From: Candidatus Obscuribacterales bacterium
GTDB taxonomy: Bacteria; Cyanobacteriota; Vampirovibrionia; Obscuribacterales; Obscuribacteraceae
Assembly: GCA_965228855.1 (NCBI GenBank)
Contig: CBDDIJ010000005.1
Location: 704,001 to 768,000, forward strand
Direction of reading: 5' to 3'
Length of the DNA: 64,000 bases
In this document: positions 1 through 64,000 of the stretch, in pieces
Numbering within the stretch: the first letter of the stretch is position 1
Layout of the letters: every line of letters starts with the position of its first letter
Notes under the pieces: generated by a model
The model's database searches: none
What the model was told of the DNA's origin: nothing
What the model saw: only the letters and a program-made list of their open reading frames with translations
Program-made: the position numbers and the translations under genes

Positions 1-96
1 CTGGAAGAGCCAAACCTAGTGCTCAAGCGGTTCATGCGAAAGCGGAAGTGAGATTTGCGACTTTTGAACGACACTACTACTGGAGATCGATCAGGT

Positions 97-1884
97 TTAA
101 AGACCCAGTCGATCTTTTGGTTTTGTACGAAAGAACGTTCTAATGGCCTTAGGCAGCCTAACATTCGCCCCCGCGAGAGGCCGATATTCAGGTCCACTTG
201 CATTAAGCAGCTTGGTCACGAATTTGCGAAAGTGTCTCTCTGAATCATCGAGCTTTCCATCGCCTTGGAGAAGGCCGATTCGGAGGATGTCTGCTACAAG
301 TGGCTTGTGAAGGACTTCCAAGTCGTGGACAATCGCCTCGACATCTTCCTTATTCTTCAGTTTCAAACTCACTCGCCCGCAACCATAGAGACCCTCGACC
401 AGCGGAGCATCGTAATACTTGAGACTTGCGCGATAATCTTTTAGTGCAGTTGCGTACTCTAGATTTCGGCTGTCGCTATAGACCATCGCATCGGCTCGAC
501 GTTCCATGAACAAGGCTCTCTTTTGGAGTCGCGTTCCAGTCGAGATTTTCTCCGGCATCGAGAATCTGTGGCTTCCTTTGACTAGCTTGTTATAGCCGTC
601 TACGACCGCATCGCAGCCTTGTAGGCATACGGTTCCCCTGAGTAGACCAACCCGAGACCGCAAATTGTAGAAATCCTCGGCGGCTTGCTCTGCATTGTTT
701 CTTTGAAGGTGACATATGATTCGTACCCCCAGGGTCTTCTCGTTGTCTGGATCCAGGGTCAACACCTTATTCAAATTGTCCAGCCAAAGCGGATCGATTC
801 CCGCTTTCATTTGCCACAGACGGAGGTACGAGTCCTCATCAGTTGACACACCTAATTTTCGCAAAGATTCTTCGAAATCATCCAGCAGAAGTTTCGAATT
901 CGCGCTGTCTTTCATAAGAAGGGCAAGTTGAGCAAGGACATAGTCGGTATAGATACTCATTCCCAACTGTTTCGCGTCACGCATACTCTTGGTGGCTTCC
1001 TCAAGTTGGTTTGTTTCGACGTTCCTGAGCGCCGCACCGTAGAGCTTGCGAAACCTGATTTCCTCTTCGCTTGGTTCAAAGATTGCTCTCGCAGCTTCAC
1101 TTACGGCAGCGTGCTGAGGACGAATTGTCCAGTCGCTCTTACAAAAAACTTCGGCCAGCGATTCCTGTAGATTGGTGGAACCATACAGGCCAATTTCCTC
1201 CCAACGAACGGGAAGCGTCATGCACCCAAGCAAGCCGCCACGTATCACTTCTCTCGTTGCGGCAATTCGTGGTTGAACATATTGAATCCAGGAGGATGTG
1301 TGACTGACGCGCCGCCCGACGTCAGCGATATGGACGAATTCATGCAAGATACTCGCTTCAGCTTGACCCGGATCTGTCTGGCCGGCTCGAAAGAATTGGT
1401 CAAAGAAAATTATTTCCTCAAAATTCGATTTAGCAATAGTCGACGCGATTTCATCGTCACGTTTCATCCTGACAAAACGAAGCGCACCATTACTCGACAG
1501 GCTTCTGAGAATGCCAGGATGCTTCCGCAAAATAAGTCCAATGCACCTTTGCACAAGCTGTTTTTCATCTTCTAACCAGCACTCTTCTTTTGACGTGCCG
1601 ACGCGCTTTTTGCTTTTTCGTGTCAGCGCCTCTTTTGGATCCCAAAAGATGAAATAGCGAGAGAAGGAAAATTCTTCTTGCTCCGGTTCATTAGTCGCAG
1701 ATCTCGTTGGTTCAGCGTTGAAGCACGAGGTTACAACACTGAATTTCTCATACGGAATCAAAGCATCAGATGCTTGGCTCACATCAGCGCAACAAAATAG
1801 ACCAGCGAATGCGAGGAATCCGAAGAATCCACTCGGGAGCTGTTCAAATCTACATTGGCTCTTCAATCTCGCAAGGTCCTTCAT
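97..1884 (-). CDS. Putative exported zinc metallopeptidase (gluzincin, lethal-factor/Pro-Pro endopeptidase-like motif set) with C-terminal TPR-like helical repeats
   Basis: N-terminal hydrophobic stretch FFGFLAFAGLFCCA; HExxH motif ILHEFVH; downstream YGSTNLQESLAEVF third-ligand motif; helical repeat pattern in the C-terminal half. Confidence 0.6.
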   Translation of the reverse strand: MKDLARLKSQCRFEQLPSGFFGFLAFAGLFCCADVSQASDALIPYEKFSVVTSCFNAEPTRSATNEPEQEEFSFSRYFIFWDPKEALTRKSKKRVGTSKEECWLEDEKQLVQRCIGLILRKHPGILRSLSSNGALRFVRMKRDDEIASTIAKSNFEEIIFFDQFFRAGQTDPGQAEASILHEFVHIADVGRRVSHTSSWIQYVQPRIAATREVIRGGLLGCMTLPVRWEEIGLYGSTNLQESLAEVFCKSDWTIRPQHAAVSEAARAIFEPSEEEIRFRKLYGAALRNVETNQLEEATKSMRDAKQLGMSIYTDYVLAQLALLMKDSANSKLLLDDFEESLRKLGVSTDEDSYLRLWQMKAGIDPLWLDNLNKVLTLDPDNEKTLGVRIICHLQRNNAEQAAEDFYNLRSRVGLLRGTVCLQGCDAVVDGYNKLVKGSHRFSMPEKISTGTRLQKRALFMERRADAMVYSDSRNLEYATALKDYRASLKYYDAPLVEGLYGCGRVSLKLKNKEDVEAIVHDLEVLHKPLVADILRIGLLQGDGKLDDSERHFRKFVTKLLNASGPEYRPLAGANVRLPKAIRTFFRTKPKDRLGL

Positions 1885-2044
1885 CGCATCAGGTCAAGAG
1901 AGCTGATTTAGTCGAGACGGTTTTCCGCCACCTCCATCATATCGCCTATGCAGAATAAGTGCCCGACACCTAACCGGTGTTCCGCGTTTGGAATGTTTTG
2001 GCCCGGGTATTTTCTCAAAGGATGATTCCGGAGGAGCGGCTCTT

Positions 2045-2689
2045 ATGCCAGATTTCACGAGAAAAACACGACTATATCTGCTGGTTGCCACGGCGATGGG
2101 AACGCTGGCGATGCCTTCTTTTGCACAGAATCAAAATGCCGGCGGTGGGCTGGAAAATTCAGCCATCCAGGCTGGCGCGAATGACGTGCTTGGACAAAGA
2201 GTCCATCGTCAACATTTGCGTATAAATCATGCGCTAAAGAGCGGTTTAATTTCAGAAACTCAAGCAAAGGACTTGCGGGATACAGTCAACGGTATCGCCT
2301 CCGAGGTTCAAGCGCTAACACAGAAAAACGGTGGTTCCCTTAAGCCGGAAGAGCTGAAGCAGTTTGAAAATTCGCTCAATCAATCAAGCGAGCAGATTCG
2401 CACTGTCGCGGAAGCGGGAAATGCGACGGTTCAGTCAGGAAAAGTTTTGGGGCCGACATGGAAGAAAGGTCCCGACGGCGCCCAAAATCCGAAGAGTCTG
2501 CTTCAACAAATGAAGCGCGAGAATAAGCGCGAGTTACGGCAAGAGCGCCAGAATACCGAACAGAAAATCGAGCAACAACAGTTGCAGTACGAAAGAGAGA
2601 TGGTCGAACATTTGGGCGAGCAAAAACAGGACATCCTTAAGGGCAAGGAAGATCTTAAGGATGTCCGCAAAGAATCCGGCGCCGATTAA
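2045..2689 (+). CDS. Secreted helical/coiled-coil hypothetical protein
   Basis: GGAGGAG RBS just upstream of ATG 2045; signal peptide ending MPSFA/Q; Q/E-rich coiled coil at the C-terminus. Confidence 0.7.
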   Translation: MPDFTRKTRLYLLVATAMGTLAMPSFAQNQNAGGGLENSAIQAGANDVLGQRVHRQHLRINHALKSGLISETQAKDLRDTVNGIASEVQALTQKNGGSLKPEELKQFENSLNQSSEQIRTVAEAGNATVQSGKVLGPTWKKGPDGAQNPKSLLQQMKRENKRELRQERQNTEQKIEQQQLQYEREMVEHLGEQKQDILKGKEDLKDVRKESGAD

Positions 2690-2784
2690 ACGCCGTTTCT
2701 TTTACGTTACGATACTCGAACAGTGCGCATCAGGACTCGATCAACAAAAGTGTTCCACTAGTAAATTTTTGATCTGGTTTGTTA

Positions 2785-3303
2785 TTAAACCAAAACAGGT
2801 TGTTGAACTTTTTGTTGGCGAGTGTTCGCGAGTTCTTTCATCGAGAATCTATAGATTCGCGTCGAAGGATCCACAGTAGGCTCTTTCGGCGCTTGCCATG
2901 GTGCTTCGGGCACGACTGGAGTCGCGACTAAAACACTGCTATCGATGGAAGGTTTCTTTGCGGGTCCCGAAAAGGCCACGCATGCTTTGCTGGCTTCACG
3001 TCTGTCTCTCGACGACGCGGTAGCGGCAGCGTCCTGGACGCGCTTATTTTGAGCGCGTTGTTCGCGCTCCATATTGGCGAGCATCTCGTCAATTTCAAGG
3101 CTGCGTTTCCACAACGCCTTGATCTTGGCGCGACGTATTATTGCTTTCCTAACTCTCCAGGTGGCGTAGCCCACACCTGCAACTACGAATGAAAGCAAGA
3201 CAACTTGCCAGCTCGCAGTTACGAGATGATAAGACACTCCCGCCACGAGGATCAGCGAACCGAGCGTTTGAAGAAACATAATCGGTGATCCTTGTAGGGT
3301 CAC
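2785..3303 (-). CDS. Hypothetical membrane protein (two N-terminal TM helices, basic coiled coil)
   Basis: Two hydrophobic segments followed by a K/R-rich segment; no competing long ORF. Confidence 0.65.
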   Translation of the reverse strand: MTLQGSPIMFLQTLGSLILVAGVSYHLVTASWQVVLLSFVVAGVGYATWRVRKAIIRRAKIKALWKRSLEIDEMLANMEREQRAQNKRVQDAAATASSRDRREASKACVAFSGPAKKPSIDSSVLVATPVVPEAPWQAPKEPTVDPSTRIYRFSMKELANTRQQKVQQPVLV

Positions 3304-3438
3304 AAGTGACGATATTCGATTTTAAGAGCGAAGTAGATATACGATACATCTATACAAGGCGTTTGAACAGCCCCTGAAGGACAGATAATCGAGTGAATTT
3401 TCAATTTTTTTCGAAAGCTGGAAGTGGGTTTCGAGGAA

Positions 3439-5499
3439 TTATGACTTCACGCCCGCGACGAGAGTGGCTCTGTGCCAGGCTTGCCAGCGAGTGGCTCGTT
3501 TTATCCGCTCCCGTAAAGCGAGCAAACCGGCCTCTTTCGAATTCTTAGTTACGCCCTCGTGGGGGAGCGTCAAAAGTTCTTTTGCCAGACCAACAGCAGC
3601 CTGCGCATCGCTCCCATCGTTCATGAGGGACTGCAGATAATTTCTAGCGGTATCACTGGCGATGCCAAAGCCGATCTTCTTACTTAGCATAAGAAGCGCG
3701 GCAAGGAAGAGAGGATCCGCTTTTTCGTTAGAAATTGATAGCGTCGACAAAATAATTTCTAGTGCATGCTGAACGACTTGCGCATGCAGGGGACTGGCGA
3801 GCGCCACCGTTTGGAGCCCTTCCAGCCAGAGAGTGGATAGCAGGTCGGATCTGTGGTCGGCGATAGTGGTACCAATCATGACACCATCAATTCGCCCGTC
3901 CTGAATGGCGCGGTTCAGAATTTTTACAGACACCGACCTCGCCTCGCCGCTCACAGCGTTGAGTGCGTAAACCAGCGCATGGATCGCCATGTCACCAACA
4001 GGCAAATCAGGATCATAAAGAGATTCCCAACCATCTTCCTGCCAGTAATTGTTGTTGCTATCACGCGATTCGGAGGCGGCCCGGAACTGCCGAGCCCAGA
4101 AGACTTCCGTGCAGAGAGGCGATTTGATGTTGCCGATATCCATGTCGCCGATAAGCGCGACTTGCTCGTGGGTCCCAGGTCGCAGTCGTAAATAATCCTC
4201 TATAAGGATTGCGCTGGGTGAATTATATGACGAAGGTGACAAACATCTGCTTATCTCGGGATGCTCTCGAGCGGAGAGTTTGACTTTCATGCAAAATGGC
4301 TCTGTAAGGGGCGCTCGAGCCCTAAATGCAGCGACCCATAATGGAATATTTTCTCCAAAACTCTCATCGTCGGAACCGAGAGCATACCGCAAAGCGCTTG
4401 CGAACTCGCCCTTGAGAGGTGCGGCATCTGATAATGCCTCATCACGATGCTCCGGGGCAATGCGCAGTAGGGATTGCACTTGCTCCAAGAGCGAAGTGTC
4501 ATTGTCAATATCGGCTATTCTGGCGGCTCTTTGAACAAGCACCCGCGGATCGATCCAGAAACCGGCGTGCGTCGGAGTGGCCAACAGATTTACGTTCCGT
4601 CCGCTCGCAACCCGGCTAGCAACAGCGATTACACGCTTGTGCACAAGGTTTTCGAAGAACTGCTCCTTCTCAGGCTCGACACCGAATGCCCAGGCTAGAG
4701 AGACTGCAGAAAGAAAACCGCCATCGTTTTTTGCGCGCGCGTGCAGGGCGGCCAGGCGAGCCTCCCAGTAATCTCCCTCTGCAGGCGGCTTTGGAGAATG
4801 GACAACACCATCAAGCACCCGTTCGATCTCAGCCTCTGATAATTGCATGTTGAAACCGCGCATCAAGATATCCAGCGTCTCATCGGGATCTCGCAGCGGT
4901 TTCGGTCTAGAACCTGGATCAAGCCGGATAACATCCATGGCTTCAAATGTGGTGGCAGGTATCAGGCGACGATTGCCCAAAGCAGCTTCTAAAGCTTCAT
5001 CGCATCCCGCCAGCTTTCGCCAGCGAGCATCTAAATGCTGATACTGTTGAACCAATTCATCCTGGTCGATGGAACCAGTACTGATAATAAACTCTTTTGG
5101 CGAAACAGGCTTATCACCATCAGCGGTGGCAAGCAATGCCTCAGCGGCGGCCCGCTGGGATGACGCAATCAGGTCGAGCCGCTGGCGGAGCTCTTCGGCA
5201 AAGGCCGGATCGAGAGGCTGAGAAAAACGTTTAAGTAAATCCATTGCTCTGGCATGCACGTCAGGCGAATCGTTTTCAAACGCGTACAACGCCGTACTCA
5301 CCATCAGCCTTGACTGAAGCTGATCTCGCGTTGCCTCGCAAACCAACTTCAAAATCTCGAGTGCTTTGCACACGACACTTTCATTCGAGGTGCTGAAAAT
5401 CATCGGCAATTCAGCGACAATCTCGGCAGCCGACATCGAGTTAACAAGTTCACGCTTGTCCAGCGCATCGCTCTGCAGAATTTCAGCCAGGTCGACCAT
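3439..5499 (-). CDS. HEAT-repeat-like helical protein, DUF6493-like family
   Basis: 686-aa helical ORF; LLATPTHAGFWIDPRVLVQR resembles the conserved motif I recall for DUF6493-type proteins. Confidence 0.55.
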   Translation of the reverse strand: MVDLAEILQSDALDKRELVNSMSAAEIVAELPMIFSTSNESVVCKALEILKLVCEATRDQLQSRLMVSTALYAFENDSPDVHARAMDLLKRFSQPLDPAFAEELRQRLDLIASSQRAAAEALLATADGDKPVSPKEFIISTGSIDQDELVQQYQHLDARWRKLAGCDEALEAALGNRRLIPATTFEAMDVIRLDPGSRPKPLRDPDETLDILMRGFNMQLSEAEIERVLDGVVHSPKPPAEGDYWEARLAALHARAKNDGGFLSAVSLAWAFGVEPEKEQFFENLVHKRVIAVASRVASGRNVNLLATPTHAGFWIDPRVLVQRAARIADIDNDTSLLEQVQSLLRIAPEHRDEALSDAAPLKGEFASALRYALGSDDESFGENIPLWVAAFRARAPLTEPFCMKVKLSAREHPEISRCLSPSSYNSPSAILIEDYLRLRPGTHEQVALIGDMDIGNIKSPLCTEVFWARQFRAASESRDSNNNYWQEDGWESLYDPDLPVGDMAIHALVYALNAVSGEARSVSVKILNRAIQDGRIDGVMIGTTIADHRSDLLSTLWLEGLQTVALASPLHAQVVQHALEIILSTLSISNEKADPLFLAALLMLSKKIGFGIASDTARNYLQSLMNDGSDAQAAVGLAKELLTLPHEGVTKNSKEAGLLALRERIKRATRWQAWHRATLVAGVKS

Positions 5500-5611
5500 G
5501 ATTCCCTCGAAGCTGCTGTAAGAATTGTGCCCGGCACAACTTCTCGCCTCTCCTCACATAACCGGCAATAATATCCGATAAACAACCAATGCGGCTATAC
5601 AGTCTGGTTGG

Positions 5612-6334
5612 CTACCACGGTAATTCCTTACTTTTGTCGTAAGCGTCAGACTGTTGCGGCGGCGGCGTTTGCTCATAAGACGGTTGCTGCTGAATCTGAG
5701 CAGGCGGTTGTTGTTGGCTCTGTTCGTACTGCTGGTATGCCGGTTGCCCCCCACTCATATCCGCTTGCCCGCTGGGAGCTTGCACCGCTTGCTCGGCGGA
5801 GCTTCCGAAACTGCCACCGTCGGGCTGCTCCCCGTTCGAAAGCTCTTGCATTTTGACACTTTCCCACATCGACCCGTCGCTATACTTAACCTGCAAGACG
5901 CGAATTTGAAAGCTGGCTATATTAGGACTAAGACCGCCCTCGCGTTTCCACTTGTGCGAACGGCTGGCTCCCGGCGAGAGTGGATAGGCGTCGGGCGCGT
6001 GGAATGTACCTCTATCTTTGTTGGCGGAGTCGCTGAACCGGCAGCGAAATTTGACCGCAGCTACGGGTCTGGAAGAATTATTCTGATAAGTGAGGTATAT
6101 TTTTGAAGCTGTCGGCGCACCGAATGGGTCAATCTCCAGAACGCTGCGCACACTGGTCAAACCGACCGGACAGCCCTGCTCCGGATAAAAGTCTGCTTGC
6201 AGAACTCTTTCCGGATTTGACTGCGCGAGACATGGCTTCAAATCACCGACAGGAATCAAGATCATCGTGAACGCAAACAATAATCCAGGAAATTTGGGAA
6301 GAACCCTGCCTCTTGGCTTGGTCGGTTTATTCAT
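5612..6334 (-). CDS. Secreted hypothetical protein with beta-rich domain and Q/P-rich tail
   Basis: GAGGAG RBS (complement of 6345-6350) before ATG 6334; basic N-region plus hydrophobic signal ending CLA/Q; VKYSDGSMWES beta motif; QQQPP tail. Confidence 0.7.
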   Translation of the reverse strand: MNKPTKPRGRVLPKFPGLLFAFTMILIPVGDLKPCLAQSNPERVLQADFYPEQGCPVGLTSVRSVLEIDPFGAPTASKIYLTYQNNSSRPVAAVKFRCRFSDSANKDRGTFHAPDAYPLSPGASRSHKWKREGGLSPNIASFQIRVLQVKYSDGSMWESVKMQELSNGEQPDGGSFGSSAEQAVQAPSGQADMSGGQPAYQQYEQSQQQPPAQIQQQPSYEQTPPPQQSDAYDKSKELPW

Positions 6335-8201
6335 CGGGACGTTACTCCTCATCCTATTCAGCTTTGCAAGCGTCTCTGCCGCAGAGAAGAACAAGAACTT
6401 TACTCTTACCATAATACATACGAATGATCTACATGCTCATGAAGAGCCGTTTCTCGACAAAGGCAAAGTAGTCGGCGGCTGGGCAGGCGTCGGCCAAATC
6501 ATTCGCAATTGGAAAAAGCAGTATCCGGACGCGGTAGTTTGCGACGGCGGAGATATGTTTCAAGGCTCGATGCTCTATAGCAAATTCAAGGGCGACGTCG
6601 AAGTCAATCTTTTGAACAAGATGGGATATGACGTTTTCACTATCGGCAATCATGAGTTCGACGATGGTTCCGCAAATTTGGCACAGCAACTGGCCAAAGC
6701 AAAATTCGACATCATCAGCGCAAACCTCGACCCTACAGCTGTGCCTGAGTTGGATAAACTCGTAAAACCTTCAGTGGTTAAAACGGTTAATGGAAAGAAG
6801 ATCGCGTTTGTCGGAGGGGTTACACCGGATCTGGAATCGGTTTCAAAAAACACGCTGCAAGGTGTCAAACTGAAAGCGCTGGGAGCCGATTGGTACCAAC
6901 CGATCAAACAAGAAGTCGAACGGCTTCAAGCCCAGGGTCTCGATAAAATAATCCTGGTTACGCACTGCGGCGTCAAATGTGAAAAGGAGCTAGCGGAACG
7001 AATTCCCGGTGTTGATGCCATAATCGGCGGACACAGTCACACGCGATTGGAACGTCCACTGTTGATCAAACACGAAGATGGCACAACAACGACGGTAGTA
7101 CAGACCGGCTGCTACGGTAGAGCGGTCGGGTTGTTGCAACTGAGTTTTGACGACAACGGTGTTGTGCGTCAGTCTAAATACGGACTGACTGACGTGACGT
7201 CGAAAACGGCTCAGGCTCCGGACTTGAAGGAGTACATCGACAAAGTTTCGGAACCGTTTGCCAAATCGAACAAAGAAATTCTATCGACGGCTACACAGTA
7301 TTTCGAGAAGAAAAACTCGCTTTGCGACACGTCCATGGGCGATATCGTTTGTGATTCGATCGTCGACTCCGGCAAAGAGTACGGCACCACCATGGCGTTT
7401 CAAAATCGAGGTGGCATACGGGGAGTTTTGCAAAAAGGTCCTATAAGCGTTGCTCAGGTGGAACAGGTCCTGCCGTTCGAGAACTATGTGGTTTATGCCA
7501 CCGTTACCGGCGACATCGTCAAACGAGTTATTGAACACAGTCTGATTGGAGATGGTCCTGATGGTCATTTTGCCGACGTCAGCGGAGTGAAGATCATTTG
7601 GGACAAATCAAAGCCCGACGGTCAGCGCGTGCTGATGATTCTGGCAAATGACGGGAAGGGCAATTTCAAGCCTCTCGACGACAAGGCAACTTACAAAATA
7701 GCCATGAACCACTACAATTTTGAAGGTGGCGAGAGTTACGATTTTAAGGGTGCGACGAACATCGAGAAGTCGAAACTGCGCATGGCTGACGTCATGACAG
7801 CGTACCTGCGCAAACACCCATCAATAACTCCGATGAAACCAAATCGCATCGTTTGTGTAAAGGATGGAGCACTTTCAATTCGAAACAATGGCAATTTGAA
7901 GACCATATCAATGAAAGACGCGCCAGCTTCGGCTCGTATCACAATTGCCGGTGGCACCGGTCCTGGTGTCAGTACTATATATAGTGCTTTTCCAGTTCCG
8001 CTTGCAAATGCGCAAGTGCTCAAGACCGGGCTAAAAGCCAACGAGAATGGGATATTCGAGTGGAAAGACATTCAGAAGTTGGCACAGCTTTATAAGGGAA
8101 CGAAAGGAAAGGATGAAGCAACCTGGATAACCGTCGTAGCACATCCAGCTCGCGGAGGGAATGGTCACACGGTCATCGCCGCGCCGATTTCGATAAAGTA
8201 A
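6267..8201 (+). CDS. Bifunctional metallophosphatase/5'-nucleotidase (UshA/NutA-like), secreted
   Basis: Motifs IIHTNDLH, DGGD, GNHEFD, LVTH, GGHSH, NRGGIRG, VLPFEN; N-terminal signal peptide. Confidence 0.93.
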   Translation: MNANNNPGNLGRTLPLGLVGLFIGTLLLILFSFASVSAAEKNKNFTLTIIHTNDLHAHEEPFLDKGKVVGGWAGVGQIIRNWKKQYPDAVVCDGGDMFQGSMLYSKFKGDVEVNLLNKMGYDVFTIGNHEFDDGSANLAQQLAKAKFDIISANLDPTAVPELDKLVKPSVVKTVNGKKIAFVGGVTPDLESVSKNTLQGVKLKALGADWYQPIKQEVERLQAQGLDKIILVTHCGVKCEKELAERIPGVDAIIGGHSHTRLERPLLIKHEDGTTTTVVQTGCYGRAVGLLQLSFDDNGVVRQSKYGLTDVTSKTAQAPDLKEYIDKVSEPFAKSNKEILSTATQYFEKKNSLCDTSMGDIVCDSIVDSGKEYGTTMAFQNRGGIRGVLQKGPISVAQVEQVLPFENYVVYATVTGDIVKRVIEHSLIGDGPDGHFADVSGVKIIWDKSKPDGQRVLMILANDGKGNFKPLDDKATYKIAMNHYNFEGGESYDFKGATNIEKSKLRMADVMTAYLRKHPSITPMKPNRIVCVKDGALSIRNNGNLKTISMKDAPASARITIAGGTGPGVSTIYSAFPVPLANAQVLKTGLKANENGIFEWKDIQKLAQLYKGTKGKDEATWITVVAHPARGGNGHTVIAAPISIK

Positions 8202-8803
8202 TCATCGGTCGGATCATCAGGGATGCAATACTGCAGAGTGTCACGCCAGCCCACGCGCTTCGATAGTTTTTCCTTAACGGCTTTGCGGATTTCATCGAGG
8301 GAAAGCTCCTTGGCTAGAGCTTTCCACATATACCGGCGCCCCTTAGTTCGAAACCCATAATCCATACCGTGCTCTTTAAGTACAGCAAGAGCTTCCTCGC
8401 GCCAGAGAAGCTGACATATGTGAAACGGTTGGATATTGTAGTTTTGCCTGGATGGCCAAATTTCGTTGAGGAACACCTCGCCTTCGCGGCGACTGATACT
8501 GACCAGCCCCCACCACTTCGGGATCATGTCAACAGCCTGCGCGACGTACTTCTCCGCGCAGACGAGTGTCATTTTGTCGAAGATCTTGCTGTAAGTTTCC
8601 TGCTGAGCGGGCAGCCGCAACAGATTATCCGAAGGACTCTTAATCTCGAAGCCATGCAGCTTATCGTTGAGAACGGCAAGATCGACACGAAAACTTCCTT
8701 CGATCAATCCAAGCTCATCCACAATCAAGCTGTCCGGACTGGTCCGGAACATCTCATTCTTCAGGTAGTTATGCAGAGCTAAGCGGACGTCGAGTTCTTT
8801 CAT
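8165..8803 (-). CDS. sce7726-family protein (PD-(D/E)XK nuclease-like)
   Basis: IVDELG...RVDLAVLN..LHGFEIKS..DNLLRL..Q...YSKIFD and LLWREEAL motifs typical of the sce7726 family. Confidence 0.85.
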   Translation of the reverse strand: MKELDVRLALHNYLKNEMFRTSPDSLIVDELGLIEGSFRVDLAVLNDKLHGFEIKSPSDNLLRLPAQQETYSKIFDKMTLVCAEKYVAQAVDMIPKWWGLVSISRREGEVFLNEIWPSRQNYNIQPFHICQLLWREEALAVLKEHGMDYGFRTKGRRYMWKALAKELSLDEIRKAVKEKLSKRVGWRDTLQYCIPDDPTDDYFIEIGAAMTV

Positions 8804-8941
8804 GCCATAGTGCTACGGATGGTGCCTGATCATTATAGACGCTATCAGCCATAGTGGTCGCCGGAGATTCTGAACGGAATCGCCGCCGCTTTTGGATATA
8901 AGCATTCGGAAAGACTTTTTTATCGGAATGGGTGGGTGATA

Positions 8942-9168
8942 GAAAATTTTCCATTTTTCCCCCCTGCTGCTCAAACCCGCTGATAGTTCTCAGAGGACTT
9001 TAACGATTTTGGTATTAGAGAATGAGCAGTCTAGGGAAATTTCTCTGATTTTCCCCCGACTGCCTTTCACTGGGCTGAGTACACCGGGAAATTTTTCTAA
9101 ATTCCCCCCGACTGCTCGGACTTGCCCGAGTACACCGGGAAACTTTTCTAAATTTCCCCCGACTGCTC
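8942..9168. repeat. Array of three ~51-bp tandem units with an internal inverted repeat, plus one degenerate upstream copy
   Basis: Core GGGAAA(T/C)TT(C/T)TCT(G/A)A(T/A)TT(T/C)CCCCCGACTGC starts at 9034, 9086 and 9137; units 2 and 3 share 41 bp (9077-9117 vs 9128-9168) with 2 mismatches; degenerate copy GAAAATTTTCCATTTTTCCCCCCTGCTGCTC at 8942. Confidence 0.9.
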
Positions 9169-9288
9169 CGGCAGACCAAAACGGAACCCTCAAAGCAGTC
9201 CTCAGCTCCGCCTCAAATTTCATCTTCTAAATTGAACTTTTTCCATCCAAATTACGTTTATTAAAGTAGGACCACTTCGGAAAGGGAG

Positions 9289-10284
9289 GTGAACACGTGT
9301 GTGGATATGAACGCACTCAGCACTGCGGAGCTCATCCGCAGACACATTGAAAAGCACCCTGTAGACCAGATTCTTACTACGAGGGAGATCGTCCACTATG
9401 GAACCAGAAGGGCTGTCGATAACGTAATCGCATGGTGTATTAAAAGGAACGTTCTCAAGCGAGTCGCCAGAGGATGCTTTGTTCGAAGTGAGCGCAAGCA
9501 ACCAGTTACCGAGTTAGAGATTGCGCAAAAAAAAGCCACGTCGTTTGGAAGGCAAATCATCAAATTCGGCGGAGATTGCGCTCGAGAGCTAGGTATCTTG
9601 GACAAGCCCTCGACGGGTTTCGTGTTCGCCACCAATGGGCGTAGCAGTTCTTTTATGTTCAACGGCAACCGTATTTTCTTCGTCGGTGTAAGTCAACGTA
9701 AATTTGCTCTCGGCGATTCAAAAACGGGACAAGTCATTCGAGCACTCTGTCACCTTGGAGAACTAGCCGTAAACGCAAGAATCGTCGGCTGTGCCACCCA
9801 GAACTTAACCGACAAACAAAGGCACGAAATCGCATCGCGCTGCAGCTCTATGCCAGCGTGGCTGGCCGATTACTTCTTCCCCTGGAATCTCTTGCAGTTC
9901 GTTGACAAACGAATGCAGGTGAATGAGGCTCCGGCACCGTACCTGGTGACAAAACAAGTCACTTCCCGGAGTTCAACTCCTCCAGGTTTTTCTTGGCTTC
10001 CTCGAAATCAGGATTCAACTCAAGCGCTCTGCGATATTCCGCTTCCGCTTTCGGGAAATCACCGGTTTTCAGATAAGCAACGCCCAGATTGTTATGAGGT
10101 AATGGATTGTCCGGCATCAGTTCAATCGCCTTTTGGTAATGGGCAATTGCTTTCTCAAATTGATTCTCGTGTTGATAGTAAAGCGCGATATTATAATGAG
10201 CATCAGCATTTTGTGGATCAATTGTTAATGCCTTATTGTATTCCTCAAGCGCCTTCGGATAATTTCCCATACCGAAATACGTGA
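9289..10284 (+). CDS. DUF6088-family / AbiEi-like (type IV antitoxin-like) winged-helix protein
   Basis: ILTTREIVHYGTRRAVD...LKRVARGCF wHTH; FVFATNGRSSSF; GQVIRALCHLG; MPAWLAD; GGGAGG RBS at ~9284, so the start could be 9289, 9301 or 9307; the last ~108 codons overlap the convergent TPR gene. Confidence 0.8.
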   Translation: MNTCVDMNALSTAELIRRHIEKHPVDQILTTREIVHYGTRRAVDNVIAWCIKRNVLKRVARGCFVRSERKQPVTELEIAQKKATSFGRQIIKFGGDCARELGILDKPSTGFVFATNGRSSSFMFNGNRIFFVGVSQRKFALGDSKTGQVIRALCHLGELAVNARIVGCATQNLTDKQRHEIASRCSSMPAWLADYFFPWNLLQFVDKRMQVNEAPAPYLVTKQVTSRSSTPPGFSWLPRNQDSTQALCDIPLPLSGNHRFSDKQRPDCYEVMDCPASVQSPFGNGQLLSQIDSRVDSKARYYNEHQHFVDQLLMPYCIPQAPSDNFPYRNT

Positions 10285-11080
10285 TACCAAGGCTGGTGTG
10301 AGCTTGCGGATAGCCTAAATTGCGCTGAGCCTCCGCATAGGTCGGATCGAGTTTAAGCGCTGCCTGAAACTCCTTCACGGAGTCGGTGAAGTTATTGTCC
10401 GCCGCATATGCTACTCCGAGATTGTTATGTGCTGCAGCCAGGCTCGGATCGCATTGAATGGCTAGTTTGTATTCCTCGATCGCTTTTGAAAGGTTATGCT
10501 TTTCATGGTAGACACGCCCTAAACTGAAGTGGGCGTGAGCGTTTTTTCCGTTCAATTTGACAGCTTTAGAATAGCCTTGAACAGCCAGCTCTTTCTTACC
10601 AAGACGTTCATACGTTACGGCACGATTGTATTCGTATTCTGAATCATTTGGACTCTGTTTGATCGCCTCCTCAAAGAAGGGAAGAGCGTCCAGATACTTT
10701 TTCTGATCGAACAGGGACACGCCGTAATTGAACTTATACTCGGCATTCTTAGGATCGATTGCGCACGCGGCTTTGAAGAAAGTAGCTGCCATTTGAACAT
10801 TCTTCCACTTTAGATAAATCTTGCCGAGCAAGTTCTGAATGCGCGCATCTGACTGATCTACTGCCACCACTTGCTTCAAGATAGATTCAGCTGCGTTCAA
10901 ATCACCAGCCGAATAAGCAGCCAGAGCCTGGTCGTAGGCCGCATTGGTCTGCGCCGAAGCAACAAGCCTTCCAGAAGAAAACTCAAGGGCTTCAGCCGGA
11001 TAGGACAGCGCCCCAACAGTCATCCAACCAATCAGAACAAGAGAGAGTCTTATCCGAAAAACTTTTCTAGGATGCGTCAC
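9959..11080 (-). CDS. Secreted tetratricopeptide-repeat protein
   Basis: Signal peptide (ending AEA/LE); about 8-9 canonical 34-aa TPRs (AHNNLGVAY, AHFSLG, AHYNIA). Confidence 0.92.
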   Translation of the reverse strand: MTHPRKVFRIRLSLVLIGWMTVGALSYPAEALEFSSGRLVASAQTNAAYDQALAAYSAGDLNAAESILKQVVAVDQSDARIQNLLGKIYLKWKNVQMAATFFKAACAIDPKNAEYKFNYGVSLFDQKKYLDALPFFEEAIKQSPNDSEYEYNRAVTYERLGKKELAVQGYSKAVKLNGKNAHAHFSLGRVYHEKHNLSKAIEEYKLAIQCDPSLAAAHNNLGVAYAADNNFTDSVKEFQAALKLDPTYAEAQRNLGYPQAHTSLGITYFGMGNYPKALEEYNKALTIDPQNADAHYNIALYYQHENQFEKAIAHYQKAIELMPDNPLPHNNLGVAYLKTGDFPKAEAEYRRALELNPDFEEAKKNLEELNSGK

Positions 11081-11247
11081 AAAATAAACTCCAGGATGCC
11101 CGCGATAATTCGTGAGTTCTATTGAATTATTGAAACACGAAATTCAGGGCTGAAACTATTTTAGTTCGAAAATCTCACACGCTGGACTCTGTTGAGCAGC
11201 GGAAACCCGATTTTTCAAATTCGGCTAAAATAGACACCTGACTATGA

Positions 11248-13008
11248 GTGATAAAAATGAATACCTCGTCAAAGCACCAAACGAATTTCTGCCTGTTCAT
11301 CCTCGCCTGCTCTATCGCAATATCTATAAATCCGGTCCATGCAAAGAAAGACAAGCTCACCCTGGACCCGGTCCCGGTTGCAAAAAAGGCAAAACCAGAA
11401 TCGCCGGAATGCGCAGCATGCTACAAGGATGCCACAAGACTGTTTGCGACCGGAAAGTCAACCGACGCCTATAAATTACTGAAAGCAAACCAGGTCAATT
11501 GCAAGGACTCAGCAAAATTCAATTTGCTATTATCCACAGTTCTTTTGCGCATGCCGACGCACGAGAAAGAGGCAGCACAAGCCGCGGCAACGGCGGTCGA
11601 ATTAGATCCAACCTCGATTGCGGCGCATTTCCAACTGGGAGTATCGCTTGCTGCAAGCGGTGACTCAGCCAATGCGGCCACAGCCTACGAGAAGTTGGTG
11701 AAACTTGATCCGGCGAACTACGAAGCCTGGTCTGCACTCAGCACACTGTACGCGGAACTGCACGACTCAGCCAAAGCAAAAACAGCTTCAGCAAAGGCAG
11801 CTGCATTGGAGCCCGAATCGCGAATTGCAAAAATTCGTACCGCACAAAATCTGTTTAAACAGGGTAAGTCAGCAGCCGCTTCAGCCGAGCTAGACAGGCT
11901 AATCAACGACGATCAAATGGAGCCGGAATTTTTAATAGGACTGGCAAAAGATGCACTCGATATGCAAGCCTATAGCGAATCTATAAAAGCAGCGGATCGC
12001 GCTCTCGCCACCTATCCGAAACTAACTGAGTTGCTGAAGACAAAATCGACCGCTCAGCTCTGGCGACGCGAGTACAGCGCCGGTTTAGAAACGATTTCGA
12101 AACTTGATCCATCCGCCAGAGGCGATCAGGACGCCATTGCAATTCGCGCACTGCATCTCATCAATCTCGGAAAAACTAAAGATGCACAGCCTCTGGTTTC
12201 AAAACTCCCAACAAAGACCACAGACGCTCCGTTAGCCGGTCTTGCTCGGGCGTACATGGCAGAACGAGAAGGAGACGTTTCTCAAGCAACAAAACAACTT
12301 GAGAGCGCCCTTCGACATAACCAGGTTTTTGCGCCACCACATATAGAGCTAGCCCGCCTGGCTCTCCGACAGGGGAGGGCCGAAGATGTCCTTGCCGAAG
12401 CACGAGAAGTACAGCGTTCCAAAGCATATGTCGCAAGCGGTAAGGCCTTTGAATCAAGATTGGCATTAGAGGGTGCAACCGCGCGCGAGAAAGTTGCCGA
12501 GGCTCTCAACCTTGCAAAAGAAGCCGTCAAATTGAACGGGGAAGATCCGGAGGCACTAACGGCTCTGTGCCTGGCAAATTTGAAAGGGGGCAAGGTGGAA
12601 GAAGCTCAAAAGTCTATACAGAAAGCGATTGAAGTCGAACCGGGCAATATCGACGTACAATTGGCTGCAATTAAGATCATGTCCGGTGAGGGAAAAACAG
12701 ACAAAAGTCTCGAAGCACTCCAAGCCCTCCAAGAAATCGCACCTGGCGACAGCGAAGTGCTTTCCGCTCTGGCTGAAACCTATTCTTCCAAAGGCGACTC
12801 CTCATCAGCAATCAAGCTGCTACGTCCGTATCTGGAAAACGGAAAACCAGAGCCCACCCTGGTCTTCGCCCTCGCTCGAGTTTACGAAAATGCTGGACGC
12901 GGCAAAGAGGCGAGTAAGTATTTCCAGCAGAGCCTCTCAGAAGGATTACAGGGTCAGCGAGCGCTACTGGCTCGTGAAGCCCTTAAGAGCCTCGGCAACG
13001 CCGAATAG
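11248..13008 (+). CDS. Secreted TPR-repeat protein
   Basis: Signal peptide ending VHA/KK; repeated TPR signatures (AHFQLG, EAWSAL, LEP/LDP turns). Confidence 0.85.
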   Translation: MIKMNTSSKHQTNFCLFILACSIAISINPVHAKKDKLTLDPVPVAKKAKPESPECAACYKDATRLFATGKSTDAYKLLKANQVNCKDSAKFNLLLSTVLLRMPTHEKEAAQAAATAVELDPTSIAAHFQLGVSLAASGDSANAATAYEKLVKLDPANYEAWSALSTLYAELHDSAKAKTASAKAAALEPESRIAKIRTAQNLFKQGKSAAASAELDRLINDDQMEPEFLIGLAKDALDMQAYSESIKAADRALATYPKLTELLKTKSTAQLWRREYSAGLETISKLDPSARGDQDAIAIRALHLINLGKTKDAQPLVSKLPTKTTDAPLAGLARAYMAEREGDVSQATKQLESALRHNQVFAPPHIELARLALRQGRAEDVLAEAREVQRSKAYVASGKAFESRLALEGATAREKVAEALNLAKEAVKLNGEDPEALTALCLANLKGGKVEEAQKSIQKAIEVEPGNIDVQLAAIKIMSGEGKTDKSLEALQALQEIAPGDSEVLSALAETYSSKGDSSSAIKLLRPYLENGKPEPTLVFALARVYENAGRGKEASKYFQQSLSEGLQGQRALLAREALKSLGNAE

Positions 13009-13105
13009 ACGCAAATGGTAACGAGCCAGCCCGATATACACACCGGGCGCCCGGTCGGGTGGGATACAATACAAAAGTCCGGCGTTTAAAAGGCGACATA
13101 CCTCA

Positions 13106-14704
13106 ATGGTGTCAACAAAAGCGGCAACAGTTCAATCGATCAATCCGGCGACCAAAGAATTGCTCGGCGAAATTCCAATCATGGGTCAGCCCCAGGTGGA
13201 AGAAGCCGTAAAACGCGCCTGGATTGCCTTTGAAGACTGGCAACTGCTTGATTATAATCAACGCGCCAAACACATTTTAAAACTGCGTCGAGTGATTTCG
13301 AAAAATGCCGATTCCCTCGCGGAGATGATAAGCAAAGAAGTAGGGAAGCCGCTTTCTGAGAGCTATGCGACCGAGTTGAACGGTCCCCTTGATACATGCG
13401 TTTGGCTCTCGGACAACGCGGACCGTTTGTTGAAAGATCAAATGGTGATGCTCACCAACCCTCTACTATCCACGAAGCAGAACGTAATCGCGTTTGAGCC
13501 TTTAGGAGTGGTAGGCATTATCGCTCCCTGGAACTTTCCATTCTCAATTCCGATGATGACCATCGCGATGGCGCTCATGGTGGGCAATACCGTCGTTTTA
13601 AAACCATCCGAGAAGTCCAGCCTGATTGGCATTCGCATCGGCGAACTTTTCGATGAAGCAGGTTTTCCCAAAGGCGTGGTTCAAATTGTCACAGGCGACA
13701 GAAGCACTGGTAAGTATCTGAGCGAAAGCCGACTTTCCAAGCTCATTTTCACAGGCAGCTACGAAGGCGGACGCAAAGTGATGGAACAGGCTTCCGCGAA
13801 CGTGACGCCTGTCAGTCTAGAACTCGGCGGAAAGGACGCGGCCATAATTCTGCCGGATGCTCCTGTGGAGTGGACCGCGAAAGCGATTGCCTGGGGCGCG
13901 TTTACAAACGCAGGACAAGCTTGCGCATCAATTGAACGCGTCTACATTCTCAAAGGGAAACACACGGAGAAAATGATCGACGCGATTGTCGCCGAGACAC
14001 AAAAGCTGAAAGTCGGTCCATATACCGATTCGGCAACTGACATCGGTCCTGTGATCGATGCATCACAACTCGACAAGATCGTCACTCAGGTAGAACAGGC
14101 AAGGGAAGCCGGTGCCAAAATTTTGACAGGCGGTCGAAAACCTGATGGATTGTCAGGTTTCTTCTTCGAGCCCACAGTGCTTACGAACGTGAATCACTCC
14201 ATGGCGGTGATGAGGGAAGAAACTTTTGGTCCGGTTCTTCCGATTATGGTGATTGAAAACGAAGATGAGGCGGTCGATCTCGCAAATGACAGCGAGTTCG
14301 GATTATGCGCGTCTGTTTGGGGAAAGAATTTGCGTCGTGCGGAAAATATCGCGCGAGACCTGCAAGTGGGAACAGTCACGATCAACGACTGCTTATTTAC
14401 TCATGCTGCGCCGCAATTGCCCTGGGGCGGACTGAAGAAGAGTGGCTTCGGAAGGTCTCACTCACAATTCGGCTTGCTCGATCTCGTCAATATCAAACAC
14501 ATAAATATCGACGCACCCGGAACTTCAAAGCTCTGGTGGTACCCATACGGAAACAACAGAATGAGAACTCTGCGCGGAGGTATTCAACTTTTCCACGGGT
14601 CGCTGTCCAGCAAGGTCGCAGGCTTCTTCGAATTTCTTGCAAATATGTTCAAAAATCCGAAGACCGGCAGCCCCCTTCAGCCCAAATCGCGTGGCGATGA
14701 ATAG
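13106..14704 (+). CDS. NAD(P)-dependent aldehyde dehydrogenase
   Basis: PWNFP, KPSE, FTGS, LELGGKD, NAGQAC (catalytic Cys), EETFGPV, GGLKKSGFGR. Confidence 0.95.
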   Translation: MVSTKAATVQSINPATKELLGEIPIMGQPQVEEAVKRAWIAFEDWQLLDYNQRAKHILKLRRVISKNADSLAEMISKEVGKPLSESYATELNGPLDTCVWLSDNADRLLKDQMVMLTNPLLSTKQNVIAFEPLGVVGIIAPWNFPFSIPMMTIAMALMVGNTVVLKPSEKSSLIGIRIGELFDEAGFPKGVVQIVTGDRSTGKYLSESRLSKLIFTGSYEGGRKVMEQASANVTPVSLELGGKDAAIILPDAPVEWTAKAIAWGAFTNAGQACASIERVYILKGKHTEKMIDAIVAETQKLKVGPYTDSATDIGPVIDASQLDKIVTQVEQAREAGAKILTGGRKPDGLSGFFFEPTVLTNVNHSMAVMREETFGPVLPIMVIENEDEAVDLANDSEFGLCASVWGKNLRRAENIARDLQVGTVTINDCLFTHAAPQLPWGGLKKSGFGRSHSQFGLLDLVNIKHINIDAPGTSKLWWYPYGNNRMRTLRGGIQLFHGSLSSKVAGFFEFLANMFKNPKTGSPLQPKSRGDE

Positions 14705-14734
14705 CGTCCGCACAAGGCTTTTGCGATAAAAGAC

Positions 14735-15934
14735 TTACTTCGAAGCGCCGGCAGTCAGACTTTTCTGTGGCGGGTTGGATGGTGAGAAAACGCTCTTCAT
14801 CACCTCAACTGCTTTATCGCATTCCGCTTGAGTGTTATAACGACCAAGCGAGATTCGCACAGAGCCTTTGGTTTGCGAACACGGAAGACAGAGCGCGCTT
14901 AAAACATGAGAGGGTTCAATCACCCCGCTATGACACGCCGATGCACTCGATGTACAAATTCCTTTCATATCGAGTTGCATAACGAGAGCCTCTCCTTCAG
15001 CATTCTCGACAGCAATACTCACGTGACCCGGCAATCTGCGATCGAGATCGACGGGACCCGTAAGATGGACACCGTCTAAGGCGCCCAATTGATCCATGAT
15101 GAAGCGCTGCATCTTTTTCAAATGCGATGTGCACTCATCGAAGTCGGCTTTCGCCAACTCCGCAGCTTTGCCGAGAGCCACAACATTAGCCAATCCTTCT
15201 GTACCTGGCAACAAAGCTTTTTCTTGTCCGCCGCCAAAAGTAATCGGCATGATGTTGACGCCTTTACGCAGAAACAAAGCGCCGATGCCCTTGGGTGCGT
15301 GAAATTTGTGACCGGAAATTGAAATCGACGATAGTCCCGGAATTTTGCCTACTTCAATGAGAATTTTCGCAGAAGCCTGAACAGCATCAGAATGAAAGAA
15401 AATTTCGGTTCCATGTTTTGTCGATTCTTCGGTAATTACTTCTGCAAGTTGCGAAATCGGCTGTACGGTGCCGATTTCGTTATTGGCCCACATGATGCTC
15501 ACGATGCTGGTCTCTTTCGTGATAGCTTTACGCAAGACTTCGGGATCGACAAAGCCCTCACTATCCACCGGAAGAAAAGTCACTTTCCATCCTTCGCCCT
15601 CGAGCAACTTGCATGGTCCCATCACTGATGGATGCTCGATTTGAGTTGTGATTATGTGTTTGCCGAGATCGTTGGCTTTGACGAAACGCGCGCGTCCAAG
15701 AATTGCGGCGTTGTTGCTCATCGTCCCGCAGGCGCTAAAATAAACTTCAACAGGTGAGCACCCAAGCAGCGCTGCGACTTGCTTTCGAGCGGTAGCCACA
15801 GCTTTGTGAGACGCTCTGCCAACAGAGTGAATCGACGACGGATTACCGAACTGCTCCATCAAATAAGGCATCATCGCGTCGACGACTTCCTGACGCACCT
15901 TAGTGGTGGCACTGTTGTCAAAGTAAATGGTCAT
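14735..15934 (-). CDS. iscS: Cysteine desulfurase, IscS/NifS group I
   Basis: IYFDNSATT, GNPSSIH, NNEIG, HSDAVQ, SGHKF (PLP lysine), SSASAC catalytic Cys; start moved to ATG 15934. Confidence 0.9.
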   Translation of the reverse strand: MTIYFDNSATTKVRQEVVDAMMPYLMEQFGNPSSIHSVGRASHKAVATARKQVAALLGCSPVEVYFSACGTMSNNAAILGRARFVKANDLGKHIITTQIEHPSVMGPCKLLEGEGWKVTFLPVDSEGFVDPEVLRKAITKETSIVSIMWANNEIGTVQPISQLAEVITEESTKHGTEIFFHSDAVQASAKILIEVGKIPGLSSISISGHKFHAPKGIGALFLRKGVNIMPITFGGGQEKALLPGTEGLANVVALGKAAELAKADFDECTSHLKKMQRFIMDQLGALDGVHLTGPVDLDRRLPGHVSIAVENAEGEALVMQLDMKGICTSSASACHSGVIEPSHVLSALCLPCSQTKGSVRISLGRYNTQAECDKAVEVMKSVFSPSNPPQKSLTAGASK

Positions 15935-16158
15935 GACCTTTTCCACGTACTCCTGCGAGCAAATAGTTTGGGTGCCGAGCACCTCTATTGAATGCAATAA
16001 ACACCGAAATGGTAGCATGCTCTTCTTATTGAAAGGCTTTCAGAAGATGCAACTAATCGAGCACTATATTGACATCACGATCATATCACGCAAAACCAGC
16101 CAACCATGCCGTTTCCGGGCTGGCAGCCCTGCTCTCAAAAATCAGATGGTGAGGTAAG

Positions 16159-17154
16159 GTGCTTCTCAGAATTGTTCTGCTTCTGGCAGTTGCCTTCGTA
16201 TCTCTGATGTTGAATTTGTGCATCGGCGACATTAGCGTCGAGCCGGCGGCCGCTCTGACGGCTATCTTCAAGCCGGAGGATATGCCCGATACCAGCGCTT
16301 TCCAGCTCGAAATCATCCGGCAGATTCGTCTGCCGCGCGTTCTCATCGCAATGGTCGTCGGCACGGCTTTGAGCGTCGCTGGTTATCTCTTGCAAAGCCT
16401 GTCCCGAAATCATCTTGCCGATCCGTATCTGACCGGCGTGTCGAGCGGCGCTGGAGTGGTCGTTGCAATAGCCGTGGCATCGAATTGCAGTTATGAACTG
16501 GTTCCCCTGATCGCTTTTTCTGGTGGACTGGTGGCAGCAGTTATTGTGGGCGGCTTAGCAAGAAGTTCTCGAGGACTGTCAGTTACTCGGCTCTTGCTGG
16601 GCGGCGTCGGACTATCTACGATTTGCAGCGGCATCATCACTCTGGTTGTCACTCTCGGCGGCGATCCGGTTCGCGCGCAGAGCATTTACTTCTGGTTAGC
16701 AGGTGGCATCAGCGGTCGCACCTGGACAGAATTCTGGCCGGCATTAGGCTATTCAACAGCGGGTCTTCTAGCCGCTTTTGTTCTGTCGAAACAAATACGC
16801 CTCCTGTCTGTGGGTTCGGAACAGGCCAAAGGTCTTGGTGTCAATGTAGATTATGTTCAATGGGGAATCTTGTTTATTGCCGTTCTACTTACCGGAACAG
16901 CTGTTTCAGTAAGCGGCATAGTCGGCTTTGTCGGACTGGTAGCGCCTCACATTGCCCGGAACGTTTTTGGGCGAGATGAGCGCGTTCACATCTTCGCCTC
17001 CGCCGTCACAGGAATGATACTGGTAATGCTCAGCGACCTTCTGGCAAGAACCCTGGTCGAAGGGCAAGAACTGCCACTCTCAACCCTCTTATCACTTGTC
17101 GGTGGACCATTTTTCCTCTTCCTTATCTCCAGACAAAAATCGGAGAGTCTCTAG
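16159..17154 (+). CDS. FecCD/BtuC-family iron-chelate or cobalamin ABC transporter permease
   Basis: IRLPRVL, RNHLADPYLTGVSSGA, GFVGLVAPH, GGPFF motifs. Confidence 0.93.
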   Translation: MLLRIVLLLAVAFVSLMLNLCIGDISVEPAAALTAIFKPEDMPDTSAFQLEIIRQIRLPRVLIAMVVGTALSVAGYLLQSLSRNHLADPYLTGVSSGAGVVVAIAVASNCSYELVPLIAFSGGLVAAVIVGGLARSSRGLSVTRLLLGGVGLSTICSGIITLVVTLGGDPVRAQSIYFWLAGGISGRTWTEFWPALGYSTAGLLAAFVLSKQIRLLSVGSEQAKGLGVNVDYVQWGILFIAVLLTGTAVSVSGIVGFVGLVAPHIARNVFGRDERVHIFASAVTGMILVMLSDLLARTLVEGQELPLSTLLSLVGGPFFLFLISRQKSESL

Positions 17155-17964
17155 ATGACTGACGGCGGAATGACACTTGAAATCAATGCACTGAGTGCGG
17201 GCTACGACAAAAACAGCCCGGTCGTGGTCGATATGAATCTGGTCGTGCCTCGCAATAAGGTCGTGGTTCTCGCCGGACCGAACGGCTGCGGAAAGTCCAC
17301 TATCATCAAGGTTATTGCTCGACAGTTGAAACCGCTGTCCGGCAACGCGACCCTTGCCGGAAAAGACATCTATTCGATGAACGCAGATGAATTTGCCAAA
17401 ACAGTCGCCTACGTGCCGCAATCCATCGACTTCTCCAATCAACTGACTGTGGAGGAACTCGTTCGCCTGGGTCGCAACCCGCACCAGCGGTGGTGGTCAT
17501 GGAGCGAAAGCGCGACAGACAGAGAGGCCACTCAAAACGCTCTCAGCAAGGCGGGTTTAGAGCCGCTAGCCCAGAGACCTTTCGCTAACCTCTCGGGTGG
17601 CGAGCAAAAGCGCGCGCTGATCGCGACTGCTCTTGCGCAAGAACCGACCTTCATTCTTATGGACGAACCCATAGCCCACCTTGATTTCAAACATCAGCTC
17701 GGATTGCTCTCGCTTATCTCCGAATTGAAAGAGCGCTCTATAGGCGTCCTGCTCGTCCTGCATGACTTGAATATGATCGATCGCGTCGCCGATGAAATTG
17801 CGTTTTTAAAACCGGAACCCGGCACCCCTAGCCTGCTGTTCGCTAAGGGCGCGCGAGAAGACGTCCTCACGCCAGAAAACATAACCCAGATTTTTGACGT
17901 AAAAGTAGAAGTCTTCCCCGATCGTTCGAAACAGGGAAGACATTTTACGATTGAGTCTATCTAA
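17155..17964 (+). CDS. FecE/BtuD-type ABC transporter ATP-binding protein
   Basis: Walker A GPNGCGKST, signature LSGGE, Walker B ILMDEP, HDLN; abuts the permease stop (TAGATG). Confidence 0.93.
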   Translation: MTDGGMTLEINALSAGYDKNSPVVVDMNLVVPRNKVVVLAGPNGCGKSTIIKVIARQLKPLSGNATLAGKDIYSMNADEFAKTVAYVPQSIDFSNQLTVEELVRLGRNPHQRWWSWSESATDREATQNALSKAGLEPLAQRPFANLSGGEQKRALIATALAQEPTFILMDEPIAHLDFKHQLGLLSLISELKERSIGVLLVLHDLNMIDRVADEIAFLKPEPGTPSLLFAKGAREDVLTPENITQIFDVKVEVFPDRSKQGRHFTIESI

Positions 17965-17985
17965 CCGGGTGCGATTCCAGAGAGC

Positions 17986-19068
17986 TTATGCACTCAAGCG
18001 CAGGCTGATGCGCAGTTGATTATTTCGATAATTGTTGGCAAAACGTTCGCGCGCGAGGTTTTGATTATAGTAGTTGTTGCGACCGCCGGAATAGCAATCG
18101 TCACCACCGCGATAATTTCCCCTGTAGCGATTTCCGCCGTGGTCGAGTAAACCGACGAGAGGTGAGTTCGCCAGTGCTACACCGAATGCGGCCAGGTCAC
18201 GGAAGTCGTTGTTGCCTCGTTGATAATCGTAGCCGGAATCGCGGAAGACGACTCCATTTCTACCACCATATACGGTGCTGCTATCGTAGCCCGGATCTAC
18301 AAAAGGAGGAGTTCCGGGATACCCGGAATCATAACGATAGTCGACTACTGGGGCTGGACGTCTATAATTGTGATATCCTCGATCGTTTCCGCCATGGCGG
18401 TTGATAAGAATTCTGGCAAGGTCTGAATTTGCGAGGGCTACGGTGGTCGCCATAATGTCCCGACCGGACACGCCTCGATCCTGAATCACCACACCATCCG
18501 GACCATAGCCGCTGGTCGTATCACGGAACACAACGCCCTGAGGACCGCCAGCAATTACCGAATCCCGGTAAACGGGAGGCGCCGAATAATCCGAGTAAGA
18601 CCAAGCCCTGGTGCGTCCGCCGCCTCGCATATGTTCAGGCCCTCGATGTGCGTAAAACGCGTCGGCGGCATCCTGACCGTACAGCGGTCGGTGACCACGA
18701 AAAGTCGAACTCGGAGGTCCCTGGTAGTCGGAATAGCGTCCGTCAAATACGTTTCCCGATATCTGCTCGTAGCGAGTTTCTTGCGGCGACCGGTCTCCAC
18801 GGTAAATGTTAACGACATTCGCATGGTTGATGACTATTTGTCCATCACCTTGACCGCTGACCACTCGTCCATCGATCACGACCGTATCGCCACTGTTGCG
18901 AGGCAAGGTCACGGAGTCATTTGCCCGGGTGGGCGCCCCCTGCGATTGAGAATATTCAGTAAATAGCGGGTTTGGCGCCGGCAGTTCATTGTACGACGCA
19001 TCAAATTCTTCACGACTTTCCGGAGCCGGCGTAGCGGCCTTCCGCTGCGGAGCATCACTCATTGCCAA
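17986..19068 (-). CDS. Low-complexity G/R/Y/D/N-rich hypothetical protein with an internal repeat
   Basis: 360-aa ORF; AGGGAG RBS upstream; two copies of GG(P/R)xGVVFRD...RD..A..VALANS.L. Confidence 0.7.
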   Translation of the reverse strand: MAMSDAPQRKAATPAPESREEFDASYNELPAPNPLFTEYSQSQGAPTRANDSVTLPRNSGDTVVIDGRVVSGQGDGQIVINHANVVNIYRGDRSPQETRYEQISGNVFDGRYSDYQGPPSSTFRGHRPLYGQDAADAFYAHRGPEHMRGGGRTRAWSYSDYSAPPVYRDSVIAGGPQGVVFRDTTSGYGPDGVVIQDRGVSGRDIMATTVALANSDLARILINRHGGNDRGYHNYRRPAPVVDYRYDSGYPGTPPFVDPGYDSSTVYGGRNGVVFRDSGYDYQRGNNDFRDLAAFGVALANSPLVGLLDHGGNRYRGNYRGGDDCYSGGRNNYYNQNLARERFANNYRNNQLRISLRLSA

Positions 19069-19109
19069 CGTTCTCCCTAACTAAATCCAGCCTGGACCCA
19101 TCCATTTCA

Positions 19110-19180
19110 ATAGTGACCGTTGTGATATTGGCCTGTCAATGGGAATTGTCCCATCGGGCTGTGACATTGGTGTGAAATGG
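19110..19180 (-). promoter_or_regulatory. Putative sigma70-type promoter with three TGTGA direct repeats upstream of the low-complexity gene
   Basis: Minus-strand TTGACA at 19134-19139 with a weak CACTAT -10 after an 18-bp spacer; + strand TGTGATATTGG (19121), TGTGACATTGG (19160), TGTGAAATGG (19171). Confidence 0.4.
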
Positions 19181-19364
19181 GTCCGCCGGAACGTCCTTTC
19201 CCAATAGAATCTGCGAAGTGGATTCAGCCACCATCGGCTCTCACTCGTTATATACCCGTCGGTCTGCCCGATAAATCATTCGAGAGAAACAGCCGCGTTC
19301 CTCGTCCCAGTGATACCCCACCCCTCTTGACAGTTATTTATTGAAAATCTCTTACTTTGAACAC

Positions 19365-19400
19365 AAAAGCGCGTCGCTCAGAGCAAACGAAGCTCCGCGC
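19365..19400 (-). terminator. Putative intrinsic terminator downstream of the DAGK-family gene
   Basis: Minus strand GCGCG-GAGC-TTCGTTT-GCTC-(bulge)-CGCGC followed by TTTT. Confidence 0.45.
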
Positions 19401-19458
19401 GTGCCGACCGTCACCGTATTTGGTACCAGAGACTTACTTGAACAACTGGATTCAGATT

Positions 19459-19977
19459 TTAGAACAGACTCAACAGTTTCGGCACAAAGATGATGCCGCC
19501 GACTATCATTGCCGCAAATGAAACGACGAGAACCGCAGATGCTGCCGTATCCTTCGCGCAGCGAGCGGCGTAGTGATATTGATTATTTGCAGATATATCC
19601 ACCAGATGTTCGAGACTGGTGTTGACAAACTCGAGTGAAATAACAAGTGCCATGACGATGATTAAGGCAAACCAGCTCGTAGTGTCAATCTTCAGGGTCA
19701 GTCCGACAATGGTGACAAGCACCGACATCGAAAAGTGAATGCGCAGATTGCGCTGGTCCCGCAAGCCAATCGCGATTCCGTGAAAGGCATGGTAGAACGA
19801 TTCGAAAAGGTTCCCGGCCCGGCCTGATTTTCGGCGCCAACTCGCGGGCACTAGCGGAATAACGTCCGTTCCCGCACGCCTTAGAGGTTTTGGACTTGTA
19901 GGATTCGCTGGTGCAGCAGTTGTTCTTGACTTTCGGCTAAAACGGTCCTGCACGTCTTCCGGTTTCGGATCTCCCAT
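19459..19977 (-). CDS. dgkA: Diacylglycerol/undecaprenol kinase family (DAGK_prokar)
   Basis: SFYHAFHGI..., QRNLRIH, EFVNTSLEHLVD, AKDTAASAVL; downstream of ybeY as commonly seen. Confidence 0.85.
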   Translation of the reverse strand: MGDPKPEDVQDRFSRKSRTTAAPANPTSPKPLRRAGTDVIPLVPASWRRKSGRAGNLFESFYHAFHGIAIGLRDQRNLRIHFSMSVLVTIVGLTLKIDTTSWFALIIVMALVISLEFVNTSLEHLVDISANNQYHYAARCAKDTAASAVLVVSFAAMIVGGIIFVPKLLSLF

Positions 19978-20120
19978 CGCCAGTACTTTTCTCCGAGGCT
20001 ACTTACTCTACATAACCATAATTCGGCGGATCGGTCCCTTGAAATGTCTAATCAACCTTTACAAGCCTTATAAATAGAACGGTTTCTCTCAAGACAAACC
20101 TCATCCCCCATAATTCCAGT

Positions 20121-20627
20121 CTACATCCTGGGATAACCTGCTGCCTGCAATATTTTTCGCTGCCTGGCAAACATTTCCTTTTCGTCCGTTTTAGTCTCAT
20201 GATCGAAACCGAGGACATGCAGCATGCCGTGAACTGTTAGAAACGCCAGTTCTCGCTCGAAACTGTGACCAAGATCCACAGCCTGAGCCTTTGCTGTATC
20301 CATAGAGATAATGATTTCGCCTAGCTCATAGGGAATCTCGGGAGCCGGAGCCTCCGTATCCATGGGAAACGAGAGCACATCGGTCGCCTTATCGAATCCG
20401 CGCCAGAGAGCGTTCAACTCTCTAATTTTTAGATCGGAAACCAGCACGAGACTGAAGATTCCGCGAGCTTCAATCTCTTTTACATTTGCGTCGCTTAACC
20501 AATCACAAGGCGATTCAACAAGATTGCAACAAACCTGTGATGCCAGTTTTTCAGCCATCTCAGCAACATTTGCGAGTTCGACCGAGTGGCGACGTTGGCG
20601 ATTAGAGACCGAGACTTTTGGTGGCAT
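20121..20627 (-). CDS. ybeY: rRNA maturation endoribonuclease YbeY
   Basis: DKATDVLSFP, LGEIIIS, HGMLHVLGFDH zinc motif; start uncertain (20627 or up to 20690). Confidence 0.93.
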   Translation of the reverse strand: MPPKVSVSNRQRRHSVELANVAEMAEKLASQVCCNLVESPCDWLSDANVKEIEARGIFSLVLVSDLKIRELNALWRGFDKATDVLSFPMDTEAPAPEIPYELGEIIISMDTAKAQAVDLGHSFERELAFLTVHGMLHVLGFDHETKTDEKEMFARQRKILQAAGYPRM

Positions 20628-20840
20628 GCGACCTACTTCGTTACCTGATTGTTGCTTGAAAAAGCAGCGCCATGTTAACATACGAAACATTGGAAGCTAC
20701 AAGTGATGACGTAGGCAACATTCAAAAGCCTACGGCGATTTCGCTTTTAGTGTCCGCACCGACTGATTTCGGTGCCCGCGTTCTACTTTTTGCACATGAA
20801 GTAAAGCGCGTCGTAGAAGAGACGGAGCGATCAACTTTCA

Positions 20841-21512
20841 GTGCCCGCAGACAGCAAGCAAGACAAAACCATTGAAGAACTAACGAAACTGGCGGATGAC
20901 GTCATTTCCAGCCTTGGTCTCTTGCTCGTTGCCGTCAACATCTTGCAGCAGGGCAAGCGAAAAGTTCTAAACATCACCATCCACAAAAAAGGCAGTCGCG
21001 TAAGCCTTGATGATTGTGAAAATGTAAGTCGCCGACTGGAAGCCGCTCTCGACGACCGTGCGAATAGCGAAGAAGGACCGATTATCCCTGAAGCCTTTGT
21101 TCTCGACGTCGAAAGCCCGGGCATAGATCGGACTCTCAAAAAAGAATGCGAATACCGAATCTTTCAGGGAGAGACTATCGAACTGAGAATGAAAGAACAG
21201 ATTGCTAAAGTGGAAGGCCTACCTCATACGATGAAGGCAACTCTAGTCGGTCTAAAAGATGACGTGGTAAGCGTCAGGAATCCCAGCTCAATCGTTGAAC
21301 AGTCAAAATCATCGAAGAGCAAAGGAAAAACAGCGAAAGCTGTTGAAACAACACTCAAAGAAGAATTATCAATACCTCTTTCTTCGTTGTACTCGGTGAG
21401 ACTCTATCCGGATCTCTCACTGATCGCTTCGAAAGATGAGGAAGACGCTGAGACAGTGGACGAGGCTGATGAGGCTTACGACGCTGATGAAGCTGATGAA
21501 GCTGATGAATAA
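20841..21512 (+). CDS. rimP: Ribosome maturation factor RimP with acidic tail
   Basis: VSLDDCENVSRRL, LDVESPGIDRTL; immediately upstream of nusA. Confidence 0.9.
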   Translation: MPADSKQDKTIEELTKLADDVISSLGLLLVAVNILQQGKRKVLNITIHKKGSRVSLDDCENVSRRLEAALDDRANSEEGPIIPEAFVLDVESPGIDRTLKKECEYRIFQGETIELRMKEQIAKVEGLPHTMKATLVGLKDDVVSVRNPSSIVEQSKSSKSKGKTAKAVETTLKEELSIPLSSLYSVRLYPDLSLIASKDEEDAETVDEADEAYDADEADEADE

Positions 21513-21589
21513 AACGTTTCGAGAGAAGCGTTTGGAAACCCGTTAACTACAACCTATTACAACTGAATAGAATATGGGAGGAACACCCC

Positions 21590-22720
21590 GTGATTAAAAT
21601 TGGAGACAAACTACTAGAAGCCGCTGAGGAACTTGAAAGAGAAAGAAATATTCCTCAAGAGGAGTTCATCTCATATGTGTGCGACGCTATTGTCGCTGCC
21701 TACAAGAAGAAAGTTCCGGACCACGATGTCGACGGCGTACGGGCAATCTTCGATACCGAAACCGGTGAGATCGGTATTTTTGCACCGAAAGAAGTTGTCG
21801 AAGAAGTCAGCAACGAATATCATGAGATCGCTCTGGAAGAAGCTCAGGACCTCATTCCTGACGTCACCGTCGGCGAAGTTCTCGAAATCGAAGTGACACC
21901 GCAAGACTTTTCTGAATTCGGACGTATCGCTGCTCAAACCGCTAAACAGTTAATCACTCAGCGTTTGAGAGAAGCGGAAAAAGAACTGATCAAGAAAGAA
22001 TTCGAAGCGCGCAAAGGAACCTGCACCACGGGTCAGATCGAGCGTATCGAAGTTATTTCGCACAACCGCAACAACGTAATCGTCAACCTCGGTCGCGTAG
22101 AAGGCTGCATGCCGACTCGCGAACAATTGCCAGGTGAGACCTACCGCGTTGGCAACCGGGTTCGCGTATATGTTTTGGAACTCAGAGAATCCGGTCGCGT
22201 GCCGCAAATCATCGTGTCGCAAGCACACCCGGAACTCGTGCGTGAATTGTTTGAACTCTACGTTCCGGAAATTGAAGACGGAACAGTCGAAATCAAGTCA
22301 ATCGCCAGAGAAGCCGGTTACCGAACGAAAATCGCTGTGCACTCCGAAGACGCAGACGTCGACCCGGTCGGCGCGTGTATCGGTACTCGCGGCGTTAGAA
22401 TTCAAAACGTCGTCGCCGAATTGCGTAACGAAAAAATCGACGTTATTCGCTTCTCTGCGGATCCGGTCGACTATATTTCCAACGCACTCAGCCCTGCTCG
22501 AATCACAACGGTAGCGCTTTACGAAGACGTTCCGGAAAACGGTGGCAAGCGCGCAGAAGTAATCGTCCCCGACGATCAGCTCAGCCTGGCAATCGGTCGT
22601 GGCGGTCAAAACGTGCGCCTGGCGGCGAAACTTACCGGCTGGAAGATCGACATCAAGTCCGAATCTCAAGCTGGCGGAAGTTTCAGAAACCTCAATCAAA
22701 CTCTGGAAGAGCTCGCATAA
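21590..22720 (+). CDS. nusA: Transcription termination/antitermination factor NusA
   Basis: FGRIAAQTAKQ, S1 and KH domains (AREAGYRTKIAV, DPVGACIG, LAIGRGGQNVRLA); GGGAGG RBS. Confidence 0.97.
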   Translation: MIKIGDKLLEAAEELERERNIPQEEFISYVCDAIVAAYKKKVPDHDVDGVRAIFDTETGEIGIFAPKEVVEEVSNEYHEIALEEAQDLIPDVTVGEVLEIEVTPQDFSEFGRIAAQTAKQLITQRLREAEKELIKKEFEARKGTCTTGQIERIEVISHNRNNVIVNLGRVEGCMPTREQLPGETYRVGNRVRVYVLELRESGRVPQIIVSQAHPELVRELFELYVPEIEDGTVEIKSIAREAGYRTKIAVHSEDADVDPVGACIGTRGVRIQNVVAELRNEKIDVIRFSADPVDYISNALSPARITTVALYEDVPENGGKRAEVIVPDDQLSLAIGRGGQNVRLAAKLTGWKIDIKSESQAGGSFRNLNQTLEELA

Positions 22721-22729
22721 CGATACATA

Positions 22730-23092
22730 GTGACAGACAGCCCAACCCGATTATGTGTAGGCTGCCGCAAGATGATTCCAAGAGGAAATCTGATCAGATT
22801 GACCGTGGATCATCGCACCGGCAATGTAACGCTTAACACTCCGGGAGATAAAAATCTCGGAGTGTTCGGTCGTTCAGCCTATCTTTGCGCCAAAGCGTCG
22901 TGCCTGTCCAAAGCCCAGAAAGGCGGAAGACTGCACAAGGCACTTGAAGGACGAAGAAGAGTGAAGCTCGCCAAGAATTCGAAAAATGCGCCAGCTGCCA
23001 AATTAAGCTGGCCTCTTGAGCCACAACTTATTAAGGTGATTGGTGATCTTTGTACAGAAGATGGCAAAACATGCCAAAATACTGTGTACTAA
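22730..23092 (+). CDS. ylxR: YlxR/RnpM-family RNA-binding protein (DUF448)
   Basis: PTRLCVGCR, LIRL, GRSAYLC...C motifs; lies between nusA and infB. Confidence 0.88.
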   Translation: MTDSPTRLCVGCRKMIPRGNLIRLTVDHRTGNVTLNTPGDKNLGVFGRSAYLCAKASCLSKAQKGGRLHKALEGRRRVKLAKNSKNAPAAKLSWPLEPQLIKVIGDLCTEDGKTCQNTVY

Positions 23093-23185
23093 GATACGTG
23101 GGGGCATCTGAGAGCCGACGGATCGGTTCTAGTGTTTCAAGCGCGGAGGAAGCCAGAGTACGACTTTTTCAGGTAAAAGGAAAAA

Positions 23186-26113
23186 ATGGACGATCGAGTT
23201 CGAATTTATGAATTAGCGCGCAAGATGAATGTCCCTAACCAGGACGTCATCACGATCTTGCGTGAGCTCGGTTATGACGTCAAGAGTCATTCTTCTACCA
23301 TCGACAAAAACGCAGTTGGCGCAGTCATCGCTGCGATGAATAAAAAGAGCCAAGCTGCAGAGCCCGCCGCGAAGGACAAAAAAGCATTGCCCAAAGTTTC
23401 AAGCAAGGTACCACCACTCCCAGAGAAAAAAGCACCGGTTGTAAAACCGCGCGTTCTCTCACGTTACAAAAAACCGGATCCGGTTGCCGAAGGTCAAGAA
23501 CCTGCCGACACCGCCGGTCAACCAGCAGCACCAGTGCAAGGCGCGCCCGGGCAACCGGTCGAGCAACAGCGCAGTTCGATGCTGCCCGCCGGCGGCTTAA
23601 CACCGCTACCGGCATCACAAATTTCATCCACGCCGAGACATCCGCGTCCACACACAGCAGATGGAAGACCAGTCGACGCGCAAGGGAAAGACCAAGTAAC
23701 TCAGCAACAGCAACAACAGCAGACTGAGAAACCGGTTCATCAGCCTATGAACCAGCACTTGCCACCACCTGGAGCGAAAGTAAATCTGCTTCCGCCGAAG
23801 CCACCGGAACCTCCGAAGGTTGAAGAACCAGCACCGGAAGTTAAGCCGGAAGAGCCGACATCTACAGAACCAGTTGTAGAAGCCGAACCAGTCAGTCCAA
23901 CAGGCGACTCCTGGTCGGATGAATCGAAGTTCGCGCCCAGAGCAATTCGCAACCTGGACAAACACTTCGAGAAGAAAAAACAAGAGCAACCTAAGAGCAC
24001 GAAGAAAAATCGTCAAGGACGCGTCAGCGGTACAGAACTCGTTGAAGCGGATGATGACGATTCAGTTGATGAAGTTGAAGAAGAAGTTTCAGCAGAAAAA
24101 ACTGCTGAGAACACCAGCGGTGATACCAATGGTGGAGACGCTGAATCTACGGAGCAACTTAAAAAAGGTGCTATGAGACCCATGTCTCCGTCCGTCCCGA
24201 TAAGAGTAGCCGCACCATCAATGAGAGCAACGCCCCCGCGTCCACCTAAGACACACGGTCGCCACACAGCGACCCGCCATCAGAAGAAAGACGAAACTGA
24301 AAAGGTTAAACAAACAGCAGCAGCCGCCCCGGAAGTACCGAAAGTTGTCACCATCGGCGGTAGCGTAACTGTTCAAGAACTGGCCGAAAAAATGTTCGTG
24401 CCGGTACCGGAAATTATCAAACGCCTCTTCATGAAAGGCGTGATGAGAACCGTAAACCAGCTTGTCGAACCGGATCTCGCAAGAGAGCTCGCAGTCGAGA
24501 TGGAATACGAAGTTCTCACTGAAGAAGTGAAGAAAGCCGAAGACCAGGTGGCCAAAGCCGAGCGTCTCGGATTATTCGAAGAAGACGAGAGCAATCTCAT
24601 CACCAGACCGCCGGTCGTCACCATCATGGGTCACGTCGACCACGGTAAGACAAGTTTGCTCGACGCCATTCGTCAAACCAAGTTGAAGTTGACCGAAGGC
24701 GAAGCCGGCGGCATCACTCAACACATCGGCGCATACCACGTTGAGATCGAACACGAAGAAGGCGTACGTCAAATCGTATTCCTCGATACTCCTGGTCACG
24801 AAGCGTTTACCGCGATGCGTGCCCGAGGAGCGCGAGTCACCGACGTGGCGATTCTCGTAGTCGCAGCAGACGATGGTGTCATGCCTCAAACAATCGAAGC
24901 AATAGACCACGCTAAAGCAGCCGGCGTCCCGATCATCGTAGCCGTCAACAAAATCGACAAAGCCGATGCGGATCCGGATCGCGTTCTTTCTCAATTGATG
25001 GAACACGAATTGCTTCCCGACGTATTTGGTGGAGACACAGTAACGGTCAACGTTTCAGCGAAGAAGCGTACGGGTCTCGACGATCTATTAGAAATGATCA
25101 TCCTCGTTGCCGACATGCAGGATCTCAAAGCGAATCCTGATAGACCGGCTCAGGGTGTCATTGTCGAAGCAGAACTCTCACGCGGAAAAGGCGCTGTGGC
25201 TACAGCGCTGGTTCAAAGCGGAACTCTGCGCGAAGGTGACTACATTGTCGCCGGTAGAATCGGCGGACGTGTTCGCGCCTTATTCGACGATCGTGGACAT
25301 CGCGTCAAAGCGGCTGGTCCATCGATGCCGGTAGAAGTTCTTGGTCTCGATGAGGTGCCCCAGGCTGGAGATATCTTCGAGGTTGTAACCGACGCTCAAG
25401 CGCAAAAATCGCTCGTCGAAGAACGTCGAGACAACGAAGTCCGTCGCGCCCATCACGTTTCGCTCGAGTCGCTGCACGACATGGTCGAAAGCGGCGAAAT
25501 GAAAGAGTTGAACGTGATCATCAAGGCGGACGTGCAGGGTACGGCTGAGGCAATCGCTGATTCCGTCCGCAAGCTCAGCGATGAGTTCGTAAAAATTCGC
25601 GTGCTGAGAACTGCATCCGGCGAAATCTCAGAGAACGACGTCAACCTGGCAGCGTCCTCCGAAGCGATCATTATCGGTTTCAACTCAGCGCCTGACCCGA
25701 ATGCAAGAACAGTTGCAGAGCAACAGGGCGTAGATATCAGAACCTACAGCATCATCTATCAAATTACCGATGATTTGCAGAAAGCTATGCACGGTCTTCT
25801 CGAGCCAATCAAGCAAGAAATCAAGATCGGAACAGCCGAAATCCGCGTCATCTTCAAAGTCGGCAAAGGACTGGCAATCGGTGGTTGCATGGTCACGGAC
25901 GGAAAGATTCAACGCAACAGCATTGCCCGTGTCGAACGAGACGGTCAAACAGTTTACGAAGGCAAAATCGATACGCTCAAACGCTTCAAAGATGACGTCA
26001 AAGAAGTCGCACAAGGCTTCGAATGCGGCTTGAGCTTCGATAAGTTCAGCGACATTCAAGAAGGCGACAAAGTACACGCATTCATCATTCAAGAAGTGAA
26101 GCGCGAGCGCTAG
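23186..26113 (+). CDS. infB: Translation initiation factor IF-2 with long Pro/Gln/acidic N-terminal linker
   Basis: RIYELA N-domain, RPPVVTIMGHVDHGKT, FLDTPGH, NKID, ECGL. Confidence 0.98.
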   Translation: MDDRVRIYELARKMNVPNQDVITILRELGYDVKSHSSTIDKNAVGAVIAAMNKKSQAAEPAAKDKKALPKVSSKVPPLPEKKAPVVKPRVLSRYKKPDPVAEGQEPADTAGQPAAPVQGAPGQPVEQQRSSMLPAGGLTPLPASQISSTPRHPRPHTADGRPVDAQGKDQVTQQQQQQQTEKPVHQPMNQHLPPPGAKVNLLPPKPPEPPKVEEPAPEVKPEEPTSTEPVVEAEPVSPTGDSWSDESKFAPRAIRNLDKHFEKKKQEQPKSTKKNRQGRVSGTELVEADDDDSVDEVEEEVSAEKTAENTSGDTNGGDAESTEQLKKGAMRPMSPSVPIRVAAPSMRATPPRPPKTHGRHTATRHQKKDETEKVKQTAAAAPEVPKVVTIGGSVTVQELAEKMFVPVPEIIKRLFMKGVMRTVNQLVEPDLARELAVEMEYEVLTEEVKKAEDQVAKAERLGLFEEDESNLITRPPVVTIMGHVDHGKTSLLDAIRQTKLKLTEGEAGGITQHIGAYHVEIEHEEGVRQIVFLDTPGHEAFTAMRARGARVTDVAILVVAADDGVMPQTIEAIDHAKAAGVPIIVAVNKIDKADADPDRVLSQLMEHELLPDVFGGDTVTVNVSAKKRTGLDDLLEMIILVADMQDLKANPDRPAQGVIVEAELSRGKGAVATALVQSGTLREGDYIVAGRIGGRVRALFDDRGHRVKAAGPSMPVEVLGLDEVPQAGDIFEVVTDAQAQKSLVEERRDNEVRRAHHVSLESLHDMVESGEMKELNVIIKADVQGTAEAIADSVRKLSDEFVKIRVLRTASGEISENDVNLAASSEAIIIGFNSAPDPNARTVAEQQGVDIRTYSIIYQITDDLQKAMHGLLEPIKQEIKIGTAEIRVIFKVGKGLAIGGCMVTDGKIQRNSIARVERDGQTVYEGKIDTLKRFKDDVKEVAQGFECGLSFDKFSDIQEGDKVHAFIIQEVKRER

Positions 26114-26141
26114 TCGCCGGATTCAATACGAGGTTGAGACT

Positions 26142-26495
26142 ATGCAAGGTCAGCGCGCGCTTAGAGTTTCGCAGTCCATCAAGCGAGAGCTTGCTCAAAT
26201 GCTGATGAAGGATCTCAACGATGAGCGCATTAAAGGAATGATTTCGATCGTCGATGTTGAGTGCTCGGCGGACTGCCGTTCAGCGAAAGTGTTTATTTCA
26301 GTTCTCGGAAGCGAGGAAGACGAAAAGAGCACGATGGAAGCGTTGAAGGACAAAACCGGCATGATTCGCGGTGAAATTTGCCGACGCCTTCGTCTGCGTT
26401 TTGCACCTGAGATGATGTTCAAACTCGACAAATCGCTCGAGCGCGGCTCCAAGGTTTCCGAACTGCTCGGCAAAATCGAACGCGGTGAAGTATAA
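26142..26495 (+). CDS. rbfA: Ribosome-binding factor A
   Basis: RALRV...IKRELA, AKVFIS, LRFAPEMMFKLDKSLERG; follows infB. Confidence 0.95.
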   Translation: MQGQRALRVSQSIKRELAQMLMKDLNDERIKGMISIVDVECSADCRSAKVFISVLGSEEDEKSTMEALKDKTGMIRGEICRRLRLRFAPEMMFKLDKSLERGSKVSELLGKIERGEV

Positions 26496-26514
26496 GCGCG
26501 GAATGATTGCGTAA

Positions 26515-27450
26515 ATGGCGATCGGTTTTCTCAACGTTTATAAAGAGCGGGGAATGACCTCGCATGACGTAATCAATCGGTTGCGCAAAATTTCAGGCAT
26601 CAAACAAATCGGCCATGGCGGAACCCTGGATCCTATGGCTGAAGGAGTGATGGCAGTTGCGATTGGCAAAGCGACCCGCTTGTTGCAGTTTTTAAACGAC
26701 GATAAAACCTATCTGGCGCAAATACGCCTCGGACAAACAACCGACACCGATGACGTCGAAGGGAAAACGCTGACGAGCACCGATGTTGTGTCGCATATCA
26801 CGCGTGAAGAAGTCGAGCGCGTGCTCTCTACGTTTGTTGGAAAACAACAACAGATTCCGCCGGTTTATTCCGCGATCAAAAAGGGCGGAATGAAGATGTA
26901 CGAACTGGCGCGTAAAGGCGAGGCACCTGACGAGCTGGAAGCGCGAGCAGTCGAGATGTATAAAGTGGAGTTGCTCTCGTTTGACCTTCCGCACTTGAGC
27001 GTCCGCGTTGCCTGCTCGAAAGGCACTTACATACGCTCTCTGGCACGGGATGTCGGCCGCATACTGGGAGTCGGCGGCTGTTTGTCTGCATTGCTGCGCG
27101 AGCAGTCCGGACCGTTTGAAGTAGCTCAATCGAAGAAACTTGATGAGCTAAAAGAAGCTGGCAGGGAAAATTTTCAAAATTTCCTCCTGCCACTTCAGCG
27201 CGCCTTGGAAATCAAAACAGTTGAGTTGCAGCGAGACTTCGCAAAACGTCTGGCGCACGGACAAGTTTTAGATCGGGAGCAAGCGTCGCTCCCACCGGCA
27301 AACGAAAGCGACATAGACCGCCGTCAAGCATCCGAATCGAAAGAGCTGCTCCTTGCCTCCCTCGAGGGCACACCGGTCGCCCTGGTCCGATTAATAGAAG
27401 GCAAACTCCTGCAACCAGAGGTAGTATTAGTAAATGCCTCCGAAATTTAA
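26515..27450 (+). CDS. truB: tRNA pseudouridine(55) synthase
   Basis: GMTSHDV, IGHGGTLDPMAEG, QIPPVYSAIK, CSKGTYIRSLARD. Confidence 0.96.
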   Translation: MAIGFLNVYKERGMTSHDVINRLRKISGIKQIGHGGTLDPMAEGVMAVAIGKATRLLQFLNDDKTYLAQIRLGQTTDTDDVEGKTLTSTDVVSHITREEVERVLSTFVGKQQQIPPVYSAIKKGGMKMYELARKGEAPDELEARAVEMYKVELLSFDLPHLSVRVACSKGTYIRSLARDVGRILGVGGCLSALLREQSGPFEVAQSKKLDELKEAGRENFQNFLLPLQRALEIKTVELQRDFAKRLAHGQVLDREQASLPPANESDIDRRQASESKELLLASLEGTPVALVRLIEGKLLQPEVVLVNASEI

Positions 27451-28024
27451 TCGCGGACAATTGCTTGCTCTCATTATCGTTATGGAAGCCTTGCTTTTGC
27501 TTGTCGCGACAATCTGGTGCTGGGTAGCCAAAATAGATCTCTTGCCAGTCTTGAGCCTCAACAATCCCGCTATTTTGCTTGTTGGAGTCGGGGTCGGTTT
27601 AGTGATGGCGACGTTTAGCTTCGCCTTAAGCGCCTTTGGGAAACGGTTTCGCCACAAGTTTCCCTTCTTCGCTTCCTTCGAAGAATTCATTCAAGAAACG
27701 CTTGCACCAATTTTCTCAGAAGTAAATCCACTGGATATACTCCTGATTGCTTTGGCATCAGGATTTTGCGAAGAGGTATTTTTCAGAGGAGTCTTACAGA
27801 GCCAGTTTGGACTGGTGATTGCGAGCATCGTGTTCGGCTTGTTCCATGTCACCGGACAAAAGAAACACCTGTTCTACGTTGTATGGGCCGCCCTGGCTGG
27901 AGCGATGCTGGGCAGTCTCCTGATGATCTTTAATTCGCTATGGGTACCGATTATTGCCCACATCATCAACAACTGGTTGAGCATCACGATGATCCGCTAT
28001 GAGATCGGATACCGTCGCTACTAG
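27434..28024 (+). CDS. CPBP (Abi/CAAX type II) intramembrane glutamic endopeptidase
   Basis: GFCEEVFFRG, FGLFH and AHIINN motifs in a multi-TM protein. Confidence 0.9.
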   Translation: MPPKFNRGQLLALIIVMEALLLLVATIWCWVAKIDLLPVLSLNNPAILLVGVGVGLVMATFSFALSAFGKRFRHKFPFFASFEEFIQETLAPIFSEVNPLDILLIALASGFCEEVFFRGVLQSQFGLVIASIVFGLFHVTGQKKHLFYVVWAALAGAMLGSLLMIFNSLWVPIIAHIINNWLSITMIRYEIGYRRY

Positions 28025-28116
28025 TTCCTTTCTGCTCATGCCCAGGTTCAAATCTCACACCAACGAATCAAAGAGCCTGCGCTGATTCTCCAAAGGCCTG
28101 AACCTTGAATGCAAGT

Positions 28117-28148
28117 AAAAAGGGAAGTCGGCTAACCAACTTCCCTTT
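28117..28148 (-). terminator. Intrinsic terminator of the HU gene (may be bidirectional)
   Basis: Minus strand AAAGGGAAGTTGG-TTAG-CCGACTTCCCTTTTT. Confidence 0.8.
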
Positions 28149-28170
28149 AGACATTATCTTTTAGCCGATA

Positions 28171-28614
28171 TTAGCGACGTTTTTTCGCTTTAGCTTTCTT
28201 AGCTGCTGGCTTCGCTTTCGGTTTAGCCTTAGCTGCTTTTTTAGCTGGTTTGGCTTTAGCTTTCGCTTTCGGAGCTGCTGCTTTTTTCGGTTTTGCGGTT
28301 GCTTCTACCGATTTCGGCAATGCAGGGATCTTCGCCTTACCATCGACAATTTGCTTGAGCTCTTGTCCAGCGCGGAAGACTGGAACGCGGGCAGCTGCAA
28401 TCTTCAGTTTCTCATTCGGATTCTGAGGATTGACACCCATCCGTGCTTGTCTTTGACGACGCTCGAATGTTCCGAAGCCTACGAGCGTAACACGCTCGCC
28501 TTTAGCCATTGCTGACGTAAGATGATGCAACAGGGCTGCCACTGTGTTGTGGACATCGAGTTTGGTTTGGCCGGTGACCTTCGCAATCTCGTTTACTAGT
28601 TCTGCTTTGTTCAT
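28171..28614 (-). CDS. hup: HU-family nucleoid protein with Lys/Ala/Pro-rich C-terminal tail
   Basis: MNKAELV, GERVTLVGFGTF, R.GVNP, VPVFRAGQELK; tail of PKKA/AKAK repeats. Confidence 0.95.
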   Translation of the reverse strand: MNKAELVNEIAKVTGQTKLDVHNTVAALLHHLTSAMAKGERVTLVGFGTFERRQRQARMGVNPQNPNEKLKIAAARVPVFRAGQELKQIVDGKAKIPALPKSVEATAKPKKAAAPKAKAKAKPAKKAAKAKPKAKPAAKKAKAKKRR

Positions 28615-28770
28615 GCGTTCATTCCTAAAAACTGCAAGGACAATTAAAAGTCTTTTTCAACAAAAGACTAAATTCAAGGTGAGAGAATAGCATCGTGATA
28701 CTCAGAGTTCAAGGGGTTCTCCAAAGAATTTTTTTTGGACCGAATTCAAAATCGGTAAATTCAATACAGC

Positions 28771-30174
28771 ATGCACGATCAAGACACAATAGCGGCAATC
28801 TCGACTCCACCTGGTACAGGCGCAATTGCGATAGTTCGATTATCAGGTCCAAAATCAATCTCGATACTCGCAAAAATATTTTCCAGCTCGCCTGAGACCT
28901 TCAAGCCACTCCAATGGGAATCTAGAAGCCATGAGGCTATCCATGGGTATATATGGAATCCCGATAACGTCGAATTAGTAGACGAAGTAGTCGCGATTCC
29001 ATACAAAGGACCAGTAACGTATACAGGAGAAGACATCGTAGAAATAAACTGCCACGGCAGTCCTCTGTTAGCCCGGGAAATTTTGGACCTGGCTATGAGA
29101 TCGGGAGCGAGACTTTCCCAACCCGGCGAATTCACGAAGAGAGCCTTTCTCGCGGGACGCATGGATCTCACGCAGGCAGAAGCGGTTCTCGATTTGATTC
29201 AGGCGCGCACGACTCGCCAGAGCCGAATGGCGGTCAATGTCTTGAAGGGTGGGCTGGGACATTCAATAAAAGAAATTCGTGGGCGGCTGATGGAACTTCT
29301 CAGCCGTTTAATCGCCGGTATCGACTTCCCTGAAGAAGTAGGCGAATTGCCGCTCGACGATATCGGTCCCATTGTGCGACAAGCGACAACAGACTTAGAG
29401 CGTTTGCGAAAAACCGCTCGCAGCGGCCGCTTCCTCCGCGATGGACTAAGGCTTTCCATAGTGGGCCGACCGAACGCCGGAAAGTCGAGTCTACTCAACC
29501 AGTTTCTCGCATTCGAACGTGCCATCGTTACGGAGATTCCCGGCACAACTCGAGATTCAATAGAGGAGCCATTCGACATTAATGGAATTCCGGTAATTCT
29601 CATAGACACGGCCGGCGTTCGAATTACGGATGACACCGTCGAAAAGATCGGCATCGAACGCACCGGTCGCGCAGTCGATGAAAGCGATCTCGTGCTCATG
29701 GTTTGCGACGTCACCCAGGGATGGGGCAAAGAAGAGCAAGAAGTTTTGAAATTACTGAACGGTCAGCCGTTTCTGTTCATTCTCAATAAGATCGATCAAG
29801 CCGATGGTGAGTCGAATTCCAGCGAAATGAAATTGGAAGTTGAGCGAAACGAAAGTTGCATCGACCAGGCGCGCATTTCAGCAAAGACTGGAGAAGGTGT
29901 TGAGGAGCTGAAAAACAAGATCGAACGCTTCGCAATTAAAGACAATACGTTTAACGAGGCGGGCGGCAGTCTAAATCAAAGACAGGACGAATTGTGCCTC
30001 CGCGCGCTGCAGTCGCTTGACGACCTCAAAGTCTCGATAGACAACCGCATGCCTGAAGATTGTCTAGCGACTGACCTGAAAACAGCCATTCACTGCCTCT
30101 CAGAGGCTTGCGGAGACGAGGTAACCGAGGAGCTCATCACGGAAGTCTTCAGCAGATTCTGCATAGGTAAATAG
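28771..30174 (+). CDS. mnmE: tRNA modification GTPase MnmE
   Basis: DTIAAISTPPG, GEFTKRAFL, GRPNAGKSS, PGTTRD, DTAG, C-terminal FCIGK. Confidence 0.97.
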   Translation: MHDQDTIAAISTPPGTGAIAIVRLSGPKSISILAKIFSSSPETFKPLQWESRSHEAIHGYIWNPDNVELVDEVVAIPYKGPVTYTGEDIVEINCHGSPLLAREILDLAMRSGARLSQPGEFTKRAFLAGRMDLTQAEAVLDLIQARTTRQSRMAVNVLKGGLGHSIKEIRGRLMELLSRLIAGIDFPEEVGELPLDDIGPIVRQATTDLERLRKTARSGRFLRDGLRLSIVGRPNAGKSSLLNQFLAFERAIVTEIPGTTRDSIEEPFDINGIPVILIDTAGVRITDDTVEKIGIERTGRAVDESDLVLMVCDVTQGWGKEEQEVLKLLNGQPFLFILNKIDQADGESNSSEMKLEVERNESCIDQARISAKTGEGVEELKNKIERFAIKDNTFNEAGGSLNQRQDELCLRALQSLDDLKVSIDNRMPEDCLATDLKTAIHCLSEACGDEVTEELITEVFSRFCIGK

Positions 30175-31119
30175 ATGACTGACAAAAAGCCGCAGGCAAA
30201 GCCATTCAACTGGCGATGGTTTTTACGCGCCGTCGCACTGTCCACACTGTTAATTATGTTGGGATTTTACATTTGCATGTGCCCGATGGTAAACGGCGGC
30301 GTCTACGACAAAATCATGTTTCATCCCACGAAGAAACTCGATGGTCCGTGGACAGTGCGTGAAATCGCCGGCCATAAATATGATGACGTTTACTTCAAAT
30401 CAAAAAACGGAGCGAAACTTCACGCCTGGTACTTTGTGCAGCCGAACGCCAAATACACCGTACTCTTCAACCACGGCAACGGGGTGAATCTGTCGTTTCG
30501 CGTGGAAGAGCTCACCTTACTGCTCAACGCCGGACTGAATGTGTTTACTTACGATTATCAGGGTTACGGTATGAGCGAGGGCTCACCATCCATGCCCCGA
30601 GTGTTGGAGGATTCGTTTGCCGCCTACAACTATTTGGTTGATACAAAACAAATCGCGCCTGACCGAATCATAATTTTCGGCGAGTCTCTGGGAACAGCCG
30701 TCGCCGGAAATCTCGCATCCAAAGTCAAATGTGCCGGCGTTATTCTGCAATGTCCGCTGGCCTCGGTGAGGCGAAGAGGAATTGAGCTGTTTTTCCCTGT
30801 CGCGATGTATCCGGATTTTATGTGGGTCGAATCGGGTTTGAACAACGTCAAGAATTTTTCAGGCAAGCACGCGCCTCTATTTATGATCGCGGGCACTGCT
30901 GACCCGATGATTCCTATTGGACACGCTGATGATCTGTACAAAGCAGCAAGCGAGCCCAAACAATTTGTTCGGATAGAAGGCGCCGCTCACACAGGCGATC
31001 CCAAGCTAGTTTGCTCCACTGAGTATGCAGAAGGCTTAAAACAGTTTGTAGCGTCGCTTGACAGTCCAGAGCAGGAGAAAGCACAACCGGCTCGTGCTAC
31101 AGAGCAACAGCAGGAATAA
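30175..31119 (+). CDS. Membrane-anchored alpha/beta hydrolase
   Basis: N-terminal TM helix; HGNG, DYQGYG, GESLG nucleophile elbow, GTAD...H catalytic pattern. Confidence 0.9.
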   Translation: MTDKKPQAKPFNWRWFLRAVALSTLLIMLGFYICMCPMVNGGVYDKIMFHPTKKLDGPWTVREIAGHKYDDVYFKSKNGAKLHAWYFVQPNAKYTVLFNHGNGVNLSFRVEELTLLLNAGLNVFTYDYQGYGMSEGSPSMPRVLEDSFAAYNYLVDTKQIAPDRIIIFGESLGTAVAGNLASKVKCAGVILQCPLASVRRRGIELFFPVAMYPDFMWVESGLNNVKNFSGKHAPLFMIAGTADPMIPIGHADDLYKAASEPKQFVRIEGAAHTGDPKLVCSTEYAEGLKQFVASLDSPEQEKAQPARATEQQQE

Positions 31120-31199
31120 CCCGTATAATTTACTGACGCCACCTGGACCGTGATACGCGCCAAGAAGAATCACAGTCTGAAACCTTCCAAATCGATTTA

Positions 31200-33047
31200 G
31201 TGAACGAGTTTCAAAAATCAGTAGACAAATTCATAGCTCCCGACCTGAAAGAGCGCTACCGCGATTTCAAATACGTCGGGCAGGGCGGGATGGGGCGCAT
31301 CGTCAGCGCGCACGACACGATGCTGGACAAACGTGTTGCAATAAAACTCTTGCCGGCCGTCAGTCACAGCGACACGGCTCTGGTTCGCTTTCACCAGGAA
31401 GCAAAGGCGATCAGCAAACTCAAACATTTGAACATAGTCACAGTTTTAGATTTCGGTTTTACATCGACAGAAGAACCGTATCTGGTGATGGATTACATCG
31501 ACGGAACACCGCTTGACACCGTCATCGAGGCTAATGAAACCATTCCGCTCAGAACAGCGATTCAGATAGCCCTTCAAATATGCGACGCACTGGAGCACGC
31601 TCATTTTAATGGCGTCATCCATCGCGATTTGAAGCCCAGCAACGTCATGCTCCTCAAAGATGAGCAGATTCGAATTCTGGATTTCGGTCTGGCCAAGTTG
31701 ATGGACGCAACGGACATCGACCACCGGCTAACCCGCAAAGGGCAAGCGATGGGAAGCCCGCTATTCATGAGTCCCGAACAGGTGCGCGGAGAAGACGCTG
31801 ATGAACGGGCTGACGTTTATGGACTTGGTATGCTGCTCCATAAAATGATCACTGGAAAAGTACCGCTGGAAAACGAAAACATAATCGTGATTCTCAGGTC
31901 ACGACTGGAAGAGCCGCCCCCGAACCTGCCACCAAATTCGGTGACTCCGGTTCTCACGGATGCGACGAACGAGATTTTGCAGAGAGCAATGGCTCCCGAT
32001 CCGGCAAATCGTTTCCAAAACATGAAGGAGTTCAAAGCCGCACTAGAGGATTTGAAAGACGTCGGAGAATTTGTCGAGGAAATTGAACTTAAGATTCCCC
32101 GAGAGAAATATAAACTGGGTAGGCACGGAAAACAGGCACTCCTTGTCGCTGTAATGGTCGCGCTATTTGGCGTAATTACCGGCATGGCGGTGATAATGAA
32201 AGGCGATCGCGACTTGAAAGCGATAAAGGAAGTTCAAAAACCAGCAGAGAAAATTGAAAAGAGACCAAAGGTTATTAAGCAGAAACCTAAGGACCAAATT
32301 CCTACTGGCTTTGAAATTGACAGTCAATCCTGGTGGAAAGCGCCTTTGAACCGCGACGAGGATTTTTACAGATTGCTCGGAAGCGGAGTAAAGAGGTTGA
32401 ATGTCTCCTACAATCCACGCCTTACAGCCAAAGGTATGGAAATAATTTCGGACCTCAACCTCGACTCACTGAGCCTTGAAGAAACAAGAATCGGGGACGA
32501 GTCTATCGATTACTTGAACAAGATGAATTTACAAACGCTAGATATTCGAAGCACAAGATTCTCAAATGCTGGTCTGGCTCGCCTTGCGCCCAGTAAACGC
32601 CTAGCGGCGTTAGACGTTGCATATATGAAACACTTTGACGATAAGACGCTTGCGCTGATTGTGAAAAAATTTCCAAATCTCAAGCGCCTGATCATCAGCA
32701 ACACTCTTGTCACTCCCAAAGGTCTAGCGACATTAAAAGCTTTAAGACTGACAAGAATATCGGCGTCCGGATTGAAGCTTACCGACAAGGATATGGATAT
32801 ATTTGCGATACTAAACCCTGAATCACTTGATCTGGAGGGAAACTTCATCACGAAGGAATGTATACCTGATATCAAGCGCATAACTAACCTGAAGTGGGTT
32901 GGTTTCGACTTCACGGCCGTGCCACCAGAAGCAGTGGCAGAGCTCAAGCGATGGAAACCGGATCTTGTTGTGTCAAATCGAAAACCAGATGACAAACAAG
33001 TCGACGAAATGACGGAAACTTTGTTCAACGCAGATGACCATATTTAA
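31200..33047 (+). CDS. Hanks-type Ser/Thr kinase with TM helix and C-terminal leucine-rich repeats
   Basis: GQGGMG, VAIK, HRDLKPSN, DFG, MSPE; TM ALLVAVMVALFGVITGMAVIM; LxxLxL repeats. Confidence 0.92.
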   Translation: MNEFQKSVDKFIAPDLKERYRDFKYVGQGGMGRIVSAHDTMLDKRVAIKLLPAVSHSDTALVRFHQEAKAISKLKHLNIVTVLDFGFTSTEEPYLVMDYIDGTPLDTVIEANETIPLRTAIQIALQICDALEHAHFNGVIHRDLKPSNVMLLKDEQIRILDFGLAKLMDATDIDHRLTRKGQAMGSPLFMSPEQVRGEDADERADVYGLGMLLHKMITGKVPLENENIIVILRSRLEEPPPNLPPNSVTPVLTDATNEILQRAMAPDPANRFQNMKEFKAALEDLKDVGEFVEEIELKIPREKYKLGRHGKQALLVAVMVALFGVITGMAVIMKGDRDLKAIKEVQKPAEKIEKRPKVIKQKPKDQIPTGFEIDSQSWWKAPLNRDEDFYRLLGSGVKRLNVSYNPRLTAKGMEIISDLNLDSLSLEETRIGDESIDYLNKMNLQTLDIRSTRFSNAGLARLAPSKRLAALDVAYMKHFDDKTLALIVKKFPNLKRLIISNTLVTPKGLATLKALRLTRISASGLKLTDKDMDIFAILNPESLDLEGNFITKECIPDIKRITNLKWVGFDFTAVPPEAVAELKRWKPDLVVSNRKPDDKQVDEMTETLFNADDHI

Positions 33048-33063
33048 CACCTGAGGGCGATCC

Positions 33064-33456
33064 GTGAAAACTAATTTAAAAATTCGAAGCAGCAAACTCT
33101 CAGTTAGTGAAACAGCCGCCAAGCTAAAATCACTGCTGGAAACAAAAAACATCAAATTATTCGCTCACATAGATCACAGCGCGGCAGCTAAGGAAAACGG
33201 AATGGAGCTCAGCGACGAGCAAGTTCTCATATTCGGAGACCCGAAGGTGGGAACCCACCTGATGCAGGAAGAACCTGCGATTGGATTAGAGCTGCCGCTT
33301 AGAATGCTGATTTGGAGCGAAGATGGTACAAAAGTGGCATACAGAGAGCCTCTTTCCTATCTGGAAGAGTTCAATGTCATTCGCAATCGCGAAGTAATCA
33401 AAAAAATGTCCATACTCATGGACACGTTATCTAAGGCAATAGCTGAAGTAGATTAA
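33064..33456 (+). CDS. DUF302 domain protein
   Basis: FAHIDH..AA...G..L....VLIFGDP..GT.LM......GLELPLR. Confidence 0.85.
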   Translation: MKTNLKIRSSKLSVSETAAKLKSLLETKNIKLFAHIDHSAAAKENGMELSDEQVLIFGDPKVGTHLMQEEPAIGLELPLRMLIWSEDGTKVAYREPLSYLEEFNVIRNREVIKKMSILMDTLSKAIAEVD

Positions 33457-33466
33457 GGAGAAGCAT

Positions 33467-33856
33467 ATGCTGGACGGTCTTGTAGGGAAATGGAAAGTGA
33501 TTGGTTGCCAGCTCAACGGACGATGGCTTCCGTACAGTATTTTTCAGGAGTTCAGGTACAGCTTTTTAGCTAACGATACCTTCAAACTCGAATGGGCTGA
33601 ATTATCCTTCCCCCAATATGTAGGCGGTTTTCCGAAGTCGGAAACGGGCAAAGTGGTTTTCGGGAAATCAAACAAACCGAGCGAAATTGACCTGATTCCC
33701 GATGACGGTCCATTTGCTGGCAAAGCATTGCTCGGAATATTCGAGCTGGATCATGACGTACTAAAGGCTATTTTTTCTTTTCCTGGAACAGAACGTCCAA
33801 CGGTGTTTAACACTAAACAGGGACAGGTCTATGAAATCTGGCAGAGAGTTGAATAG
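33467..33856 (+). CDS. TIGR03067-like beta-barrel domain protein
   Basis: L.GKWKV...., PSEIDL, GIFELD.D.LK, RPTVF pattern; AAGGAG RBS. Confidence 0.7.
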   Translation: MLDGLVGKWKVIGCQLNGRWLPYSIFQEFRYSFLANDTFKLEWAELSFPQYVGGFPKSETGKVVFGKSNKPSEIDLIPDDGPFAGKALLGIFELDHDVLKAIFSFPGTERPTVFNTKQGQVYEIWQRVE

Positions 33857-33969
33857 ATACTGACAGAGCAAGCGGAGAAATTTCGTTGTACGTCTAGCTT
33901 GAACCGCACCGAAATATACAGGTCCGAAAATGGCGAGTAACTTCCTGTCGGCGAAGTTAGAATGATGGC

Positions 33970-35517
33970 ATGCAATTAAATCCCGACATCTGCTATCAGG
34001 CACTCCTCACCCACGACCGACGTTTCGACGGTGTGTTTTTTGTAGGCGTAAAAACAACTGGCATTTACTGCCGGACTGTTTGTCCCGCCAAAACGCCACA
34101 ATTGAAGAGCTGCACGTTTTTCAGTAACGCTGCGCTGGCTGAGAAAGATGGCTTCCGTCCATGCTTGCGATGCCGACCGGAACTAGCTCCAGGCAATGGC
34201 ATCATGGATTCGGTCCCGCGCCTGGCAGCAATCGCGGCTAACAGAATCGAGGACGGTGCGCTCCGCGACGGTACGCTCGACGACCTAGCAAATGACATGG
34301 GAATCAGCTCGCGACATTTGCGCAGAGTGATCGAGAAAGAGTTCGGCGTCAGTCCGATCGAACTGGCACAAACTCAACGTTTGTTATATGCGAAACGATT
34401 GCTAGCAGACACCCAAATTCCGATAACGGAAATAGCGTTTGCTAGCGGTTTCTCAAGCGTTCGCCGGTTCAACACCCTTTTGAAAGAACGGTACGGATTG
34501 AACCCTACCGACATTCGCAAGTCGACGGGCCGATTAAGAACCGAAACGGCCAATGGAACCAACATGTCTTACATTGAACCAAACATTCTTCGATGCGAAA
34601 TTCATTACACTCCGCCGTTTGATTGGAAGAAAACGCTTGCCTTTCTTAAAGCCAGATCCACAGCCGGCATCGAGATGGTTGACGAAGAAAAATATTTTCG
34701 AACAGCGTCATTCGGTAAGCACAATGGCTGGCTGATTGTAGAACCTTCTGAAAACGAGAATTCGTTAAGCGTAAGCATCTCAGAATCACTCGCTCCAGCG
34801 TTCCCAAGTGTTGTAGCCCGCGTGAAACGCTTATTCGATACTTTCGCAGACCCAAAAGTGATCGCAGATTGCCTCGGAGATCTAGCCCAAACGACACCGG
34901 GAATCAGAGTTCCCGGAAGCTTCGATGGGTTTGAAATGGCGCTGAGAGCCATTCTCGGTCAGCAAGTTTCAGTCGCCGCAGCCACCACTTTGGCAGGTAG
35001 AGTTGCCGCAAAATTCGGCGCTCATATCGAAACACCTTTTGAAAAATTGAGACTGCTAACACCAAACGCAGAGAAACTAGCGAAAGCAGAAGTTTCCGAG
35101 GTCACCACTCTCGGTATCACTACCTCGAGAGCAGAAACGCTTTTGACCCTGGCTCGCGCTGCAGCAAACGGGGAACTATCGTTGGAACCTGGTGCGGACG
35201 TGGAGCGAACAATCGAAAAACTGGTCTCAATGAAAGGCATCGGCGAATGGACAGCCCATTACATCGCCATGCGGGCACTAAGCTGGCCGGACGCATTTCC
35301 ACACGCCGACCTGGGAATCAGGAAGGCAATGAATATGACATCGAAAAGCGAGCTGATCTTAGCAAGCGAAAAATGGCGTCCCTGGCGTTCCTATGCGGTC
35401 ATGCAGTTATGGAACAGCCTGCCGGCAACGGCTCCGATTGCGAAGGAGAAACCAGCCGCAAGAAAAGCGACGCTGGCGAAAACAGTTTCAAATAAAAAAC
35501 CTAAAACGAAAGTCTAA
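33970..35517 (+). CDS. alkA: AdaA-AlkA fusion: Ada zinc domain, AraC HTH, AlkA N-domain and HhH 3-methyladenine DNA glycosylase
   Basis: GVKTTGIYCRTVC...RPCLRCRP; FASGFSSVRRFN; RAILGQQVS; KGIGEWTA; WRPWRSYA. Confidence 0.93.
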   Translation: MQLNPDICYQALLTHDRRFDGVFFVGVKTTGIYCRTVCPAKTPQLKSCTFFSNAALAEKDGFRPCLRCRPELAPGNGIMDSVPRLAAIAANRIEDGALRDGTLDDLANDMGISSRHLRRVIEKEFGVSPIELAQTQRLLYAKRLLADTQIPITEIAFASGFSSVRRFNTLLKERYGLNPTDIRKSTGRLRTETANGTNMSYIEPNILRCEIHYTPPFDWKKTLAFLKARSTAGIEMVDEEKYFRTASFGKHNGWLIVEPSENENSLSVSISESLAPAFPSVVARVKRLFDTFADPKVIADCLGDLAQTTPGIRVPGSFDGFEMALRAILGQQVSVAAATTLAGRVAAKFGAHIETPFEKLRLLTPNAEKLAKAEVSEVTTLGITTSRAETLLTLARAAANGELSLEPGADVERTIEKLVSMKGIGEWTAHYIAMRALSWPDAFPHADLGIRKAMNMTSKSELILASEKWRPWRSYAVMQLWNSLPATAPIAKEKPAARKATLAKTVSNKKPKTKV

Positions 35518-35555
35518 TCAGAACATAGCTAAAATAGATGCACAAGGAGGATGTT

Positions 35556-36044
35556 ATGAAAACCTACTTCACGTTTTTTCGCAGCCCAATAGGCGAAATC
35601 ATGCTGAATTCAAACGGCTCGGCACTGACCGGCTTGTACAATGAAAACGCCAGACATTCTCCCAATGTTTCACGCGAGTGGGAAGAGACTGATGAACTGT
35701 CAATCTTCAAGACCGCAAAAACTCAGCTAAGAGAATATTTTGATGGCGAACGCAAAAGTTTTGATCTGCAATTTGAAACTGGTGGCACGCAATTTCAGAA
35801 AGAAGTTTGGGAGCAATTACTGAAAATTCCGTTTGGAGAAACGCTCACCTACCGAGACATCGCACATCGAATAGGCAGACCCAAAGCCGTTCGAGCTGTG
35901 GGAGCTGCAAACGGAAAAAATCCGATCTCGATCATGATTCCCTGCCACCGCGTGATCGGAATGAACGGAACCTTAACCGGCTACGCAGGCGGTTTAGACC
36001 GCAAGAATTTCCTGTTGGAACTTGAGATGATTCGAAATGGATGA
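35556..36044 (+). CDS. ogt: Methylated-DNA--protein-cysteine S-methyltransferase
   Basis: GTQFQ..VW, RAVGAA, IPCHRV active site; AAGGAGG RBS before ATG 35556. Confidence 0.95.
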
Positions 36045-36194
36045 ATTTAACCATGCTGGCGTTTCGCTTTGCCGGTCCCGAAAAAAAGAGTCTTGCGGAG
36101 TCTGGACAAGTAAGTTCAAGATTCAAGGTTGACGTCCTACTTTTCTCAAATTAACTAGTAAAAGCCCCATGGACTGACCTTCCTATGACGTCGC

Positions 36195-36845
36195 ATGATG
36201 AACTCGTTGGGACGAATCGAAGCATCAGAGGTCACAGACATGTACATCTCGGAACAAGTTTGCGACGAAATTCTTCGCGACACATATGTTGCCGCGCCCT
36301 GCAACGTCGGTTGGGAAAATATGAACGGTGACGATAGAGTGAGAGCTTGCGCCCAATGCCAGCAAAATGTCTACAACACTTCCAGGCTGACAAAACAAGA
36401 ATTGGCTTCGCTAATTGTAGAGAAGGAGGGCAGGATCTGCTTGCGCCTCTATCGAAGAAAAGATGGCACCGTAATGACTGAGAATTGTCCAGTCGGACTG
36501 CGCCGAATTAGAGATGCTATCAAGCTGTGCGCGATTGGTATCCTGCTGGGCATGGCTTGGATAGGGTTGATCGACGAAGCACATGCACAGGGGCTAATAG
36601 GTGCGCCAGTCGATGGAGGCATGTCCCGAGGCGCTCCACCAACTGAACAATGGCAATCATTCACAGAGACGCGAAACATTCAAACTGGTGCGACCGCCCT
36701 CGGCGCCGCAGTGGCTGGATTCTGGCTGATCAAAAGAGCAAAGAGCCATCGCAATTCAGTCTTGCTTATCGCAGCAGTACTCGGTCTGATTTTCGCAGTC
36801 ATCGGCTTCACCTACGGTATGTTGGAACCTGCGACGTCGTTTTAA
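36195..36845 (+). CDS. Hypothetical membrane protein with Cys-rich N-terminal domain
   Basis: PCNVGWENMNGDDRVRACAQCQQNVYN...ICLRLYRRKDG..MTENCP, followed by three hydrophobic segments. Confidence 0.65.
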   Translation: MMNSLGRIEASEVTDMYISEQVCDEILRDTYVAAPCNVGWENMNGDDRVRACAQCQQNVYNTSRLTKQELASLIVEKEGRICLRLYRRKDGTVMTENCPVGLRRIRDAIKLCAIGILLGMAWIGLIDEAHAQGLIGAPVDGGMSRGAPPTEQWQSFTETRNIQTGATALGAAVAGFWLIKRAKSHRNSVLLIAAVLGLIFAVIGFTYGMLEPATSF

Positions 36846-36892
36846 TGCAACCGACATGTTCGAGGGACACTCGATTTGGTGTTAGACACTAA

Positions 36893-37978
36893 CTAGCTCA
36901 TCAAAAGCGCAGCTTCTATCGTCAGCCCGGGACCAAAAGCAAGAGCGACACAGGGGAATTGCGGGGATTTCCGACCAGTCAGGATTTTCTCGAGAACAAA
37001 CAAAACGGTCGGCGACGACATATTTCCGAATTCAGACAGAACTTCGCGTGACTCTGCCACGGCATCCGGTGCTAAACGAAGTGACGTTTCAACGGCGTCG
37101 AGAATGCGTGGTCCGCCTGGATGAATCGCCCAGGAATGTATGTCGCAAATTTTGAGACCGTGCTTCGCAAGCCAAGTCTCTAGAAACGGGGGCAAGTACT
37201 GCTCGATCAGCCTCGGCACTTCCGGAGATAAACTCATGGTAAAACCATTGTCGCCGACTCGCCAGCTCATTGCTTCGTCAGAGTCTGCCACCACATACGA
37301 TATCGAATCATGATAATTGATTACGCCGGGTTCGTTTCTCATAACAATCGCCGCGGAGCCGTCGGCGAATAGCGAGTTAGCCACTAAATCATCGGGCGTT
37401 CGACCATATTGGAAGTGAATTGAGCAGATTTCGGCAGCACAGAGAAGAATCACCGCTTCCGGATTGGCGCTCAGAAAACCCTGCGCCACGCGCAACGCAT
37501 TCATTGTCCCGTGGCAGCCCATGAAGCCAATATTGGTTCGAAACGTCTGCCGGCCGAGTGGCAACTGTGTCATCAAGTGGAGATCGAAGCCGGGAGCCGC
37601 AAAGCCTGTGCAAGAAACTGTTATCAAATGCGTAATTTCAGAAGATTTGATTTCAGCGTTAGCAATAGCCTGGCGTGATGCAGCAACAGACAGTCGATTA
37701 GCAAACTCATTGTAAGCAACCATTCTCTGCGCGGTCGAAGGTCCTTTGTCGAATGCATCTACTGGGTCCGGAAAGAACTTTACGCCGGCTCTTCCGTAGC
37801 TCTCTCGTTCGGCAAAAACAATACTACGCTGCTCGATTTCCGTTCTTCGATAAAGACGCTCCAGGACTAGCTTTTCACGCTCACTACTACATGAGAATTT
37901 CATAGCATGTGAGCACGATTCCCCCTGAGATATTGTGTGCTTCGACGAGGCGGTCGCCAGTCCGATTATCCCTGCCAT
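36893..37978 (-). CDS. Type III polyketide synthase (chalcone/stilbene synthase family)
   Basis: Catalytic triad Cys (FMGCHG), His (IHPGG), Asn (GNMSS); LFADG; AFGPGL; start moved to ATG 37978. Confidence 0.93.
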   Translation of the reverse strand: MAGIIGLATASSKHTISQGESCSHAMKFSCSSEREKLVLERLYRRTEIEQRSIVFAERESYGRAGVKFFPDPVDAFDKGPSTAQRMVAYNEFANRLSVAASRQAIANAEIKSSEITHLITVSCTGFAAPGFDLHLMTQLPLGRQTFRTNIGFMGCHGTMNALRVAQGFLSANPEAVILLCAAEICSIHFQYGRTPDDLVANSLFADGSAAIVMRNEPGVINYHDSISYVVADSDEAMSWRVGDNGFTMSLSPEVPRLIEQYLPPFLETWLAKHGLKICDIHSWAIHPGGPRILDAVETSLRLAPDAVAESREVLSEFGNMSSPTVLFVLEKILTGRKSPQFPCVALAFGPGLTIEAALLMS

Positions 37979-39135
37979 ACTGCTGACCTCACACTCGTGA
38001 TGTACTTTACTGCAGTTGCAGCAATAGACGGAAAGGTGGCTGCAGAATTTATGAGTAGTCGGCGAGTGGTTTCGTTTCTCAAAGTCCGGGCAACCAGGGC
38101 GCTTCGCGACTGCTGCTTTCTGAGGATGCGATAACGGTCTTGCCACGCGGTACTTAATGCAGGTTGCCACTCACGAATACCTCTGGACGCAAGATTTGCT
38201 GTAGCGAGCCCAGACTGCAATGCCCAGGCGATTCCTTCACCGGTGAACGGCTCAGGATAGCCACAGGCATCACCTGCGATGAATAGACGATGTCCGGCTA
38301 CGCGGTCGCGCCGCCGCGTCAACACTTGCGTGCCCGCCCAGTGCGAATCTTTCCACGTTGATGGAGCCGGGAGCCCGCAACCGGCGAGTATATCCGCAGC
38401 AGCCTCGGGCACTCCACTCGCTTTGCGTGAATAGGACGGATCTAATGCTGCAGCTACGTCAAGTCGGCCGTCTTCTAATCGCACCAATCCAACATATCCG
38501 CCGGAACCACACGCCATGTAGATCTTGCCGCTTTCATAAAATGAAGGTGGCTCATCAAGAATAACTCCAGCGCCAAAACGCGACCTACCGCTCACGATTG
38601 GTTTAAACTCATCGCGTCCGTCCAGAGTCCTTCCGGACAGTCCATCAGCTACGATTAAAACTTTAGCCCTCGCAAAACCAGCTTCGGTATCAGGTCCTGC
38701 TAATTGAATTGTATGGAAATCTTCGTCGGATTTTGACACGTGCACCAGCGTGTTTGGGAGAAACCGACACCCCTGGTCGACGGCAAAATCAATCAAATAG
38801 AGATCAAATTTTTCTCGAGAAAGGCTGTAGCTGGATGGCAATTTTATGGATGCCTTCCTGGTTCCATCAAACAATTGAAGTTCATCGAGTTGCACCGCTT
38901 GTTGGCTCCGTAGCAGGTTTTCCAAACCGGCCTCGGCGAGTACTTCCTGTGCAACGCTGTTCAAGCAGCAACCACAGACTTTGTGCCTTGGGAAGCTGGC
39001 TTTATCTACAAGCAGAACCTCGTGACCAAGCTTCGCAAGCCTGAGGGCTGCGATCGCGCCAGCGGGCCCTGCACCGACAACAATGCAATCCCACATTCGC
39101 AGTACGCTCTCCATAATTGGTGCCACCGTTCTCAT
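37966..39135 (-). CDS. FAD-dependent oxidoreductase (geranylgeranyl reductase/halogenase-like)
   Basis: VVGAGPAG, FPRHKVCG, LIVADG, GDA...EPFTGEGI; ATGA overlap with the methyltransferase stop. Confidence 0.88.
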   Translation of the reverse strand: MRTVAPIMESVLRMWDCIVVGAGPAGAIAALRLAKLGHEVLLVDKASFPRHKVCGCCLNSVAQEVLAEAGLENLLRSQQAVQLDELQLFDGTRKASIKLPSSYSLSREKFDLYLIDFAVDQGCRFLPNTLVHVSKSDEDFHTIQLAGPDTEAGFARAKVLIVADGLSGRTLDGRDEFKPIVSGRSRFGAGVILDEPPSFYESGKIYMACGSGGYVGLVRLEDGRLDVAAALDPSYSRKASGVPEAAADILAGCGLPAPSTWKDSHWAGTQVLTRRRDRVAGHRLFIAGDACGYPEPFTGEGIAWALQSGLATANLASRGIREWQPALSTAWQDRYRILRKQQSRSALVARTLRNETTRRLLINSAATFPSIAATAVKYITSVRSAVWQG

Positions 39136-39884
39136 CTCCTTCTCCAGACCAGAAGCTGGCGGCATGGCGGATGAAGTTGCACAGCACATCCTTGCAGACC
39201 AGCTTCAAGAGCCATGCTTCTCATTTCGCCAGGCGTAAATGCCGCGCGCACCGAAACCGGAGCGTCAAAATGCACGACACTCGAACGTGTGAGGAGACGA
39301 GAGGCGAGCCACACTAGACAGTATGAGAGGCGACTACGCACGAGGTCATTCACCAATATCATTCGTGCATCGCTGGCATGCATGTTGCGCAAAAGTGCGA
39401 TAACATCTTCAGGATCTAAATGATGCGTAAACAAAGAAGTCATCACTACATCAAAACCACTCGGAATCTTTTCTTTCAAGGCATCGAGTTGCATGAACGT
39501 GACCCTGGACTGCCAATCAGATGAATCCGCACCAGAACAGCTTCTCTTCGCTTTTTCGTTAGCGTAATCTATCGCACTTGGACTGATATCGGTTCCTACA
39601 AATTCAAAATTACGATTGGCGCTCGCTGCCATTCGCGCAAGCCTGATTAGATTTTCACCACCACCGGTGGCAACATCCAGGACGCGTAATTTGTCGGTCC
39701 CTGCAGACGCGCGATAAGAATCATTCTCCGGGGAGCCGTCGAACTTTTTCAGCTCACTCCAGAGAACCTCAGAAGCGCCACTCAATCTGTTCAGCAAATC
39801 AAGACCGTCAAGTGCTTCGATATGAAGCGCTCGGTCGAGCTGGGGATCATCCATTAATTCAGGGATTCGCGAACGAAGCAGCAT
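39132..39884 (-). CDS. Class I SAM-dependent methyltransferase
   Basis: PELMDDP, VLDVATGGG, FDVVMTSLFTHH, NDL.RS, DAPVSVRAAFT. Confidence 0.88.
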   Translation of the reverse strand: MLLRSRIPELMDDPQLDRALHIEALDGLDLLNRLSGASEVLWSELKKFDGSPENDSYRASAGTDKLRVLDVATGGGENLIRLARMAASANRNFEFVGTDISPSAIDYANEKAKRSCSGADSSDWQSRVTFMQLDALKEKIPSGFDVVMTSLFTHHLDPEDVIALLRNMHASDARMILVNDLVRSRLSYCLVWLASRLLTRSSVVHFDAPVSVRAAFTPGEMRSMALEAGLQGCAVQLHPPCRQLLVWRRR

Positions 39885-40163
39885 AGTTAGCGACCTCAAG
39901 CGGAATGGACATTATATCCATTTGTGTTTCGTCTGCGTTAGACAATGCAATCCTGGAAAAACTAAACTTATCTTCGCTCTAGTCGGGATCGGCAGCTCTG
40001 CTCACGAATTACTAACATAACTGAAAATAAGCCGAACTGAAGTAACTTCGACCCTTTGAAGGCAATAAAAGTTGAATCTAGGTCTGGACTGGTTCCTTCA
40101 TTAGAAGAAACATTTGGTGCGCTCGATTATCATAGGCTTGAAGACTTATCCCAGGTATTTTGT

Positions 40164-40889
40164 ATGGCAAACAGCAAATTTTTCACCACAGTCGGAATCA
40201 ACGCGCTTTTTTTGCTAACTGCCAGCAGCGCGTTCGCCTTAGATTCGCAGCAACAAAACAGGCGTTGCATAATCACGCAAGGCGATGGTCAGGTGAATAT
40301 AAATCCAGATATTTTTCGAATAAGTGCACGAATTGAAACTCGAGGTCCGATCCTCAAAGAAGTCTTTGAAAACAATAGAAAAACCGCCGAAAGTGTAATG
40401 GCGCTGCGAGACACATTTAAATTGCAGGCGGAAGACATTCAGGTTAGTGATTTTAGAGTCGGGCGAGAACACAATCATTCAATAAAGCGCAACTCTCAGT
40501 CTTATTGCGTGACCCGGTCGGTTCGAATTACAGCACATGACAGACAGACTGTAAGCGAACTCATCGAAAGCCTTCTCAGCGCTGGCTGTAGCGAGATCGA
40601 TTCCGTCTCGCCTGAAACATCTACTCCCAGGAAATACAGAGATCAAGCAAGATCACTGGCGGTCAAGGCCGCGAAGGAAAAAGCGGAGCTTATGGCAGCC
40701 GAGCTTAACGCAAAAGTTGGAAAAGCAATACGCATACAGGAAATGCCCTTGCAGTTCTCCAATCGTGGCGGTCCGTATAACAATATATTCACGATTGAGC
40801 GATTGAATTTCGACTCAACGGACACTCCCGAAACACTTGGGCAAATAAAAATTCTTGGCACGGTCCAAGTTGAGTTCGAGTTGGAATGA
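40164..40889 (+). CDS. SIMPL/DUF541 (BP26-like) periplasmic protein
   Basis: Signal peptide ending AFA; QGDGQV...PD, AVKAAKEKAELMA..L, VQVEFEL C-terminus. Confidence 0.8.
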   Translation: MANSKFFTTVGINALFLLTASSAFALDSQQQNRRCIITQGDGQVNINPDIFRISARIETRGPILKEVFENNRKTAESVMALRDTFKLQAEDIQVSDFRVGREHNHSIKRNSQSYCVTRSVRITAHDRQTVSELIESLLSAGCSEIDSVSPETSTPRKYRDQARSLAVKAAKEKAELMAAELNAKVGKAIRIQEMPLQFSNRGGPYNNIFTIERLNFDSTDTPETLGQIKILGTVQVEFELE

Positions 40890-40950
40890 GTCGTATGAAA
40901 GTTTCGGCGCGCTCGTTTATCATATGGTTCCGCATTCTAAGAGTTAAACC

Positions 40951-41457
40951 ATGGCAACACTAAATTCAGAAGATCAGGATTACAAGAGCTATTTCGAGAT
41001 TCGCGCAGGCGAAAAGTTCGAGCAGAATGTTGGCGATAAGGTACAGACGTGGCAGTTTTTCTCGCTGACAATCGCTTGTGGTGAGCGCGTATTGTCGTTC
41101 ACCAGCCCATCCGAAGAGAAGCATGACTATGAGGGCTTCATCAATGATGTAACTCGGGTTGCCGACGGTTACCTTGTTTGCCGCGCTTCACGCGATGAGA
41201 TTGGCAGATTGGTCACGGGGCTTGAAAAGTTCAACAGAGGAGAACTGCCAAAATTACTGTTTGAACCGGTCGAACCATCGTTCGAGTTTATGCTTGAGAG
41301 ACAGCACGAAGACGAGATTCGAGCAACTGTTTTCGTTGATGAAGGTAATGTTTTGACTGAGATTGCGCGCTGGGATGCTCTTGGGCTGCGCTTCTTCACA
41401 AATCAAAAGGCTGTACGAGCCTTCATCGATGAGCTCAAGACCGAATTCGGCGCTTAA
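40951..41457 (+). CDS. Hypothetical acidic protein, possibly WapI-like immunity fold
   Basis: 168-aa ORF; FEPVEPSFEFML and LRFFTNQKAVRAFIDEL patterns (weak family resemblance). Confidence 0.45.
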   Translation: MATLNSEDQDYKSYFEIRAGEKFEQNVGDKVQTWQFFSLTIACGERVLSFTSPSEEKHDYEGFINDVTRVADGYLVCRASRDEIGRLVTGLEKFNRGELPKLLFEPVEPSFEFMLERQHEDEIRATVFVDEGNVLTEIARWDALGLRFFTNQKAVRAFIDELKTEFGA

Positions 41458-41555
41458 AAGCCCCAAATGCCTGGTAAAATTGCCGTCTTACATGTTTTGT
41501 ACTCATGTTAATTACTGCTGGCAGTTTGTAGATGCCAGCGCAAAGGAGCATTTAT

Positions 41556-43508
41556 ATGTCGAAAGTAGAAACACAGATTCAAGTCAAGCTGCCGGACGGC
41601 AACAGCAAAACTCTCGAGGCGGGGGCGACCGCTGCCGATCTCGCCAAAGCCATTGCCGAAGGTTTGTTCAGAAAATCTGTTGGAGCCGTCATAAATGGCG
41701 AACCGAAGGATCTTTACACCCCGCTCAAAGATGGCGACGAAGTCAAACTTCTAACGGCGGACACGGACGAATCTCTTGAATTCCTGCGCCATTCCACCGC
41801 TCACGTGATGGCTGAAGCGGTTCAATCCCTGTTTCCCAACGCCAAGATTGCGATTGGCCCGACGATTCAAGATGGTTTCTACTACGACTTCGAAATTGCC
41901 GATCACGCGCTCACACCTTCCGACCTTGAAGCCATCGAGAAAAAGATGACCGAGATCGCGAAGGAGAACCAGAGGATTGTTCGCTACGACATTCCGGACG
42001 TTGACGCGCAAATCAAAGAATTCGAGCAGCAAGGCGAAAAGTTCAAAGCTGAACTTTTGACCGAGCACCGCGACCACAACCCGACTTTGTACTTGATGCA
42101 AAACAAAGAAGGCAAGACGGTTTGGAACGATCTCTGCCGTGGTCCCCACCTTCCCGCGACCGGTTTCATCAAAGCATTCAAACTTCAAAAAGTTTCCGGT
42201 TCATACTGGCGAGCAGACGAAAATAAGGAAAAACTGCAACGCATTTATGCGACCTGCTTCTGGACAAAGAAAGATCTCGAAGAGCATCTCAAACGCCTGG
42301 AAGAAGCGGAAAAACGCGATCACAGAAAGCTGGCGAAACAACTCGATTTGTTCTCAGTCCACGAAGAAGTCGGACCCGGATTGATCTTCTGGCATCCAAA
42401 CCTCGCCACCGTGCGCGATACCATTGAAGAGTACTGGAGAAAAGAGCACAGACGCCGCGGCTACGATTTCGTTTACACCCCGCACATCGCTAACGAGTCG
42501 CTCTACAAAATCAGCGGTCACCTGGAAAACTACGCAGAAAATATGTACTCGCCGATGGACATCGACGGCGAAGACTACCGCTGCAAACCGATGAATTGCC
42601 CTGGTCACATTATGATCTATAAGAGCAAGTTGCGCAGTTACAGAGACCTGCCGCTGCGGTATGCGGAACTCGGAACGGTTTATCGCTATGAGCGTTCGGG
42701 AGTATTGCACGGCATGCTGCGCGTCCGTGGATTTACGCAGGACGACTCTCACATCTTCTGCACACCGGAACAACTGAAAGACGAAATCAACGGAATTCTC
42801 GATTTGATCGATTCTTTGATGACCACATTCGGTTACCGCTACAAAGCCTATCTTTCAACTCGTCCGGAAAAATATCTTGGCACCGATGAACAATGGGAGA
42901 TGGCGACCAACGGTTTAGAACAAGCGATGAAAGATCGCAACATGGACTACGAAGTCGATGAAGGTGGCGGCGTGTTCTACGCTCCGAAGATTGACATTAA
43001 ACTGTTTGACGCAATCGGCCGCGAGTGGCAAGGTCCGACGATTCAAGTCGACTTGAACCTGCCGAATAGATTCGATGTAACATACATCGGAGAAGACGGC
43101 AATCGTCACCAGGCGGTCATGGTGCACCGCGCCGTTCTGGGCTCGATGGAACGCTTCTGCGGCGGTTTGATCGAACACTACGCCGGTCGTTTCCCACTGT
43201 GGCTGGCACCAACCCAGGTGGCAGTATTGCCGATCTCTGATCGTCACCAGGAGAGAGCGAAAGAGCTCGCATTGGCTCTGCAGAAGAAAGAAATCCGCGC
43301 TCATCTCGATGACAGACCGGAAACCATCCAATACCGAATCCGTGACGCGCAGCTAGAGCAAACACCCTATATGCTCGTGATTGGCGATAAGGAATTGGAG
43401 GATAATGTGGTGGCAGTGCGCCACCGCCAGGGCGGTCAAGTCGGAACCATGAAGTTCGAAGAGTTCCTTGAAAAGATCGAAAAAGAGATCGAAACGAAAC
43501 AGCTCTAG
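41556..43508 (+). CDS. thrS: Threonine--tRNA ligase
   Basis: TGS domain, RHSTAH, DLCRGPH, RDHRK, KPMNCPGH, RVRGFTQDD, HRAVLGS.ERF; AAGGAG RBS before ATG 41556. Confidence 0.98.
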   Translation: MSKVETQIQVKLPDGNSKTLEAGATAADLAKAIAEGLFRKSVGAVINGEPKDLYTPLKDGDEVKLLTADTDESLEFLRHSTAHVMAEAVQSLFPNAKIAIGPTIQDGFYYDFEIADHALTPSDLEAIEKKMTEIAKENQRIVRYDIPDVDAQIKEFEQQGEKFKAELLTEHRDHNPTLYLMQNKEGKTVWNDLCRGPHLPATGFIKAFKLQKVSGSYWRADENKEKLQRIYATCFWTKKDLEEHLKRLEEAEKRDHRKLAKQLDLFSVHEEVGPGLIFWHPNLATVRDTIEEYWRKEHRRRGYDFVYTPHIANESLYKISGHLENYAENMYSPMDIDGEDYRCKPMNCPGHIMIYKSKLRSYRDLPLRYAELGTVYRYERSGVLHGMLRVRGFTQDDSHIFCTPEQLKDEINGILDLIDSLMTTFGYRYKAYLSTRPEKYLGTDEQWEMATNGLEQAMKDRNMDYEVDEGGGVFYAPKIDIKLFDAIGREWQGPTIQVDLNLPNRFDVTYIGEDGNRHQAVMVHRAVLGSMERFCGGLIEHYAGRFPLWLAPTQVAVLPISDRHQERAKELALALQKKEIRAHLDDRPETIQYRIRDAQLEQTPYMLVIGDKELEDNVVAVRHRQGGQVGTMKFEEFLEKIEKEIETKQL

Positions 43509-43552
43509 GACTGCGTCTCCGGATCCACTATCCATGCAGACGGGCGACGCTC

Positions 43553-45400
43553 GTGAACACGGAAGCGACATACAATAATCCTGATGAGATCTTTCCGAGC
43601 GATCTGAAAGAGCGATATCATGATGCGCGCTTGATCGGAAAGGGCGGTATGGGGCGCGTGTTCAAGGCCAATGATGTGCGACTTCAACGGGACGTCGCCA
43701 TCAAGTTACTGCCGGCGAGTCACGAACGAGAGAATGCCGTTATTCGATTTCAACAAGAGGCGAAGGCGGTTTCGAAGCTCAACAATCCGCACATAGTCAA
43801 GGTTCAAGATTTCGGCTTCACGGAGGTCGAGCTTGAGCCTTTTCTAGTAATGGAGTTTATCGACGGGGTTAATCTCGCCGATTTCTTGGAGAAGAACGGA
43901 ACGCTTTCGCTGCGACGCGCAATCGAAATTGGAATCGAAGTATGCGAAGGCCTTTCGCATGCTCACAAAAATGGCGTCTTGCACCGCGATCTAAAGCCGG
44001 GAAATATCATGATTGATGCGAACAACTGCGTTCGAATTCTCGATTTCGGTCTCGCGAAAATTCTGAGAAAATCACAAGATGATACGGAACAGGCGCTGAC
44101 GAAACCCGGTCGCTTGATGGGAAGTGTTTTGTTCATGAGTCCCGAGCAGTTTGAAGGCAAGGAAGCAAGCGAGCTATCGGAGATATATTCGCTTGGTCTG
44201 GTACTCTTCAACCTCGTAACAGGGGAGATTCCAAACCAGGGCGAGAATCTGATGGCGTTTATGCGAAAGCGCAGAGAGGAAGCACCACATGCGCTACCAG
44301 AAACAATTCTAGATCCTCTCAGGGTTAACCTTAACCTCGTTCTTCAAACTGCACTCGCGACAGATTCGGCCAATCGTTTTAGTTCCATAGATGATCTTCA
44401 AAACGCGCTCAGGCACTGCTTGAGCGAGGAGACAAAAGCGGTTGACGCTTCGCACACAGATGTTCCGTCCGTGACAAAAACGGAGCGCAAGACGACTCTA
44501 CCTCCGTGGGCTGTAGCGACCGCAATTGCATTAATTGCAGTTGGCAGTTTTGCTATGTACAGCGTCACTAAAACACCGAATGACAGCCACTCCCGTGAGC
44601 AGAACAAACAACCCGGCGAATTGAAAGATGGCGGATTGCCACCAGGTTTTCTCAGTGAGCGAGATGAGAATGTGGACTGGTGGACAGGCACGACAGTAAA
44701 AGACGCGGACCTGGAAAAGCTGATAGGAAGCGATGTTCGCAACCTGAGCTTGCAGGGTAATACGATAATCACGGATGCCGGCTTGCACCGTATTCGCAAC
44801 CTGAAATTAGTAGCTCTGAACTTGCGCGACACAAAAATAAGTGATGCCAGTATACAAGACATCGACAATTTCAAACTCACCGCTTTGAACATCCGCAGCT
44901 CGAAAATCACTGAAGAAGGGATTCTTCGAATGACAGCGAATCCCAGTATGAAAGCGTTGGACCTGAAATATCTCCCGATATCAGACAGCGGTCTTGCTCA
45001 TATAGTGAGCATCTTTCCGAATTTAGAGAGCCTAAACGTCGGTTTCACAGGTGTGAATAAGGACGGTCAGCACCTCGAAATCTTGAGGAAACTGAAGCAT
45101 CTGAAACGCTTTTTCGCGGAGCAGATAAACATCAGGGATGCCGATGTCGACACGCTCGTATCATTGAAAATTGAGTCGATGGAGCTGGCGGCAAACCCGA
45201 TCACTCGCAAATCGATTGAAAAATTGCTTGAGTTACCGCGCCTCGATTTTCTGTCACTGGCGGGCTGCAAAGGAATCAGTGCCGAAGACGTGGCGAAACT
45301 AAAAAACAGATTTCCGGATATTACTTTGACGGAACCGGTTCACAAGAAAACCGTTGTAAATGACGATGTCACTGAAATGTTTAAGCAGACCGACCTGTAG
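43553..45400 (+). CDS. Hanks-type Ser/Thr kinase with TM helix and leucine-rich repeats
   Basis: GKGGMG, VAIK, HRDLKPGN, DFG, MSPE; TM WAVATAIALIAVGSFAMY; LRRs. Confidence 0.92.
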   Translation: MNTEATYNNPDEIFPSDLKERYHDARLIGKGGMGRVFKANDVRLQRDVAIKLLPASHERENAVIRFQQEAKAVSKLNNPHIVKVQDFGFTEVELEPFLVMEFIDGVNLADFLEKNGTLSLRRAIEIGIEVCEGLSHAHKNGVLHRDLKPGNIMIDANNCVRILDFGLAKILRKSQDDTEQALTKPGRLMGSVLFMSPEQFEGKEASELSEIYSLGLVLFNLVTGEIPNQGENLMAFMRKRREEAPHALPETILDPLRVNLNLVLQTALATDSANRFSSIDDLQNALRHCLSEETKAVDASHTDVPSVTKTERKTTLPPWAVATAIALIAVGSFAMYSVTKTPNDSHSREQNKQPGELKDGGLPPGFLSERDENVDWWTGTTVKDADLEKLIGSDVRNLSLQGNTIITDAGLHRIRNLKLVALNLRDTKISDASIQDIDNFKLTALNIRSSKITEEGILRMTANPSMKALDLKYLPISDSGLAHIVSIFPNLESLNVGFTGVNKDGQHLEILRKLKHLKRFFAEQINIRDADVDTLVSLKIESMELAANPITRKSIEKLLELPRLDFLSLAGCKGISAEDVAKLKNRFPDITLTEPVHKKTVVNDDVTEMFKQTDL

Positions 45401-45542
45401 TTAAGGCACCACCAGTTCCCGTTCAATTGGGTCAGGGGCGGAGTGTGCAAATCCACTACGTGATAATCACATTGACTTTCTGTCTATAAAAATAGATATT
45501 GATCCCTACAACCGTTAAACCCCGGCTGGCGAAGGATTTTAC

Positions 45543-46856
45543 ATGGCAGGCGATTTACCGACCAGTACAAACAAAGAAACCGATGTCGCGCAGGCACAGC
45601 CACGAGGCGGCGGCAGCTTTGCAGATGAAATTTTGCGGGCGCCTGGTTCCGGTGATTCCAGACCAGCGGCGCCAGCACCGGCTGCCGACACCGCCGCAAA
45701 ACCGACGGACGCTAAACCGGCAGCACCCGCAGCAGTTACCGATACGGGCAGAGATGTCGTTTTAAAACTGAGCTACAACGACCCGAAGTTTGACGAGTCG
45801 ATCTGGAAAACCGTCAAATACAATGCAATCGAGATTTCAGATTTTCCCAAAGACGCACGTGTTCAGCACTGGGCAGACAAAGACGGCTACTTTTTCTATT
45901 TGACCGACGCCGCGGGCAAGATGATAGACAACAAGCTGCATCATTACCCGGGCAATGTCGCAAAGCTGATCATCAACGGAAACACTCAAGATTTGGTGAA
46001 AGAACGCCAAAAGGTTTCCGAAGCTATTGCCAGAAAAAATGACATCAACATCAAGGACGGCGTCCTGACTGTAGATGTGAAAGACGGCAAATTCGACGAG
46101 AAAGTGCATCGCGTCCGAACCATGGACACGATCAACCTGACCGGATTAGCTCCTGGAGCGAAGATTGCTCATGGAATGGATGGAAACGGTTTCTTCTTCG
46201 AAGTCGGCGATGGCAAAAAACACTATTATCCAACTAACGCTAAACAGCTCGCAGTCGACGGCAAGGTCACTATGGACCTGACCAAGACTCGCTATCAAGA
46301 CATCGAGTCATATTCGAACACGAGCTTCGGAGGCTTCAAAGACTACAGTCGTGGGCGGGATCCGATGACGAACGCTCAGCAGGTCATAAATTTCGCAGCC
46401 GGCATGGACAAGCAAGCCGGGCGGTCTCTGGACGTGCTCGACAAGGGACTTACCGAGGCGATTGCCTCGTCCGAGCATCATCCCTACTTCAAGTATTTGC
46501 TGGCAAACGTCAAACTGGCACAGGCGATGGGTGCAGTTAGAGAGCGAGTTCTCACGGGTCAGTCCATCAACCACCCGAGCGTTATAGATAAGCTCGACAA
46601 AGCAGATGAGCTGCTGGACCAGGTAATCAAAGAATCAGACGGACGCCTGCGCGTCATCGGCCGAGGCTTCCCGCGTCCCAACGCACCACTCATGCCGCTT
46701 GCGCCCTACGCGCCATATGACCCGCGTGACCCGAACGGTCTGTATTCCTTCTGGGGCGGGACCTATGACCAGGCTGGATTCATGAAGCCGGGCGTCAAAT
46801 TCATCAAAGGATTGGTGCAGAGCAACGTTCTCGCCTTACCGCCCGAAAGACCATAG
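45543..46856 (+). CDS. Hypothetical protein with tandem duplicated ~80-aa domain
   Basis: Disordered Ala/Pro-rich N-terminus; repeats at aa ~71-155 and ~172-250; AAGGA RBS. Confidence 0.75.
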   Translation: MAGDLPTSTNKETDVAQAQPRGGGSFADEILRAPGSGDSRPAAPAPAADTAAKPTDAKPAAPAAVTDTGRDVVLKLSYNDPKFDESIWKTVKYNAIEISDFPKDARVQHWADKDGYFFYLTDAAGKMIDNKLHHYPGNVAKLIINGNTQDLVKERQKVSEAIARKNDINIKDGVLTVDVKDGKFDEKVHRVRTMDTINLTGLAPGAKIAHGMDGNGFFFEVGDGKKHYYPTNAKQLAVDGKVTMDLTKTRYQDIESYSNTSFGGFKDYSRGRDPMTNAQQVINFAAGMDKQAGRSLDVLDKGLTEAIASSEHHPYFKYLLANVKLAQAMGAVRERVLTGQSINHPSVIDKLDKADELLDQVIKESDGRLRVIGRGFPRPNAPLMPLAPYAPYDPRDPNGLYSFWGGTYDQAGFMKPGVKFIKGLVQSNVLALPPERP

Positions 46857-46969
46857 CTGAAAGCTTCTCGCAGTAAAGGATTGTCAAAGTTTAGGCGCTG
46901 CTGCTTACCTTGCGGTTTTCAGTAGCCTTAAATATTTGCATCGATTAATGAAAGCGAAGGAGTCGCAAA

Positions 46970-47176
46970 ATGCCTAGTGTTTACAAGATGACCGAAATTG
47001 TTGGAACATCCAACAAGAGTTTCGCGGATGCCGCTCAGGAAGCAGTTAAGCGCGCATCGAAGAATCTGCGTGATTTGAAGTGGTTCGAAGTAACCGACAT
47101 GCGCGGAATGATCAACGAAGGACAGGTAGCCGAGTTTCAAGTAACTCTGAAGGTCGGGTTCAAACTGGAAGACTAA
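46970..47176 (+). CDS. Dodecin family flavin-binding protein
   Basis: VYKMTEIVGTS..SF.DA...AV.RA, WFEV, FQVTLKVGF; AAGGAG RBS. Confidence 0.93.
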   Translation: MPSVYKMTEIVGTSNKSFADAAQEAVKRASKNLRDLKWFEVTDMRGMINEGQVAEFQVTLKVGFKLED

Positions 47177-47182
47177 GTTCCA

Positions 47183-47210
47183 AGAGGAGTCCGGCACGCC
47201 GAACTCCTCT
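47183..47210. terminator. Hairpin between convergent dodecin and upp genes
   Basis: Inverted repeat AGAGGAGTCCGG-CACG-CCGAACTCCTCT. Confidence 0.6.
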
Positions 47211-47240
47211 CGAAAACTAGTGTTCTATTTCTGATTCGGA

Positions 47241-47879
47241 CTACGTACCGAAAATTCTATCGCCCGCGTCGCCCAGCCCTGGAACGATGTAACCATGCTC
47301 GTTGAGGTGGTCGTCCACGGCTGCCGTCGTAATCTTGACATTAGGGAAGGCTTTGTTGACCTTCTCTACCCCCTCCGGCGAGGCAACGAAGCTCACCAGG
47401 TGAATTGCTTTGACGTCCATTTTGTCGAACAATGAGATGGCAGCCACAGCCGATCCGCCAGTCGCCAGCATCGGATCGAGAATGAAAACTCGGCAATCCG
47501 GCGGAAGCGAATCAGGAAGCTTGGCGTAATAGGATTGAGCCTCAAGCGTCTTCTCATCGCGCTTCAAACCAATGTGATAGATACGGACGTTCGGGAAGAG
47601 CTCCTGAGCAGCATCAGCAAGCACCAGACCGGCTCTCAATACGGGAGCAAGAATTATGTAATCGGTCAAAACAACACCGGTGCCAGGTCCCACAGGCGTT
47701 TCGACTCCCACCTGACGAACGTTGAGGTCCTTTAGAGCCTCGTAGATAAGGAAGTAACTGAGACGCTGAGCCAGCGCGCGGAATTCCGGCGAAGGCGTTT
47801 GCAAGTCCCTCAGGCCCGTCAGAGTCTTCTGCACGAGCGGGTGATTGACGACGTGTACTTTGGTATCTGTGGCGACCAT
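47241..47879 (-). CDS. upp: Uracil phosphoribosyltransferase
   Basis: HPLV, PVLRAG, LDPMLATGGS, GYIVPGLGDAGDRIFGT; GGAGG RBS. Confidence 0.97.
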   Translation of the reverse strand: MVATDTKVHVVNHPLVQKTLTGLRDLQTPSPEFRALAQRLSYFLIYEALKDLNVRQVGVETPVGPGTGVVLTDYIILAPVLRAGLVLADAAQELFPNVRIYHIGLKRDEKTLEAQSYYAKLPDSLPPDCRVFILDPMLATGGSAVAAISLFDKMDVKAIHLVSFVASPEGVEKVNKAFPNVKITTAAVDDHLNEHGYIVPGLGDAGDRIFGT

Positions 47880-47922
47880 TGCATCCTCCCAAAAATGCCA
47901 GCGTTACTCGTGGCGCTCACCG

Positions 47923-49107
47923 CTATTGGCTAACGGGTGTTCCAACCAGTGAAACTGCCTCTTGCCTTGCCCAGCGATCAGCCTCAAGTATATCGTCTAG
48001 CGTGGGGTTGCTAGTAGCCTTGTGTCGCTCAAGGACGCGGATAATGTGGTCCGGAATAGTGTGAAATTTGATCGCGTCATTCAAGAAAGCCTCGACTATT
48101 ACCTCGTTTGCGGCATTCAAAACACAGGCGACGGTACTGGACTCGCAGGCGATTTCTTTAGCAATTTTCAGGCAACGAAACTTCTCATAGTCGGGTTTCT
48201 CGAACGTCAGTTTGGCAATCTCCGTCAGATCCAGACGGGGAACGCGACCGGACGGCACTCTGTCAGGATAAAACAGCGCATAGTGAATCGGAAGACGCAT
48301 GTCCGGGACACCCAGCTGACCGATGACGCTGCCGTCAACGAATTGCACTGCCGAATGCAAGATAGACTGAGGGTGAATAAGAACCTCTATTTTTTCAGCG
48401 GGTAAATCGAACAGCCAGTGCGCTTCTATAATTTCCAGGCCCTTGTTCATCATTGTGGCCGAGTCGATGGTTATTTTCTGCCCCATCGACCAGTTCGGAT
48501 GTTTCAGGGCATCGCCCCTGGTGGCATTTCTTATCTCATCTATCGACCAGGTTCTAAACGGTCCACCTGAACCGGTGAGCCAGATCGATTCAATGTCTCT
48601 AGTTGTGAAACCGGAGAGTGATTGAAAAATCGCTGAGTGTTCGCTGTCGACGGGCACGATTCTCGCATTGTGTTTCTTCGCTAAGGGCATTATGACGGAG
48701 CCTGCTGCAACAAGGGTTTCCTTGTTCGCCAGAGCGATTGTGGTGCCCCGTTTTATTGCTTCGTAAGTCGGTCTCACGCCAAGAAATCCGACAACGCCGG
48801 TCACCAGGGTGTCGATACCGTCGACAGTAGCAACTTCGACGAGACCTGCATCGCCCCACACGATGCGGGTCTTTGCAAGATTGTAGCCGCGCTGAGCGAG
48901 CCGTTCTTTCAAACTGACCGCATCATTCTCGGTTGGAACAGAGACAACCAGCGGTTTGAACTCGACGATTTGTTCAGCCAGATCGTCTAGAGAACGGGCA
49001 CCGGCAGCCAAGCCCAGGACGGAAATTTCCTCGGGATGCGCGCTGGCGATGTCGAGAGTCTGCTTGCCGATTGAGCCGGTAGAGCCGATTAAACTAATCT
49101 TTTTCAT
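47923..49107 (-). CDS. dxr: 1-deoxy-D-xylulose-5-phosphate reductoisomerase
   Basis: GSTGSIG, LANKE, PVDSEH, TGSGGPF, HPNWSMG.KITIDSATMMNKGLE; start moved to ATG 49107. Confidence 0.97.
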   Translation of the reverse strand: MKKISLIGSTGSIGKQTLDIASAHPEEISVLGLAAGARSLDDLAEQIVEFKPLVVSVPTENDAVSLKERLAQRGYNLAKTRIVWGDAGLVEVATVDGIDTLVTGVVGFLGVRPTYEAIKRGTTIALANKETLVAAGSVIMPLAKKHNARIVPVDSEHSAIFQSLSGFTTRDIESIWLTGSGGPFRTWSIDEIRNATRGDALKHPNWSMGQKITIDSATMMNKGLEIIEAHWLFDLPAEKIEVLIHPQSILHSAVQFVDGSVIGQLGVPDMRLPIHYALFYPDRVPSGRVPRLDLTEIAKLTFEKPDYEKFRCLKIAKEIACESSTVACVLNAANEVIVEAFLNDAIKFHTIPDHIIRVLERHKATSNPTLDDILEADRWARQEAVSLVGTPVSQ

Positions 49108-49180
49108 TGTTTGGTGAGCGTCGAATAAGTCGGAACGGTTATTGTACCCAATACAAGTTGCAAGTAGAATACTTGCGATT

Positions 49181-49678
49181 ATGATTCCAAACCCATTCAA
49201 AATCGTTTTTGAAACCGCCAGCGCGATCACCGGAACAGCGCGCAATCTCTACACTTTGTTGTTCCTCACATTTCTATGCGTCCCTTCCTCGCTGATTTAT
49301 TGCGGACCGCGTTTCACTTCCGAGTCTGTAAATTGTTTGTTCTTTATTCTCTGGCTCTTAATACCGTTCCTCATGCTTGGAGCCGGAATGGCGGCGCTCT
49401 CGATCTGGCGAATCGTGGCAAGCACGGCATTTCTGGTGGCATGGGTGCCCGCTGTAGTCTTCTCATTTCCTATCTGGTTGCCCCTTATCGACGGTTTTTC
49501 CAAAAACTGCGATCCCGTTTTCCAGTTGATGGACGAGCAAACGCAACATGGCGGCGGCAAGACTCGACATTACAAACTCGAGGTCGCGAGATTGGCGATT
49601 CAAAAGGAAACTTTCGAAACGGACATCATTCCAGGTCTAAAATGGGTCGAAATTCGGGAACAACATATAGACAATTAG
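49181..49678 (+). CDS. Hypothetical membrane protein
   Basis: Three hydrophobic segments and a soluble C-terminus; start uncertain (49142-49181). Confidence 0.55.
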   Translation: MIPNPFKIVFETASAITGTARNLYTLLFLTFLCVPSSLIYCGPRFTSESVNCLFFILWLLIPFLMLGAGMAALSIWRIVASTAFLVAWVPAVVFSFPIWLPLIDGFSKNCDPVFQLMDEQTQHGGGKTRHYKLEVARLAIQKETFETDIIPGLKWVEIREQHIDN

Positions 49679-49764
49679 TTAATGCTGGCGACGTACAAAA
49701 GGCAAACGGATAGCCGTAACCTAACACCATATTCGGTGCTTCAAGAATTCTAAAAACAAGAGAG

Positions 49765-50268
49765 ATGCACGGCGGCGGAAACACACAGTGGATGGACGAT
49801 GAGCTGCGGCTGGCGACGCTGCAGATCTTGCTCGACCAACGCCGGATGCAAGGCGAGGAGGCTGGTGCATCCGAAAAGATGATCGCCTACATTCTGGAGA
49901 TCCAACGCTGCCCGCGGTTTAAATTGAATATGGATTTTTTGATGCAAAACGGTTTCATTGAAAAGGGAAATCGTGTGCTTAAGATTACACCGGCTGGATA
50001 CGATTTCCTGCTTGAACGTCTGGGCGGGTTGAAGCCGGAGGCTAGCTCGTTTCCGGTACTTGCTGCAATATTGAAGAAACTGGAAGGTTTAACACTGGAG
50101 GAATTGCAAGCAGTTTTTCCAGATAAAACGGCGACGGATCTGGAGTTTTCACTCTGGTATCTGACGGAGAAGAAATATATCGAGGAGCGCGAACAAAAGT
50201 TCAAAGCTACTATGTCAGGCTATACCTTGGGAAAACGATTCGGCACCACATTTGATGGCACTGTCTAA
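49765..50268 (+). CDS. Hypothetical protein with two tandem winged-helix-like repeats
   Basis: FKLNMDFLMQNGFIE...LKITPAGYDFL and LEFSLWYLTEKKYIE...FKATMSGY. Confidence 0.6.
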   Translation: MHGGGNTQWMDDELRLATLQILLDQRRMQGEEAGASEKMIAYILEIQRCPRFKLNMDFLMQNGFIEKGNRVLKITPAGYDFLLERLGGLKPEASSFPVLAAILKKLEGLTLEELQAVFPDKTATDLEFSLWYLTEKKYIEEREQKFKATMSGYTLGKRFGTTFDGTV

Positions 50269-50639
50269 AAACTCAAGAAGTGCCAGGCAAAACCAGCAGC
50301 AAACAGAAACGAGATAACTAAAAGACTAAACTTCCAGGAGCTGAAGCGGCGAATATCGAAAGGCGCCTCGAACAGTCTTTCTACGACGTAGCCGTCTGTG
50401 ACTCTCGCTCCCCAGTAAGAAGCTACCGACAGGCAAGTAAAGATAAGCCCTATCGAGATTACCCAGAGTCCCTGCATCATTGCTCCAAGCGCATATAGCG
50501 TTCCGAACAGCATGCCGATGCCCGCCACAAGTGACATCAACGCCACCGCGGCACAGACAGTGCACATAAGCATGAGAATGAAGTTGAGGGGTTTCCGGAT
50601 AATCGGATGCATAAACTCCAGCCTCTGCCCCTCTAACAC
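50265..50639 (-). CDS. Hypothetical membrane protein
   Basis: Three to four hydrophobic helices; convergent with the wHTH gene. Confidence 0.6.
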   Translation of the reverse strand: MLEGQRLEFMHPIIRKPLNFILMLMCTVCAAVALMSLVAGIGMLFGTLYALGAMMQGLWVISIGLIFTCLSVASYWGARVTDGYVVERLFEAPFDIRRFSSWKFSLLVISFLFAAGFAWHFLSF

Positions 50640-50706
50640 AAAATCGCGTGACCGATTGAAATTTTGATTATACCCTTCCCCGCAACTGTTTATAGGCGTA
50701 CCTGCA

Positions 50707-50736
50707 TTGACATGCCAGTACCGGTACTGGTATGTT
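50707..50736 (+). promoter_or_regulatory. Sigma70-like promoter with palindromic operator filling the spacer
   Basis: TTGACA (50707-50712), 18-bp spacer, TG-G-TATGTT extended -10 (50728-50736); perfect palindrome CCAGTACCGGTACTGG at 50715-50730. Confidence 0.7.
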
Positions 50737-50768
50737 GAAAATTCCCACCGCTGCTGGAGTCTCGTGCG

Positions 50769-51377
50769 ATGAAGAAAGCGAAAGAGCGCCAGATCACTTT
50801 CTACGCTGATCCGGACGTATTCGAATGGCTGAAGAAGCAGGAAAGCGTCACTCGCTATTTAAACGCCGCGATACGAGAAGCCATGCAGGCTGATGGCGCC
50901 GAGGCTGGCTCAACGAGCGAAGGCAAGCGTCTCTCAGGCATCGCTAACAATAACGCGATAAAGACGGTAGTGTCCGAGCTGGAGCAGATTCAGGAGGCGA
51001 TTTTCCGGTCGTATAAACGCCAGCAAGCGATGATTGGAGCACTGAGAACGCATCAAAAGCTCTTTGAAAAATCCGCTACGCTCTATCGCGAATTTGGCAG
51101 AATTAGAGACGAGGAAGTGCAGGTACCTGAGCCCGAGCCACACGACTTCACTGTTTCCAGCTACAACGAGCTGCTTTCGAATTCCGCCGACTCGATTCGC
51201 GCCATAATCGAATCTACTGAACTTGACCAGGCTAGCTTGATTGCTCAGAGTGGTATTAAGGAGCGCCTGATAGCCGCAATTGACTCTGATGGCACCAGCA
51301 AGCGCGACTCGGAACCGCCGGCACCCGCGCGGAGTTTCTCGCTCAACAAGCCCGCGGGCACTGAGGCGGGAAATTGA
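50769..51377 (+). CDS. Ribbon-helix-helix (CopG/BrnA-like) N-terminal domain protein with coiled coil
   Basis: RQITFYADPDVFEWLKKQ..VTRYLNAAIREAM beta-alpha-alpha pattern; GGAG RBS. Confidence 0.65.
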   Translation: MKKAKERQITFYADPDVFEWLKKQESVTRYLNAAIREAMQADGAEAGSTSEGKRLSGIANNNAIKTVVSELEQIQEAIFRSYKRQQAMIGALRTHQKLFEKSATLYREFGRIRDEEVQVPEPEPHDFTVSSYNELLSNSADSIRAIIESTELDQASLIAQSGIKERLIAAIDSDGTSKRDSEPPAPARSFSLNKPAGTEAGN

Positions 51378-51498
51378 ACAGGGAAATTTGTCAAAAAATC
51401 CTATAAAAGGAGGCTGAAACCGTTTGCGCTGTTTCCAGCCGCATATAATTAACGAAGGAGCTAATTCAGCCAAGGTATATCCCTCGCGAAAGGTTTTC

Positions 51499-53226
51499 AT
51501 GGTCGACGAAGCAAAACAGGAAAGCAATTCCAATAGCGGCAGCAGCGCGACAGCAACACCGGATGGGGCGAATCTCGAAACCTACCTCGCAAAGCATGGC
51601 GCGATGGGTTGGCGAGAGTGCCTGGCCGAGATGCACGATGTTTGTTTTAGCCTGGAGAAACAGAACGTTGTTTACGGTGATTTGACCGTACGCTCTATCA
51701 CGGTTTCTGAAACCACCGCCAGTGGTATCACACTTCACTTACATAGCCACGCTCCAAACGCTTTAGAAAAAACCGAAAAAAGCGGCGCGATATCATTTCC
51801 AAACGAAGCATATTTCAGCCCCGAAAAATGTCTGTCAAAGTCGGTTGATCGACGCTCAGATGTTTACTCGCTAGGTTGCATCATGTACCACATGCTTACG
51901 GGTGCGCCGCCGTTTGTGCAGAGAGACCCGGAGAAATTGAAAGAGGCGCAAGCAATCGATTACGCCTTGCCGCCAGGGAGGAGATCACAAAGACAGCACA
52001 TTCCGGACGAAGTCGATGCTTTGATCAGTCGCTGTCTCGAGAAGGATCCGGCGAAACGGTTTAAAAATGCAAGTGAGTTGCGCGCAAACCTTGGCAATGC
52101 GCTGCAACTGGAAGAAGATCCGGATGACGCGATAAACAAAAGCGCGAAGTTTTCGGAATTTTTCCAGAAACGAAGAGCGGTCTTTCTTCGCGTAATCGCT
52201 CTTGTTGCAGTGACTGCCGTCTTAGGCTGGCTTGCGCTGGAAGTGACATCCAATCAGGATTTCGCGAAATCGCTCGAGCGCACATCTGCCCGCCATCGCA
52301 ATCGCTGGTTTCTAAATTTAGAACACGGCCAGATGTATCTTGCCCAAGCAGAATTCGAGAACGGCAAGATGGAGCCGGATACAGGCAAAGAGCCATTAGA
52401 GCTGAAAATGAAAGACGAGGACGTAATCCTGTTCTCCACGACAAAGCGCCAGACTGTCAAGGAAGCTGTAGAAGAGGCGATTCGACGACGCCTGATCCTG
52501 TTCAAAGTCAATCTTATCGATGCGGATCTCGCTGGTGCAGTTATTCCACATGCGAATCTGGACGAATGTTTCGCAATCAACGCAAAGTTTGATGGTGCTG
52601 TCATGACCAATGACTTGCTAAGGCAAGCAGATCTCACAAACGCAAGCATGAAAAACGTGAAATTGGACAGCGCCAATATCGAACGCGGAGTATTCAGGCA
52701 AGCCAATCTAGAGGGAGCGGACTTATCGGGATCTGTTCTAATCGATTGCGATTTCACAAATGCGAAACTGAAAGGCACAAATTTAAAAAACACCTATTTG
52801 CTCGACTCGACTTTTACCGGTGCCGACTGTTCAGGAGCCGCGTTCGATGGTTCTACAATGACCGAACAATGCGCAACACAAGCGAAACTCACACCGGAAC
52901 AGCGAAAATCAGTCAAAATCGTAGTCGGACCCAAAGCCGAGCATAAAGTCGTTCGACCGCTCGGCGTAGCGGAGCCCAAAGATCTGGAAGTTCAAGTCCA
53001 GACACCTTTCGCGCAGCGAAAGATGCATAATCCATTTGCACAACCGAAAGAAGGTTCGAGTTACGGGCCGAATGTCCCCGCTAATGAGCGAATCGGACTG
53101 GACATTAAAATCGATAAGAATGGCAACCCCATTCCTGTCGAAAACCCGCCGCCTCGCAAATCACCAGCTCAAAGGCAGTCTCCGGCGCTGACACCGGGGA
53201 CGGTGCCAGTCCCTCCGAGTAAATGA
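51499..53226 (+). CDS. Pseudokinase (C-lobe only) with TM helix and pentapeptide repeats
   Basis: YFSPE, RSDVYSLGCIMYHMLTG.PPF and LEKDP..RF retained; no Gly loop, VAIK or DFG; TM VIALVAVTAVLGWLAL; A(D/N)Lxx repeats; Pro-rich tail. Confidence 0.8.
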   Translation: MVDEAKQESNSNSGSSATATPDGANLETYLAKHGAMGWRECLAEMHDVCFSLEKQNVVYGDLTVRSITVSETTASGITLHLHSHAPNALEKTEKSGAISFPNEAYFSPEKCLSKSVDRRSDVYSLGCIMYHMLTGAPPFVQRDPEKLKEAQAIDYALPPGRRSQRQHIPDEVDALISRCLEKDPAKRFKNASELRANLGNALQLEEDPDDAINKSAKFSEFFQKRRAVFLRVIALVAVTAVLGWLALEVTSNQDFAKSLERTSARHRNRWFLNLEHGQMYLAQAEFENGKMEPDTGKEPLELKMKDEDVILFSTTKRQTVKEAVEEAIRRRLILFKVNLIDADLAGAVIPHANLDECFAINAKFDGAVMTNDLLRQADLTNASMKNVKLDSANIERGVFRQANLEGADLSGSVLIDCDFTNAKLKGTNLKNTYLLDSTFTGADCSGAAFDGSTMTEQCATQAKLTPEQRKSVKIVVGPKAEHKVVRPLGVAEPKDLEVQVQTPFAQRKMHNPFAQPKEGSSYGPNVPANERIGLDIKIDKNGNPIPVENPPPRKSPAQRQSPALTPGTVPVPPSK

Positions 53227-55145
53227 GTTCAGATGCGAACAGGAAAACTCTGACTGCCGAAGACTCGTTTCCCCACGAGCGCTATGATGCGCTTGAGAGA
53301 CTCGGAAGCGGTGCTTACGGAGCCGTCTATAGATGCCGCGATAAACTTTTAAAACGCACTGTCTCTATCAAGACGCTCTTCAACCTCACGGAAAGCCAGG
53401 TAATCGACTTTCAAAAAGAGGCGCGCGCTCTCAGCGCCTTACAGCATCCCGGAATAGTTTCGATTCTGGACTTTGGGATCAGCGAAAAGGGATTTCCATA
53501 TCTGGTGATGGAATTTATCGAGGGTCTCTCTCTTGAGCAACATCTGGACGAGCACGGAACTTTGCCGACGAGTGTTGCGCTGGAGCTGTTTACACAAATC
53601 GCGGAATCTCTAGCCTATGCTCACAGCAAGGGTGTCTATCACAGAGATCTAAAACCCGCAAACATATTACTATCGGAGAATAAACTCAACGAGCTACATG
53701 CGAAGCTGATTGATTTTGGAATGTCGGCAACTGCATTAAGCGGTGAGACAACAATCGATTCACAAGGCAAAACGCTTGTCGGCACACCGGCTTACATGAG
53801 TCCCGACCAGATAAGTGGAGATGCGTTCGATGCCGCGTCGGAAACCTACACTCTCTGCTGCGTGCTGTTTGAAGCCATAATCGGCGGTCCACCGTTCACT
53901 GCGGTGTCGGCACTGGAACTCCTGGCGCTGCATGCCAATGAACCTGCGCCGTCCATGCTTGAGTTCGAAACAGGCTCGGTCGTGTTCAGAAGACTCGATG
54001 AGGTTATTCGGCAAAAGGGTCTTGCTAAGAGAAAGTCACAACGATTCAGAACGATGTCAGAGCTAGCGTCAGCGCTAGGTGCTCTGATCGAAACAGCAAG
54101 AGACCTCGAGACACATGGTATCACCAGCGGTTCTACACATGAAGAGCTGAACGAATCAGCGCCGACGACAGAGGCGGATCTGAAAGCAGTCAACGCCAGA
54201 TACAGCATGATATTCGTGGCGTGCCTGGTGGCAATGGTTTCAGTAATTCCGATAGTTGCTTACACGATGCTAAACCGTGGCGAGTTTGTCAAACATCCTC
54301 GACCTGCGAAAGCTGCGGAAACCAATCCTATCGACATGAGCAATATCGATTTTGTCGTTGGAGGTTTAGATTCCGACGGCATTTCGATGAAGATGGAATC
54401 GTGCAAAGTGATCAATAACTTCGACATCAAGAAGTTTAAGGAGCTTACAAAGAACAAGGTGCTCCGAAAAATTTCTTTCACCAACGTTCACTTGACGCCG
54501 GAAGATGTGAGAGCGGTGGCACCATTGAAGCCGACATCTTTCAACATGAATCAATGCGCGTATAACGACCGAGTCTTCAAGGAAATTGCAGCTATACCGT
54601 CCATCACTTCGCTCCAAGTCGCCTCCGGCGTGGTGACACTTCCCTCGATGCGCTTTATTGCATCAATGCCCAATTTGAACTATCTGGATCTGAACGGCTC
54701 GAACGTTGATGACAAGCTACTGCAAACGCTGACAACCTCGCAGCTCAAGCAACTTGATGTGCATAAATGCGAGGCAGTGACAGGAAAGGGACTGAACAGA
54801 GGAATGGAGCAACTCACATATTTCAGAGCCAGCAAACTTAGCGTGTCCGGAAAAGATCTCGCATTTCTGAAAGGGCTGCCAAATCTCAAGATTCTAGAAC
54901 TGTTTCCGATTGACCTCACCGATGAGGACGCCGAACAGATCAAAAATCCCGAGCTTCACTCAGTAAGAATCGATAGTGCGTATCTTACGATTAAAGGAGT
55001 GAAACTGTTTGCCTCACTTCCGAACATCAAATATATCGAGGTCGGCAGAACACCCACTATAAATGAAAGTTCCATCCGGGCTCTTGCTCACGAATTTCCA
55101 GGTGTCAAGATTCAACTCTCCGCCAAACCGCTGAAATCAATTTGA
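53223..55145 (+). CDS. Hanks-type Ser/Thr kinase with TM helix and leucine-rich repeats
   Basis: GSGAYG, VSIK, HRDLKPAN, DFG, GTPAYMSPD; TM MIFVACLVAMVSVIPIVAY; LRRs; ATGA overlap with the upstream gene. Confidence 0.9.
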   Translation: MSSDANRKTLTAEDSFPHERYDALERLGSGAYGAVYRCRDKLLKRTVSIKTLFNLTESQVIDFQKEARALSALQHPGIVSILDFGISEKGFPYLVMEFIEGLSLEQHLDEHGTLPTSVALELFTQIAESLAYAHSKGVYHRDLKPANILLSENKLNELHAKLIDFGMSATALSGETTIDSQGKTLVGTPAYMSPDQISGDAFDAASETYTLCCVLFEAIIGGPPFTAVSALELLALHANEPAPSMLEFETGSVVFRRLDEVIRQKGLAKRKSQRFRTMSELASALGALIETARDLETHGITSGSTHEELNESAPTTEADLKAVNARYSMIFVACLVAMVSVIPIVAYTMLNRGEFVKHPRPAKAAETNPIDMSNIDFVVGGLDSDGISMKMESCKVINNFDIKKFKELTKNKVLRKISFTNVHLTPEDVRAVAPLKPTSFNMNQCAYNDRVFKEIAAIPSITSLQVASGVVTLPSMRFIASMPNLNYLDLNGSNVDDKLLQTLTTSQLKQLDVHKCEAVTGKGLNRGMEQLTYFRASKLSVSGKDLAFLKGLPNLKILELFPIDLTDEDAEQIKNPELHSVRIDSAYLTIKGVKLFASLPNIKYIEVGRTPTINESSIRALAHEFPGVKIQLSAKPLKSI

Positions 55146-55386
55146 AACAACGGCAGCGACTGCGACTAGCTTCTTTACAAAAGGGTCCAGCACTGTGGCT
55201 ATAACACGGGCGTCAGGCACAACAATTAAGCGAACAAGCGCACGATATGTTTGAATGGTTTCACACATGGAATAAATAAATCAGTTCAGCGGAACAGCTT
55301 GAGACTTGCGTGGGGCAGTATCGAGCGTTCCGAGAGCCCGACCTCAACGGGAACCTTTTAAAAACCAAAGTATAAAGGAGCGATCG

Positions 55387-58300
55387 ATGAATACAAATCG
55401 ATTCCGTTTGAGCCGTCCGGAAGAAAGTAAAAATTTGAATGACAAGAATGTGCTGATTGGCGACGCATTTGCATTCTTAGATGAGAATGCGCTGAAGTCC
55501 AGCAGCATGAGATGGCTGTTTAAGCTCATGGGCAAGAAGCCTAGCGGCAAGCCTCAAATCGTTTCGCTCGCCGGTCCGGAAAGCGTTGAGCTTTTCGGTT
55601 ATACGATTGAGCCGCTAAGCGTGAAGCCTTTGCTCTTGCAATGCATCGTCAGTGACAAGTCTTTGTACCGAAGCGAAAAAGACACAATCAATCTTCTGGT
55701 ACTGAAACCGCTTGCACCAAATTCCTCGACCGAAGTAATCGTGAATTCATCCGGAAATCCGTTTTCGAAACATACCGTCGAACTCGGTCAAAACGGTGAG
55801 GGCATGCTGACTTTAACAGACCTGCCCGTCGGAGAATACACAGTTCAGTTCGAGACGATTGCCCAGGTTGCCTGTGAATTCATCGTAGCAGAATACCGCC
55901 TGGCTCCCCTTGTTTCTTCGTTGGTCGAGAGTAGAGTTCTGGACAACTCGAAACTCAATGTGACGTTGCAGGTGGAATCATTCGGCGTACCCATCAATGA
56001 GCAGGTCCGGCTCAGTCTGATGGATCGGACCATGCTTATCGCAATGGAATCGAGAACCGCTGTCGACGGAAAAGTGGAGGCGACGTTCGAGCTGACCGGC
56101 GAAGGACCGCATTCGATATATGTTCAAATTCCGAGCGATCCGTCGAAGACAGCGACCGTGCCGCTGCGCGGAAGTCGAGAATCAGAGCGCAAAACGACAC
56201 TGTTCTCACCGCTGGGAACTGAGGTAGTCGGCTCGCTCTTGCCCATTGGTAATTCCGAAGCGGTAAGAGGGATATACTTCGCGGAAGGAGCAATCAAGAC
56301 TTCACCAATATCGCTCGCACAGGTGGATTCGGACCAGATTCATTTAAACATCAACTGCGCCGCTTCATTGCTCAAAGTCGTCGTCGTAGATCCGACTTTT
56401 CCACGCGCGAACGAAGACGCGGTTGATGTGGAACAGGTTGGTCATCCTTCTGGAGACGCCGTCTACAAAACCGCCGAAGCTATGTTCAAATCCGGCAACT
56501 TCCTTGGAGCTGCGGAAACATTCTGGCAACGACGCGCGGAGCTCGCAAATCCCCATCCGTATTTCGCGTATTACACGGCATGCAGCTATGCACGCGCAGG
56601 GCAACGAGATGAAGCGGTACAGGCGCTCAGACAGTCCTTCATGGATGGTTGGCGAGAGATGCAGCATTTAGAAGAAGATGAGGATCTATCCTCACTTAGA
56701 GGCTTTCCGCCATTTGAACACTTGCTGACCGGTGGTCTTCGAGAGTTTACATTCGAAGATCTCGAAGCAGGTCGAAAAATTTCACTGGAAGCATTCGCGC
56801 CCTCCTCGCTGGTTCTCCTAGGAGCCTACATAGACGGCAAAGCCTGGGAGGGTTGGGCAACGGTCGTGGTACCGAGCACGGTATCAACAGAAATTACTTT
56901 ACCGGAGCTTTGTCCGCCCGGCAAAGACATCACGATTGAATTCTCAGCAGGCAAAGCAACCTCCATATATGCAATCGTCAAAGACGCGCGTCTCATCAGC
57001 GCTGATACCCCCGAGTTGAAATTGGCTGGTGCATTGAAAACGTTTATCGAACTGGAAGGCAAGGAGAAAAAGGTAGGAGAGGTCAAAACCAGCCTGAGAC
57101 AGAAATATCAAGAATCTGCTCCCCCGCGCTACGCGCTCATGGCGAGAGCTGCGATGGGAGGAATGTCGACCGGATCATGGGGAGCATTGCCTCTGGCAGC
57201 ACCAGGTTCTGCCTATGGCGGTGGGGTTCCAGATGCTGTCGGCACATCGAGCGCAGAGAACGAAGGGGCGCTGCGCTTTCGCAGTGAAGCGCGATGGGAT
57301 ACTCCTATTCAAGAGCGCGGCGAACAGACTATCTCGGCACGGTTCGGCATGGCGCAATCGCCGGACATTGCGGCGCATCAAATGCAAGATTCGAATATGG
57401 ACATGGTCTTCGATCACGTGATGACTGCAGACGTTGAAGGTGAAAGCGGTTCCGCAGTTTGCCAAACGACGAATTCAAGCAAAGCGAAAACAGAGGACAA
57501 AACCAAATCAATCACGATGCTGCAAGACGATCCCGAAGTGGTGTTTGCAGGCTTTGTGAAAGTAGATGGAGGGATAGGTCATTTGACCATCAAGCTGCCG
57601 GATACATTCGCCGATTATATTGTTGAGTGTTTCGCAGTCGAGGGTCTGGACTGGGCATCTAAAGAAACCAGTTTTCGGGCCGCCAAGGATCCGTTTGTAA
57701 AACTGACCACGCCTGTCTTCACCCGCAAAGAGGAACCAGCTCAAGCATTCGTACACGTCGGATCTGCAAAGAAGGTGAAGCTGAAAGTACTTTTGAACGG
57801 TGAACAGATCGAATTATTTGAGGATGAAAACAAACCCTTCACGGGAGAGATTTCTGGAGCGCCAACCGCATTCTCGTTTTCAGCACTTCCAGGAGCATAC
57901 GAAGCGATCCTTGAAGATGCTTCCGGCGAAATAGTTGCAAATGACATGAAGAATGTCGATGAGCCTGGCAAATTGAAACGCCTGGTTCGCACGATTCAGA
58001 TTTTGCAAAGTGGAGAAAGCGTTGCACTGGCAGACGATTCAAAACGCCGCGCTCTGACGCTGATGCCGGGGATTGAAACTTCCTTCAAAGCCCTGGTAGA
58101 AGCAACCGCAGATTATGCACACTGTTGCTGCGAGCAGACGGCTGCAAAAATCCTATCCGGATGTGCTATGTATATATTCTCCGGCGGCGATGACAATCGC
58201 AGGAAAACCGCTGAATCCGTCATTCTCGCAGGCATCCGTAGAGAGCAAAAAATGTGGCTCAAAGGTCGCGGCTTCAAGGCCTACCCTGAACGATTCAACG

Positions 58301-59319
58301 AACCGGACCAACACTACGGAAAGAAAGCGGCTCGTTATCTCTGGAACTTGCAGCATCTCAAAGACGCGGATAACGGCACGATGTCCAAAGATTTGAAAGA
58401 GGCAATTGAAAGCGGTTTAGAAATGGCCGCGGATACAACCAGGGCGTATGGAATCAACTGGCCGCCATCTGAATTCACTTCGTGCGAAGACGCCTATGGC
58501 GCAATCACTTTCGACAAAGGCGATGTCGCAGTCCGGGCGCTGAAGTACGTCGAAGAGACGCTCAAAAAAGGTCAAGTTCCAATTGAAAACAATCCGTGGT
58601 TTGGCTACAACGTTTTTAAACGAGCGGAATCGTCATATGCTGCCGCGGTATTGCTCAACAGCCGAAACTCCGCCCATTTAAAAACTGCTCTAGGGCTGGC
58701 TAATGAGGTAATCAGTCAGTTAAACGATGAGGGGCGATTATATTCAACTTACGATTCTGTAGCTGCGATTGCCCTGATGAAGGAGCTGGATAAATGCGGT
58801 ATCACTGGCGGTGACGCACAAAACGCGAAATTCGAATTCAATGGAGAAGTCCGCTCACGAGCGGAAGCGTTGAGTACGCCCGAGAAGCTCACCACACTCA
58901 AAGTTTTACAAGGCGTCGCCACTGTCATGGTTGACACGATGGTCGAAGAAGACTGGACGAAATTTGCATCGGATGTTCCTCTTCGGGTGAGCTTAGAAAA
59001 GGGAGGACAACACGGTCGCAAATACAAAGCTGGAGACTCGTTCGACCTGATTGTCGCACTGGAAGAAGGCTATAAGATGGGAGACCTGCTCTGGGTTGCA
59101 CTGCCCGACGCAGTTTCAAGAGTGGTGGGCGGCGGACAGGTGAAACTGTTTTCGATCGACTTTGCAGGTCAATCGGAGGTCAGAATTTCACTAGCCGCCA
59201 CTGGCGTCACAGAAGTCGCCGGTAACAAAACCCAGAGCATCGCAGTATGCGTCCGAAATATGTTCATCGAGGAACGCGTTGGAAACCCCGGTCTAATTCA
59301 GGTTACTGTGACTAGATAA
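55387..59319 (+). CDS. Alpha-2-macroglobulin-like thioester protein with inserted TPR module
   Basis: SDKSLYR MG-type motif; DPEVVF...IKLPDTFADYIVECFAV; YAHCCCEQT (CxEQ thioester); AAGGAG RBS before ATG 55387. Confidence 0.75.
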   Translation: MNTNRFRLSRPEESKNLNDKNVLIGDAFAFLDENALKSSSMRWLFKLMGKKPSGKPQIVSLAGPESVELFGYTIEPLSVKPLLLQCIVSDKSLYRSEKDTINLLVLKPLAPNSSTEVIVNSSGNPFSKHTVELGQNGEGMLTLTDLPVGEYTVQFETIAQVACEFIVAEYRLAPLVSSLVESRVLDNSKLNVTLQVESFGVPINEQVRLSLMDRTMLIAMESRTAVDGKVEATFELTGEGPHSIYVQIPSDPSKTATVPLRGSRESERKTTLFSPLGTEVVGSLLPIGNSEAVRGIYFAEGAIKTSPISLAQVDSDQIHLNINCAASLLKVVVVDPTFPRANEDAVDVEQVGHPSGDAVYKTAEAMFKSGNFLGAAETFWQRRAELANPHPYFAYYTACSYARAGQRDEAVQALRQSFMDGWREMQHLEEDEDLSSLRGFPPFEHLLTGGLREFTFEDLEAGRKISLEAFAPSSLVLLGAYIDGKAWEGWATVVVPSTVSTEITLPELCPPGKDITIEFSAGKATSIYAIVKDARLISADTPELKLAGALKTFIELEGKEKKVGEVKTSLRQKYQESAPPRYALMARAAMGGMSTGSWGALPLAAPGSAYGGGVPDAVGTSSAENEGALRFRSEARWDTPIQERGEQTISARFGMAQSPDIAAHQMQDSNMDMVFDHVMTADVEGESGSAVCQTTNSSKAKTEDKTKSITMLQDDPEVVFAGFVKVDGGIGHLTIKLPDTFADYIVECFAVEGLDWASKETSFRAAKDPFVKLTTPVFTRKEEPAQAFVHVGSAKKVKLKVLLNGEQIELFEDENKPFTGEISGAPTAFSFSALPGAYEAILEDASGEIVANDMKNVDEPGKLKRLVRTIQILQSGESVALADDSKRRALTLMPGIETSFKALVEATADYAHCCCEQTAAKILSGCAMYIFSGGDDNRRKTAESVILAGIRREQKMWLKGRGFKAYPERFNEPDQHYGKKAARYLWNLQHLKDADNGTMSKDLKEAIESGLEMAADTTRAYGINWPPSEFTSCEDAYGAITFDKGDVAVRALKYVEETLKKGQVPIENNPWFGYNVFKRAESSYAAAVLLNSRNSAHLKTALGLANEVISQLNDEGRLYSTYDSVAAIALMKELDKCGITGGDAQNAKFEFNGEVRSRAEALSTPEKLTTLKVLQGVATVMVDTMVEEDWTKFASDVPLRVSLEKGGQHGRKYKAGDSFDLIVALEEGYKMGDLLWVALPDAVSRVVGGGQVKLFSIDFAGQSEVRISLAATGVTEVAGNKTQSIAVCVRNMFIEERVGNPGLIQVTVTR

Positions 59320-59383
59320 AATCGGTAACAAAGTTAGCGATCGATCGAGCCAACTTAGATGAAACCGCATTTTGATTCCGCGT

Positions 59384-60811
59384 TCAGGCTTTCGGAGCGA
59401 CTGCCAGAACGAGTTGGAACTCGACCTTGTCCGAGTTGACCGCCGGAGTCGGCAGGTCCGCGAGGCGTAGTTCGATGCCTTTCAATTCGATTTTGTCTTC
59501 TTGCGGAGTTGAGGACATATTCCAGGAGACTTTGTTACCTGGCGTGATTTCGCACTTCACATTGATTGTGCGACTGTCACTAGCCTTACGGTCAACAAAG
59601 TAACCGAGAATGGTGTATTGGACGGCTTCGATGTACTGGCGAAGAACCGCAGGGCTTGCGACTTTTCCAATCACGTCGTGGTCGGTAGTCACTTCGACAT
59701 TCTCGATCTTGGCGCAGCTATCCGGAAGCTCGACTTTTGGCAATTCGGTCAGCATAGCTCCAATTCCGGCAGTCGCAGCGACTTCCGGTTGATACCATTC
59801 GATTGAGATGGTGCCGCCCGCCGGCGTTGCGACTTTGACTTCAGAGCCGGTCATCAATGCCTTGCGCATCTTCAACCAGTCCGGTGTTGCAAGGCTGAGA
59901 AGAAATGAGTCTTCGACGACTTGAGCGTTGCTCTCGTCTTGCTCCGGGAAGAACAGTACCGAGCAACCGCAAACTTTCGAGCCGTCGCTACCAGGAGGCG
60001 TGATCGCCGATGGTCCATTCTCCATGGTGGCTTGCCAGACGAGCAGAGCGTTGGCATCCGGGTCCAGTTCGCCGGACACTACCAGCGGTGCCTCTTCCGG
60101 AATCTGTTGAAGTAGTTCGTTCAGACCTTCTTCAAGACCGTTCGGACACTTGATACTGAGTGTGGTGCCGGCCAGTTGAACGCGCACGCCAGGGATGGCA
60201 AACTGCGGAACTTTCGCCAGAATGCTCTGCTCCATAGCCGCTTTCATGTCTTCATTGATGCAGGAATTTCTGCTCCGATCGACCCATGGCGGGCACGGGA
60301 AATGACTGAATGTATAGCCAAGCAAAGCCAGAACGCGGGTGAGACCGAAGCGTCTTGCAATCTCCAACTCATCTTCGGTAAGCAGCACACAACTGAGAAC
60401 GCTGTTTGGCTCTTCCATACCTGCAATTCCGAGCGGTCTCAAATATGCCATCGCTCGAAACTTCGAATCGATGAATCCGGACTCACCAAATTCGGTGACA
60501 TCGCCTTCCGTTACGAAACTGCCTTGTTCGGCATACTGCCTTACTGTGAGAAACAGACCCAACGGATCCATCGGATATTCATGAATCTCTTCGCCGGGAT
60601 TTTGTCTGATCAAAATCGCCAACTCTTTTTGACCCAGACGATTTAGGCCCTCACTCACATAAGACCAGCAAGAGAATGAATTAGCTCCTTGCTGCATATC
60701 GTGCAAATTCACGATCGCGTACAGCTCGTCCGGTACGATCTCGAATCGCACTGGTGGAGCAGGTTGCTGCTGCCCCAACTGCAAAACATTCTCTTCTTGT
60801 GACATCATCAA
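59384..60811 (-). CDS. SARA/endofin C-terminal domain (DUF3480-like) protein
   Basis: WSYVSEGL..LGQKEL.ILI, RVLALLG....FPCP, ANALLVW, KVCGCS.LF and VVEDS motifs; AGGGAG RBS. Confidence 0.7.
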   Translation of the reverse strand: MMMSQEENVLQLGQQQPAPPVRFEIVPDELYAIVNLHDMQQGANSFSCWSYVSEGLNRLGQKELAILIRQNPGEEIHEYPMDPLGLFLTVRQYAEQGSFVTEGDVTEFGESGFIDSKFRAMAYLRPLGIAGMEEPNSVLSCVLLTEDELEIARRFGLTRVLALLGYTFSHFPCPPWVDRSRNSCINEDMKAAMEQSILAKVPQFAIPGVRVQLAGTTLSIKCPNGLEEGLNELLQQIPEEAPLVVSGELDPDANALLVWQATMENGPSAITPPGSDGSKVCGCSVLFFPEQDESNAQVVEDSFLLSLATPDWLKMRKALMTGSEVKVATPAGGTISIEWYQPEVAATAGIGAMLTELPKVELPDSCAKIENVEVTTDHDVIGKVASPAVLRQYIEAVQYTILGYFVDRKASDSRTINVKCEITPGNKVSWNMSSTPQEDKIELKGIELRLADLPTPAVNSDKVEFQLVLAVAPKA

Positions 60812-60835
60812 TTCGATTCTCCCTAATAAGTAGAA

Positions 60836-60868
60836 GAGAGCGCCGCTCTAAATTAAAGCAGCGCTCTC
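60836..60868 (-). terminator. Probable intrinsic terminator after the acyl-CoA dehydrogenase gene
   Basis: Minus strand GAGAGCGCTGCT-loop-AGCGGCGCTCTC followed by TTCTACTTATT. Confidence 0.65.
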
Positions 60869-60883
60869 GTTTCAGATCAGTTC

Positions 60884-62080
60884 TTAAACAACTGCTGCCA
60901 GTGCAGTTGGTTTGCCGCTGGGCTGACCGTTTGCGTAACGGATGCCGAGTGCGTCCTGAGCGATGATCATACGTTGAACTTCACGAGTTCCTTCGTAGAT
61001 GTTCAATACTTTCGCATCGCGGAAGTAGCGCTCAACCGGGTATTCATCAGAGTATCCGTAGCCGCCGAAGATTTGAACGGCATTGTGACCGGCTTTGTTA
61101 GCAGCTTCGCCGCAGAACAGTTTTGCCAGGGAAGTCTCGAGCGTGTTTCTGACGCCTTTGTTCTTCAAGTGACCGGCTCTGAGGTAGAGCAAACGACCTG
61201 CTTCACAGTCAGCGACCATGTCGGCGATCATAGCTTGTACTTGTTGGTGCTCGCCAATCGGTTTGCCGAAGGTCTTTCTGACCATCGAGTACTCGGTGCA
61301 AGCATCGATACAACCTTGAACCAAACCGACAGCGCCGGCAGCTACTGAGTATCTTCCATTATCGAGAGCCGACATAGCGACCTTGAAGCCGTTGCCGAGT
61401 CCACCGAGGATGTTCTCTTCGGGAACACGAACTTCATCGAGGAAGAGGCTGGCGGTATCAGAAGCGCGCAGACCAAGTTTGCCTTTGATGGCGGCGGCGG
61501 TGAAGCCTTTGGACTTAGTGTCTACGATGAAGCAGGTGATGCCTTTGTGACCAAGTTTGGGATCAACGGTAGCAAACACGAGCGCATGGCTTGCGATCGT
61601 TCCGCACGAGATCCACGTTTTCTGACCGGAGAGGATGTAGTCGCTTCCGTCTTTTACAGCGCGGGTCTGTTGATTAGCAGCATCTGAGCCCGCTTCAGGC
61701 TCGGTCAAGCCGTAGCAACCGATGAATTCGCCGTTGCAGAGTTTAGGGAGAAGAGCTTGCTTTTGCTCTTCGGTTCCCCATCTCAGAATAGTGAGGGCGA
61801 CGAGAGATGTTTGAACCGAGAACAGTGTGCGAGTCGATGAGCAGACGCGGTTTACTTCTTCAGTCATCAAACCGTATGCGATGTAATCCTGACCCAGTCC
61901 GCCGTATTGCTCGGGAATCGGGCAACCGAGGAAACCTTCAGCGAAAATCTTTTTGGCGATGTCCCAGTCGAATTTGCATTCGCGGTCGTTCATCTGTGCT
62001 TTCGGAGCGATCTCGCGCTCTGCGAACTCTCTCATGTGCTTGCGGATTGCATTTTGCTCCGGCGTGAATTCGAAATCCAT
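60884..62080 (-). CDS. Acyl-CoA dehydrogenase
   Basis: IPEQYGG, GLTEPEAGSD, G.KTWIS, KLGLRAS, FGGYGY, RDAK...IYEGT. Confidence 0.95.
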   Translation of the reverse strand: MDFEFTPEQNAIRKHMREFAEREIAPKAQMNDRECKFDWDIAKKIFAEGFLGCPIPEQYGGLGQDYIAYGLMTEEVNRVCSSTRTLFSVQTSLVALTILRWGTEEQKQALLPKLCNGEFIGCYGLTEPEAGSDAANQQTRAVKDGSDYILSGQKTWISCGTIASHALVFATVDPKLGHKGITCFIVDTKSKGFTAAAIKGKLGLRASDTASLFLDEVRVPEENILGGLGNGFKVAMSALDNGRYSVAAGAVGLVQGCIDACTEYSMVRKTFGKPIGEHQQVQAMIADMVADCEAGRLLYLRAGHLKNKGVRNTLETSLAKLFCGEAANKAGHNAVQIFGGYGYSDEYPVERYFRDAKVLNIYEGTREVQRMIIAQDALGIRYANGQPSGKPTALAAVV

Positions 62081-62124
62081 TGTGGTTTAAATCCTCTTAC
62101 GTTAAACTGCCTGACGATTAACAT

Positions 62125-62151
62125 GACACCGGATGCGGTGCATCCGGTGTC
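62125..62151. repeat. Perfect 12-bp inverted repeat between operon genes
   Basis: GACACCGGATGC-GGT-GCATCCGGTGTC. Confidence 0.85.
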
Positions 62152-62159
62152 TCACAAAA

Positions 62160-63677
62160 CTATTGATTGCCTTCGTAGTTATCGATTTGCGCTCTTTGCA
62201 GAGAGCCCGAGTAATCTACGTAGACAGATTTCCATTCGGTGAACTGGTCGATTGCGGTCGTGCCAGCCTCGCGGTGTCCGTTACCGGTTTGCTTAACGCC
62301 GCCGAAAGGAAGCTGAATTTCAGCACCGATGGTCGGAGCGTTGATATAGACGATACCGGATTCGAGTTCTTCAATGGCTTGGAAAGCGCGGTTAACGTCT
62401 TTCGTATACATCGAGAGCGACAAACCATATTCGGTGCCGTTTGCAACTTCAATGGCTTCGTCGAAGTCGGCAACCGGAATGATCGCGGTAACTGGTCCGA
62501 AGATTTCTTCTTGAGCGATACGCATCGACGCTTTGACATCGCCGAAGATAGTGGGCTCGTGGAAACAACCTTTTGCCAGCTCGCCTTCCGTCAAGATGTT
62601 GCCGCCAAACAAAAGTTTGGCGCCTTCGTTTTTACCGATCTCAACGTACTCGTGAACGCTTTCCAATTGGCTCTTCGAGACGACTGGACCGACATCGATT
62701 TTCGGGTCGAGACCATCGCCAATCTTGAGAGCTTTAGCGCGCTCAACGAATTTCTTGGAGAATTCCTCGTAGACCTTTTTGTGAACGATGATTCTCGAGG
62801 TAGCGGTGCAACGCTGACCCGCAGTACCGAAGGAGCCCCAGAGAGCGCCATCGACAGCCAGGTCGATATCAGCATCTTCCATCACGCAGATCGCGTTCTT
62901 TCCACCCAGTTCGCAGGTGATGCGCTTCATCAGTTCGCCGCAACGTCCAGCGATCTTGCGACCGGTGAAAGAAGAACCGGTAACCGAGATGCAGCCTACA
63001 CGCGGATCTTCGACGAGCGGCATGCCGACTTCGCTGCCGCTTCCGGTAACGAGGTTGACGACGCCAGGAGGAAGACCGGCTTCGTTGAGGATCTCAACAA
63101 ATTGAGTAGCCACCAGCGGTGTGTCCGAAGCGGGCTTGAAAACGATGGTGTTACCTGCAACGAGAGCGGGAAGCATTTTCCAGCTCGGAATCGCCACAGG
63201 AAAGTTCCAAGGCGTGATTACGCCAACGACGCCGATCGGAACTCGGATTGCCATGGCGAATTTGTTGCGGAGTTCGGACGGTACTGTCATACCAAGCAAA
63301 CGGCGACCTTCACCGGCTGCGTACTTTGCCATGTCGATCGCTTCTTGCACATCGCCACGAGCTTCTTTGATGACCTTGCCCATCTCGCGAACCATATTGC
63401 GAGCGAGCTCTTCTTTTCTCGATTCAAGAATGTGTGCAGCCTTCAAAATGATTTCAGCGCGTTCCGGAGCGGGTGTTTTCTTCCATGATGGAAACGCTCT
63501 GTGCGCCGCTTCGACAGCAGCTTTCAAATCTTTCTCGCTGGATTGCGGGAAGTAGCCGACAACCTCTTCGGTGTTAGCCGGGTTGTAGGATGCGAAGGTT
63601 CTGCCGGTTTCCGACTTAACCCATTTGCCGTCGATGTAATTGTGATACGTGGTGGCCTTTTCAATAGTTTTGGTCAT
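62160..63677 (-). CDS. Aldehyde dehydrogenase
   Basis: [44 protein letters not shown]. Confidence 0.95.
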
Positions 63678-63716
63678 GCTTAATACTCCACTGCACTCTG
63701 TGCATAAGTCGCTGAA

Positions 63717-64000
63717 TTATTTTTCGGATACTGCGTTTTCGATGATCTTCAAAGCTTCGTCGATTTCGTTGTCGGAAGCATTCAATGGCGGAATCAATCT
63801 GATCACGTGACCTTTGTAGCCACAAGTCAGAACCAGAAGTTTGTTCTCGAAGCAACGTTTTGCTACCTTCTCAGACCAGTCTTTGCCGGGATGACCGTGC
63901 TCGTCATTGAACTCGATTCCGATCATCATGCCGCGACCGCGAACATCGCCAATTTGTTTGTGAGTTTCGGCGAGCTTCTTGAGACGGTTCATGATATCCG
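63717..64000 (-). CDS. Class III PLP-dependent aminotransferase, 3' part only (5' part lies outside the window)
   Basis: IGDVRGRGMMIGIEF, LLVLTCG, VIRLIPPL; frame stays open to the window edge. Confidence 0.88.
   Translation of the reverse strand, partial: DIMNRLKKLAETHKQIGDVRGRGMMIGIEFNDEHGHPGKDWSEKVAKRCFENKLLVLTCGYKGHVIRLIPPLNASDNEIDEALKIIENAVSEK

Follow-up and report, generated by a model that had tools for sequence, protein, structure and literature searches.

A leaderless alpha-2-macroglobulin-fold protein from an Obscuribacterales bacterium, with a bait peptide matching a host protein: a possible intracellular covalent trap

Introduction

In three reports (PMC4498604, PMC5764988, PMC8416519) the prokaryotic alpha-2-macroglobulins (A2Ms) described lie in the periplasm or have a signal peptide. 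In type I A2Ms, represented by ECAM/YfhM of E. coli and SaA2M (PDB 5a42, 4u48), an MG ring, bait, CUB, TED and C-terminal MG follow one another in about 1650 aa, with ten MG domains of which two are extra and N-terminal; the thioester of Salmonella A2M is shielded by Y1175/Y1177 and M1625/Y1626 (PMC4498604). Type II MagD of Pseudomonas is periplasmic, has no CxEQ motif and is encoded in the six-gene mag operon (PMC5764988), whereas archaeal homologues keep CxEQ and typically have predicted signal peptides (PMC8416519). The monomeric animal TEPs (Anopheles TEP1, human A2ML1, CD109) and complement C3/C4 are secreted, and A2ML1 inhibits as a monomer via covalent binding (PMC9156758).

Here we describe a protein encoded in a 64,000-nucleotide stretch of an Obscuribacterales genome (the window). 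It has the domain order of type I A2Ms and shares with them an aligned CxEQ, the Tyr at -4 and an MF/MY motif (profile E 1e-14). Unlike them, its family has neither a signal nor a lipoprotein anchor as judged by heuristics, is shorter (about 1100-1350 aa; 11-12% identity), reads HxCCEQ in place of YGCLEQ, has no pbpC among the tested neighbours and carries baits copied from host cytoplasmic proteins; the model of one relative (P0102) aligns with ECAM only from residue ~370 on, and there was no Pfam bMG10 match. It shares with MagD and the archaeal homologues the prokaryotic A2M fold with a bait but differs from MagD in having CxEQ and a stand-alone gene. Length and layout resemble those of the monomeric animal TEPs and C3/C4, from which it differs in being bacterial and leaderless and in its shorter TED. 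A literature search, in which few subscription papers were covered, returned no report of a leaderless bacterial A2M family or of host-copied baits; the tables of PMC8416519 might list leaderless archaeal cases.

Results

Gene structure and predicted fold

An earlier note on this DNA had proposed a compact A2M-like protein of about 1310 aa with MG domains. The ORF at 55387-59319 (+) does encode 1310 aa, within a stop-to-stop frame of 1338 aa, and the sole possible upstream extension (TTG 55306) would add 27 hydrophilic aa. The following features were assigned:

55375..55380, + strand: Shine-Dalgarno-like AAGGAG, 6 nt ahead of the ATG; the start position is the same in close relatives
55387..59319, + strand: leaderless A2M/TEP-fold protein, 1310 aa, the single copy of the leaderless family in the genome
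55387..55626, + strand: conserved N-terminal domain (aa 1-80) standing where a signal peptide would be (family consensus, hydropathy), predicted to be folded in P0102, a full-length relative (pLDDT ~90 from residue 11)
55627..56391, + strand: MG beta-sandwich domains (aa 81-335) in the model, their start aligned to human A2M MG2-MG3 (7voo residues 97-247, profile alignment)
56392..56739, + strand: optional TPR insert (aa 336-451), placed in the loop that joins two MG strands
56740..57111, + strand: MG strands and helix running into the bait (aa 452-575) in the model; KDxR invariant
57112..57531, + strand: bait region (aa ~576-715), disordered and the fastest-evolving part
57292..57321, + strand: RWDTPIQERG (aa 636-645), an exact copy of aa 729-738 of a host zinc-finger/Roadblock protein
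57388..57414, + strand: DSNMDMVFD, a weaker likeness to the repeated DDxxxDxIF motif of the same host protein
57532..58074, + strand: MG and CUB-like strands after the bait (aa 716-896), including LPDT at 57595-57606; Pfam A2M PF00207 at aa 730-800 (E 1e-3, just below cut-off); aligned to ECAM 941-1208
58075..58809, + strand: helical thioester domain (aa ~897-1141), shorter than in C3/C4; C4Adg 1hzf by VIA (Z 13.3, rmsd 4.0, 215 aligned); RLYST aligned to A2M GGFSS
58114..58140, + strand: thioester motif Y910-A-H912-C913-C914-C915-E916-Q917-T, predicted bond C914-Q917
58969..59316, + strand: C-terminal MG domain in the model
59254..59265, + strand: R-N-M1292-F1293, putative counterpart of SaA2M Met1625-Tyr1626 by motif and position

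The AlphaFold model covers aa 111-1310 (mean pLDDT 84.7) and matched ECAM 5a42 by Foldseek (E 1e-28) and TEP1 by VIA (Z 17.0, rmsd 10.3, 617 aligned), with the best VIA scores going to monomeric animal TEPs, and the family sequence profile matched human A2M (E 6e-15). The order MG-bait-CUB-TED-MG of the A2M/thioester-protein superfamily is present, and on the predicted model the protein has an A2M/TEP fold. Conformational state differs between models, native forms ranking top for the window protein and activated forms for P0102. The family is barely visible to single-sequence searches (phmmer, Pfam); phmmer of the window sequence against PDB gave no A2M match, and in the ESM Atlas classical A2M clusters appeared at 0.88 or less, which we treat as a lead only.

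Promoter and terminator scans around the gene were at or below chance. Its neighbours in the window are kinases and a SARA_C-like gene; an operon with these was rejected, as the orientation of the A2M gene to them is reversed in locus L002 and the association is found only among close kin.

Missing leader

Leader absence was judged by hydropathy and by lipobox and Tat heuristics, using as positive controls for hydropathy the three leader-bearing classical A2Ms that the same genome encodes. Within the N-terminal 75 aa, the highest hydropathy over any 15 aa was 1.11 for the window protein versus 2.12, 2.70 and 2.51 for the controls, which bears out the missing signal read earlier from the letters. 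A value of 2.0, exceeded by all three controls, was reached by 1 of 319 full-length relatives, none of which has a lipobox or Tat motif by these motif heuristics. Cytoplasmic-type domains are fused at the N-terminus of some relatives (FHA 6/211, zinc ribbon 18/211, PilB-N 1/211), and ankyrin and Ser/Thr kinase fusions also occur. On the strength of these fusions and of the baits copied from cytoplasmic host proteins, described below, the window protein likely acts in the cytoplasm.

Thioester motif and TPR insert

The motif YAHCCCEQT, correctly read by the earlier note, lies at the TED start with C914-C-E-Q917 in register with CLEQ of ECAM (YPYGCLEQT) in the family profile. Y910, C914, E916, Q917 and T918 are invariant in 121 sequences, and among the full-length relatives CxEQ is kept in 310/319 (9/319 lack it), Tyr at -4 in 307/319 and the C-terminal NM[FY] motif in 309/319. 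Compared with SaA2M, Y910 is invariant, H912 stands in place of Y1177 and M1292-F1293 is conserved, a sequence comparison to be read with the two models favouring different states. In the first 121 relatives, conservation reaches at least 90% both for the His at -2 and for the Cys that occupies the x position. The three consecutive cysteines emphasised earlier are present but were rejected as a defining trait, because residue 913 varies across the family (A, L, C, K and others) and HCCCEQ occurs in 36/319; the third Cys (C913) is, on sequence comparison, a lineage or local trait and not a key feature. In a Ktedonobacteria clade the canonical YPFGC[IV]EQ accompanies the same leaderless N-terminus.

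A TPR module within the MG region had likewise been noticed (strings at 56569-56703), and NCBIfam TPR_END_plus was above cut-off at aa 394-447, with helices in the model. Among solved structures it is nearest to a photosystem II factor of Chlamydomonas (9is4, Z 12.9), and no close paralogue was found in the own genome (best E 0.029). The insert is present in 116/211 full-length relatives, those without it usually having 5-7 residues there, and a tree of 107 rows requires 8 changes to account for its distribution. The suggestion that it selects targets was rejected: it is optional and diverges about like the body (identity to P0003: TPR 69%, body 72-82%, bait 49%), and it is the bait that varies and matches the host. 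By these comparisons the TPR is a lineage trait and not a key feature. Of the cytoplasmic trap with TPR target selection once proposed, the trap is likely and the TPR role is not supported.

Bait of the window protein and its host original

As in the A2M superfamily, the segment interrupts the bait-bearing MG domain, with one half on either side; pLDDT is <50 at aa 590-710, in keeping with the disorder predicted from the letters, and it ends at an FPE(V)-type motif of the kind that follows the human A2M bait (FPETW). Its identity to four relatives is 85/49/38/31%. Searching the whole bait against the own proteome by phmmer gave no match, and only a short-peptide search revealed the 10-mer RWDTPIQERG. 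This was the top match of the bait in the own six-frame proteome (39.7 bits versus at most 31.2 in 20 shuffles), and an exact 10-mer match as good arose in 2/5000 shuffles. The pattern W[DEG]xP[IVM]QE occurs in the genome solely in the A2M ORF and the zinc-finger/Roadblock ORF (G000:C3:2473474-2478081). Between the two genes, 5/10 codons of the peptide differ, by five base differences that are all synonymous. The second likeness, DSNMDMVFD, is weak (6.2 bits, shuffle p 0.005, below the 15-bit cut-off).

The copied motifs are conserved islands in the disordered region of the host protein (0.6-0.8 versus a median of 0.30), which has a zf-HC2/anti-sigma-like N-terminus and whose gene lies after a sigma-70 region-4 gene. 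This host gene is core (46/47 family genomes, 49/201 class genomes), while the trap gene is patchy (7/201 genomes of the class). Zinc-finger/Roadblock motifs, by patterns composed after the baits had been seen, were found in 6/13 Obscuribacterales-labelled baits versus 0/57 other baits, a count that overstates independence because the window and L001 are near-identical; the remaining 7/13 pass no such motif.

Baits across the family

The leaderless family comprises 352 clusters at 50% identity from Obscuribacterales, Myxococcota, Acidobacteriota, Thiotrichales, Planctomycetota and Ktedonobacteria. The PilB N-terminal domain (PilB-N) lies in the bait of 32/211 relatives and an FHA domain in that of 7/211, and the FimV C-terminal domain was above cut-off in 3 baits; 172/211 baits have neither PilB-N nor FHA, and comparison of baits with their own genome covered 7 genomes and the Obscuribacterales set. 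All but one of the 33 PilB-N copies are in the bait, none is in the TPR slot and one is N-terminal; the protein with the N-terminal copy, P0142, nevertheless retains the acidic linker of PilB in the bait.

Three baits are nearest to the PilB of their own genome (73%, 49.5%, 58%). In the tree, the tested PilB-N baits group with the PilB of their own lineage in three starred clades, a single clade of all PilB-N baits is rejected (AU p 0.022), and bait copies are on longer branches than the host originals. Sequence comparison thus indicates that host PilB-N has been captured repeatedly into the same bait slot in other phyla and that baits are copied from host proteins independently in several lineages, with some exceptions: the L049 bait resembles the PilB of its genome at just 30%; the L045 bait is nearer to the PilB of a family member (46%) than to the fragments that the 2.3 Mb assembly of its genome contains (38%); and no preference for the own genome was seen for the L060 FHA bait (own 58%, others 60, 54 and 54%).

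Genomic neighbourhood

Enrichment of homologues in defence islands, put forward earlier as a check, found no backing. PADLOC gave no match for the window protein (P0001) and 4 relatives, and on 22 window proteins just generic kinase matches and one weak LeoA. No defence family and no pbpC-like transglycosylase/transpeptidase adjoined A2M-family genes among 101 adjacent ORFs at 63/79 loci (Pfam, E 1e-12), a set that left out close duplicates and ORFs >900 aa and in which some picks from GC-rich genomes are probably wrong-frame. Viral contigs yielded 70 pattern matches to relatives, of which 0 were confirmed. Anti-phage defence by the window protein is neither shown nor excluded. The absence of a pbpC neighbour, correct for the window gene, is weak evidence, since none of this genome's three classical A2Ms has a recognisable adjoining pbpC either, as read from the N-termini of their neighbours. 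A MerR-type gene lies immediately upstream in 9/79 loci, with a 4-nt overlap in 8 of those 9.

Discussion

Because the trigger loop copies a host peptide and relatives copy their own pilus motors, we read the window protein as a likely intracellular covalent trap against proteases attacking those proteins; that it is a cytoplasmic, decoy-baited trap for proteases that would otherwise cut the copied host protein is a proposal we hold at about an even balance of belief and doubt. C914 and Q917 would form a thioester shielded by Y910/H912 and M1292/F1293. A protease recognising the host target would cut the decoy (here zinc-finger/Roadblock; elsewhere PilB, FimV or the FHA-TadA ATPase), the A2M conformational change would expose the thioester, and a lysine on the protease would be acylated, so that the protease is removed and the real target spared. 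The attacker would most likely be foreign, whether phage-encoded or from a competitor or predator, which is the least supported step.

Plant NLR integrated domains, PBS1/RPS5 and NLRP1/CARD8 are defence proteins with a cleavable or host-mimicking built-in segment. Unlike such tripwires and integrated decoys, which signal onward or kill the cell and share no fold with it, the window protein would itself bind the attacker covalently. CBASS CD-NTase activation loops are a further cleavable segment within a defence protein, CBASS being tripped when phage prohead proteases cut the exposed loop (PMC12991175). That case is a precedent for the trap, and so is the inhibition of PilB by the phage proteins Tip and Aqs1 (PMC12035536). 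Counting against it, the known PilB inhibitors are binders and not proteases; also against it are the negative defence-context results, the many baits that match no such host piece, and the two models' disagreement on state.

The conserved short bait motifs could serve for binding and not for cutting. The copied pieces would then be address tags or sensors, docking the protein at the cell pole or pilus base on the partners that the host protein has, or coupling it to c-di-GMP or phospho-threonine signals; the trigger would be either a change driven by binding or generic cutting within the disordered surroundings. We consider this rather unlikely: the copied units are indeed binding modules (MshEN/PilB-N, FHA, FimV C-terminus), FHA and PilB-N also occur N-terminally, outside the bait, and P0118 has a c-di-GMP motif near cut-off (35.8 vs 38 bits), but PilB-N is otherwise confined to the bait, the slot is filled by different host proteins per lineage with longer-branched copies, and the acidic linker of P0142 stayed in the bait. 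A sink or timer for a regulatory protease of the host itself, such as one cutting the anti-sigma-like zinc-finger/Roadblock protein or turning over pilus ATPases, would suit the zf-HC2 N-terminus, the preceding sigma-70 region-4 gene, the upstream MerR-type genes and the absent defence context; we judge it unlikely, as a patchy trap is set against a core target, and this contrast, the spread across phyla and the turnover of baits fit conflict better than housekeeping.

Precedent among described prokaryotic A2Ms, and a majority of baits that are merely disordered, would suit a classical broad-spectrum A2M acting outside the cell after lysis or non-classical export. Such a role is improbable given that all fusions and bait copies derive from cytoplasmic proteins and that the genome already holds three A2Ms with leaders. 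More improbable still is a scaffold that lacks thioester chemistry and uses its Cys cluster as a metal or redox site; the conserved His and Cys and the relatives without CxEQ would be expected of it, but ~97% of relatives retain the Glu and Gln, the Tyr(-4) and the C-terminal NM[FY], and the Ktedonobacteria clade pairs a canonical motif with the leaderless N-terminus.

Returning to the decoy-baited trap, we tentatively extend it to many phyla as a complement-like trap that would work covalently inside the cell and catch foreign proteases, its programmable bait being made of the cell's own vulnerable pilus and polarity pieces (PilB-N, FimV-C, FHA-TadA, an FtsZ-like tail, short Roadblock-hub motifs). 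The prokaryotic A2Ms of the reports cited here protect the envelope; a branch acting in the cytoplasm with baits copied from the host would bring thioester trapping into the cell and link it to the integrated-decoy idea of plant and animal immunity. The baits would be a readable catalogue of attacked host proteins and hint at undescribed pilus- and polarity-cutting proteases, each bait naming the protected protein and the covalent adduct at the thioester keeping a record of the attacker, in effect an in-built pull-down. An A2M that has no leader and whose bait can be exchanged would also serve as a tool for protease capture inside cells. Cultured hosts of the family are Minicystis rosea, Archangium lansingense and Ktedonosporobacter rubrisoli.

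Gene, motif and fold of the leaderless A2M

The alpha-2-macroglobulin (A2M) reading frame lies at 55387-59319 (+) and encodes 1310 aa, with AAGGAG 6 nt before the start and YAHCCCEQT at 58114-58140; the CCCEQ-bearing A2M-like gene described in the earlier note is real. The nearest named locus (94% identity) is labelled Candidatus Obscuribacterales, and the window's genome holds one copy of the leaderless family. It also encodes three classical bMG10-type A2Ms (1670-2181 aa) with hydrophobic N-termini, which served as controls for the leader test; the thioester motif CxEQ is found in two and absent from one, and no recognisable pbpC lies beside them:

C3:3433444-3439989, classical A2M
C2:2050787-2055799, classical A2M
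C3:3286487-3292540, classical A2M

As a single sequence, the window protein fell below the Pfam A2M cut-off and found no A2M match in the PDB. Using a profile built from 50 relatives (49 picked mainly among those without the TPR insert), we obtained matches to human A2M (E 6e-15) and E. coli A2M (ECAM; E 1e-14), with the thioester motif falling on ECAM YPYGCLEQT. The AlphaFold model (aa 111-1310) had a pLDDT of 84.7 with only aa 590-710 disordered; its top Foldseek hit was ECAM (E 1e-28), and VIA returned TEP1, A2ML1 and native A2M at Z 16-17, in agreement with the A2M fold proposed earlier. A full-length model of the relative P0102 (pLDDT 88.6, N-terminus structured) matched the same superfamily with activated forms ranked top; the models are thus no demonstration of the native state. 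The thioester pocket of Salmonella A2M (SaA2M) is given as Y1175, Y1177, M1625 and Y1626 in PMC4498604, and we infer Y910, H912, M1292 and F1293 as counterparts. Among relatives of at least 1000 aa, CxEQ is kept in 310/319, Tyr at -4 in 307/319 and an NM[FY] motif in 309/319. The protein belongs to the A2M/TEP superfamily, yet falls outside the definitions of both type I (ECAM/SaA2M) and type II (MagD) bacterial A2Ms.

Family distribution and gene neighbourhoods

Protein searches yielded 128 proteins (90% clustering) from 8000 scored candidates, and the A2M's C-terminal half gave 352 clusters at 50%; in GTDB genomes, 134 stretches matched, of which 79 loci were kept. Hosts include Obscuribacterales, Myxococcota, Blastocatellia, Thiotrichales, Desulfobacteraceae, Planctomycetota, Xenobia, Longimicrobiales and KSB1, and a large Ktedonobacteria clade carries canonical YPFGC[IV]EQ. 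The distribution is patchy: 7/201 genomes of the window's class have the gene, all seven of 7.5-9.6 Mb. Some assemblies hold two or three family loci (L062, L069, L072; L038 and L050; L055 and L071); these are Thiomargarita and one Obscuribacterales bin, and some loci may be pieces of one and the same gene.

No lipobox or Tat motif was found in the 319 relatives and a hydropathy of 2.0 was reached by one, which, with the classical A2Ms as controls, supports by these heuristics the absence of a hydrophobic leader. N-terminal fusion partners are of cytoplasmic types (among 211 relatives, zinc ribbon in 18, FHA in 6 and PilB-N in 1; ankyrin and kinase were also found). N-terminal extensions of P0048, P0059, P0065, P0112, P0149, P0237 and P0245 had no family match; the first three resemble ribbon-helix-helix domains. 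The TPR is present in 116 of the 211; on a FastTree tree of 107 rows, its distribution takes 8 changes to explain. The run of three Cys is present in the window protein but is no family trait, position C913 being variable.

Neither defence genes nor pbpC turned up beside the family loci examined; the lack of a pbpC neighbour noted earlier stands, and defence islands as the setting of homologues gained no support. In 9/79 loci, the gene directly upstream is of MerR type (L043:3755-4378, L044, L048, L049, L054, L066, L068, L073, L076; overlapping the A2M start by 4 nt in 8), the window locus not being among them. A VIT-vWA (inter-alpha-trypsin-inhibitor-like) gene (L040:3334-5013) comes after the Parabeggiatoa member.

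A host peptide in the bait of the window protein

In a short-peptide search against six-frame ORFs of the window's genome, the bait (the disordered trigger loop) gave one outlier at 39.7 bits (20 shuffles reached at most 31.2): RWDTPIQERG, identical to aa 729-738 of the following protein.

G000:C3:2473474-2478081 (= L112:10474-15081), host zf-HC2/Roadblock protein, 1535 aa

An exact 10-mer match arose in 2/5000 shuffles, and non-bait parts of the A2M had no 9-mer in common with the proteome. Five of the ten codons differ between bait and host gene, all synonymously; this suggests that the peptide is under selection, not that it was copied recently. The bait is the fastest-evolving part of the A2M, and the 10-mer is better conserved than its surroundings.

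The host protein has a zf-HC2/anti-sigma-like N-terminus, a W/G/P-rich disordered middle of ~1300 aa with repeated conserved motifs, and a Roadblock/LC7 C-terminus 99-100% identical within the genus. Its gene, present in 46/47 family genomes, comes after a sigma-70 region-4 gene, and a DUF4388 gene lies close by. The protein has the look of an as yet undescribed hub for polarity or signalling; we infer polarity, through a link to MglB. Orthologues (16 regions fetched, 15 usable) conserve the islands PLTLAESIR, SIEAEQMETG, WDxPIQ and DDxxxDxIF, and other Obscuribacterales baits hold such islands in differing combinations. Host-protein matrices passed in 6/13 Obscuribacterales-labelled baits vs 0/57 others; this count leaves aside one labelled bait <40 aa, uses patterns picked once the baits had been seen, and includes kin that are not independent.

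Baits in other lineages

Baits range from 70 to 344 aa. Using profiles made from host genes only, the PilB/GspE N-terminal domain was found inside 32/211 baits and FHA inside 7/211, with no copy of either in the TPR slot of these 211 relatives. Five PilB baits were compared with the MshEN proteins encoded in the five genomes they come from. Three had their best match in the ATPase of their own genome (Thiotrichaceae 73%, Desulfobacteraceae 49.5%, Gemmatales 58%) and were at most 33% identical to ATPases of other phyla; the Thiomargarita bait (2.3 Mb assembly) was nearest a family member's ATPase rather than its own, and the fifth shared just 30% with its own. A 28-row IQ-TREE tree grouped baits with host PilBs in three starred clades, on longer branches than those of host PilBs, and rejected a single bait clade (AU p 0.022). 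Host pieces have been placed in the bait slot independently across lineages.

The FimV C-terminal domain scored above cut-off in three baits. The FHA bait of locus L060 corresponds to the N-terminal part of FHA-T2SSE (TadA/CpaF-type) ATPases, with no preference for its own genome's. In a single case, the bait of P0238 (Desulfobacterales) carries IDIPTFLRR, which resembles the FtsZ tail. The P0196 bait contains PilB N1 and N2 domains. C-terminal extensions of 127-245 aa occur on PilB-N-bait members P0118, P0154, P0213, P0223, P0229, P0236, P0239 and P0241, that of P0154 with a T2SSE match at aa 1417-1522.

Proposed mechanism and alternatives

The bait slot is repeatedly filled with conserved pieces of cytoplasmic pilus-motor proteins, and in the window's genome with a piece of the Roadblock protein. 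A2Ms are described as firing once their bait is cut by a protease, which they then bind through the thioester (PMC4498604, PMC5764988). In the simplest reading, to which we give an even chance, the protein traps proteases that attack the copied host proteins, with the bait as decoy: a protease directed at the pilus motor or Roadblock protein would cut the decoy, and the fired A2M would bind it through its predicted thioester. The cytoplasmic trap of the earlier note gains from the cytoplasmic-type fusions and bait copies, but its TPR as selector of targets is weakened by presence in just over half of relatives.

That the copied pieces are address tags or sensors is unlikely, and a brake on a regulatory protease of the host slightly less likely still. 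The trap is patchy while its target is core, which favours a foreign protease as attacker. PilB is reported as a target of phage binders (PMC12035536), and CBASS loops as tripped by phage proteases (PMC12991175); no protease cutting PilB or the Roadblock protein was identified. Action after export or release appears improbable, and an A2M working without a thioester very improbable. Our literature search found no description of a leaderless bacterial A2M family or of host-copied baits. The leaderless A2M is real, and its design is unusual and testable.

Other genes in the window

In the window and in 6 close loci, the SARA_C gene adjoins that of the A2M; this domain, here in a bacterial protein, is named after a eukaryotic endosomal adaptor. 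Among the four kinases, one carries pentapeptide repeats and another gave a weak LRR match.

59384-60811 (-), 475-aa protein, Pfam SARA_C (E 5e-9, above cut-off)
45543-46856 (+), 437-aa protein, no family assigned
31200-33047, 43553-45400, 51424-53226 and 53223-55145, Ser/Thr kinases
28771-30174 (+), 467-aa protein, weak PADLOC LeoA match (E 9e-9)
49765-50268 (+), 167-aa tandem winged-helix protein, Sso10a-like, below cut-off
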